64,000 nucleotides of DNA, from contig OZ037769.1 in NCBI GenBank assembly GCA_964035545.1, forward strand, positions 9,136,129 to 9,200,128. The letters are read 5' to 3'. A model generated the notes under the pieces. It made no database searches, had not been told where the DNA came from, and worked only from the letters and a program-made list of their open reading frames with translations. This document shows positions 1 through 64,000 of the stretch, piece after piece. The translations under genes were made by a program, and so were the position numbers. The first letter of the stretch is position 1. Each line of letters opens with the position of its first letter. The DNA is from Bugula neritina (Eukaryota > Animalia > Bryozoa).

Positions 1-3000
1 GCCAGTATTTAGTAGTAAAATTGAGACTTATTTGGAAAGGTTAGAAAGCTACTTTGAGTTTCACAGCACTTCTGAAGGAAAATGAAAACATGTTCCTATA
101 ATGGGACTCTCAAAAGCCAAAGGAAAAGGACTACAATGTTGGTGACATTTTTAGAGTCTCGCTTTGATAAGGCGACCAACAATATGGTCGAGAGGGTCAG
201 GTTTCGTAGAGTGAAGAGAACAGAGAGCCAGAGTGTTACCAATTATGAGGCTTATTTACGAACTCAACCTAGAACATGTGAGTTTGGTACTATGCTAAAT
301 GGAAACCTGCTTGAACAGTTGCACATTGGTGTAAATAGCAAGGCTGTTCAATATCGTGTTGCTGCTATGGCCACAGAGCCAAAGAATGACTTGAAAGAAG
401 TTATAAAGGTAGCCCTTTGAGGGGAAATTGATAAGAAAATTGACAAGTTCTCCATTAATGATCTGCCAGAGACAGTTAGAACTGTTTCGCATGCTCAAAC
501 AAAGGTCAAGTCAAATCACCAAAAGTGTTTCTGCTGAAATAAGTTTGGACATTTGAGCTCTAGTTGTAACAAGTGTAAAAAGAAAGGACACTATGCTGGC
601 TCATAATATTGCAACAAAAAATCATTTAAAGCCAATGTGAATATTGTTGGAACCCCAACTAAAACTCACAGCAAGGAATGACAACTCCATAACTTATTCA
701 CTGTAGAGCAGATTAATGCAAAAATGCCAGAATGCAAGCTATCTATGCTCGGTGAGACTGTACAATTTATTATAGACACTGGTGCTTGTACAAATATCAT
801 AAATAATAAAACATAGAAAGTTTAAGCAAACAGGCGAAATAACTCTTGAAAATGTAGATCAACACAATTTATTAGCTTATGCTAATGTAAAGCCACTAGA
901 TATTTAGGGTAAGTTTTACATAGATGTTGATTGTAACAGCAAGCATGCTAAAACTGAATTTTATGTCATTAATAGCATGGCAAAATGATTGCTTAGTTGT
1001 AAAACTGCCACAAGTCTTTCTTTGATATTATGTAGTGAGAATGGTGTGTGCAGTGATTTACCTTAGACTGCAAATAAAATTATGAACAATTTTCCGGAAG
1101 CTTTTCAAGGTCTGGGAAAGCCTAGGGGTACACTGTCAAGTTTTACATTGACAAAAATATTCAGCTAGTAGCAAAGTCAGTCTGTCGACTACCAATAGGT
1201 TTGAGAGATAAAGTCCATGCTAGGGATAGTTTAGTGAAAAAAGTTGTATAGTTTGGTGGAAAAATGATGTTATAAAACGGGCAATAGGAGTTGGCTCGAA
1301 ATGAGTTAGCTCAATTGTTTGTGTTCTTAAAGATAACGGAGACATAAGTAAAAAAATTGATATGCGGTAAGCTAACAAAGCAATAATTCGCGAACACCAT
1401 TTCTTGCCCACCACCAAGGAAATGTTAGCTAATTTAGAAGGAGAAAAACAATCTCTAGCTACAGTACATATGAATCAAGGATTTCATCGAGTCGGAATTG
1501 ATGACGGTTCACGGGCTATTACCACATTTTCAACACCATTGGGTTTACACAGATATAAACACTTGACCATTGGGGTAAATGCAAGTCCTGAAAATTTTCA
1601 GTATGTAATTCAAAAGGTATGCATTGGCAGGCCTTGATGAGGTCCAGAATATGACTCACGACATCATGCTGCATGCAAGTTCAGTAGAAGGAGCACGAAA
1701 AAAGGTTAATTGCATTTTAACTAGGAGAAAAGATTTGGGTATTACTCTCAATCCAATTAAGTGTAGTTTCAGATTGAAATCTGTGAGGTTTCTGGGTCTT
1801 GTAGTGTCAGATAAAGGTGAGTCCCCTGACTCTCAAGAAGTTGCTTCCAGTCTAAATTTCCAAGCCTCTGTGAGTGCCGCAGAGTGTAGGGGTTTTATGG
1901 GATTGGTTGATTTCGTGGGCAGATTTATACCTGACCTAGCTACTGTATCTAAGCCAATCAGAAAATTAATGCATAAAAATGCAGAGTTTAATTGGAGTAA
2001 ACCACAACAAAATGCTTTTGCTAAAATTAAATCACTAATGGGCAAGACAGAAACACTAGCTCAATTTGAGCATAAGTCGCAGATACTAATCTAGTATTAT
2101 TGCAAGAACAGCAAGGTGTGGATTGTGTGATAGCCTATGGTCATAGGTCATTGTCTGAGATTGAGAGACGCTATAGTCAGACTAAGCGTGAAGCCTTAGC
2201 TTTAGTGTGGGCGTGTGAGCATTTTATGTTGTATTGCTAGAGACAGAGTTTGATTCAATTACGAATCAAAAACCACTACAGTACGCATTCAATAATGCTA
2301 GCTCAAAGCTCGTCCCTCAGACTGCAGTCAATTAAGTTTCGAATAGTGCATTAAAATGGAGCAAGAAATATTGCTGACCCATTATCAAGAATAGTAGCTA
2401 GGTTAAATTATGTGCCATTAATATCACAGTTGGAGGTGATAGTTTTGTGGAGTCAGTTTCCAAAGAGTCTTTGCCAATCGCACTTAGCTGGGATGATGTT
2501 GTAGCTAAGTCTAAGCAGCATACTAAAATTCATTGATTAAAGCAATACAAGGTAATGAATTCAGCAGTTGTAGCATAGGCTTTAGAGCAGTGTCGGGTAA
2601 ACTTAGTGAGGTACAAAATGTAGTACCAAGGAGAAATATAATGGTTGTGCCAGTGTGTTTATGCAATCACATGATCCAATTAGCACATGAATGTCATCAG
2701 GGTATTGTGAAAACTCAACTAAGATTGAAGTCTAAAGTATGGTGGCCTGGAATTGACAATCAATCGGCATCATACTATAGGCAATCCATTGACTGTATGT
2801 CAGTTGTTAAACCTGGTCCACCTCAACCTGTCAGCATGACAAAATTTCTTGATAAGCCATGGTCTTTTCTGTGAGTAGATTTGCTGGGACTGCTGCCTAA
2901 TGACCAGTCAATAACATTAGTTGAATATTATAGCTGCTACTTTGAATATGCATTCTTGACCTCTATGAAGTCTGAGAAAATAGTAGAGTTTCTAGGTACT

Positions 3001-3700
3001 ATATTTGCTAGGTATGGTTACTGTGATGCCTTGATGTCAGATAATGATCATCAGTCCATTTCTGAGAAGTTCCAGAAGGATCTAAATGAGCATGAGATTA
3101 AGTGGGTGTCAACCACACCTCTCTGGTCTCAAGCCAATGGTGAAGAAGAGAGGTGCATCAGAACAATATTGAAATCGTCAAAAATAGTGCATGAGAATGG
3201 CCAAAATTTCGGGAGGAAGTTGCAAAAATAGCTAATTGCATACAGGTCAACCCCTCATAGTAGTGCTGGTGTTGCACCATTCACATTTCTATTTGGCCAG
3301 GAGATGAAAACAAAATTTTCTACTTTAAACCTATAATTTGATAGCACTGTTTTTGAAAAAGCAGCAAAAAAGGATGCTGCATCTAAAACTGCAAACAAAA
3401 AACTGTTAGATCGAAAGTGCAACTCATGTGAAGTGCAAGTAGGGGATACAGTTGTGGTCAGAAAGATAAAAAGGGAAAACTGGGTGCCAACTTTTCAAAT
3501 GAAAAACAACTAGTTTCGGAAGTTTTAGTAAGAAATTATAATGGAAAATGTGTACGTAATAAACCAATTTTTGTGAAAGCAGTTACTACTGCTCGTTTTG
3601 AATCAACTAGCCAAAGTAGTCAAGTTGAAGACATGTTGCCAATAGCAAAATCTGCAACGTCTCATTCCTCATCACGGAGTCGTAAACCAGATAGATAAGG
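1..3700 (+). mobile_element. Degenerate Ty3/Gypsy LTR retrotransposon internal region (gag, zinc knuckle, protease, RT, RNase H, integrase), many stops and frameshifts
   Basis: Gag-like ERVRFRRVKR..ESQSV; protease FIIDTGA near 766-790; RT motifs (QGFH, TFSTPLGLHRY, SPENFQ, KCSF..VRFLG); RNase H ERRYSQT..EALA near 2160; integrase HECHQG..KVWWPG, SDN, QANGEEER. Order PR-RT-RH-IN. Confidence 0.85.
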
Positions 3701-3887
3701 TATTTATGTAGTTCTCGAACTGGGCACACAAACTGGGTAGCTAAAAAAATAGAATCAATGATAAGGCTACCTCCTATAGGTGTTCCCAGGTCTTATTTGT
3801 GTGCCTGCATTTTATTATTAGTTAGCAGATTTATAAAGCTAATATTACATATTGGATCAGAGACACATATGATTTTATTTCTTATTT

Positions 3888-4830
3888 ACTGATGGTAATA
3901 ATGTACTAAGGAAAATTACTGCCAGTCAAGACTTCATGCTAACCTTCAAGTGGTAACCGCTGGTACATTAGAACTCACCGGGCCAATAGCATTGAGCATC
4001 TATGGAATTATGACCCTAAAAAAGGTCATCTAGACATGGGACAATTTGTGAGAGTGCAACAGGTACCTGGTGCCTGTTACCTACATAGCCAGCCCCTACA
4101 ATCACATAACTTCTAGACTCGTCCTGGGCAATCTTTGCCAGCTCAGGTTACTTCTGTAGCGGAGAGGGGTGTGTTAGCAGCTGACAAACTTGATTTGTAC
4201 TTGAACAAATTTGTCAGCAAAAAGGTCCAAAATAAAATTAACCTGAGATTTTCATCATGAAACATCAGAAGTATGCCCAAATGAAGGAGCACAAAAATAT
4301 AATTGAAACTTTCATTACACGACATCAACATAGCTGCTCTGAGTGGGGTCAGATCCTCAGAAACTGGTTACACCAGAAAAGAAACAGGTTATTTCATATA
4401 TTGGAGTGAGAAATTGCAGATTGCAGTGGATCTGGAGTAGATTTGGCCATCAAAACTGAACTAATTTCAAAACTGATAGACAGGCTAGCCACAAAATTAT
4501 GACCCTTCGAGTCTTTGTCTGATAATAGATGGTGCACTGTGATAGCTGTCTATGCTCCAACAATGACAGTCAAGAAAACATCAATCAATTTAACAATAAG
4601 CTGAACAAGACGCTAAATTCAGTTCCTGCTGATTTCAAGGCCAGAGAGAGCCAAGGCTATTCCACCTAGCTTGGTGTGATGAGAAATTATGGCTGTGGGA
4701 AGCTCAACATGAACTAGGAATTCTATCTTTAAAGTGCACTGAATATCAACTCAGCATCACCAACGCTTTCTTGCAACACAGCTCAGCCCATAAATATACA
4801 TAGATGCACTTGAAAAGCAAACATTCGTGC
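3888..4830 (+). mobile_element. Decayed 5' fragment (5'UTR plus endonuclease) of the same RTE-type LINE family as 14533-18003
   Basis: Direct similarity to the 14.5-kb copy (CAGTCAAGACTTCAT.CTAACCT.CAAG; GGAGAGGGGTG; GATGGTGCACTGTGATAGCTGTCTATGCTCC). Confidence 0.85.
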
Positions 4831-4849
4831 TACGCATTGAACTAGCCTT

Positions 4850-5903
4850 GTCAGTACACATGTATTGATGCTTGTTCGAAATTTCCATATATTGGGCGCA
4901 TGGAAATAGGGCACACAATTTCTCGCCAAATAGTACAAGTATTCAAGGATATCTTAGCTATAAAAGCTGTACTTGCTACTATAGTTACAGATAATGGGCC
5001 AACAGTTTTCCAGCCAGAAATTTACTATTTCTACAACAGTTTTTACATCAACCATGTCACATCACTTCATACCACCTGCATTTAAATGGTGAAGCTGAAC
5101 GATTTGTCAGAACTTTTAAAAGCTCTGTGGACAAGAATTGTGAGGGAGGAGCATTTTTATACTAGAGTATAAGACTCACATTCGCGTCATACAGAACCAT
5201 TCCACATCCAGCTTTTTAGTGGAAAATACCTGCAGAGGTCCTACATGACGGCTAGCCCAGGGGCTTACTATCCCTTTTCTAACCTACTAATCACATATAC
5301 GCTAAACATGACAAGCCACAGACAACACAGTTCACTATTGACTCACTAGTGTACGGCTGTAACTACAGTGCTGGTCCATCAACCAGATCTGTTGACGACA
5401 CACCAAGCCTTTTGAAGAGATAAGTATATCAGATAACACTTAATACCTACGATGATGACCCATAGCACGATCCTGCACTGAAGCCAGTAGCCTCACCATA
5501 TGAACGGCAAAATCACCGACTACCAGATGATGAGTACAATCATGACAACCTCGGAAAATCAACTTGAATTTAAAGCCAGTTAAAGCGCTAACATTCAAGA
5601 GAACTTTAAGCTAGCCGGGAGGTGTTCAGATATTCAAAAATATGGCAAGCTTTTGTTGCATTATGCTAACCTGCAAACGACAAGCACATAATATTACAGC
5701 TCTAACTGGAGTTTTATAATATTATTAGCTGGTAGATGTTTTTTGTATTTTGTATCGTACAAGCCTATGCTACAACAAAGGCTAACTTTTACACTATTAT
5801 ATAAACCCAACACTTTGTGCCATTCTTTCATTCAGTCATATAGGTTATATTGTTATAATTTATTCAGTCAAATAGTCATTTGGTCCATATAAATATTGAA
5901 ACA
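4850..5903 (+). mobile_element. Gypsy integrase fragment followed by a purine-rich tract and a possible 3' LTR (about 5623-5903)
   Basis: IVTDNGP and NGEAERFVRTFK integrase motifs; CCGGGAGG then TGTTCA...TGAAACA. Confidence 0.6.
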
Positions 5904-5909
5904 GAAAAG

Positions 5910-6235
5910 CAAAAATGCTCAATAGTTAAAACACAATTTGTTGTGGTGAGGCTTTAGTAGATGTTATAAAGGCAGATAACGGCCAGGTATTTGGTAGCTC
6001 CACAATTAGTATGTGATGCTAAAATGATTATTGGTATGGAAAATATTGCCAATATGGGTGAATTGCATGTTGGAAGGAGCAACAAAACCAATGTCCAGCA
6101 AGTGTGGTTAATGTAAATAAAATACAGACATTACAGATCAATGACAGTCACTTTAGAGCAGTATTTAATGGGAATAAGTGGAAAGTAGAATGGAAGTGGG
6201 AGCGTGGTGAGGTTGCATTATTCAGCGTGCGCAGT
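5910..6235 (+). mobile_element. Fragment of a Gypsy-like pol; probably continues at 7711-8940
   Basis: FRAVFNGNKWKVEWKW motif recalled from invertebrate LTR-element polyproteins. Confidence 0.5.
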
Positions 6236-6241
6236 GGGTGT

Positions 6242-7710
6242 TGTAGTGTTTGTGTAACAATCACCCACTTGTTATTGTTGTTTACTATAACTTGTTTGTA
6301 ACAACAGGATATAACAGGAAATAACATTCCTTGATATTGTTTCATAATAATGTATGATTGTACACCACCTATATATAAATTTTTTGGTTTATAGAATAAA
6401 ACAGTTCATGTTATAACAGTACTGCTGCATTGTGTCTACTGTAATAGAACCACGTGCATTGTATAGAACGGAAATAATATATACAAAATACATATATAAA
6501 ATTGGCGACAAGGATGTTTTAAAATTTTAACTTTTGTATTACGACTATACAACATGGCTAGTTCATCAGTACCGTCATTGTCTGAAAGAGTGGACGTGTT
6601 CCTAGAGCGCCTAGGTAGTTACTTTGCAGTACAAAAAGTCAAGGCCGAGGCGATGGTGCGTGTGCTAATTCTGGGTCTAAGTGAGAAGCAGTATTCACTA
6701 GTTAGAGACCATGTAACTCCAAGAATTTCTTCAGAGATGAGTTACGAGGATGTGGTGAATATTTTGAAGGGACACTTCAACAGACTGACAGAGAGGACAA
6801 TTCTGAGAGATCAGAAAGTCCAACGGTGAGTCTGTCAGTGACTTTGTGGCTAGATTAAAGAGTGTTTCAAGATATTGTGAGTTTAATAAGAATCTCAATG
6901 AAAACTTGGTGGAGCAGTTTCGCATGGAAATAAATGACAGCTTAATAAGGGAAAAGCTAATTAACATGCCACTTGCTCAGCAAGAAGATTTTGAGGAAGT
7001 GATAAGGAAGGCTCAAGAAGTAGAATTAAATAGAAAGAGGAGTGACCTCTCTATGAACGACCAACCAGCAGTACAAGCATTACAACGCAGAAGTAACATG
7101 AAACCGCCATTATTTCAGCGTCCTGTTCATACAGCAAATAATGACAGAAAATGCTTCAGATGCGGCAAGGCAGACCACATGGCTAATGACCGTGCATGTC
7201 CAGCAAGAGACAAGAAATGCCGAGTATGTCACAAACTGGGACATTCTGCTAAAAGCAAGTTCTGCAAAGGTGTACTGGTAGTTCGCAATGTGATTAAAGA
7301 AGCTGATCAATCACTGCAAATATCAAGGCCGGGAGACGAGGATGCAGCATTCTACAACTTCAAACTAAGCAGCAATATAACACTTCCTAAGTGCAATGCC
7401 AGCATCGAAGGTGAAACAATTGAATTCATTGTGGACACTGGTGCTTGCGACAACGTTGTATCTACAGCTACATACCACAAGATTGCTAAGAAGGTGGAAT
7501 TATTGCCAACTGACAAACAGCTTTATGGCTATGGCACAGAGAGTAAGTTGAACCTACTGGGCTATTTTAAAGCTAACATTTCTGTAAATAGAAAGTTAGT
7601 TACGAGCAGATTTTATGTCTTTAATGGTAGTGCCAGATGTTTGATGAGTTGTAACACTGCATGCAAACTAGGTATTCCATCTATTACTAGCAGTTTGATT
7701 TCTAAGGAAA
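6242..7710 (+). mobile_element. 5' part of a Gypsy element: LTR (about 6242-6492), PBS 6503-6516, frameshifted gag-zinc knuckle-protease
   Basis: TGTAGTGT...CA LTR with AATAAA; PBS TGGCGACAAGGATG (tRNA-Ser(GCU)-like); two CCHC knuckles (CFRCGKADH, CRVCHKLGH); protease FIVDTGA. Confidence 0.8.
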
Positions 7711-8940
7711 GTGACTAAGGGCACAAACCACTACATAGACGATAGTTGGGTAGATGAAAGTGTGGTTTCAACCAATAAAGCGCGGAGACACCTGACGATG
7801 TATGAGCTTGAAACAAAAGATCCAGTAGCACTTGGTGAATCAAGAGTTTTGGGGCTTAAAGTCACCAAGGAGCAAGATGGGCATCACAAATAGAGAGATG
7901 GAGTGCTATAAACATTTTATGTTTCACCAACAAAACGGCAGCGGTTCTCTGTTTTTGGTATACTAGCTAAGACTTGCATGCAATTCCCTAAGAAGTCAGA
8001 CTAATGATGCAGGCTGGGCTAAACCTATACCAGGAAATGTTTATATGTTTCCTCATGAAATCATTAGCAAGCCATCTAAGAATGATACAGTAACTGGTAA
8101 ATGGAATGTCAACACTTCATCTGATGGTGTGGCATGGTATGATGTTAGTAATTTGGCAATTTGATATTGTACTGAGATGAAAAGCAATGTTATAAAAAAT
8201 GAAACATGGCTCAGAAAAGATGATGGCTCACGCATAGACATTGTAACATTAGAAAATGTCATTAATGTATTAAAATGGTTCTTCGGTGAGGAATAACTGA
8301 ACTCTGTGTGGAAACTGATTATGCTGGTGGGTATAGTTGGATGGACTCAGTATTGGAGAGTTCTAAAAGGCAAAAGGTGTTTGGTTCAAATGAAATGGTT
8401 GTCAAAAGAAGGTTAGTAATAATAGCTCAGTTGGTTGATCAATACGATGTATGAGTGCAACCATTCAACCAGTGCCTTCTGCGTATAACGAGGCTGCTTT
8501 GTTAAACAGAGTTTCACCGAAATGGCACCGGAGTCTTTTCATGGCTATGGTGACACGACATAGTACACTAAAGGCGAAAGTGAAGCAGTTATATGGCAAG
8601 AATTTTCTTGGTGTAAAGAGAACCATGTATGTTGTAGAAAAATGCAAACCTCAGCTGAAAAGCAGTTTGTTTAAGATACGAGTCATTCATGTAGCTCATG
8701 CAAACAGATATACTCACTACCACTGAGTTGAAAGCGTAGATGTGAATAGTAATTGGCATAGGGTGACAGTAGATATAGCCTATGTAGGAGGGAAACCATA
8801 TTTCACATTAGTAAACGGTGATCTCAGTAGATTCGTCATATGAGTAGCATTGAGCAATGAAACTGCAGGGTATGTAATCTAATTTTTGTAATTTTCTCAA
8901 GCAGGACCCACCTAATGAAGTATTGTGACAATAGGTCAAG
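7711..8940 (+). mobile_element. Decayed Gypsy-like RT/RNase H/integrase fragment
   Basis: HYIDD RT motif, RVLGL, and integrase-like WHRVTVDI near 8755. Confidence 0.6.
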
Positions 8941-8949
8941 CTTAAAAAT

Positions 8950-11594
8950 AGCAAAACAAAAAATTTTGGAAAATGTGACACAAATGAGGAGCTGCAACTG
9001 GCACTTTATTTTGAACAGTAGATTGTTGCCACCAACACAGTTTTCAAGCACAGGCAGCATCATAAAGCTACCTAGTTGCACCTTCATTCTAAACATTGGC
9101 CCCTTACGGATAATATGATTACAAGATAGAAAGATCAGAGTGATGTGCTGGATGCCAGAAAAACCATGGTCAGGTCCAAGTTAGCTTTTGCACTAAGAAA
9201 AGCAAAAAAACAAGAGGCAATTTATCTTAAAAGCTGAATGTGGGAAAACCACAAAATGAGGGTGTGTTGCAAGAGTTTCATAAACAAAGAGATAAGGCAA
9301 TGGTATACAAAAACGATAACAGTGTAACCGTAGAAGAAAGATGGGACAGCTTAAAAATCTCAACTCTCAACACAGCTGCCAAAGTCCTAGCTAGGGCAGA
9401 AAGAAAACATCAAGATTGGTTTGAGGAAAATAATTCGAAACTGAATGCATTGCTTGATGAATAAAACAAGCTTAAATCACCAGCACTACAAAGGAGAACA
9501 AGAAGTAGCACTGATTGACTAGCACAAGCACAAAGCAAGTTGCAAAATGTAGTCAAGAAAAAAATTATTAATGGTAGGAAAAAAGCAAAAGCACTTCAAC
9601 AGGCGGCTGGAAAAACCAACATGAAGGCATTCTATAACGGCTTCAGAGAAGTGTGCGAGCCACATAATATACTCTTGTGTATGCCGAGAGAGTGAATATA
9701 GAGAAGCAAGGACTAGTTTTACTTCAAAAAACCTGGAAAATGGCTCTTGTACACAGTTCTAAAAATATGATCAGGGACTACAGGAGGTGTACGGGCCCGT
9801 TAAGCGAGGAACAACCCAGCTAAGAGCTTTAGATGGCAATATAGTACTGCAGGAGAAGTCAGAAATTCTCAACAGAGTTGCTGACCACTTTGCTCAACTC
9901 CTGAATATACCTGGTACTCTGGATGTAAGGGCTGCAATGGATATTAAAACAAGACCGGGGGTACACTGTCTCTTTGAGCCCCCCCCCCCCCCAGACGTGT
10001 GGGAAATGATAGATGCTATTGACGATACAAGAGAAGGTAAAGCACCTGAGAAGTGTGGAATTCCATCAGAAATATGAAAACATGGAGGAGCAGAAATTTT
10101 GTCTAAACTGCACCAGCTGATTCTTTCTGTTTGGAGGGAGGAAAGGGTACCCCAAGACTGGAAAGATGCTAGCATCATCTCGATATTCAAGAAAGGCAGC
10201 CGAAGAGATTGTGGAAACTACGGAGGAATATCCTTGCTCTCTATTGCTGGAAAGATACTCTCACGAATTCTGCTGAACAGGATTAACATGCATGTTGCTT
10301 CAGCTGTGTTACCAGAATTTCAGTGTGGCCTCAGGAGCGGTAAAGGTACCATGGACATGATCTTCTGTTTGAGACAAACACGGGAAAAGTGTATAGAGCA
10401 AAACATGCCACTTTATGCTGTGTTCATTGACTTCACTAAGGCCTTTGACACTGTATCAAGAGATGGCCTCTGGCAAGTTCTCACTAAGTTCGGATGCTCT
10501 GCCAAATTTGTGAACATTGTCAAATCTCTACATAGTGGTATGCAAGCTCCTGTGGCATATGAAAATGATCATTCTAAAGAGTTTGCAGTGACAAACGGTG
10601 TTAAACGAGGGTGTTTTCTTGCACCTACCCCCTTTTCTCTCTATCTGTCGGTCATGCTAGAGGTTGCCTTTAAGGGCAGCTTAGATGGAGTATCTATGTA
10701 AACAAGACAAATGCAGACCTCTTCAAAATAGCTCATTTTAAATCAAAAACAAAAACATCTCAGAAGATCGTAAGAGAAATGCTATTTGCCGATGACAGTG
10801 ATCTGGTAGCCAATGGTGCACAGAGTATACAGCAGCTAGTAGATAGATTCTTCTTGGCTGCTAAATAGTTCAACTTAAAGATAAATATCAAAAAGACAGA
10901 GTGCCTATACCAACCAATTAAAAACCAATAGGTAGTGCAGCCTCCTGGTGATATTATAGTATATAATGAAGCTCTAGTGCAGACAAAAAACTTTATATAT
11001 CTTGGAAGCACAATATCTGACGATGCCAGGCTGAACGGCGAACTGATCTCCAGGATGGGAAAAGTTAGTGCAGCCTATGGGAAGCTGAGAGAGAGACTGT
11101 GGGACAACCACCATGTGTCCCTTCGAGTGAAATGCCAAGTATACACGACGATAGTTTTATCTACCTTGCTGTGTGGGACCGAGACATGGACAGTTTACAG
11201 GACACATGTCAAGAAGCTAAATTCATATATGAGGAGGCATTTGAGAAAAATTATGAAGCTAACTTGGAAAAATAAAGTTTCAAACCCTGAAATATACAGA
11301 AGAAGTGGTTTAGCTCCAATGGCAGATATGCTCATTGAGCGAAATCTGAGATGGACTGGTCATGAAAAGAAACTACCTAGGCAGCTGATCTACTCCCAAC
11401 TGAGTTCAGGGAAAAGGAATCAGGGCCGTCCTAGTCTCAGATTCAAATATGTAGTGAAGAGCAACTTAAACTGGAGAGGCATTAGACAGGATATTTGGTT
11501 GGCTGCAGCTAACCGTCGACCTATCTGGATTACTATGTTTCATAGACCTAAACCTAGAACAGACATCGTCGACTCGACAAACTGCTTATAATGA
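8950..11594 (+). mobile_element. 5'-truncated degenerate RTE-type LINE (part of APE endonuclease plus RT)
   Basis: HQDWFEEN, VPQDWKDA, GISLL, FIDFTKAFD, GVKRG, LFADD, FIYLGS, NLRWTGH, GRPSLRF; ends with TAA TGA like the 14.5-kb copy. Confidence 0.9.
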
Positions 11595-12330
11595 GGGATA
11601 CTGCCAGGGACACAGTGTGGCTTTTGCAACAGCAGGAACACTATTGACTTGGTATTTAGATAGCATCAAATTCAAGAGAAATGTGCTGAACAGAACATGA
11701 AGCTATATGTTGCATTCATAGACTTTGCAAAATCCTTTGATACAGTATTGAAAAATGACTTCTGGAATGTACTGAAAAAGTTTGGCTTAACTGAGAAAGT
11801 CAAGGTAATGCAAGGTAGAGACTCCTCATGCGAGTTTGCAGTAAGCAATGGTGTCAAGCAGGGGTGTGCTTTTATACCCATACTATTTTCATTATACCTC
11901 AATGCTACGCAAAAAGTGACATTTAAAAATGTAAATGAAGATATTTATACTCAAACTCGACATGGGGCTGATCTTGTTAAGTGGGTCAATTCAAGTCCAA
12001 AACTCGTGCTACCAACCACCAAGCAAGAAAGTTGCTGTTTGCCAACGACGATGCTTCCGTAGCACTATTGGAGAACTGTGTAAAAATGGCGACTCAGTTC
12101 AGCTTAAAAATCAACATTAGGAAGACAGAATGCATGTACAAACCTATCACTCATTCACCCTCTACCGGAACCTGGAGTTATCATGACAAACAAGGAACTA
12201 TTTGTACTTGCCACAGACTTTACCTATCTAGGAAGTACTGTTTCGAGCATTACTCAACAAGTACCAGCCAAGAAACTCAACCGTCACACTGTGAGAACTT
12301 GACATCAAGTTTAATAGTTATAAGAGCCAC
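11595..12330 (+). mobile_element. Additional internal RT fragment of an RTE-type LINE
   Basis: QCGF, FIDFAKSFD, GVKQG, LLFAND, FTYLGS across frameshifts. Confidence 0.8.
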
Positions 12331-14532
12331 TCTACAAAAAAATGAAAAAAAAATTAGATCTTCATTTCAGGGCTTACGAGTCTACAGAAAATTTTCTGTG
12401 TAGATTAATTGATGAGGGTAACAATTTAAATATGTTAGATCGTGGCTCAACACTTAGTATGATAGCTGAGACTTTTGACATTGGTGTAGGTAGCCTTGAA
12501 TTAGGTTCCATTCTAATGCCAAAACTGTCTGGTAGGTGTAAAAACCCACAAACTATAGAAGAGTTGTTCTCCTTATGCTATAAGCACAGTGTGGACAGCC
12601 CAAGTAGGGAACTATCTAAATGCCATATCTGCGCCAAAAGTAGGTCCAGAGTGCAGATCGGCAGATGAAGAATTGGACATCCAGACCCATGACTCCAGTT
12701 TCTACACCCTAGAGCCTGCCAGATACACCCAGTACCACAGCCCAACAATGTAGATATCTGCAACCTTGGACGATACCACTGAGACAGAAGGTATGAATCC
12801 CAACTGTCCATCGGCACCGCCATGTTCAGCTACCAGAAAGAAAATCCCTACTACTAGTAACATCTCACCAGAAGAGGAGACAGCTGCAAGCCCTGATCAG
12901 GATGTAATGACTGTCACACCTAACCTTCACTCAAGCTTGAAAGCCTCTGATAAGGTATTGGATGTGCGCATTCATCCTCTGGCAGCAGCTACATATCTTT
13001 TTTCTATAAATGCTTTTCTTCATACTGCAACACCTGGTGTACACCACTACAAACATCTATTCTGTAACCATTTTTCTTTTGAAACTGGATAAAGACATCT
13101 ATTTAAATGGCAGAGTCAAGTGTCAAACCCAGGGGCACAGCGGTGTGTTAGTTCTTAGAAATTATCAAGTAGTTTTTCCCAAGTTAAGTAAGCCCAAGCT
13201 TGGCTTATGTACCAAACATTTCTATAGGTTGGCCAATAAGCGTTTGAGATGTTTTTCAAAAGCTATTGTCAGATTTGACCCTTTTCCCCTTGGAAGTCTG
13301 CACAACACCAATAACTTAGCCTAATTACACACCTTCAGTAACTAGTATCACCTAGATAATTATCATACTTTAATTGCTAGCCCACTGCTGCATAATTGCC
13401 CATTATTTAGCCCAACTTAAGAGTTTGTAAATCTCTATATGAGTTTCTTTATAGTTCAGCCTATCGGCTGTTGAACACTTACATGCCATCACTACTCAAT
13501 TCATATGCATGCACCAACAATTTCATAAAATTACAGGGCTCGTCCAGAATGACGTTAAACTTCAATAGGCTACACAGTATACTTCCAAATAATATATAGA
13601 CCACTTTAATGAACTAAAACCCATAGTCCAACAGGCCACACACAATAATTTCTATAAAGCACGCCTCAAAACACAAACTGCCTTAAAACACAAACCCCTC
13701 GAAATGCAAACAAATCTCAATCGAAAAACAATTCTCATGGTGTCACGTCTCGCATAATTTATAACGTCATAACGACACATCAGTAGAGCAACATACACGT
13801 ACACACGTTGAAACACAAATGAAAATGGTACAGCAACACGCCTCGCATATATAAAACTTTATAACCGTAGATTGGCAGCATGCATAAACATGTACGGAAA
13901 CATGACAAAATACAAATAAGATAGGCTACTTTAATGAACTAAAACTTACAGTTCAATGGGCTACTTACAATTATTTTCATAAACCGCCAGATAACATTAA
14001 CTGTCACAGAACATAATCCAACTCAATACATAAACCGCCTCAAAAAATAAACCTTCCTGAAAAACAAAAAACCCAAATGATGTCATAGCGGTATATTGGC
14101 AGCAAATGCGCCTCACATACATGTACAACTTTATATCGGTAAACAGTGTATTAGGATAGTTAGGACAGTTTTATTAGCCTCACATTATAGCTTACTGTAG
14201 TCAAACAAAGCCACTTGTGGATGTTTTCATAATAATATGAATGTAGAGTTGGCTGCTTGGGGTCAAAGGTCTCCCAATTAATTTGTTACGCACAGTTGCT
14301 TTTGTTACCAGCAGTGCTTATGCAGTCAGCTATATTAGTTAGTAGCAACGTTATAATTAGTCTAGTTCATTATATATATCTAATATTTACTATATCAACG
14401 CATATACGCATCTACTATATCAAACATATCACTATCAATATGAATTTGCTGTGTCTCTGGACAACTTGTTTCGGTGTAGAAAGTTAAAATCGACTTCAAA
14501 GCAATAAATTTCGGTATCAATACCTCCATATA

Positions 14533-14711
14533 AGTGGTGGTGGATGGTGGAACCAAGAGCTGTACCAGTTTACACTACGGACTCCAGCATCCAAGGACTG
14601 ATGGCAATGATGTACTGTAGAGAAGTTCCCATCAGTCAAGACTTCATACTAACCTCCAAGCGGTCACCACTGGTAACTGGGTGTAGATACACCCAGGCTA
14701 ATAGTATGAGG
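14533..14711 (+). ncRNA. HDV-like self-cleaving ribozyme at the 5' end of the RTE element
   Basis: P1 AGTGGTG(14533-39)/CACCACT(14665-71); P2 CTTCATACTA(14642-51)/TAGTATGAGG(14702-11); P3 ACC/GGT with L3 TCCAAGC; P1.1 CC/GG(14672-73); P4 CTGGGTGT/ACACCCAG; J4/2 GCTAA with catalytic-position C14698. Confidence 0.85.
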
Positions 14712-14928
14712 ATCTATGGGTTGATCACCCAGACAACAATCCATCCAGAAACGTGACACTCTGAGAGGGCGAATTTACTCGGCCAGTCACTGCGACTACT
14801 GAACTGCTGTGCTCGTCCTGGACACTCCTTGCCAGCACAGCGTACTTTTTTAGTGGAGAGGGGTGCTTAAGCAACTGACAAAACCCTAAGTATCCTTAAA
14901 CTTCTTGTCAGCATAATCCGATTGAATC

Positions 14929-17900
14929 ATGAAAAGAAAAATGAACACGAAATCATACTGGCAGGACGTCGCCCAGGATAAAAAGGTCCAAATTTCTAAA
15001 CTCAACCTTGCATCATGGAACATACGAACAATGCTAGACCGGGAGAACACAGAAAGACCTGAGAGAAGAAGTGCAATCATTTCATCTGAACTACAGAAGT
15101 ATGGCATCGACATTGCAGCACTGAGTGAAATCAGATTCAAAGATACCGGTAACATTCGTGAAGAGTCAGGCTACACCATTTATTGGAGTGGCAAAACTGC
15201 ATCTGAGCGCAGTGAGTCAGGCGTGGCTCTTGCTATCAGGAACGAACTTGTTTCGAGACTAATCGAAGAGCCAAAGGCTATAAGCGACAGACTGATGTCA
15301 CTCAGGGTTCCTCTGTCTGATGAGCGATGGTGCACTGTGATAGCTGTCTATGCTCCCACGATGACAAACAGCCAAGAAAACATCAACAGATTCTATGACC
15401 AACTGAATCAGGCTCTAAGATCAGTCCCAGCAGCTGATAAGATCTTACTCATGGGGGACTTCAATGCTAGGGTTGGACAAGATCACTCAACCTGGCCCGG
15501 TGTGATAGGCAAGTATGGCTGCGGAAACCTGAACTCCAATGGTGAACTTCTGATCTCAGTCTGTAGTGAACATCAACTGTGCATTACCAACACCTTCTTC
15601 AAGCATAAACCAGCTCACAAGTTTTCTTGGATGCACCCGAGAAGCAAGAACTGGCATCTCATCGACTTTGTTATCACACGACAACGTGATCTACCAGACA
15701 TTCTGGACACAAGGGCGATGAGAGGGGCGAATTGCAGTACTGACCACATCATGATCAGGTCAAAAGCTAAGCTCAGAGTGAGGAGAAAAATGAAGAAAGG
15801 GAGAACACCTTGCCAGAAGCTGGACGTTTCTCGACTTAAGAATGAGGAAGTAAGACAAGAACTGGAAAAGTCCCTTGCTGGGAAACTGAACTCTGCTCCA
15901 GAGGGCGTAGAGAATAAGTGGAGAGCATTCAAAGAGATAGTTTATGCAGAGTCAAAAGTGCACCTCGGCACTGTCAGCAGGAAGCATGAGGACTGGTTTG
16001 ACGAGAATAATGATGAGCTTCAAGAACTCATCCAGAAGAGAAACAAGGCCAGAGCAGACATGTTAACCAGGAATACTCGCTCGAACAAGTCAAAGCTTAG
16101 AATGGCTGGCAAAAAACTCACAGGAAGATGCAGGGAGCTCAAGAACGACTGGTGGTTGACAAAAGCTGCTGAACTGCAACGGTTTGCTGACACTAACGAC
16201 ATGAAAGACTTTTACCAAAGCACGAAAACTGTTAGGGGTCCAAGAGTGAGTCATCCTGACCAGCTCTTGGCCAGTGACAGCTCAACACTCCTGACAGAAA
16301 AACAAGACCTTCTAGCGAGATGGACAGAGCATTTCAGCAAGCTACTAAACGAGACTCCAGATATTGATGACAACATCATTGAGAACCTGAGACAAGCTCC
16401 CATTCAGGACTAGATGGACGATTGCCCAGATATTGAAGAGATCATCAAGGCAACTTCGATGCTAAGTGAAGGGAAATCACCTGGCTCTGATGGTATTCAC
16501 CCTGAGGTTATCAAAAGGGGAGGGCCCAAACTAATAAGTACTCTCCATGAGATAATAAAGGAGGCATGGAAAACTGCTGTAGTCCCTCAAGATTGGAAAG
16601 ATGCCCAACTTATAACCATCTTCAAAAAGGGTGATCGGAAGCTGTGCGGTAACTACAGAGGTATCTCCCTTCTCTCAATTCCCGGTAAAGTTTTTGCTCG
16701 CGTCCTTCTAAATAGAATGACATCATATGCAGAAAACTTCCTACCCGAAACTCAGTGTGGATTCCGTAGTGGAAGGGGAACAGCAGACATGATATTTGCA
16801 CTGAAGCAGATACAGGAAAAATGCATCGAGCAAAATATGCCCCTGTACATGGTCTTCATTGACTTCACCAAAGCGTTCGATACTGTTGATCGGGCGACCC
16901 TGTGGAAGATCTTACAGAAACTCGGTTTTCCCAGTCACTTCACCAATCTTATCAGCGCTCTCCATACTGGCATGAAGGCCTCAGTCAAGCTGAAGGAGGA
17001 GTTATCTGAGTCGTTCCAGGTCAACAATGGTGTGAAACAAGGATGTGTGTTGGCTCCAACGCTATTCTCTATTTTCTTATCGGCTGTTCTACAGCACGCA
17101 TTTAAAAACTGTGATAAAGGCGTCTGGATTCAAAGTAGACCTGGAGCTGATCTGTTCAATGTGAACCAATACAAGTCAACAACAAGAACACAGAAAGTAT
17201 TGGTTAGAGAACTCATGTTTGCTGACGACACTGCCTTCGTTGCACACAGCCATGGCGATGCACAGGAATTAGTCGACAGATTCGCCAGAGCTTCCAAAGC
17301 TTTTGGTCTGAAGATCAACATCAAGAAAACGGCACCTGGAGCCCATGACAGTGGTGACAGTATCTGCATAGATAATGAAGACCTTGCCAACGTCAATAAG
17401 TTTAAATATCTTGGGTCTACAGTGATGTGCAACAACAAGATGGATGAAGAGATTCATACAAGGGTGTCCAATGCTTCAATCTCATTCGGCAGACTAAAGA
17501 CCAAAGTGTGGTACAATAAGGATCTGTCATTCAAGACCAAGTGTACAGTGTACAGAGCCATTGTCCTGTCCTCTCTGCTCTATGGAGCGGAGGCCTGGCC
17601 TGTATACAGGATAGCCGCTCACAAATTCAACACCTATATGATGAGACATCTACGCCAGATCTTGAACGTGAAGTGGTGGGATTTCATCTCGAATGAGGAG
17701 ACTCTAGCACAGGCAAATCTACTCAGCATGTATGAACTACTCATTCAAAAAAACCTGAGATGGGCTGGTCATGTGCATCGAATGGATAACTCTAGATTAC
17801 CTAAACAAATTCTCTATTCACAACTGAAAGAAGGCACCCGTGGTGTTGGCAGGCCGCGACTGAGATTCAAAGATACCGTTAAACGCAATCTAAAAGACCT

Positions 17901-18000
17901 GAAGATCCCTATTGGTAGCTGGCAATCTCTCAGCAAAGACAGATGTAAATGGAGGACCATGATTCACCGGAAGTCATCTTCGGACACGAAGGACAGCTAA
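14929..18000 (+). pseudogene. RTE ORF (APE endonuclease plus reverse transcriptase) with a single in-frame TAG at 16411-16413
   Basis: ORFs 14929-16413 and 16414-18000 are contiguous and in frame; motifs SWNIRT, ALSE, VYAPT, GDFNA, TDH, GVKQG, FADD, YLGS. Confidence 0.9.
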
Positions 18001-18799
18001 TGAACCTCCATATACCAGCACAGACAAGCAAAATACATAAATATATATATCGAAACACAATAAAACTACAGGCTTTACAAAATCACAATAGGTTTTATGA
18101 ATGCTTATTAATTAAATAACTATTTCATTAAAATAATATTTAGGTGTAAAGGAAAATCCCTTATATAACATGATTAGAACTTAGAAGTACTATATGTCCA
18201 CCTGAGGTTTTAATTAATAGTCTTATTAAATAGTGTTAGCGGCATCAAAAGAAAAAGTTTAGTAAACTCAGCATAGTCGAGCACTGTCTAGCACGAGACA
18301 TGGGAGCGCTTGAGACAGTACGGGTGATAACAGACATACCCTCTCTCCCCCTGTGTGCTGCAGCCACGTGTAGCAGTTTCCAGTTCCCACTCAGCCTATC
18401 TACGTGTATTTTGCTAATAGTTAATACTGCAGCCTACAATTTTATCTCTATGGTTACAGGAATAATTGCTATATAGAATAAATCTTCTTAATCCTAGGTA
18501 ACTTTTTGTGAGGTAAAAGGGCTATTTATAATTAAGCCTGTAATTAGATTTATATTAATGCATTCAGAGAGGTCTCATGCATATCTATCTCCTTAAACCA
18601 AAATAATGGTAAATGATGTTTCCCAAAACTGCTGTAAAAAAATTTGTCTCAATCTCTGGTAACTTCTATCAGATAAAAAAATTATGAGCGTTTCATTTAG
18701 AAATAAGCTTGTAATTACATTAAAATTGATGCACTCAAAGGTGTCTCATAAAATCTCATTAAATCAGATTATTGGTAGATGGGGTAAACATTTTCAAAA

Positions 18800-20510
18800 G
18801 CTTCAATTTCACTGGTGGCAAATTTGAAGACAAAAATGCTTTTGAAAAATTTGACAATTTTGTTTCAAGGCATCTAATAAAACTATTAAAAGGCATCAAC
18901 TTTTGTCTTCTACACAAGGCTGGTTGATTATTGATCAATACATCAGAACTTTACACAAACTAGCTTGACAGTGTAGTAAGTTAGGTGTAATGTATGGTGA
19001 TTTTGTGTTACAAGCTCTACGACTTGGGATAAATGACAAAAGACTTAGAAGAATGTTGTTTGAAGAGTCGGAAGAACATAACCTAGAACAAGCAATAAAG
19101 AAGTTCAAACTTGCAGAACGTTCTAATGCAGATCTCAAAATGATAAAAACTGAAACAAAGGAGTCTATTCATGCATTGAAGTCCAACAGAAGCTCTCATC
19201 ATAGAACAAGCAAGGACAAACACACTGATATCCTTAATTCTCTCAAGCAAGCAAGATCCAATTCAAGATGTGGTAATTGGGGGACATCTCACCCACCTCG
19301 CAATTGCCTATCCTATGAAAAAACAACGCCATAATTGCCATAAATACAATTACTATAGCAGATATTGCCGATCGAAGCAGCAAGTTCATCATATAAAAGA
19401 CTCAGAAATTCAAGAAGAATCTGATGAGTCACTCATGTACATTCAGGTGATGAAGATAATTAAGAAACTTTGTCTAACATAGAAGCATCGTCTACCAAAA
19501 CGACTCGCATTACTTATTAACTTGACACTGGATACTGAGTTAGATAGTTATGCAAAGGCACAGTACCCATATTGTTTCCGCAGTGTTAGTAAGCTGAAAA
19601 ATGAACAGGTTAAGTTGCATATATAAATCCTGAATGCGAACCAGTTGCCCAACCAGTTAGACGGTTGCTATTTAGCTATCGCAGTAAAGTTGAGAAAGCT
19701 TTGAATCAGTTAGTTGATGAGGGTAGCCTATTATTGAGCCAGTGCAGGGTGTAGCATCTACGCGGATTAGTCCTTTAGTTGTAGTTCCTAAAGAAGGTGA
19801 TGCGGTTAGCCTTTCTGTTGACATGCACAAAGCCAATACTGCTATCATCAGAAAAAAATATTTAGTCCCTACCGTTTAAGAGATGCTAGTAGGGTTGAAT
19901 GGTGCTTAAGTATTTTCTAAGCTAGATTTACGTCAGGGTTCTTCTCAGTGTGAGCTGAAGTCAAGTTCTAGAGACATTACTACTTTTGTTAGCCATGTAG
20001 GTCTATTTCATATGAAGAGGCTTGGAATGGGAGTATCAGCTGCTCCTGAAGTATTCCAGTACACAATTCAGAAAATTCTCAATGGCCTTAGTTGGTGTGT
20101 ATCACTCTCTACTAGTTTACAGAGAGACACCACTGCGTGGTTGTCTATATAGTCCAGCAGAGATGCTTTTCAGCAAGAATTTGAGAACTGGACTCCCGAC
20201 GACTACAGCATTCCTGACTCCAAATACAGTGAATTCAACTGGTGCTCTCAAAGCAAGACAACAGACAGCTAAAGCATATTACGATCAGCGGACAAAGGAA
20301 CTATCCAACATACCCCTAGGCTCCAAAGTATTCATGAGAGCTGGTCCAGAAAAGATCTGGACACCTGGATGTGTGGTTGGACATCACGGTGCACCGAGGT
20401 CATACCTCGTTGATAACGGGTTTCGAATCCTAAGGAGAAATCAAGTCCATTTGAAGCCCAATAATACCATTGTTCGTCCTAGTCCCGAGCTGGACTTTTC
20501 TAACCCACCG
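18800..20510 (+). mobile_element. Mosaic of Gypsy gag, RT and integrase-tail fragments
   Basis: Gag LRLGINDKRLRRML and knuckle remnants; RT remnants VFSKLDLRQG, GVSAAPEVFQ; integrase tail YRETP..SPAEMLF, PRSYLV..RRN. Confidence 0.7.
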
Positions 20511-21720
20511 GATACTGAAGGACATGAATATACAAGAGGATCAGCAACTGTAGGACTAGGGTCGAGCTCTACAACCTTACGAGCAACAGAGACATGGCAC
20601 CTAACCACATTACCAATAGGACCAACGCAAGTCATATCTGTACTATAAACATCCACGACTCTGTATGACTCTGGGTGATACATAGTATCCAGCTTATTTT
20701 TAGTTTCACGTCTCAGCGGCACAGAATCACCTCGGCCTATAAGACTATCTTTAGAACCAACATCTGTTTGATCTTTCATCTTCTGCTTATACAAAGCATC
20801 ACTGTATCCTGCCTCCTCAGCAGTCTTAATAACCTCATTAGAGAGCATAGATAGTTTGGTTCGCATCTCACGACCGCGTATCATAGCATAAGGTGTCATA
20901 CATGTAGCCCCATGGGGTGTTGACTTGTGAGCAATAACAAATTCCAACAGAGCTTGCTCCAAGTTCCTACCCCCACAATTTGCAATCCTCAGCATCTTGA
21001 GAACAATTCTGTTAGTTGACCGTTAGCCTTGGGCCACAATGAAGTTGTAGATAGCCACTTGACACCATACTGCAAGATAACTCTGGAATTCACTGGAAAA
21101 AAACTGGGGACCATTATGTGACCTCAAAATCTCTGGGTAACCATACCGAGCAAAGACATGTTCAAGAAACGAGACAACCTTGCCTGTCTTAGTATTACTT
21201 AGAAAACCAGCCTTGAAGAGTCTACTGTAGTAATCTACGAAAATGATGATAAAACGACCAGCAGGAAGAGGACCAAGTAAATTAACACTACAGAACTTCC
21301 AAGGACTGCCTGGTAGCTTAGTGGAAGTGATAAGAGTAGGAGGAATACTAGAACCAACTAACTGACATGACAAGCACTGCCTACACAAGCTTCCGGCATA
21401 TCTGCTGATCCTGGGCCACCAAACCTTGAGGCTCAGTCTACTCTTGGTCTTTACGACACCTTGATATCCTTCATGAGCAAGAGATAAAACCCTGGACCTC
21501 AGACTCTGTGGAACAAATATTTGTTCACCTCTGAGAACTACACCGTTACAACTACTCATCTCATCTCTCAATGACCTAATCACAGCAGATACACTTATCC
21601 AATCACTTGACTGAATAGCTTTGTGTATAGCCGGAGTCTCCTCACAAGACTGAGTTGCATTCTGAATCACTGACCAGCTCATAGGACATGGGACAGCCAT
21701 GCTAGCAACTGTACATATTT
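20510..21720 (-). mobile_element. Gypsy integrase fragment on the minus strand
   Basis: AHEGYQG..KVWWP..C..C, VDYYSR, SHNGPQF, STPHGAT, GREMRTKL. Confidence 0.85.
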
Positions 21721-21741
21721 ACGAGTCATTGTCAAAGGTTC

Positions 21742-22395
21742 TGTAGTGTTTTGAATAAATTTACAGCATGCAATAGCGTTGTTTGTTATTGCTGCATAAA
21801 TCAGATGATGTTTGGCAACTGTATGATGTCATGTTCCGTGTATATATAAGATGAAGATTTACAAATAAATGGATAGTTTTTAGCCCTCAACCAAGTATAG
21901 TCTCTACAGCATAAATATAGTAACTGCAACTTGACACAACATAAAATTGGCGATGAGGATAATACAAAAGTGGCAGCTCAAGATTTTAGATTTTAGCTAC
22001 TGGATCTATACCAAAGATTAGTGGCAAGATAGAACATTATATGCAAAGGTTAGAAAGTTATTTTCTCATACACAAGACAGATGCTGATTTAAAGAAGCAT
22101 GTACTGATTATGGGACTTTCAGAAAGTCAATACGAGACTTTAACAGACTTGGTATCGCCAGAGATGCCACAGGACGTCAGCTATGACAAACTAGTGCAAC
22201 AGCTAAAGAGACACTATGGTACTGTGACAAATAAGATGGTTGAGAGGGCGAAGTTTAGAGAAGTCAAGAGATCACCGAACCAATCCGTGACAGACTTGGT
22301 GGCTAGACTGAGGGCACAAGCTAGATCATGTGAGTTTGGAAACGTGCTACAGAATAATTTGCTTGAACAATACAATACCACACGAATGACAATAT
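21742..22395 (+). mobile_element. Gypsy 5' end: 200-bp LTR (21742-21941), PBS 21948-21960, truncated gag
   Basis: TGTAGTGT...ACACAACA termini, TATA and AATAAA inside; PBS TGGCGATGAGGAT; gag RLESYF..ERAKFREVKR. Confidence 0.8.
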
Positions 22396-23848
22396 AACTC
22401 TGACAACTTATTTTCTATATGCATCACACCTCTTCTTCCCTCTAGGAAGGTTCAGTGTGGAGATAACATCGACAGGTATCAACAGGTATGGACAGGTATG
22501 ATAGGTAATAATGATAGTGCCTCAAACAGAGACAGGAGACTTCCGAGTTGCCAGATTTCTATGTGATTTCACAATATGAACCACCTAATAATAATATTAA
22601 TAATTCATACTTCTACGGCTACAGTGATTCTGATACTCATAGTCATACTACAACCATCACTCCACCACCATAGGCATGAGATTGGGTTAAAATTAAATTA
22701 AAATTGAGAGTGCATTCATCCGACTCTGTGTCTGTGACACATTTGACATTTGACTGCAGCTTTCATTTTTATACGTAATAGAAATGATAACATATCAATA
22801 AACATAGCAATAGTAAAGTAATAGTACAACAGCAATCATCATTAACGTTAGGTTAGTATTTATATTTTCAATCTAAAAACAACCAAGTAACTTTACAGTC
22901 GTCTTCTAGTTCAATAGTGGTGCAATTAGATTACGTCTGGAGTTGTCATCTCTTAAATAAATACTTTCTTCAACTGACAAAATAATAATATTTCACGGCC
23001 CTTCCCCATATAATAATATACAGTAGCTATTGCGTTTGTACATAGAAACCTCGTTTCCGATTTGTGAGAAAATTGAATATTGTGTTACCTATGGCTATTC
23101 AGTTTCACTGACAATCACAATACTGAATACAGTCTACACGTTCGCTTAGTTTGAGTTATGGTAACCGTAATGAGCGTATCACAACTTCAATCACAGAGAT
23201 AACCAAGCTGTATTTGAGAACACCAAATTTAATTATTTTGCTCCAACATAAACGTCATTCAGTATAATTATAAATATAAGACATTCTGATTCACATTTTC
23301 ATTTTGATTTTCATATTCAATAATTCATATTGAATTTGATATTGACATTCTGATTCAGTCATTCACATAGTGAATCATAGTCTGGTATCATAGTCTTAGT
23401 CATATTCATAGTGATTAACTCTAAGTGATCGTACAAATAAAAGTCAACTTTCAAAGTAGTCAACTATTGAATTGATATTGTAATTGTTATTAATGTTAAA
23501 TTTTAATTTAACGATTCTGATTATCAGTATGATTATGATAATATTTTAATTTATGACATTTTAAGTTATAGTAAATATTATTAATCATTAATGTTCACGT
23601 TGACACTTGCTTTAGTGTAACCCTAAAGTTGAAATGGGAAAACTTAGGGTCTAAGGCTAAAAGTAAAAATTAAGATATTGCCTATAACGTTAAATCTATA
23701 TTAGTATATATAACGCTGTTCGAATTCCGTCTACAATAACAATATCCTCATCCAGGAGGTAAAAAATCGCGATACTAGCTAACAGTAACTCAGGAACTTA
23801 CAGCTACACTAGCAATTTGGTAGCTAAGTCAATGCAATCTGAAACACA

Positions 23849-26800
23849 ATGACAATGCTAGCGTCTGGTGCCGATGATCTTAGGGTGTGGGATGGAAAGA
23901 AGAGTGATGATCTTATCAAACAATACACTCCAAATGTATCTAAAGTTTCTTCTTTGTCTTGGAACTACAATAGTGAGTATTAATATTATCATTGTTAGAT
24001 TATAAGCATGTTATAATTATTACTTATCGCATGATAGCAAAATTTATATGTTTGTATGCTGTACTGGTTTAAGTTTAAAGTAATTTCATTGATGTGATTT
24101 AGAGTACTAGTTCTGGTAATTAAAAGTTAGATTGTATAACTATCTGTAAAAACAAAAGCAATTGTAATTGCAATTAATTACATTCATTTTAACTATAATT
24201 ATAATTGCAGTTGTAATTGACAAATTTAAATGTAATTGTAATGAATTACATTCATATGTAATTGACCCTAACTCTGATGTGCAGAATATATATGCTGTTT
24301 TGTCTTTCATTTAGACAGTCAAGTTGTATCTATCTCTCCCGGAGGTTGTAGTATTGATGTTACCCACTTGGACTCTGATATGCAGACTGTCTCATACCCT
24401 ATTCTAGTGAGTATAGATTATATGTTACACTGCTTGTGATAACCTAGAGAAGAAGGGAAATTATGTTAGTCTGTCTAATGTGAGAATATTATGTTTCTCG
24501 TTAGGATGAAGCTGTTTGCCTAAGTTGGAGCAACAACGGGAAGCATATCGCATTGGGATGCACGGACCATGAAGTCAAGATTTTCGATCTTAAAACTCAA
24601 ACCACCAAAAAAACATATAAAGTATGATAATTTTATAGTTAAACCAAGTGATGTATAGATTGCAGTTTTCTGATTCGAGTTTACTCTAATGTTTGTATTT
24701 AGGGACACAAATCACCGTTGACATGTGTCACCTACAACTACAATGATACGGCTATAGCCAGTTCTTCTAAGAATGGAGAAGTAGTATTACATAATACCAT
24801 CACAGATTTGACTACTCGACTGATAACTACTATTAAACTACAGGTAAGCTCTCTGGTAGTTTTGAAGGTGTTGCTGGCTCAGTGTTTCTAGAATGTTCTG
24901 CTGTGAGTGACATGATTGGCCGGTTGTTGCAGGCAATACAGGGTTTGCAGTATAGTTACCATCATCACTCAATGATAGCCTCAGTGTCTGATGACGCCTC
25001 CCTTGTACTTTGGGATACGGGAGCTCGGCGCTCCATCCACCAGTTTACAAGGTCGCACAAGGCTCCAGCTACAGATCTCATGTTTTCTCCTGCTAATGAC
25101 AAATTGCTATTGAGCTGTGGACTGGATAAAAATATTGTATTATACGATGTTTTAAATAAAAGGTAGAGTTATACTCACTAAATGATGATAACTTATTTAG
25201 AGTTTTCTTACATGCAAAATTAGCAAGTTAGAGATTTATCAAATGAAACGAGCTTACATTGTGTGTGTCATGCTGGTACGCAGTGTGAGCATTAGTTTAC
25301 TGCTACAAGTATAATAATATTTCTCCCCTCTGCTTACAGTATAGTGAGGACACTGCAGGTAGACACCCCTCTCTCTACCATCTCAATGAACTCTAATGGT
25401 TACCAGATAGCCACGGGTACTATCAAAGGACAGATACTGCTACATGACTTGCGGGTTGGCTCTGAAATACAGCACAGGTTCACAGCACACAGATCTTCAG
25501 TACATTGTCTAGCATACGAGAGCAAGATACGACCAAAGGTACTACTCTATTGTGACTAGCATGTATGCACTCTCTCCATACTCTCTCCATACTCTCTCCA
25601 TACTCTCTCCATACTCTCTCCATACTCTCTCCTTACTCTCTCCATACTCTCTCCATATCACCCATCATTATTTCACATAATTATTTCACACTTTGTCATC
25701 ATTTGTTGTGTGAAAGTATCATCAATATACAAATCTAGCCACTGCAACACAAGTATTCCTGGTAGTGGGATAGAGAATACATGTGTTTACGGTTCATTGC
25801 TCATTAGTACAGCCCGGTACTGGTTTCCAAAACCACCCATAGTTTGTTGCATTGACTTTAGAAATCGAAAAGTACATCATCTCACCGGAGTAGCAGTATA
25901 GATAGTTATGATTCTAAACATGTGATTGAAGAGGATTACCCCCTCCCACAACATGCTCCACTTACTACATTGGATCAGAATGCTAAGAATGGTGCAATGC
26001 TAGAGAAATTGACTTCACCACGATTTCCTAACAATCCCAAACGTGGGTACTCAGTGTAGAAAATAATACAGTTAGTACAATGGATATAATGAGTATAGTG
26101 TGTACAGTTAGTATAGTGTGTACAGTTAGTATAGTGTGTACAGTTGGTATAGTGTGTACAGTTAGTATAGTGTGTACAGGTAGTGTAGTGTGTACAGTTA
26201 GTATAGTGTGTACAGTTAGTATAGTGTGTACAGGTAGTGTAGTGTGTACAGTTAGTGTAGTGTGTACAGTTAGTATAGTGTGTACAGTTAGTATAGTGTG
26301 TACAGTTAGTATAGTGTGTACAGTTAGTATAGTGTGTACAGTTAGTATAGTGTGTACGGTTAGTATAGTGAGTACAGTTAGTATAGTGTGTACAGTTAGT
26401 ATAGTGTACAGTTAGTACAGTGTGTACAGTTAGTATAGTGTGTACAGTTAGTATAGTGTGTACAGTTGGTATAGTGTGTACAGGTAGTATAGTGTGTACA
26501 GTTAGTATAGTGTGTACAGTTAGTATAGTGTGTACAGTTAGTATAGTGTGTACAGTTGGTATAGTGTGTACAGTTAGTATAATGAATCTCTTTAGATTTT
26601 ACTACAGTGGATATAGTGATGTTTGTGTTGACAGGTGAAGGAGTTGCGCCGCTCAACTACAGTGCTGAAGGCAATAAATCTGCGAGTATTTCTCTGGGAG
26701 TAGACAACTCTCTATTCTCACCTGGTAAGTTAGTTCTCCCTGTTACTGTATGCATATTAATACTCACGATAGACAAATATTGCAAAGCAACTAGCACAAC

Positions 26801-29800
26801 ATTTAGTGTCATCTCTTCTATACTGCAGTGCTTGCGTAGATTAGTTAGAATCAATACACTACTTCTCTGGTTAGTGTATCTGCATTCACCAAGTTGTAAA
26901 TCCATCGCTACTCTATCTGTAATCGATGGCTATTTTTACTGACCTGTTTACCTGCATATGAGAGTTCATGTATTTTGATTATATCACTCATAGAAAGTTT
27001 TGTATCAGTTTAGTATTCCTTACATAAAATATTAGAATACACAACAGCATGCTGAGTGGTTTCATTGTGAGTTGATAAGGTCAGATTACTCCAGTATAAT
27101 GCCTGCTACTCCAGTTGCTAGATCATGTTACTATACCATGCATTCATGTTACTCATTGAATAGCAGTCTCATGAATGGTATAAGGGAAAGCAATGTAACA
27201 GCTCTTTGCTATAGTATATGTATAAAGAATGCAGTCAACTATTTGTTCCATTAAGATAAACTGTTTAATATAATCTTTGTCAACAACTGAAACAAAAGGT
27301 ATAAGTGATGTGTTTATTTACAATTGATTTCAGATGAAATGACATGTTTGATACTAACTATTGAATAAGCTGGTTACTACTGCTAACTATTGATATATTC
27401 ATTATATATCCTATCAGCTGGTTGGCCTACTCTACTCTAACTAAATAACTGAGACTATGTACATGTATTATAATGTTTATTTGCATGTATTAGAGTGACC
27501 TATACCTATGCAGTCTGCAGTTGATATGACTGTGTTTTAAGTGTATCGTGCATTATAATTAGTACCTAGTAGGTACTACCTAGTAGGTACTACCTAGTAG
27601 GTAGTACACAGTAGGTAGTACCTACTAGGTAGTACACTGTAGGTAGGTAGTACCTACTAGGTAGTACCTAGTAGGTACTACCTAGTAGGTAGAACACAGT
27701 AAGTAGTACGTAGTTCGTAGTACCTAGTAGGTAGTACATAGTAGATATTATATCAGTGTATTCTGTGACTCTTACAGACGTGTCAGCTGCTAGTCGCCAT
27801 TCGTCTGCATACAGAGAGAATCAGTCCTTCAACTCAGCAGAATCTGCGCTGGCTGATAGACTTGCAGGTAAAATAATGCATCTCACTTCTAGTCACTCCA
27901 CTCTGATCAATTTAAAGGTTATGCTATGGAATCCCATAAGTCTAGTGCCCCTAAATTTTGAGCAGTTTAAAGCAACTTACTTGGAAGATATATTTTGATA
28001 TTAAACCAATCCGATCATCAAGATCAACAGTTCACCTGATCATCTCTGCAATGTAATCTCAAGACATTAGTTTAAATATAATTGAATCACTATTTTCACA
28101 TCAATTATATGTTGTAAAGTTGGGTTTTTAGTTTTCGATATATTTATTCCAACAAAAACATTCTCAGCCAATTCTGTAAAGGTTGAGGTATGTTTTGGTT
28201 ACCATGGAATCAATTTAGCTTTGTCTGTACATAATGTGTAGGCAACTCGGTGTTCTCCCCAGCAGAAGATATAGTGCCACATCACCAGCCAACTCAGTCC
28301 TTACACTCTGCTAATCTCCGCAATCAGGTCGTGTCTCAAGATGTCCCTCAACACCCTGTCTCCAAGAGTAGATCTCAAGCTAATGTGAGTACCTTGCTGC
28401 CAAAGCTACAAACTTATTTGGCTTTATTGACTGTAGAGATGAGTTCTCCTGATTAATTATGATTTAGTATTCAGCAGGTACTAATAACTTCATGCGTGTT
28501 GAACATTAAATTAGCTATTTTAGTAGCAGCTCTCTAGTTGATTATTAGCTCACCAGTGAAGGCCTGCCCCCCTTGTGTTCATCTCAGTTTGATCCAACCA
28601 GTTCGTAGGGTTCTCTTTAGATTGAACATTTTTCTTTTGCAATACTTGGTTTGCACTCTCTGGTAGTTACATACACTTGGTTTGCACTCTCTGGTAGTTA
28701 CATACACTTGGTTTGCACTCTCTGGTAGTTACATACACTTGGATTGCCAGTATTTTACTGGTCAAGGCTACCTTTGGTGGATGAAAATGAATTTTGATAT
28801 TAAATTAGCTAGAGTACAACTGTTAACTTTCTTTCAGTAACTTATTTTACTCTTGATCTGGTTTTCAGTTACTAGTTGCAATATATTAATACATCACCTC
28901 AGTCTGCTGAAAGTTACCAATTTGGATATTCAACACAAAATCTAATAGTATTAGTCGCATATTATTTCTGTAGTGGAACTCATAGTTAGAAACTTCATGC
29001 AAGTTTTCATGGCCAGTCTACATTTGCTACCAAATTGGTGTGGGCGTTGCTCATCGCACACCGATTTTGCATGTTTCCATAGAGTGATTGGCCTACAGCT
29101 GAAGTAAGTTCAGCTTAGTAGATAGCCATGATAAATCTTTAGCCTGCTTCCATGTACTCAACTGACTGCAATCAAAATATATCATTACATGGGAAACTGG
29201 TTAAATTTTCATTTGACTTTCCTCAATTTCTGGAATCCTTGCAAATGACATATCTAAGCCCATCATTTCTCATTTAGCTAAATGGCTAAGAGTTGAATAC
29301 AATACTGTAAAAGCGAAAATTACAGGTCTTTCTAAATTAGCAAATTTATATTTAAAGTGATATCTTGGTGAGTACGTATTCACATTGGCAACCCTGCTTT
29401 GTCTGTAGACTCACATAAAGCGTGAGCTGCCAGCTCCTCCTCCTGCTGCCGCTGCTGCTCCTGCTGCTGCTCCTGCTGCTGCTACATCTCACCAACTGTC
29501 ACCTATACAGCATAGACTCAACAATGCTGTGCATTTTTCTACTCCCAAGGAAGGTAAGGTCCCAGTTAGAAGTCACACTAAACCATTTTACTATGATATT
29601 GAGAAATGCATTGACCAAGGGCCACCTGTCATAAACAATTGTCTGCTCTCTTTAGCTTCTCCCACAGATGGAAGAGAGGCCATTGGCGCTGGTGGAGATT
29701 CTACTGATGCTTTTATACAGCAAATGAAAATGGAACTTAAACAGCAGTTAAAGTCAGACATCATGGTAGGAGTTCCACTTCTTTCAAGTAGGCTATGTGC

Positions 29801-30231
29801 TTTTATTTCATGCTGAAGTGGCCATTTAGTGACTATAAAATGGATATAAAACATTAGCAAGATAAAATGTCTACTGAAATTGTTTTTCAAGTAATAATGA
29901 TAATGCTCTAATGATGATGTCCTTATTTTAGGGGGAAGTGAGGGAATTAGTTGAAACAATGAAAGATGACATAAAGCAAGCTATATCTGACCATCATCTT
30001 GAGATGATCAAACAATTTTACTTGATGCAGGTAACAAATATTCTAGTCATTTTACTTGCAAAAATTGTAAAGGATTGCACAACTCCTCTCTAAACGCTGT
30101 GTGCTGTAACATTGATTCTTGTTTAGGTACATGTTGAAACCCAAGCCTCTCATCATTCACTTAACCACAATTTACTCCGAGAAAATGAAGAATTGAAAGC
30201 TGAGATAGAAAGATTAAAAAGATGTTACTAG
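23849..30231 (+). CDS. NEDD1: NEDD1 / GCP-WD (WD40 gamma-tubulin ring complex targeting factor), 14 coding exons
   Basis: Exons with GT-AG and consistent phase: 23849-23972, 24315-24406, 24505-24621, 24703-24843, 24933-25162, 25340-25538, 25862-26042, 26635-26724, 27778-27867, 28242-28384, 29409-29553, 29656-29765, 29932-30030, 30127-30231. Motifs ASGADDLRVWD, TCVTYNYND, HKAPA..FSPAN..GLDK, and C-terminal EMIKQF..LKAEIERLK coiled coil match NEDD1. The low-complexity middle exons are less certain. Confidence 0.9.
25570..25657. repeat. 11-bp tandem repeat CTCTCTCCATA, about 8 copies, NEDD1 intron
   Basis: Visible in sequence. Confidence 0.9.
26092..26582. repeat. 18-bp minisatellite GTATAGTGTGTACAGTTA, NEDD1 intron
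   Basis: Visible; source of the spurious CTVSIV ORFs. Confidence 0.95.
27562..27742. repeat. Quasi-palindromic minisatellite (TACCTAGTAGGTA units), NEDD1 intron
   Basis: Repeated TACCT-AGT-AGGTA and TACCTACTAGGTA units. Confidence 0.8.
28644..28742. repeat. 31-bp tandem repeat, 3 copies, NEDD1 intron
   Basis: ACTTGGTTTGCACTCTCTGGTAGTTACATAC three times. Confidence 0.9.
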
Positions 30232-30780
30232 AGTTGGAGCACCTGCTGCATCTTGTTATTTATATTACAATGGAAGCTATGCATCGGACAGTGCTCTTTG
30301 GTCTGGATGTTCTAAGTACATTAGAATAGTTCCCACATTTTATAACACAGGATGGTGTGCTCAGCAATTGATTAGCTTGACACTTGTGTAAGGAAAGTTG
30401 TAGATAGTAATTTTTATTTTTGTACAGTGGTACATGAAACATCTGTATGATAATGTAAGTACCTTGCTATTTTCTATGGCACTGAATGTTAACAGACATC
30501 CAGTGCCATGGATTTATTTTAAAAGTTAAATACACATTTAGCCATGTAAGACAACTGGGGTTTTTGATGAATTTCACATTTGCTGTTTATTAACTTATAT
30601 TCATAAAAATGAGGCATGTGTATTCTCATGCCAATATAAGCAAGAATTCTAATGGGTATAGAAGATTATAATTCTAGAAATAATTATATAGTAGCAATAC
30701 TTTGTTAAGAAGAAACTAAAGGCATTGTAAGTATAGCTGAGACAGGCTCTCCCTCTCACATTAGCTAATAAGATGAACAC

Positions 30781-33700
30781 CTAGCCTATAGCACTGACAA
30801 CAATCTCAGATGTGGCAGATTCAGTAGAGCGAACAGTGAGTTGCATGGTGACTCCATCTGACAGAGCCAGTTTAGCACGCACTAGTGTCTTGTGTCCACC
30901 TGTAAACACACCAGCCAGCAACAACTGATGAGATGATTTCTCCTCAGGAATCTTGTCTGATCTCTCACAGGGTGCCATTCCAAGGAACTTAATTATTTCT
31001 TTGACTGCCTCTGTAAATATAGCAAGGCTTCAAGTCAACAAACCAAGAAATTGGAAAATAATCATATACACCAATTGACAAGTATCTATTTTAAATAATT
31101 TTACAGAGAAATCCTCTGGACATGCTTTAAGAATGATTAGATGTATTCCAGTAATGCTATGTATGGACAAGGATTCATTAGCAGTAAACAAAACCCAGAT
31201 AAGTGAAAAGTACAACACATGATTTCTCCACTGTTTTCAAATGAATACCAGTAGCAGTATTAGTGACTGTTAGCTCATTCAAGCTAGCGCATCCTTTTGT
31301 CACCCAAGCAGAAACCAAGTCTCAACACAGAAGTTAAATGAAACTACAAACCTTCTAAAGATGTCATGTGACTCAGCGCAAAAGTATCCTCTAATTCATA
31401 AGTTGGTCCGAGTTCCTCCCAAGCTGCTGCAAAGTTAGCCAGTGACACTTTCTGCATGTAGTCTGCCACAGCTATATCCACATCCTCCAGGGCGTACTCG
31501 TCATCGTACCCCTCGTCATCAGCTTCACCAGTAGCAGGATCACAGTCTTTAACCAAGTATTTTAATAAGCAAGCAAATGTGCCAGCAGCTGCAACAGATA
31601 GCAACTATTCACAAACTGGGACCTATAAGATGCACATAAAATGCATCTAGCAAATAAAACTGAATAAAACAAATTTTATCAAAGCATACCATTAGAATGA
31701 GCCAGCATTTTACTTGACATATAGTCTGTGTAGCTTTCACACAGTGCGGCATTTTGTTTTGTATGCTAGAAACAATTTATTATAAAGATAAAATTTAAAA
31801 AGACTGGTTTGCGGACCAGTAATATAAACTTTGGACCTACCTCCCCCACCCTCCGGTAGTTCCACTATGGTATATGTAGTGCTAGCTGTATTGAATACAA
31901 GTTTCTCAGCTGGAATAGTAGCTACAACATTAAACTCTTCAGAGCTCTCCATTTGCACGTATGCATTCTCTAATATCTGGTCATTCAGGGTGTTGGTGCA
32001 GTCAAACTAAAATAACCATGACATATGATATACTAACAGTAGACACTAGTTGGTAGCCTTATACATGAGCAATGTTTAGAAAAGCCTTAGCTGTCAACAA
32101 GAAAATTATCTCCCTGATAAGTGCAGTCCGATGCATGCATTACCAACATGTAGCAGCTAAGCTATTGATCACACGTTGGAAAACATTCGGAGTAACACAC
32201 CAACCTGAAAGACAATATGTTGGGGAAAGACGTGTTTAACACATCTGACAACATATTCAGTTTCACTTTCAGTAAGCTCCATGGGAGGTGAGGACTTGAA
32301 CACTGTTCCTAGTTTAGCTATCTGTGGTATAGCAGACAGCTGCTCAGCATACACATCCTGGGTGGTACCCATCTACAACAGATCACGATAATAAATAACC
32401 TTTTATAAGGAAAATAAAGTCAGGATGACAAAAAATAAACAGAGAACTCAACAAGTGCTTAAGTCATTGCTTTCCTAACAATAAAACTAAATAATAAACT
32501 ATATTATTAAAGCCAAATTCAAGTCCTAGCAAAGAAAAATACTAAGATTTACAAGCGCTTTGGTAAATATTCAGGTTACAGTTACGCCCACCTTTTTGTC
32601 TCTGGGAGAGTCCCCGTGAGTACCGAGGCCACCAGGTGCAGCTGAAGGTCGCTGCTCAGCCATAGGCTGGGTGTCAATGGGTACAGTCTTGATGTCAAAC
32701 GGTTGCGAGGGAGATAAATCCAAAGTATAATTCTGAAGAGCTCTTTCTAATCCTACCACAGAGACCTGCAGACCTGCACAAACAAAGGTGTAGAAAATTG
32801 TAAGAAACATCAGCCAATCACAGCAAATATTTAGGCAGCTAATCTTCAAGTATTATTACTTCCACCACCACATATTGCTGTATGCATTACAACTACATTG
32901 CATAATGTGTATACATGTGTTTATTCATGATAAGTTGATAACTAATCTGGATTTGTCTTCTCATTATCTAGTCTATTTGCTAGTCTGACAGTTATTTGGT
33001 ATTAGTTGCCAGTAGCTGTAACTCGTGAGTTTCAAATACCTGCATACCAAGTATTATGACGTCCTCAAAGTGTCAATATCAATACAGTAAGAAGCAAAGC
33101 ACAGATGGATATATCAGGTATAAATAATCTAGTTCTCAATACCACTTTATATATACTGTATATGCACAGCAGATATATAATGTGTGTTTCGTATTGCATT
33201 GTGTACATACAGAATAGCTCATTGACTAGAAAGCTCTTATACCAACCATTAAGGATGTACTGAGAGTTGAGAGATGCTTGCTTCTGTTGAAGTATAGTTA
33301 AATAGAGAGTAGCTCGATCTCTCACCTCATCATCCGTGTCCATACAGCACCTACAATAATCAATACAGCACCTACAATAATCAATACAACACCTACAATA
33401 ATCAATACAGTACCTACAGTAATCAAAACAGTACCTTCAATAACACAGTACCTACAATAACACAGTACCTACAATAACACAGTACCTACAATAACCAATA
33501 CAGTACCTTCAATAATCAATACAACACCTACAGTAATCAACACAGTACCTACAGTAATCAATACAACACCTCCAATACTCAATACAGTAACCAATACAGT
33601 ACCTCCAATAATCAATACAGTAATCAATACAGTACCTACAATAACACCACCGTTAAAGTTAATGAGGAGTTACGCTACCTCTGCAGTAAGACAATAGTGC

Positions 33701-36700
33701 TGTCCAACAGCTCCTCGCAATGAGCTCCAAACTTAGCCAGTGCCGTAACAGCAGCAGCCCTAACGTTAGCACTCTCCAGAATCACTCTGTTGTAGATGAA
33801 CCTGATGTACTTGCTGGGCTGCTTGGTGCGAGGACCTTCACGGCCAAGGAGATGAAGAATACGGGTGGCCAGCACCTGTACCGCAGAGTATAAGTACATA
33901 TAGTACATAGTAACTAGTGCACAGTAAATAGCAAATAGTACACAGTACATGGGATATAGTACATAGTAAATGGTAACCAGTAACCCGCTACCCGAACAAG
34001 TTGTGGCGGAGAGGTAAGAAAAAAAAATAGAAACTAGTAAACAGTGAATAGTACATACTACATAGTAATAATTAGTAAGTAGTACATAGTAAATAGTACA
34101 TAGTAAATAGTACATCACAATGCAGTAAACTAGCCAGTACCTCAACACATATTATGATAACAAGGCCATGTTGCATACACTGCAATTAGGTCATCGAATA
34201 CAGTGTAATTAGGTCATAATAACAAGGTCAAGTAATATACTTACAGTGTGTTCACAGTCCTCAATGAACTCACACAGGTGACTGAGGCCGGGCTCTTTGC
34301 CTTCCCCATTCTCATCCACGATAGCAATGATAGTGTTGACTATCGCCTTCTTATACTCAAACCCGCCTTCTTCACGCAGCATTGTCGCTAGAAATTGCAT
34401 CATCACGCCATGTTTCCGGGGATATTTTTGACACAGGGCTCTATAATATATAGAATACTTTCTTACTACATCAAGAATATATTATATCAGGTCAGTGTCA
34501 TAGCATCAGACTTGCCGAGTACCATACGGATAAATATATATAACTATTCTATAAAGCAAAAGTCACGTGACCAGTTTACCACAAAGACTTACTGAATAGC
34601 CTGCACGACTACAATCTTGAACTCATCGGAGATTTCAGACATGAAAGAGCTGATTTGCTTCATCAACCTGTCAACACTACTCTCAGAGCCAGTCTACAAG
34701 TTATACAAAGCACAAGGGTGAAACACACGGAGAAGTAAATTTAGCAACAGTTGTAAAAATACAGCCTTGATACAATAGTTGAAGTGTGAATACAGAGTTG
34801 TCCTATCAATATTTGTACGACAAAATATAGCAGATATTGCATATGAGGAGTGCTATAGATGTATCTGGGGAGATAGTACTATCAGTACTGAGTACAGTGC
34901 AGAGTTTGTAGTGAGTCAAGAGTGATAGTAGTGGCAGTACTGAGTATAGTATAGAGTGTGCAGTTAGTTAAGAATGATATATAACTAGCAGTACTGAGTA
35001 CAGTAGAGTATGCAGTACTAGCAGTACTGAGTATAATACAGAGTGTATAGTAGAGTGCAGTGAGTCAAGAGTGATATATAACTAGCAGTACTGAGTGTAG
35101 TAGAGTGTACAGTGATAGTACACTACTCTTACCTTCAGCAGGGTGGTGATAGCCAGAGTGGCAATGCTCCTGTTAGTGTCAGTTATCAGATTCTCCAGGT
35201 CAAGGTTGCAGGCGATAACAGCACTGGGGTGTTTCATTGCAACTTTATTCAGCGTTTTCACAGCAGCAAACCTAATGTAAGACATAACTGGTACAGAATG
35301 TACAGAATACAACAGGCCTCTTTGTAACTTCTGTGATCTTTTATAACCACAGCAGGTAGATCAAATGCTTATATAGAATATAGTACATAGTAGAGTGTCT
35401 TATTTGAGTTAAATGTGTTTGTTACTTTTTACCATCATTTCACATACATTGCCTTACTAGTTGTATCTACTACATTTCATTAACTAAACTCAATACTCGG
35501 TTAGGATATGGCAACAATAATTATCAAACAGAAGGCGTAACTTCGTCCTCGTCCTATGACATACCTGAGGGTGGGTTTAGGAGAGCTACAGAAGAGTTGC
35601 AGGACGCTGACTGCAGGAGCAAGTTCCTTACCACTCGTGTGTTTCATGCTGACAATAGCATGCGCTGCCTCGTAGATAACAATCTCACTCTTGTGTCTTA
35701 AACAGCCCTCTATCAGGTCAAACATCGGACTGTCACTTCTACAACAGCAACTTAATGAGGTGGCCATAATGCAGGGTATAGTGACTATAATAAGGTGTGT
35801 ATTGAATATATACATTACATGGCTAATGAAACACTATGTGCAGTGACTGTACAGTGTGGTGTCTGTAGTACAGTGTGATGTCTGTAGTACAGTGTGGTGT
35901 CTGTAGTACAGTGTGATGTCTGTACTACAGTGTGGTGTCTGTAGTACAGTGTGATGTTTGTAGTACAGTGTGATGTATGTAGTACAGTGTGGTGTCTGTA
36001 GTACAGTGTGGTGTATGTAGTACAGTGTGGTGTATGTAGTACAGTGTGATGTCTGTAGTACAGTGTGATGTCTGTAGTACAGTGTGATGTCTGTAGTACA
36101 GTGTGATGTCTGTAGTACAGTGTGGTGTCTGTAGTACAGTGTGATGTCTGTAGTACAGTGTGGTGTCTGTAGTACAGTGTGGTGTCTGTAGTACAGTGTG
36201 GTGTCTGTAGTACAGTGTGGTGTCTGTAGTACAGATGTGTAACAGATGAATACACAGTATACTTATTAATAGCATAAAGTAACATATTGAAAGTAGGAGA
36301 GAAATTAGGACATGCTATAAGACTCCATGAGGTTAGTTTTGTTGCAAAATTTAAAGATCTAAGAATTTACCCCAAATCTTCCTCTTCAATCAGCTTGGCA
36401 GCGATTCTGATCTACAAAACCACAAGTGAAGATGTAATATATTTTCTGTGTCAGTTAATGTCAACTTTCAGATATTATAGTCTATAGAGTAGCTTACTAG
36501 TAGACAGTATATTATAGTAACTTACAAATAGATAGTATATAGTAACTTACTAGTAGACAGTATATAGTAACTTACCAGTAGACAGTATATAGTAACTTAC
36601 CAGTAGACAGTATATAGTAACTTACCAGTAGACAGTATATAGTAACTTACTAGTACACAGTATATAGTAACTTACTAGTAGACAGTATATAGTAACTTAC

Positions 36701-39700
36701 CAGTAGACAGTATATAGTAACTTACCAGTAGACAGTATATAGTAACTTACCAGTAGACAGTATATAGTAACTTACTAGTAGACAGTATATAGTAGCTTAC
36801 CAGTAGACAGTATATAGTAACTTACTAGTAGACAGTATATAGTAACTTACCAGTAGATAGGATATAGTAACTTACCAGTAGACAGTATATAGTAACTTAC
36901 TAGTAGACAGTATATAGTAACTTACCAGTAGACAGTATATAGTAACTTACTAGTACACAGTATATAGTAACTTACCAGTAGACAGCATATAGTAACTTAC
37001 TAGTAGACAGTATATAGTAACTTACCAGTAGACAGTATATAGTAACTTACTAGTAGACAGTATATAGTAACTTACTAGTAGACAGTATATAGTAACTTAC
37101 CAGTAGATAGGATATAGTAACTTACCAGTAGACAGTATATAGTAACTTACCAGTAAACAGTATATAGTAACTTACCAGTAGACAGTACATAGTAACTTAC
37201 TAGTAGACAGTATATAGTAACTTACCAGTAGACAGTATATAGTAACTTACTAGTAGACAGTATATAGTAACTTACCAGTAGACACATGGCATACGGTGAC
37301 TTCAGCTGACCTCTAGTAAACTTTTGAACCAGCTTTGTAACAGCCAGCTTATCATGTTTCCTTATGTGGTAGAGCAAGCCCAGAGCGTGATACTGTACCA
37401 TTACATTGTCAGCATTCACAGCTTCCTGTGCCTCATTCACCCACCTCTTAGTCACATCCATACTTGTCTTGCACAGATGCTAGAATATTCCACAAAAGAC
37501 ATTGAAGTGATGTATACTAAAGGTACTTGAGAGCCAGTACTTCCTACCATTAGAAAACTTGGGGCGGACAGATTCTGAACAACTAAGTGTCATGTGACAC
37601 TGTGACGTATCATCATGTAGAAAGAAAAACATATTTAGCAATTTATTAACAGGGTTAATATAAGTAGTCGATATAATAAAAAATGTACACGTAGCAAAAA
37701 ATGATGGTCTGATGAGGTTTGGGAATCGTTGCCCTACTGTTCTTTCTCTCATATACTTAGTTGTTAATTTTGAAACATAATCTTTACCGCCATTTACTTA
37801 GTATTTATTGTTTGCTCTTGCACAAGAAAGGGCATCAGAATGACAGTCATAGCCTGAGTACCAGCAGCAGTTAATCTTCGTATAGAGTTAGACTGAGAGT
37901 AGGGCACTGGTTGCACTGGTCAGTACTGTACTGTATGTGTTAAATAGACTACGAGACTGTACACAGGACTAAATCCTTACCAGTGATGACACGAGGGCTG
38001 CAGATGCCACGGGGTGAACCTTGTCTACTATGGCCTGCTTCATGTACCTCTCTATACTCTGCAGCATTCCAGTCTAAACACACACATTGACAAATAGTAT
38101 TAGCTATAACAGTGTGCCAGCATCAAATCAGGACCTGCAAAAGTATTAGGCTTCTTCACTGAGATAATGCCTTCCACTAAAACTAGAAAATCCAACCAGA
38201 GCATAATTGTAGGCAAACCTTAACATTTATCATAATACTAAAGCAGTATACAGGAAGATATTAGAGAGGAGCTCCTCTGCAGCTTTGGGCTAATAAAATG
38301 TAGTCTATAAGATAAACAGTAAGAAGTCAGTAACTAACATCAGTGATCTTGCAGAGAGCTCTGATTGCAGGACCTCTAAACTGATCTTCTTTGCCTGTCA
38401 TGTCCTTAGTAAGACTAGAGGTCACGATGATGACATCTTCAGCTATCTCAGCCATATCCTTGATGACGAGGTAGACCATACGGCGGAGAGTAACCTGTCA
38501 GCAACACACATCAAACATTGGTGTGATAAAACAATCAAGTAACACCATACCCAAAGTGCTAGTACAAAAATATTTATTTACTAATTTGTTGATGAAATTT
38601 GTTGTCCTTCAACAATTATTTTATATAAAATCATAATATAGTAGAGTACAAACAAGTCATCTCATACACCTACATCTTTACACTGAAACAACTTGGTCAT
38701 GGCAAAAAAAGTATCTGTAGCTTCATTAGGTCCGAGGTGCTCCCCTTTGCTTATAATAAATAGCAGCTTTGTAAGAATCAGTTGGCATTTTCTCGCATTG
38801 ACAGGAGTAGCATTGAAGACACTACGTGCTTCCTGAAGAACAGCTGTCTTATCCAACCTTTCATACGGGTTACCTGCAAGAAAATGTATCTCAAAAGTTA
38901 TATAATGACTGCATAGAGTGACAACTATAGTCCTGCAGCTTTGTTGTCACAGAGCTAATATTATTTTAGTCTTAATAGATCATACAAGTCGCAGGTGAAA
39001 TTACTTTTGCATGCTTCATTTTCTCAACTGTTGTACATGTCCACAGAATTTATTAATGCATTTAATTTTATGGTAAATACAATATATTGAGTATATGCAT
39101 TCAATATTATACAGTATTTGTCACAAATTCTGAGTGTACATATACCTATAAATAGACTTACCGGGTTTTTCCTAATGATTATACAGGAATGTTCATAAAT
39201 ATTCTAGACTAATCAAAGAGATGGGTCATTGTTCATTGTTACTGTTTTGGTTAGTCATGTTAACTACTGCCCAGCAATGTAAACAAGGTATTGCGCAATA
39301 ATTGCGAAATAACCATGGAAATTCCAATGTTTTGTTTTGTTTTGATTTTCTATAAATAGTATTGGCATGTGGGGAATGTTTTCTACTAGAATCTTCTATA
39401 CTGGAATGCTTGAGAATGTTCTAGAGTGTTTTGTTTACTATAAATACTGAGGCAGTTGTGTTTACGAATCAGTTCACTCTTATAAGTTCATCTGTGCATA
39501 TCTTACTGAAGAAATAAAGTCTACTCTATTTACTCTCAACTGGATTAGCAAGCTGTATGCTACTTGTCTCTATACTTCTGACTACCAGACTTTTCGAACT
39601 CGTCACACTGCTACCAACAGTTTTGTGACAATTGGGGGCTGCTCCGGGAAGTCTCAGTCGCACACAGGGAAGTTATTAGTTACAACGTGAGTATACACAG

Positions 39701-42700
39701 GATTAATTAACAGTTGTTGAGACATTATGGCGTTGTTGGAGAGAGTGACACAGATGGGTAAAGACCTTGGGTTGGTGGAGGACAAGCTCATAGCTTTTGT
39801 TGAAAAGAACCTACCCATTGTTGCTGCACAAGAAGAAAAAGAAAAGGACCGAGAGGAACGTAGATTAGAGCGTGAGGCAGAAAAGATCAGGCAAGAGAAT
39901 GAGAAAGCCTTAATGGAGATGAAGATAAAAGCTGATCAGGAGGCAACGGCATTCAAGGTTAAAGCTGATCAGGAGACAATGGCACTCAAGATAAAAGCTG
40001 ACCAGGAGGCAGAAGAGAGAAGACAACAACATGAATTAGATATGGAAAAGCTGAAAGCTAACACAAGTTTGGAGCACTCAAGACATGAGAGCACCAGGTT
40101 AGAAATAGCTAACAAACCAAAACCAAAAATACCATTCTTTGATGAGAAGGTGGATGAAATGGATAGCTATTTAGAGCGGTTCGAGTGGGTTGCCGAAGGA
40201 TGTAACTGGGACAAGGGAGATTGGCCCTACCATCTCAGTCAGTACCTAAGGGGTACAGCAACAGAAGCTTACATCCGGTTGTCACCTACCGATCGTAGAG
40301 ATTATAAAAGAGTCAAAGAAGCCTTGTTGGAGCGCTTTAACTTGACTCAAGAGGGCTACAGAAAAAAGCTCAGAGAGGCAGAAGCTTACGAGGATGAAAC
40401 TCCTGCCCAACTATTCACTAGGATAGAAAGTTATGTGCACAAGTGGGTGGAGCTTTCAGGGGGCATGGACATAGCCAAACTAGTGGCGACTGAACAATTT
40501 ATATCATCATGCCCAGACGACCTAGCTGTGCATTTAAAGCAAAGTTCCTACAACAGTAGTGAGGATATGTGTGATGCAGCGTCACTGTTCTTGCACGCTC
40601 GTGGAAGGAAACTAGCAAAAACAAAGAAAACTAATACAAAAAGGATGGAAAACACACCTGCCGATAGCATGAATGCTGAACAAGGAAGTAAAAGCAATGG
40701 TGCATGCTTCATCTGCAAAGATAAGTCACACATTGCTCGTAATTGCCCACGGCGAGGGAAGAAGTACTGTTCGCATTGCAAGATGAACAACCACAATACT
40801 TCAGACTGCAGAAAGTATGGTGGAAGGTCAGTGCATGCTGCTGCTGCAATAGCGACTACTCCGAATAAGACTGTGGTCACAGATCCAGGAATCTCATCTA
40901 AAGTGGAAGAACCTACGGAAATCACAGTTAATGGTAAAAAGTTTGTCAACGCTGCTGTCTGCAAGAATGGACCTAAATTCAAAGATGGGGGCACAGCGAT
41001 ATTTGATGCGGAAGTTAATGGCCAACGAGCTACTGTAATGCGCGACACCGGCTGTGGTTGCATTGTAGTCAATGCAAAGTATGTGCAACCTCAACACTTA
41101 ACTGGAGAATCAGTCTATTTGAATATGGCTGATGCAAGTGTTAGGGAGGCTCAGTGGGCACTTATCTCAGTGCGCTCACCATTTTACAATGGTGTCATCA
41201 AAGCTGCAGTAATGGACAAGACGATTTGTGACCTGCTTATTGGGAATGTGGATGGAGCGAGATCAGCTGATCAGCCGCTGGAAAACTGGAAGGACTGCGC
41301 CGTAACCACAGGAGCTCAAGCTGTCAAGGAAAAGTCAGGAGACAAACCACTGATGATTGATTCAAATGCTAACCCATTAAGTATAGGGAAAGATGAGATA
41401 GCCAGACTGCAGAGGGATGACCCCACATTGGAACGTTTCTTCGATGCAAAAGAAGTAAAGGAGAAAAGGGGATGCACCACTAGGTTTGTGGTGAGGAATA
41501 AGATTCTGTACCGTGAGTACACCGACTCGAAGTCTGCCAGTGTAAAACCTGTTAAACAACTCATGGTACCCAGTTCACTGAGGAAGGAAGTTCTACAGAA
41601 AGCTCATGACTGCATAATGAGCGGACACCTAGGAGTAAAGAAAACCACTGATAGAGTGCTTTCCAACTTCTTCTGGCCAGGACTAAATGGAGATGTCGTA
41701 CGTTTCTGTCAATCATGTGACATTTGCCAGAAGACGGTAAAAAAAGGCTCAGTCATGAAAGTTCCAGTACAGGAAACTCCACTAATTGACACCCCATTCA
41801 AGAGATGTGCAATAGACCTAATCGGACCAATTAACCCTCCAAGTGAGAAAGGACACCGCTACATCCTAACTTTAGTTGACTATGCTACAAGATACCCTGA
41901 AGCTACACCATTGAAGAACATTGACTCAGCTACTGTAGCTGAAGCGCTGCTTGACATGTACAGTCGTGTTGGGATACCAGAGGAGGTGATAAGCGACCAA
42001 GGAACTCAATTCATCTCGGACTACATGAAAGAGTTTACCAGATTACTTGACATGCGACAACTTCCTACTTCACCATACCATGCAATGGCCAATGGACTTG
42101 TGGAAAAGTTCAACGGAACCCTCAAGAGTATGTTAAAAAAGTTGTGTGCTAAAGAGCCAAGACAGTGGCATCGATTCATCAATGCGGCTCTATTTGCATA
42201 TAGAGAAGTCCCACAGGAATCAACAGGCTTCGCCCCATTCGAGTTACTCTATGGAAGAACTGTACGTGGACCAATGTACATCCTGCGACAACTTTGGACA
42301 AAGGAAGACACTGCCGATGAAGTCAAGACCTGCTATCAACATGTTTTTGAATTGAGAGAGCGTTTAGATGACATGATGGAAATGGCACTAGCTTCGCTAA
42401 AAGACAGTCAAAAAAGATACAAACACTATTTTGGCAAGAAAGCTAAGCAGAGAGACTTCAAACCTGGTGACAAAGTGCTCATTCTTCTACCTACGGATGG
42501 AAATAAATTGCTGATGCATTGGCAAGGACCATTCAATATTGAGGAGAAAGTCAGACTGAATGACTACATTATCAACATTAGAGGCAAGAGGAGAACATAC
42601 CATGCCAACATGCTGAAGAAATACTTTGAACGGGAGACGCCTACCGACTCTATGATTGCTGGAGCTGTGAGGACTCTAGATGCTGCTGGTGCTGGAATTA

Positions 42701-44777
42701 TTGATCACGATAAGGAAAGAGAAGAAAGCCAAGATGATTTGTTGGACCTGTACAGTAAGAAACAGCAGAATGATGAGATGGGCTATGTATTTACAGAACT
42801 TCAGAATCAAGGTGGAGTCAATCAAAGGAAAGGACAATGTTGGAGCCGATTATCTAAGCCGAATTGACTCAGAATTTTAAGTAGTTAGGAGAAATGATCA
42901 AGATAATTTCTCTTAGAATGGGGGGTTGTCACAAATTCTGAGTGTACATATACCTATAAATAGACTTACCGGGTTTTTCCTAATGATTATACAGGAATGT
43001 TCATAAATATTCTAGACTAATCAAAGAGATGGGTCATTGTTCATTGTTACTGTTTTGGTTAGTCATGTTAACTACTGCCCAGCAATGTAAACAAGGTATT
43101 GCGCAATAATTGCGAAATAACCATGGAAATTCCAATGTTTTGTTTTGTTTTGATTTTCTATAAATAGTATTGGCATGTGGGGAATGTTTTCTACTAGAAT
43201 CTTCTATACTGGAATGCTTGAGAATGTTCTAGAGTGTTTTGTTTACTATAAATACTGAGGCAGTTGTGTTTACGAATCAGTTCACTCTTATAAGTTCATC
43301 TGTGCATATCTTACTGAAGAAATAAAGTCTACTCTATTTACTCTCAACTGGATTAGCAAGCTGTATGCTACTTGTCTCTATACTTCTGACTACCAGACTT
43401 TTCGAACTCGTCACACTGCTACCAACAGTTTTGTGACAGTATTCTACTTCACGCTTTTATTTTAATTATTTGTATAAAATCAATTTTAGTGCTTTTCATT
43501 ATTGCATATAGTTGTTGTCCATGTGATAAAATTGACAGAAACTTTAGTTTCACTAGAATTGATTTATTTTGCTCAAGTAAAATGTTCAACTGTCAGTTTC
43601 GCAACAAAACATATCCACCCCATTACAACTATTATTTGAAGACAAATTTCACATTCAACAACACCTAACTAAAGTTTAATTACTCAAAAATTAAATTTTT
43701 AGGCAAGTTCAGACAGTCTTATATCTTCACCTACAAGTCTAGTTGTGTACTAAATAAAGTTAAATCAATCAAATTTACTCTTTATCTCTCATTTGAATCC
43801 AATTTCATAAGTTTTTGACTGGCTCATCAATTAAATAAATCTATATTCTTACATAACTACTTATACTTGGATATTTATAAATATAATACTGATGGTGATA
43901 CTAATAGTAATACTAACAGTAATTGAGCTGGAATTAAAACTGAATTTTAGAATCCAATTCAATATTCATATTTTATATCAATATTAATTTTAAACTTTAA
44001 TGAGGTCTCAAGTAAATGCTATCTGAACCTAAACAGAATAATTAAAATAATTAATCAATTACATTATTAGTCAATATTAATATAATTAGTATAATATATT
44101 AAATTCAATTATTTTAATTTCAAACTGGCTTGTGCAGTTTGAATTAGTAGCTACGCTGGGTCAAAACTAAACAGACTCAACAGCTACTGTTAGCAGTTGA
44201 CCGTTAGTAACATCTGGTTTTACACAATAACATTATCAGCATCATTATGACTAACAACAAAATCAAAATCAGATTAATTAAAAATAAATACTAAACATTA
44301 ATACTTATAGTTATAGTTATAGTTATACTAGTACTACTACTACTGGCACTACTTTTGCTTTTACTGTTAGTATTAGTTTTAGCTTTACTTTTAGTTTTAC
44401 ACTTAGAGTTACCTGTTGGCTGTTACTGTTACTGACTAACACTAAAACTAAAAGTAACAGCAACACAGACTGAGACTGTAAGTGTATAACTAAAACTAAA
44501 AGCTTTAGTAGTATCAGTAGTAAAACCATAAGACTAAGTATTATTATTCAATTAGTGTTGCAATTTTAGATATTGATAATCATAATTCTACGTCTAGTTT
44601 TAGTTTTATTTATTTTTGATCAATATCATAATGATAATGATAATCCTAATGATAATCATAATCATAATGTAAAACTAATTGTGTTATTTTAAATAATATT
44701 ATAAATATACATTATTAAAATAGCCTTAGGCTTAAGTAATTACCTGCTTCTTCTTCCTTTTTATCTCGCTTCAACAT
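30781..44777 (-). CDS. COPG: Coatomer subunit gamma (gamma-COP), 17 coding exons, 873 aa
   Basis: Exons: 44744-44777, 38674-38873, 38339-38494, 37981-38073, 37276-37479, 36371-36411, 35565-35738, 35133-35271, 34593-34693, 34245-34440, 33679-33875, 33247-33350, 32592-32773, 32205-32372, 31841-32006, 31352-31588, 30781-31010. All GT-AG and in phase, total 2622 nt. [43 protein letters not shown]. Confidence 0.96.
33342..33645. repeat. 21/17-bp minisatellite made from the COPG intron 11/exon 12 acceptor junction
   Basis: Sense-strand unit TGATTATTGTAG|GTGCTGTAT, about 14 variable copies; the last copy is the real junction. Confidence 0.9.
35850..36233. repeat. 19-bp minisatellite TACAGTGTGGTGTCTGTAG, COPG intron 6
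   Basis: Visible; source of the spurious YYRHHTVLQ ORFs. Confidence 0.95.
36490..37284. repeat. 25-bp minisatellite made from the COPG exon 5/intron 5 donor junction
   Basis: Sense-strand unit TGTCTACT(G/A)|GTAAGTTACTATATAC, about 31-32 copies; the first copy is the real donor at 37275/37276. Confidence 0.95.
39119..39630 (+). repeat. 5' LTR
   Basis: TG...CA with 9-bp terminal inverted repeat; TATAAA and AATAAA inside. Confidence 0.95.
39727..42867 (+). CDS. Gag-protease-integrase polyprotein (no RT or RNase H), 1046 aa
   Basis: Gag [11 protein letters not shown], two CCHC knuckles, protease MRDTGC, HHCC zinc finger, catalytic D(AIDLIGP) D(SDQG) E(GLVEKFN), C-terminal WQGPF; no Y/FxDD RT motif. 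Confidence 0.9.
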   Translation: MALLERVTQMGKDLGLVEDKLIAFVEKNLPIVAAQEEKEKDREERRLEREAEKIRQENEKALMEMKIKADQEATAFKVKADQETMALKIKADQEAEERRQQHELDMEKLKANTSLEHSRHESTRLEIANKPKPKIPFFDEKVDEMDSYLERFEWVAEGCNWDKGDWPYHLSQYLRGTATEAYIRLSPTDRRDYKRVKEALLERFNLTQEGYRKKLREAEAYEDETPAQLFTRIESYVHKWVELSGGMDIAKLVATEQFISSCPDDLAVHLKQSSYNSSEDMCDAASLFLHARGRKLAKTKKTNTKRMENTPADSMNAEQGSKSNGACFICKDKSHIARNCPRRGKKYCSHCKMNNHNTSDCRKYGGRSVHAAAAIATTPNKTVVTDPGISSKVEEPTEITVNGKKFVNAAVCKNGPKFKDGGTAIFDAEVNGQRATVMRDTGCGCIVVNAKYVQPQHLTGESVYLNMADASVREAQWALISVRSPFYNGVIKAAVMDKTICDLLIGNVDGARSADQPLENWKDCAVTTGAQAVKEKSGDKPLMIDSNANPLSIGKDEIARLQRDDPTLERFFDAKEVKEKRGCTTRFVVRNKILYREYTDSKSASVKPVKQLMVPSSLRKEVLQKAHDCIMSGHLGVKKTTDRVLSNFFWPGLNGDVVRFCQSCDICQKTVKKGSVMKVPVQETPLIDTPFKRCAIDLIGPINPPSEKGHRYILTLVDYATRYPEATPLKNIDSATVAEALLDMYSRVGIPEEVISDQGTQFISDYMKEFTRLLDMRQLPTSPYHAMANGLVEKFNGTLKSMLKKLCAKEPRQWHRFINAALFAYREVPQESTGFAPFELLYGRTVRGPMYILRQLWTKEDTADEVKTCYQHVFELRERLDDMMEMALASLKDSQKRYKHYFGKKAKQRDFKPGDKVLILLPTDGNKLLMHWQGPFNIEEKVRLNDYIINIRGKRRTYHANMLKKYFERETPTDSMIAGAVRTLDAAGAGIIDHDKEREESQDDLLDLYSKKQQNDEMGYVFTELQNQGGVNQRKGQCWSRLSKPN
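42927..43438 (+). repeat. 3' LTR
   Basis: Direct copy of 39119-39630. Confidence 0.95.
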
Positions 44778-45522
44778 TTTGGCAGAAATAAACTATGTCT
44801 ATTGGTATTATAATTATTTCAAAATTTCCTTTGGTTTTAATTAAACCGATTTGCGAATAAAAATATATCTGGTAGGTAGAAAATTTTCCTCAATAGCTCC
44901 ACGTCTTAAAAATAAATATAACAACACGTAAAAGCTTTCATCAAAAAAGTATGATCGAATTATGTTGTGAACCTTTACTCGGACTAGCCTAGTTTCCAAA
45001 AGCCTTCACCTTTTGGTGGTTCTGTGCAGTGAAGTTATTTTCAGTCGGAAAGACAACTCTTTAGCTAAGTATATAATAATTTGTGTCGCTCAACTAAATT
45101 TTCCAGTTCAGTGACTTGTGTAATTTGTATTCATCATAGCGCTTCATGAGCAGTTATTTCCGTAACTTAATGAAACCGATGCTAAACTTTTAGGTCACAT
45201 GATCAAAAGCAGCCACTGAAGCAAAACATAGTTGGCCAAACACAGCCATTGGCATTAGTATATTAATCATCATGAAGATGAGGGAATAGTGTAGAATCAT
45301 TTGACAGCCGGCATTACAGGTTGTTTGGTTCATGTAAGAGCTAGCTCTTGGGAAAAACTCTCGTAATATTTCTGTCCTTCTTTGAGAAAGGAAAGTACCA
45401 GAAACTCTACTTTCTACAACCTTAAACTTGTTTAGCAAGTTTCAGTTTGTGACATATTAAAGTAATAATACCACTATCAACCACTTCTAGCATACTGCTA
45501 TCAAGAGAATTCATCTAATAAA
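44778..45522. promoter_or_regulatory. Probable bidirectional promoter region between head-to-head COPG and myosin light chain genes
   Basis: Divergent start codons 745 bp apart; no core elements identified. Confidence 0.5.
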
Positions 45523-48500
45523 ATGGTAATTAAAATATCAGTTCTTTATAGCCTTTGTAGATAAAACTCAATTTATATACAAAATGCTTTACCTTTTTGA
45601 TAGCCATTGCTTTCTTTGTTGCAAATCACAGCCTAAGGAGATACGATAACATGAAGTTGAAGCATTCGTTTTATTTCTTTTGCATTGTTACCCAGCTTAT
45701 ACCACACTCACCATGTTATATAATTACTGTATCTAGATAGTTGTCAAGTGTTTACAAGCACAGTTTTTGAGTTTGTTAATATAATTTTACTTGTTTCAGT
45801 CTGGATTTGGAGATGACCAGTTGACAGGTAAGTTGATGTTGTGAGAAGCTCATTTTCATTGGTTAACACAGTTCAGTACTCTATGCTTTCTTTCAACATG
45901 CATATAAAATTTATTATTGAATGCTGCTAAAAATGTTCTTATGAACCATTATATACAATCTGTGTTAGTCTACGTATATGTAATGTACTACAGTTAATGT
46001 ATTTATAACTTTAAGAATACCAGGAAGTGTTTGGTATTTTTGATAACCGTGGTGATGGAAAAGTACAGGTTTCACTTATTGGTGAACTATTAAGAGCTTG
46101 TGGTCAGAATCCAACAGAAGCTGAGTGGAAGAAGCTGGTAGGAGATGATCCAGGTAGGTAGTGAGGCATAGTCAGTATAACAAATATCTAAACACGCCAT
46201 TATCCGGTACATGCTAATAATATAAACAATAAAGGCAGTCATTTAAATTTTTTAAGAATGTCAAAAACAGTTGTCATCACACTTGTCATCAATCATCAAC
46301 CCATGCATTAAATATTTAGCAGTATTAACCCCTGATACATGTGTGACTGAGGTGGAACTGCGATTCTGGTTTAGTTATTGAGGGTAGTAGCCTTTTATCT
46401 CTCTCTCTCTCTCTCTCTAAGCTCATGTAGCTCTAGTAGCTCATGTAGCTCTAGTAGCTCTAGTCTATGCAGTCAGTCAACTAGATCAAAGCTCTCATAA
46501 TCTCTACAGTACACATGTAGTCAACATATCTATAACATAATGGCAATAGATCAACTATTGACCGGCTATCAACATATGCACAGGCTGCCAACTGTCATAT
46601 CATAAGTCTCTGGTCTGTGCTAAATGCAGCAGTTATTGAAGATAATATGATGCTTTCATATTTAAAGAATCTCCATTTTATAGTCTGTTGGCTCAGGGCT
46701 AGTGCTAGCAATGTAATATTAGCTGCTGTAACATTATATTCTTTTATGTTGCTTAAGTATTTATGACATTAAACTACACAAGCATGCCAAACATGATCAG
46801 ATCTGCAGTATAAAGTATTCAATCAACACTAGAACTGTTTATTAGCCCGATACAATTATCTGTGTATCTAAACTGCTTGACACGTACAAATATACCTGTA
46901 ATATTGATAATAGGCCTCTTACCTGTTGTACTATCACTTGGACTACAAACACATATTTTGTTTGCTAGCTAGGAGTAACTAGGCTATGTGTTATGCACCT
47001 GTAATTAGCTCTGCACTAAGTTGGTATCAAGTGTACACATTCACACACAAATACTGGTATACTTTTTTGAGCGTTATTTTATCTGCATGTTTGACTATAT
47101 AGGCTCAGTAATGCCACCCTTATTGTTTCATGTGAACATGACATACTCAGTGTAAAAAACAAGATTCCCACATTTTTTGTAAGTGAACTGTTGGTTTAGA
47201 GAAAACATGTCAAACTGGATCTGGTTTGTATGGTAAATAGATAAGAGACTGACCTTCAATGAGTTCCTCCCCATGCTGAAAGATGCTGCTAAGAGTAAGG
47301 ACAAGATGCAGGCAGGAGATTTTGTAGAGGCATTCAAAGTGTTTGACAAGGAGCAGAATGGCACCATATCAAAGGCGGAGCTGAGGCATGTTCTCACCCA
47401 GCTGGGTAGGTGTTATACCTGACTTATAAATGTTACTCTTAGACACTTGTCTCTCTTTCAACAGCAACGCACTATATTATAATACTAACCTCTTTTCCTC
47501 CAATATCTCAACAGCATGCCTTGCCTATAGTGCTGAAGGCTCCTTCTCATGCAGATGGGAATATAACTTTTAGTGTGAATCACTAAGGCTATGTACAACT
47601 AACTCCATGACACAGTTGTGCATAGCATGTGTTTTAGGGAAACTTCCATCAACTTAGAGAGATTGTTAGTTGTGGGATATGGGACCATGCATGGTGGTAT
47701 TGTATATACTATGATACAGTATATACAATAGTCAGTTTATTATACTGACTATACTGACTGTATACTGACTGTATGCTGACTGTATACTTACTATATACTG
47801 ACTGTATACTGACTGTATACTGACTGTATACTGACTGTATACTGACTGTATACTGACTGTATACTTACTATATACTGACTGTATACTGACTGTATACTGA
47901 CTGTATACTGACTGTATACTGACTGTATACTGACTGTATACTGACTGTATACTTACTATATACTGACTGTATACTGACTGTATACTGACTGTATACTGAC
48001 TGTATACTGACTGTATACTTACTATATACTGACTGTATACTGACTGTATACTGACTATATACTGACTATATACTGACTGTATACTGACTGTATACTGACT
48101 GTATACTGACTAGATACTGACTGTATACTGACTGTATACTGACTATATACTGGCTATATACTGACTATATGCTGACTATATACTGACTATATACTGACTG
48201 TATACTGACTGTATACTGACTGTATACTTACTATATACTGACTGTATACTGACTGTATACTGACTGTATACTGACTGTATACTGACTGTATACTGACTGT
48301 ATACTTACTGTATACTGACTGTATACTGACTGTATAGTGACTATATACTGACTATATACTGACTGTATACTGACTGTATACTGACTATATACTGACTGTA
48401 TACTGACTATATACCGACTATATACTGACTATATACGGACTATACTGACTGTATACTGACTGTATACTGACTATACTATATAGTGATTATACTGACTATG

Positions 48501-51500
48501 CTATGCTGACCTTGCTGCTCTGCCAAAACTCGTTTTCAAACACTGGATTAACAATTTTCCTCATAAATTTTTACCCATTATTTGCTAGCGCCAAAAATTG
48601 ACATAGTTTGATGTTTAAAGTGGCCCAAACATGATAGAGACTCTTTTGAGATGACGCAGGTTGGACTAGCTTGCAATGATCTATAGCTTCAGTGACATGC
48701 TTGCCATAAGTGTAATTGATTACCCATACTAATACACTGAGAGGGGATCTAGTTTCAACACTCATGCTTAGTCTAAGTTTTTGGTAGAACAAATTGGAGA
48801 GGTGTCAACCCACCCTTATCAGCACTTGAGATTTAATAGCTAACCAAGTATAGGAATAGCCTGATTCTACACAGGAAATGTTGTTATTCTGTTGTTTAAG
48901 ATTCATACTATTACTCAGGCAGTCTCAGTAACTGAACCGTTAGTAAATATTATAGATGTGCAACTATAAATATGAGCTGTGTTAGTAAATATTCATTCCT
49001 TCACACTGGAATGTCAGATTGTTGGACACAGTTTCTGGACTAAAAGTTCGTTGAACTTATATTCTGAAACTGTGGCACAACACTGAATTAGTAGAAGCTG
49101 CAGTGCAACTCATACCAATAGATATACAAAAGGAATATAGTCTATACTCTTTTATTGTCAGCTCAGATACATACTGCAGAGTGCAGACTACCTTTCAACA
49201 TGTAATAGAAGTAAAGCTTGTTTTTTCGGCACATATATACTATGAGCAGTGGTACACCACTAATATTGTGTTGTAATTTCCTAATACATAATATATACAG
49301 TTACAGAGCTGATGATGCTACATAAAAATATTATTATTAATACTATGACTGTGATCATTTTTAGTATTTAATCTATCTCGCATCTTGATTGGTCCATAAT
49401 TTAGACTGTAAAATTTCTACCTGCACAATTTACTCTGCAGTACATAGAAATAAATTTCATACAAATCAACCTTAAATACAAAGTTGTGTTGTACTAAATT
49501 CCTACAAATATTAGCTGTGCATTTTAAACTAATATAGTAAGCAGTTTATGGAAAGAGACTTGTGTCTAAGCATAAGGTTTGCATTGGGAGCAACTTTGAA
49601 TGCTTCTTTAGCTATAGCTAGGGTTAATAACTGCAACTTTATATGTGCTTTACATATTATTTACAATCTATATAGCATATATATGTTTATACATTGAATA
49701 CTGTTTTTAATGTTAAATTTATTTGACCTTATAATTATAGGCATGTCATTTGTTACATAATATACTCTACATTACAAATTATATAAAATAACATGGTATA
49801 ACTGTTTTATTTTTGTTGAAAATATAAAATATTCAGTTAAATTATATGCATATGATTGCTAGAAATCCTATAAATATTTAGCTATTCATGCTATGAGTAT
49901 CAAGTTAGCAACATATAATAATAAAGGCTGTTTCCCAGCTGTGAAGGTGTATGTTTATATACTAGCCATATACTAGCACTAGATATGCTGCACAGAGAAC
50001 ATGTTTTGTTTTAATTTGCATAGTCAAGAGAGTCGGTGTGAAAAAGTAGTCCCATTAATTCCAGTTTTCACACAATATTGACACATATTTTTCATCTCTA
50101 GAATATTATGTTGAACTTTAATCTGTTGGCATCTTTAAATTTCATTATGTCACATATCATAATTATTCTCTAAATCTAAACATTTTGAACAAGTATACTA
50201 TATATATTATATTATAATATATTATATTATATCACTTAATTTGCACTTCACAGCAAATAATTTCACAACCTGTTTTGAAACTTTAGCTTGCCAACTACTC
50301 TCAAGTGTGTCACATCATTGCACTACTTAATGATGCATTCAGTTCCAGTTGTATCACCCACTCATGCAGTAAATGTTGTAAACAGATGCACCAACTATTG
50401 CCAAGCTAATGCAGCAAGTGATGCTTGTGTAGTGCTGGTGGCCATTCGAAGATATGTTGCATCTTGTCAGCATGCTATACTATCTTCCTTTATTCAAATA
50501 GCATCAGTTGATAAGCTATTTGCTAATATCTTTATTTATTCAATAAATTAACATAAAATAGTAACATATGTATTGTAGGCCTGATCAAACCTAATGGTAT
50601 AGCATAGTCATAATTTATCAGAACATTATACATTAACATAACAAGCTATTACTTACTGTATTATTATTAAACTGCAGTTATCCAAAGAGTGCAACATATT
50701 ATTTAGATTTGAAGTTCAAGACTTCTTTTTATCTGTATACAGTCAAAATCATACATAAGCAATTATCTAGTTAGATCTGAGGTAATCAGCATCCAATTTT
50801 GGCTTAATTCAAAACTAAAACGTCAACCTTCACTCCAAGTCAAGAGATAAATGTATGTAAATTTAGAAAATGCCAAAACATCACGCAATAGCATAGTATT
50901 GGGGCAATATTCTGTAACTAGCCTATGCTAAGAGTCTCTACCTCAACAGTCAACTAATATCAGTCATGGTGTTCAAGATAATATTGTCTACAATAATGCA
51001 AAGGAATAGCTTGACTTGGCCTAACAGAAACTTAAGCTTGCCAGATGGTTATGTTTGTATTTAGGGTGTAGGCGTATTTCAGAAACAATTAGATGCAACA
51101 TTTCAAAAGACAAAATAAGTCATACAAGGCAGCACCTCTGAATTATACTCAATAGCAGTTATTCACAGACATGTAACTTTTTGGAGCTATTAATATTATT
51201 ATTTCTTGTCTTCCTTTGTCTATCTGAACTTGATGTTCATTTATGTGCCGTGTATTTAAAAATAAGTTTCAGGAGTTGTAGTATATATGCAGGTATTGTT
51301 TGCACTACAATCACATGTATATCAACATCCTTTTAATATTTATTATATTCAAAGTTGTTTTGTACACTGTTGACTAACACTGTGTTGCTATGGTTATAAT
51401 TGCTGTATTTGCAAACTCTGAAAGTTTTATTGACAATGAAAATGTTTGTTTATTAACACACCGCTTCTCTCTATATAGTAACTAACATACACGTGCTTCT

Positions 51501-52949
51501 AGTCACTAACATGTGCTGTTATATTCACAGGAGAAAAGATGACAGAGGATGAAGTAGAAGCCATGTTTCAAGGGTTTGAAGATTCTCAAGGAAATATCAA
51601 CTATGAAGGTAAGCTGGTTTCAGAGTCTAGAATGTTCTTCTGTAGCAGCTGGTGGGAACTACTTGCTAGTCATGTTATATGCTATATTATAGACTCCAGC
51701 CTGGTCATTTACATCTCATTATAATGTTACCATAGTGTGAGTATTACAATGCAGCTACAGAATTCATTATATCTGATTGAGATACAATTCTCTATATAAT
51801 CACTAATTGTTAAGGTTGTTCACACTGAGTAGCTATTGATACCTTGTTGCTTAGTGATTATCCACACTAAGACGAAATATTAGAAGATAGTCACTACATT
51901 CATTTATATCATGCTCTAGCTTATATACATGTGAGTTATTGGCTTGTATGAGAAGCAATTCCATAAAATATTGGCAAATTATATGTTAGATGCTAGCTGG
52001 TTTAGCTTGCTTAAAAATAGTGAAAATTGGACAGATTTGCAGTTGGTTTAGCTCACTGTGAAGTATAAGAAGTAAAATATTAACATAAATGGCAATTGAT
52101 TGAAACTTGAGCAATTTCTTCTAAAGCAGGCCGCCTGAATCTTATGCAATAGTAGCCATCATTGTTATTAGAATCTACCAGAAAATATCTTTATTGTGGT
52201 GTATTACATTGGTAATGTAGTCTACAGAGCATAGCAAGTTGTTCTTAGGGCACATGTACTAAACTTGTATACACCATGTAATATAATCTTTAACGTTTTT
52301 CAGTCTTGGCTAAGATGGTAACAATATCTTAAATTGCTAAAGGTAGATTCCAATATTTTCTGTGTGATCTACTCACATACAAAAGAGTTGTCAGTCCTGC
52401 ACTTGGTATTTGTGTGGTATTGTTTTGCACTGTCATGAACATGTCTTATGAGACTTGCATTTTTCATATTCAACACCTGAGAGTTGTCGCCCTTGCACTA
52501 CCTAACCTCGTTGAGGAAGTAACTGCTAATTGTTTGATTTTTCAACTCCGCAACGCGTGGAACAGTTGATTTGCTACATAACATTTTAATTCAACTTTGC
52601 ATAGCATGAAAGTTTGATGGCCTTAAGTTGCCATAGATTGATACTATTCTGTTCATTTGTTTTTTGTTTGAGAACTTAAATTTAATTCATTTGCAATTGT
52701 ACTGTCTAAAAGCATGTAGTTGCATTATATCCTATAGCTTGACATTTATGTATGTTGTGTTAAATTCCTTTATAATGGAGAATTCAAGTGTTGAACGGTT
52801 TTATTATAGTGTTCTGCATAGGATATAAAATTATTGTTTAAATTTCGCTATAATTATTTCCGGTTACCTAGCTTAACATGCAGTAACATATTTAATATAT
52901 TTTCGTTTTAGAATTGATCGACATGGTGGTATATGGTAAATCTCTCTAG
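45523..52949 (+). CDS. Myosin essential (alkali) light chain, MYL6/Mlc-c-like EF-hand protein, about 149 aa
   Basis: Exons: ATG 45523-45525 (ATG|gtaatt), 45800-45827, 46016-46153, 47241-47405, 51531-51608, then 52304-52342 (VLAKMVTIS*) or 52912-52949 ([12 protein letters not shown]). Motifs [59 protein letters not shown]. Confidence 0.92.
47741..48500. repeat. 11-bp minisatellite GTATACTGACT in myosin light chain intron 4
   Basis: Visible in sequence. Confidence 0.95.
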
Positions 52950-53821
52950 ACAAGAAGTTGCAGATATTAATCAAAAGTACATGACTATTAAAAGATTAAG
53001 CTGTGTATTTGTTGTTTAGTGGAGTTACTTATAACTAAATTCACCTGTAATAGATGAGGAAGGTATAGCTTATGTTTACTGGCCTGCAACAGATAGCACA
53101 TGCTAAGCTGTGTCAGCATTCTTTGTGTATCTATTAGTATGTCAGTAGATGGCACTGCTTAATGTCACATTATAATTGTATTCCTGTCAGTGTAGTAGTG
53201 ATAGTAGCAGTCAATTAAGGAATTAAATTATTTTTTACAACTTTTACTTACTGGATATTATTCATATTAATTATATATAACATATTTTATTGACAACAAA
53301 ATTATTGAATTGAATAAAATTAGTAGTATTAATGAGTCTAAATGGCATTTTTCTGCACTAAATAGAAAACTATAATTATATACATATTTGATAAAAATAT
53401 ATACACTTTATACTATACATTTTGACAGTTTAGAGAAAAGTTATAGAGAACCATTATATAGAGGCCTCATACTTTAAACTGCATGACCTCTACAAGGTTA
53501 ACGTGTTTGTGTCATGTTGGCATGACTACCTATATTGGCTCCACTCATTGGCTAGTTGAGTTACACCAAGAGTTTGGGGCAAAGTAACTACATCTACAGC
53601 GGGACTCAGTTTATCATCTGCAGAAAGGTGACTGATGCTTGCTTCAGATAAATTGCTGTCCCCCATATAAGTAAAGTCTACAACATACACACATACCTGG
53701 TGAACAGGTGTTGAATAACACTAGCTATAAGTGAGCATAAAATTCCCTACAGCCTTTCATTCTTTATACAATTGTATCGTTGTATCGGTTGCATAGAAAG
53801 TAAATCTCAAGTCACACATTA

Positions 53822-58334
<4,513 letters not shown>

Positions 58335-58554
58335 TTTCAGTCAACCAGTATGAACTAACAGAGACCTGCACAACCTACAACCAATATAGTGTATCTATAA
58401 ATTATAGGTGCAAAAAAAACCCACGCAAGTTTATAGTCCCTATCCCTGTAAGAAAACACTGATGTAAAGGGGTTTTGTTAAATTGGGCTAAGGACTTATT
58501 AAGATGAGGAACAGGAGGAATTATAACTGGATGCTCTTTCTAACATTACCAATG

Positions 58555-58623
58555 GCCTTCGTCAGGGCTCGGACCCATGACTTCGTGCTTACTAGGCAAA
58601 CGCTCTAACCCCGAGACAACGGC
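58555..58623 (-). mobile_element. Degenerate tRNA-Thr(AGT)-like sequence, probably a SINE head or tRNA pseudogene
   Basis: Minus strand reads GCCGTTGTCTCGGGGTTAGAGCGTTTGCCT-AGT-AAGCACGAAGTCATGGGTCCGAGCCCTGACGAAGGC: D-loop-like GGTTAGAGC, CT-AGT-AA loop, degenerate B-box GGTCCGAGCCC; stems imperfect. Confidence 0.55.
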
Positions 58624-58699
58624 TATCAGATAATAAAGTTGAAATCAAAGTGTAAACATTTTTAAAAGCTTCAGGGCTGAAGTTGGTATCATAGCTCAG

Positions 58700-60360
58700 A
58701 AACTGACAAAGAGAAGAGAAGAAAAGCTAGTCCTGACTGATAAAGAATTAAAGCAGAATAAAAAGAAGTTGTAAGCAGCAGAGCAGGAGCTTGAAGGATT
58801 CTTAAAAAAAAGACTAAACAACAGGAGCAAGAACAAGGACAGTCACTCACAGAAGCTGAGAAAGGAGCTTGAGATTGTAATCAGTCAGTTCAACCAGGGC
58901 ACATTGGGTCAACACCCAAGCCTCCCACCCACTCAGGTTATGGGCGACGTCCAACTTCACACAAGACTCCAAGTCAGATAATAACCAGAGCCAATTAACA
59001 TAGACTGAGATGAAAGTTTAACATCACAAGGTGCTTCTCATAAAAACGGGGGAACAACTCCAGTCATAAAAAATATCACAGAGCAACAAATTTAAACACC
59101 AGCATAAACCAATTGGCACACAACATTGCCCAGGGTATAAAGAACACCAAAACGACCGATCTAGAGCCAGAACTGTTAAGTGGTAACACGCCAGAGCCTA
59201 ATGACTGCGAGTGCAAGTTTGACAGTTTTATGACCTCAATGGGCATTGAGGATGGTGCAAAAAAGATCAAATATTTAAAGAAGTATGTTGCTGGTGCAGC
59301 TAAGCAGTGTATACATGGGCTATTCTTAATACGAACCAATGACAGCTACTGCCAGGCAAGAAAGATGCTGAGGTTAAGATTTGAAAAACGCTAGATGTGT
59401 AAGATCAATAAAAAGTACACTGGATATGTGGCCCAAAATCTTGTCTAGTGGCACTATGGTGCTACAGAAGTGCGCAGACTACATTGAGAACTACTGCAAC
59501 GGTATGGTGACCCTGCCTGGCTTATCTATACTGAACTACCCTCAAATGAATGAACAGCTAGTTGCTGTGCTTCCTGAATAAATAAGAAAGAAGTGGGCCA
59601 GCAAAGGGTACAAGACCAAAAAGAATGAAAAGGAATATTCAGCTTTGCAAAAAAAATTATCTTCGTTCAATGAGATGGTTGAGGTAAACTCCATTCCACT
59701 ACTGCAGAATTCTCAAAAGGAGGCCAATAGCTAAAAAGAACTAATCAAATCACAAAAATTTTTTGCTACAAACACTCACCAGCCAGTAAGGGAATGTCTG
59801 TTTTGTAAAAATGATCATTCTACACCAAATTGCCTCGAACATGAGAAGTCTTATGCATATAAAATAAAATTCCTCCAAAATGAGATGCTGTTTGTTGATA
59901 GGAGGCAATCTCACGCTCAGATGACAATAAACATTTGTACAATACCACAAGGACTAATAAATGCTCATACTAGTAATTGTATTCTCTTTTATGACTAATT
60001 ATTAGGAGTGGATAATTTTCAATAGCCTGCACTGAGTTTTACTATATTACCCACAATCCTTTTCCAGCTCCTTCTCTTCTTTATTTTACATAAAATATAA
60101 TAGGCTTGTGAACTACCACTCTATTTCATCCCGATAATTAACACAAATAAGGTGGCCTCAGGCACCAGCTCAACAGAGGAGACAAGATATTCTTGAGAAA
60201 CATTTTTTCCAAGGATGATGTTTAAGAAAGAATACACTGCCTTCATGAAGGCAATTATTGAATGAGGGTAAGCTAAACTCGTTACCAAACCTGATACTGT
60301 TGCAAAAGTTACCATGTGGTATATACCGCATGTCACAGTAACCCACCCTAAAAAAATGTT
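58700..60360 (+). mobile_element. Decayed BEL/Pao LTR retrotransposon fragments (gag, Cys-His motif, start of RT)
   Basis: KIKYLKKYVAGAAKQCI..ARKMLRLRF gag segment; CLFCKNDH; YTAFM...WYIPH.V.HPKK typical of BEL/Pao. Confidence 0.75.
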
Positions 60361-60424
60361 CAAATTTCAACATTACCAATTGTTATATTTTGGATTCAAC
60401 TATTTATTCAATATTATAACATTA

Positions 60425-63363
60425 GGGGTAAGTGGGGCAGTTTGGACCACCCTATCTGCAGCTAAATCTAATTTGTTTTGAGTTGTCTTTCTTCTATGAA
60501 AACCAAGAATATAATGTAAAAAGTCTGCCATATTGTTTTTGCCCACATGCTGCTATTCTAGAAGAAGAGGTAAGCAGATATTTATAATTCTTTTAAAAAT
60601 AAAATTTGATAAAATATTTTCAATGGAGATTTTTGAAGTCATGTATGTTGTACAATTTATTCATATCTGGTGCATGCAAACATCTATGACCATAGCTAAT
60701 CATCATGCATTGCTAACATATCTTGCTAAATCAAGTTTTGAGATATATAAGAAAATTATAAATTTTGGCAGGTGGGGCAATTTGGCCCATATACATAGGG
60801 GCACTTTGGACCGCTGTCCAAAGTGCCCCGCCTACAGAATGCATGATTACCACTAAGGGATGTGGAGTAGAGCTTTACAACTTTAAGAGTTTTTTGTTTA
60901 CTGTTTTAGATTAAACATCATCATCATGGTTAGGAGTTACAAGAAAAAAAAACAGTGGGTAAAAGTCTCTGAGATGGCAATGAAGGAAGCTGTAGAATTG
61001 GTTTTAGCTGGAGAATCTCTGCGTCAAGTAGCAAAAAATTCTAATGTCCCACGTACTACACTCAGACGCTATGTTGATGAGGCTAAGGTTAAGGGATCTA
61101 ACATGTCATATAGCAAATCTACTTCAAGTTGTGCAGTCTTTACCGCTGAGCAACAGAGAATGTTTGAGGACTATTTAAAATTGGCAGCAAAGCAGAACCA
61201 CGGGCTTTCTAAGAAAATGACCAGGGAGTTTGCATGGGAGTATGCTAAAAAAGTAGGTGCTACATATCCTAAATCATGGGATTATGAACAATGTGCAGGT
61301 AAATATTGGATCAGTGGCTTTATGAAACGACACACAGATCTAACTTTAAGAAAACCAGAGCCTACCAGCCTCAGTAGAGGTACCTCCTTTACCAGAGCGA
61401 ATGCTAACCAGTTTTTTGACAATCTTCAATAGGTAATGGAAAGATACAAGTTTGCTGCTTCAGAAATCTACAATATGGATGAAACTGGCCTCACAACTGT
61501 ACACAAACCACCAAAGGTCATTGCAGATAGAAAGTGCCGACAAGTTGGTCATGTAACATTAGCTGAGCGAGGAGTTTTGATCACAATGGTTGGTGCTGTT
61601 AGTGCTGATGGTAGCAGTATTCCCCCAATGTTGCTCTTTCCTCGAGTAAAATATCGAGAGTTCATGCTTAATGGTGCTCCAGTAGGTTTAATAGGTGCTG
61701 CTTGTCAATCAAGAGAACTATTTATAGAGTGGCTTCGTCATTTCATACTGCATACTAGAGCATCTAAAGATAGGCCTGTCTTACTGTTGATGGACAATCA
61801 TGATAGCCACACAAGCATAGATGCCATACATTTGGCCAAGGAGAGTGGAGTGGTGATGTTAACATTCCCACCACATTGCAGCCATAAACTGCAGCCACTG
61901 GACATTGCAGTATATGGCCCGTTGAAGCGGTATTTTAATGAAGCTTGTACATTGTGGCATTTGAGTAACCCTGGCCAAACATTATCAATTTACAATATGG
62001 CATCTTTGCTAGGCTTAGCTTATCCTAGAGCCATAACACCCAGCAACATCTTAAGCGGATTCCGAAAGCCTGGTATTTGCCCAATAGATCGCAATGCTTT
62101 TGGTGATGATGATTTTCTCTCATCATATGTTACTGATCGCCCCCAACCAAGTAACCGTGTTGAAGTCGAATGTAATGGTGTAGTAGACTCTGTTTCTGAC
62201 AATTCTATCAAGCAAACTACTACTTCTGAAGGCCAGACTTTTTCATCTAGTGATTCTGCAGATACCAACAACCCAAGTGCTATCACACCGGAACAGGTAC
62301 AACCATTTGCTAAAGCTGGACCCAGAAAAACCAAACAATGCAACAGAAAGAGAAAAACAACTATTCTGACCAACACTCCAACAAAGATTCAACTTGAGAG
62401 AGAGGAAATGGAACGGATTGCTAGAAAAACGAAAAAACCATCAATATTGAAAAAGAGAAAGATTGCTAGAGAGGAAGATAGCAGCAGTAGTGAGGAAGAC
62501 TTTGCCATACCAATTGATGATACTGATGACCCATCGAGTGAGGACGAGATGGCTGATGTGGAAGCAATAACGGCAGACAAAATTAACGTTGGAAGCTACA
62601 TGTTAGCAGCACTTAGGGGGAAAGAAAAATGTTCGCCATTTTCCTGGGGTTGTCCACTCTATTCAACGTGACGAAGATACAGCTGTAATATCATTCTATA
62701 AGAGCGTAAGGAACATTTATTGTACCAGTGCAAGAAGATGTGGCTACAGTTGATATTTGCGACCTGGTGCTTCTGTTACCTACCCCAACAAGTTCTGGTG
62801 GTACTGAGCGCACATGTAAAAAGCTCACATTCAACATTGATTTATCGCAGTATATGCAAGATTGAAGGTCTACCGTCTACAACACTCCTTACAAACTATA
62901 GTTCTGGTCAACAGAATTTAGTGAATGCATTATATTAGGTTCATTATTATATCCGAACATTGCTTATTGCTTAGTGAATGTATGGACATGTTATATGTAA
63001 AATATCAATCACATCATGTTTTTAATGCTGTTATGTTACATAGAGTGCACAATATGCTTACATTTTAATAACAAAAAAAGTCCTGTGTGGTTCAAACAAA
63101 ATTGTTTCTTTTGGTCCAAAGCGCCTTATAGGGGGGGGGGGGGTTCAAACTACTCCTACTATGGGGCAGTTCGGACCTTTTGAGAAGACATTTTTAATTG
63201 ATTGTGACCAGGAGAAAATAGAGAAGTTTAATTATCTAAGTGTTTCATAGATAGCACAACATGTAAAACTAACATATTTTCTCGTTAAATTGTGCATATC
63301 ATCAATAGCGTGTTCAAAATATGTAAAAAACTCAAAAACGCTCCAGACTGCCCCACTTACCCC
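60425..63363 (+). mobile_element. Full-length pogo-superfamily (Fot-like, DD35D) DNA transposon with 22-bp TIRs and TA TSD
   Basis: TA|GGGGTAAGTGGGGCAGTTTGGA at 60425 and TCCAGACTGCCCCACTTACCCC|TA ending at 63363 (one mismatch). Confidence 0.92.
60926..62671 (+). pseudogene. pogo/Fot-like transposase (HTH-psq, CENP-B-like HTH, DDE_1) with an in-frame TAG at 61430-61432
   Basis: SLRQVAK..VPRTTLRR, AGKYWISGFMKRH, YNMDETG, MDNHDSH..35 aa..QPLD; apparent loss of the usual SGWM motif. Confidence 0.88.
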
Positions 63364-63365
63364 TA

Positions 63366-64000
63366 TATATCCGGTCTATTGTAAATTGTAACAGGCACAC
63401 ATACCAGCGTGGTTTTATTCAGTTGTTGAATAAGACTTTGTGAAAACAACAAGCTGGCGACGATCAATTGTTTGTATAATTATTTTGAGCTTAATACCTT
63501 TCCTAAACTACACCCATAGGCAACATTAGTTAATTTAAACACAACACTAAAGATTGGTTTATTTACGAGACCAGATTCACATCACTACGGATAGTTAATG
63601 AGATTGAAGGGGATAAACAACAAGAAGCAGCTTTTAATGCATGCCTGGAAGTGAAGCTGTGAGTCTATTAGTAAGCCTATCAGTTCCTACATTAATAAGT
63701 GATGTGACTTATACTGGCTTGCTCAAGTTGTTTGATCATCATTTTGGAGCTAGAAATGAGGTAGCTGAAGCCTACGTATTTGATACTCATACTCAATCAC
63801 CTACTGAACCAATGTCTGACATTGTACTGGCTCTTAAAACACTGTTTACTCACTGCAACTTTGGACTTACTGAGCAGGTGAAACAGAAGTTATGCAACAG
63901 GCATGTGGCTGGTGTCAGATCTGACACTATTAGACAGACATTAATAAGAGAGGGTGCAACTCCTACATGTGACAATCATGTGACATTGGCAACACAAATG
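63366..64000 (+). mobile_element. Gypsy 5' end: LTR remainder, PBS 63455-63463, decayed gag running off the window
   Basis: ...AAAACAACA then TGGCGACGA; gag-like VAEAYVFDTHTQSPTE..LALKTL..HCNFG. Confidence 0.7.

What the first reader, a model, noticed from the sequence alone, without database searches (positions are those of the whole stretch)
14533..14711. Complete HDV-like self-cleaving ribozyme starting at the exact first base of a TSD-flanked RTE retrotransposon
Seen: every element of the nested double pseudoknot occurs in the canonical order. P1 AGTGGTG/CACCACT; 10-bp P2 CTTCATACTA/TAGTATGAGG; P3 ACC/GGT closing L3 TCCAAGC; P1.1 CC/GG; 8-bp P4 with AGAT loop; J4/2 GCTAA with C14698 at the catalytic C75-equivalent position. 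J1/2 is expanded to about 100 nt and holds two extra hairpins (14541-51/14583-93 and 14596-604/14629-37). P1 begins at 14533, the first base after the independently defined 5' TSD copy. An alternative register GGTGGTG at 14536 would give the canonical G-U first pair. Known: HDV-like ribozymes process the 5' ends of R2, L1Tc and some RTE elements out of host co-transcripts. Inference: this family has no internal promoter and is released from read-through RNA by self-cleavage; the two-hairpin J1/2 variant may be undescribed.
Basis: partly seen in the sequence, partly recalled or inferred. Interest (0 to 1): 0.85.

Follow-up and report, generated by a model that had tools for sequence, protein, structure and literature searches.

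The report
HDV-like ribozyme heading an RTE retrotransposon
The first 179 bases of a 3.5-kb RTE-type jumping gene fold into a hepatitis-delta-type self-cutting RNA whose predicted cut is the element's first base; the fold is well supported, but it is a new example of a mechanism already known for this class of elements.

Summary
Observation confirmed. The element (14533-18003) is flanked by a perfect 11-bp target-site duplication.

- **Chance:** my own HDV descriptor hits only this site in the 64-kb window and none in 100 dinucleotide shuffles.
- **5' ends:** ten near-identical copies in the genome have unrelated DNA upstream of the position equal to 14533. Seven start with G there, giving the canonical G-U first pair. 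The window copy and two others have A.
- **Covariation:** across about ten lineages (this genome plus ENA and metagenome contigs), P2 shows compensatory changes at 7-9 of its 10 pairs. L3, P3, P1.1 and the catalytic C stay fixed.
- **J1/2:** the roughly 100-nt region folds into two hairpins in every lineage folded.

The mechanism (5' processing of a co-transcript) is already described for RTE, R2 and L1Tc elements. Long J1/2 loops are known in R2. The verdict is a new member of a known kind.

The window copy also carries a private premature stop in its ORF. No RNA or cleavage data could be obtained. The scan had already noted other copies of this family in the same genome.

The parts
14522..14532 (+). 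5' copy of the 11-bp target-site duplication ACCTCCATATA
   Evidence: Identical 11-mer at 18004-18014
14533..14539 (+). P1 5' strand. The predicted cleavage is 5' of 14533. An alternative register lies at 14536-14542.
   Evidence: 7/7 pairs with 14665-71 in both registers. Ten copies diverge from each other upstream of this base.
14540..14641 (+). J1/2, 102 nt: hairpin 1 at 14541-14593, linker, hairpin 2 at 14596-14637, and the invariant CAAGA at 14637-41
   Evidence: MFE folds. The same two-hairpin layout appears in each of the nine lineages whose J1/2 was folded.
14642..14651 (+). P2 5' strand
   Evidence: Pairs with 14702-11. Compensatory changes at 7-9 of 10 pairs.
14652..14664 (+). P3 (ACC/GGT) closing L3 TCCAAGC. 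C14656 and C14657 form P1.1.
   Evidence: P3 and the CC of L3 are near-invariant in 25 distinct sequences.
14665..14673 (+). P1 3' strand CACCACT (14665-71) and the P1.1 GG (14672-73)
14677..14696 (+). P4, 8 bp with an AGAT loop. Other lineages keep only the basal CTGG/CCAG.
14697..14701 (+). J4/2 GCTAA. C14698 sits at the catalytic C75-equivalent position.
   Evidence: This C is invariant in alignments A2 and A3. It was fixed by design in the metagenome pattern, so those hits say nothing independent about it.
14702..14711 (+). P2 3' strand; end of the ribozyme
14929..16413 (+). ORF part 1, the AP-endonuclease domain. It ends in a premature stop at 16411-13 that is private to this copy.
   Evidence: Pfam Exo_endo_phos and Exo_endo_phos_2. 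The 10 other copies that cover the site carry a sense codon there.
16414..18000 (+). ORF part 2, the reverse transcriptase. The stop lies 3 nt before the element's end.
   Evidence: Pfam RVT_1, 4e-34
18004..18014 (+). 3' copy of the target-site duplication

Best explanation
Bases 14533-14711 encode an HDV-like self-cleaving ribozyme that is the 5' terminal module of a 3,471-bp RTE-type non-LTR retrotransposon. When the element is transcribed as part of a longer RNA, the nested double pseudoknot folds and the J4/2 cytosine (C14698) catalyses scission immediately 5' of P1. This releases an element RNA whose first nucleotide is the first base of P1. That RNA is the template for target-primed reverse transcription, so new copies start at that base. 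Shown here: the fold, its conservation and covariation, and the coincidence of copy 5' ends with the predicted cut. Inferred: catalysis itself and dependence on read-through transcription. The roughly 100-nt J1/2 forms two hairpins kept in all lineages, so it probably aids folding, protein binding or cap-independent translation (inference). The GGT-repeat 5' strand offers two or three equivalent P1 registers. This particular copy is probably no longer autonomous because of a private stop in its ORF. It has A-U instead of G-U at the cleavage-site pair in register 0.
For: Anatomy at the stated coordinates. The descriptor is unique in the window, with 0 hits in 100 shuffles. Rfam's best match is an HDV-like family, sub-threshold. 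5' ends: 10 copies at about 99% identity share sequence from the base equal to 14533 and are unrelated upstream; 7 start with G, 3 with A. Covariation on an unfitted MAFFT alignment of 18 copies: 91.7% of cells paired against 33-46% when partners are slid; 52 both-side cells against 21.6+-3.9 in shuffles (0/500); P2 has 7 of 10 compensatory pairs. RNAalifold finds P2 independently. With 25 distinct cores, including other assemblies and metagenomes, P2 has 9 of 10 compensatory pairs while L3, P3 and P1.1 are near-invariant. A core pattern that left P1 free retrieved 15 metagenome contigs. Eleven of them have a perfect 7-bp P1 partner upstream, with six different P1 sequences in all. About 0.02 per contig is expected by chance; that figure is my estimate, not a tool result. 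The elements are RTE-like: APE+RT in one ORF, 3.47 kb, a 3-nt 3' UTR, a TSD, and homologues named craniofacial development protein 2. The mechanism is published for RTE, R2 and L1Tc (PMC3774820, PMC6765202).
Against: No Rfam family reaches its gathering score. P1 never covaries within this RTE family, since it is invariant GGTGGTG/CACCAC(T/C), so P1 support inside the family rests on conservation and on the 5'-end coincidence. The window copy has A-U rather than G-U at the cleavage-site pair. More distant RTE relatives (Nematostella and four other contigs) showed no ribozyme with my model or descriptor.
Confidence: 0.85

Rival explanations
1. The fold is real and selected, but its role is not cleavage. 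The 5' end would be set by transcription initiation at the element's first base, and the structure would serve as a translation or protein-binding element.
For: HDV-like ribozymes of retrotransposons are also proposed to act like an IRES and to bind the element's protein (PMC6765202). The J1/2 hairpins are conserved without any known catalytic role. No RNA data are available.
Against: The invariant residues are exactly the catalytic ones: the J4/2 C, the L3 UCC, P1.1, and a first P1 pair of G-U or G-C. The element's 5' end coincides with the first P1 nucleotide in about ten lineages. An initiation site has no reason to track P1.
Confidence: 0.07
2. The family ribozyme is or was active, but this window copy is a dead relic whose own ribozyme no longer cleaves efficiently.
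For: The first base is A where 7 of 10 copies have G, so the wobble pair at the cleavage site is replaced by A-U in register 0. The ORF carries a private premature stop.
Against: Apart from base 1 and one J1/2 substitution that improves hairpin 1, the 179 nt are identical to the other copies. Register +3 (14536) still offers a perfect P1 with G-U.
Confidence: 0.15
3. Chance resemblance to the HDV fold within a structured 5' UTR.
For: No Rfam gathering-score hit. The MFE z-score of the 179 nt is only -1.9.
Against: 0 descriptor hits in 100 window shuffles. There is strong compensatory variation. The same core with different complementary P1 and P2 occurs in unrelated contigs.
Confidence: 0.01

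Closest known systems
HDV-like ribozymes of RTE and baggins non-LTR retrotransposons (Ruminski et al. 2011 J Biol Chem; drz-Agam families of Webb et al. 2009), known to me through PMC3774820 and PMC6765202
   Same: A nested double pseudoknot at the 5' end of a promoter-less APE+RT element, with cleavage at the 5' junction. The P3/L3 and J4/2 letters match the drz-agam-1 model (ACC-UCC..G.-GGU, CUAA).
   Different: It scores below the Rfam drz-agam-1 cut-off (23.1 against 37 bits). J1/2 is about 100 nt with two conserved hairpins. The P1 5' strand is a GGT repeat that gives alternative registers. I could not read the original paper, so I cannot say whether such J1/2 forms were shown there.
R2 retrotransposon HDV-like ribozyme (Eickbush and Eickbush 2010; PMC3774820)
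   Same: 5' processing out of a co-transcript, a conserved P1.1/P3/L3 core, long J1/2 loops (216-498 nt in silkmoths, part of which is required for cleavage), and non-templated or variable bases at 5' junctions.
   Different: R2 is site-specific in 28S rDNA, uses a restriction-like endonuclease, and often cuts upstream in 28S sequence. This element has an AP endonuclease, inserts at dispersed sites with a TSD, and its P1 lies wholly within the element.
Twister-variant ribozymes at the 5' end of Perere-3, an RTE-clade element of Schistosoma mansoni (PMC8501958)
   Same: The same element clade and the same logic: a 5' self-cleaving ribozyme in a single-ORF APE+RT element that inserts non-specifically with a TSD.
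   Different: A different ribozyme class (twister, not HDV-like).
L1Tc HDV-like ribozyme of Trypanosoma cruzi (Sanchez-Luque et al. 2011, as cited in PMC6765202)
   Same: An HDV-like ribozyme in the first bases of a non-LTR element, releasing it from longer transcripts.
   Different: An L1-clade element in a protist. The core sequence is unrelated, as far as I know from memory.

Membership tests
HDV-like self-cleaving ribozymes | Nested double pseudoknot with P1, P2, P3, P1.1 and P4 in the canonical order | tested here: met
   Direct reading. Descriptor hit, with 0 in 100 shuffles. 91.7% of cells paired across 18 copies.
HDV-like self-cleaving ribozymes | Catalytic cytosine in J4/2 (C75 equivalent) | tested here: met
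   C14698 in GCTAA. The column is invariant in alignments A2 and A3.
HDV-like self-cleaving ribozymes | Two-base-pair P1.1 between the L3 CC and the GG after P1 | tested here: met
   C14656/57 with G14673/72. 23 of 25 distinct sequences keep C-G at each pair.
HDV-like self-cleaving ribozymes | G-U wobble (or G-C) closing P1 at the cleavage site | tested here: inconclusive
   The window copy has A-U in register 0 and G-U in register +3. Seven of 10 sister copies have G-U in register 0. Other lineages have G-U or G-C.
HDV-like self-cleaving ribozymes | Helices supported by compensatory variation | tested here: met
   P2 has 7/10 compensatory pairs to 9/10. P1 is complementary with six different sequences among core-pattern hits. 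P3, P1.1 and basal P4 are conserved and do not covary.
HDV-like self-cleaving ribozymes | Divalent-metal-dependent self-scission 5' of P1, giving a 5'-OH | not testable with these tools
   The only evidence is indirect: copy 5' ends coincide with the predicted cut.
HDV-like self-cleaving ribozymes | Match to a curated Rfam HDV-like model at gathering score | tested here: not met
   RF01787 scores 23.1 bits against 37, and there is no hit at gathering score. The Rfam models are narrow and cannot span a 100-nt J1/2, so this lowers membership of those specific families, not of the ribozyme class.
RTE clade of non-LTR retrotransposons | A single ORF with an N-terminal AP endonuclease and a reverse transcriptase, about 3.2-3.5 kb, a very short 3' UTR, no poly(A), and a TSD | tested here: met
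   Pfam domains. The element is 3,471 bp, the stop lies 3 nt from its end, and the TSD is 11 bp. An intact 989-aa single ORF is present in the relative L098.
RTE clade of non-LTR retrotransposons | Phylogenetic placement of the RT within the RTE clade | not tested
   Indirect only. The best named homologues are craniofacial development protein 2 and endonuclease-reverse transcriptase entries. That the CFDP2 name derives from a BovB/RTE element is from my own knowledge.

The most novel reading that the evidence does not exclude
The ribozyme may be a distinct RTE-specific architectural variant in which two accessory features are functional. First, a two-hairpin J1/2 domain is kept in every lineage despite near-complete sequence turnover, and could be a binding platform for the element's protein or the ribosome. 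Second, the GGT-repeat P1 5' strand has redundant registers that could buffer the element against 5' erosion. Copies with 2.7, 3, 4 and more than 15 repeats exist, and a copy shortened by 3 nt still forms a full P1.
Probability: 0.3. Interest if true: 0.55.

Novelty: new member of a known kind. Interest (0 to 1): 0.35.

Why it matters
It gives a clean, recently active example of ribozyme-defined 5' ends in an RTE family: about 99% identical copies, and intact ORFs in relatives. The natural lineages form a comparative series suited to asking what the long J1/2 domain does and how P1 register redundancy affects 5'-end maintenance. For genome annotation, the core model (R1) marks true full-length 5' ends of this family. 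It does not change the known picture of how such elements are processed.

Tried and rejected
- **Rfam:** nothing at gathering score. The other lineages gave only one further weak drz-agam-1 hit.
- **J1/2 covariation:** MAFFT plus RNAalifold on ten lineages gave no consensus pairs because the sequences are too diverged to align. Hairpin conservation therefore rests on independent folds only, with z from -0.9 to -4.2.
- **Distant relatives:** L081, L083 (Nematostella) and L085-L087 gave no ribozyme by model R1 or by my descriptor. These may be truncated copies, a different ribozyme, or none, so no conclusion is drawn.
- **Whole-genome model search:** it found only this family (26 sites), but only 150 of about 15,500 candidates were scored.
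- **A14533 as an inherited variant:** rejected. The three copies with A fall in different sub-lineages, so the first base varies at the insertion junction.
- **Papers not held:** Ruminski 2011, Webb 2009 and Webb and Luptak 2011.
- **Rows left out:** the decayed copy L047 was left out of all alignments. L025, L032/L033, L015 and L026 were left out of some because of deletions or insertions.

Full report
**What is there.**
- P1 is 14533-39 paired with 14665-71.
- P2 is 14642-51 paired with 14702-11, 10 bp with one G-U.
- P3 is ACC (14652-54) with GGT (14662-64), closing L3 TCCAAGC.
- P1.1 pairs C14656 and C14657 with G14673 and G14672.
- P4 is 14677-84 with 14689-96, with an AGAT loop.
- J4/2 is GCTAA, with C14698 at the catalytic position.

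The pseudoknot-free MFE fold recovers P2, P4 and the two J1/2 hairpins at 14541-93 and 14596-637.

**The element.** Its ends are set independently by a perfect 11-bp duplication, ACCTCCATATA, at 14522-32 and 18004-14. The element is therefore 14533-18003, or 3,471 bp. It carries an AP-endonuclease ORF (14929-16413) and a reverse-transcriptase ORF (16414-18000). The two are separated only by a stop at 16411-13. That stop is private to this copy, since the ten other copies covering the site have a sense codon. The family ORF is therefore a single APE+RT reading frame that ends 3 nt before the element's end. This is the RTE layout. Named homologues are craniofacial development protein 2 and endonuclease-reverse transcriptase entries from many animals.

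**More than chance.** Rfam has nothing at gathering score. In a permissive 351-nt search the best hit is the HDV-like family drz-agam-1, at 23.1 bits against a cut-off of 37 and E=0.017. It aligns P2, P3, L3, P4 and J4/2 exactly as proposed. A relaxed descriptor of my own required five things:
- P3, an L3 beginning TCC or TTC (T, then C or T, then C), and the P1.1 GG;
- a P4 of at least 4 bp;
- a C-N-R-A motif in J4/2;
- a P2 of at least 7 bp;
- a 7-bp P1 within 300 nt upstream.

It hits only 14533 and 14536 in the 64-kb window on both strands. It hits nothing in 100 dinucleotide shuffles of the window.

**5' ends.** The genome holds 12 copies at about 99% identity.
- Ten share sequence from the base equal to 14533 onward and are unrelated upstream. 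Two are truncated by 14 and 19 nt.
- Seven of the ten start with G, so register 0 has the canonical G-U cleavage-site pair.
- The window copy, L002 and L009 have A. These three are not one sub-lineage.
- An A-like copy from another assembly has T at this base.

The first base therefore varies at the insertion junction, as is known for R2 5' junctions (PMC3774820). Because the 5' strand is a GGT repeat, registers 0 and +3 give the same P1. Copies exist with 2.7, 3, 4 and more than 15 repeats.

**Covariation.** Four further lineages in this genome (B to E, 66-76% identical in this region) carry the same module.
- On an unfitted MAFFT alignment of 18 copies, with the full pseudoknotted structure, 91.7% of cells pair. 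Slid partners give 33-46%.
- Cells with changes on both sides number 52, against 21.6+-3.9 in shuffles (0/500).
- P2 has compensatory changes at 7 of 10 pairs.
- RNAalifold finds P2 by itself and suggests an invariant 3-bp extension, AGA with TCT.

A core covariance model (R1) finds 26 sites in the genome, all in this family. That count is a lower bound.

**Relatives outside the genome.** Two relatives fetched through the protein carry the complete ribozyme with new P2 compensations: L082 at 58% amino-acid identity and L084 at 91%.

A core DNA pattern that left P1 and P2 free retrieved 15 metagenome contigs.
- Six belong to this family. L098, for example, is a 3.6-kb contig with an intact 989-aa APE+RT ORF that is 62% identical.
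- Four belong to another APE+RT family, with J1/2 of about 160-180 nt where it could be measured (L091 and L093).
- Three are compact ribozymes with other P1 sequences.
- The remaining two, L094 and L102, showed no P1 partner and were not classified.

Eleven of the 15 have a perfect 7-bp P1 partner upstream. About 0.02 per contig is expected by chance, which is my own estimate.

With 25 distinct cores, P2 has compensatory changes at 9 of 10 pairs. P3, the L3 CC and P1.1 are near-invariant. That alignment is fitted to the model, so it leans towards the structure. The unfitted alignment gives the same picture.

**J1/2.** In each of the nine lineages whose J1/2 was folded, the segment folded alone gives hairpin 1, a short AAGG-type linker, hairpin 2 and then the invariant CAAGA before P2. 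Shuffle z-scores, computed for six of these lineages, range from -0.9 to -4.2. Column-by-column covariation could not be shown because the sequences no longer align. The conservation is therefore of architecture only.

**Mechanism.**
- Shown: a conserved, covarying HDV-type fold whose first P1 base is the first base of the element in many independent insertions and lineages.
- Inferred: the element is transcribed within a longer RNA, the ribozyme cuts 5' of P1, and the released 5'-OH RNA is translated and reverse-transcribed.

Fragments of an LTR-type gag, protease and RT lie 2-8 kb upstream on the same strand. That fits the published remark that such elements are read through from introns or upstream LTR elements (PMC6765202), but it proves nothing here. 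No RNA evidence was obtainable.

**Comparison and novelty.** HDV-like ribozymes at the 5' junction of RTE elements are published. Ruminski et al. 2011 is cited for exactly this in PMC3774820 and PMC6765202. Long J1/2 loops with a required sub-region are known for R2 (PMC3774820). RTE-clade Perere-3 uses a twister variant in the same role (PMC8501958). This is therefore a new member of a known kind. Two modestly interesting traits remain open: the conserved two-hairpin J1/2 and the repeat-based P1 registers.

Earlier notes of this scan reached the same reading on other copies of the family. They are s1-442905 and s1-458017, the latter being the copy I call L004. I confirmed the reading independently.

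Noticed in passing
window 3888-4188 (core at 3927-3996): A second, decayed and 5'-truncated copy of the same ribozyme and 5' UTR, from lineage D. It scores 76.5 bits with model R1 and has broken pairs in P1 and P4.
   Followed up: partly
window 14717-14731: A small hairpin just after the ribozyme, TGGGT...ACCCA. It recurs in other lineages as AGGG...CCCT, so its first pair appears to covary. Its function is unknown.
   Followed up: no
window 14639-14641 with 14713-14715: RNAalifold extends P2 by three invariant pairs, AGA with TCT, beyond a one-base bulge. The pairs never vary, so this is neither supported nor refuted.
   Followed up: partly
window 6846-12400, + strand: Fragments of an LTR-type retroelement lie upstream of the RTE on the same strand: zinc knuckle, aspartyl protease and RT. 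An integrase fragment lies on the minus strand at 21023-21700.
   Followed up: partly
L005 about 1900-1925; L060/L061: Two copies have an inverted duplicate of the element's own 5' end directly upstream, or an inverted J1/2 segment. This looks like the 5' inversions that twin priming produces.
   Followed up: no
L057 about 1800-1850; L009, L034 and L082 upstream flanks: One lineage-C copy is preceded by a long (TGG)n tract that continues the P1 repeat. Several copies are preceded by ATGA or AATG repeats resembling the element's 3' end (…CTAATGA). This hints at tandem insertion or microsatellite targets.
   Followed up: no
L099 2330-2481: A compact HDV-like ribozyme (P1 GTCTGAC with GTCAGAT) lies directly after a sequence that looks like a tRNA, by eye only, in a metagenome contig. 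It is reminiscent of phage theta-type ribozymes.
   Followed up: no
L091 and L093 (minus strand of each locus): A different APE+RT single-ORF family, 28% identical in the APE domain, carries the same ribozyme core. Its J1/2 is about 160-180 nt and begins AATGGTTGTGTGA, and its P1 sequences differ.
   Followed up: partly
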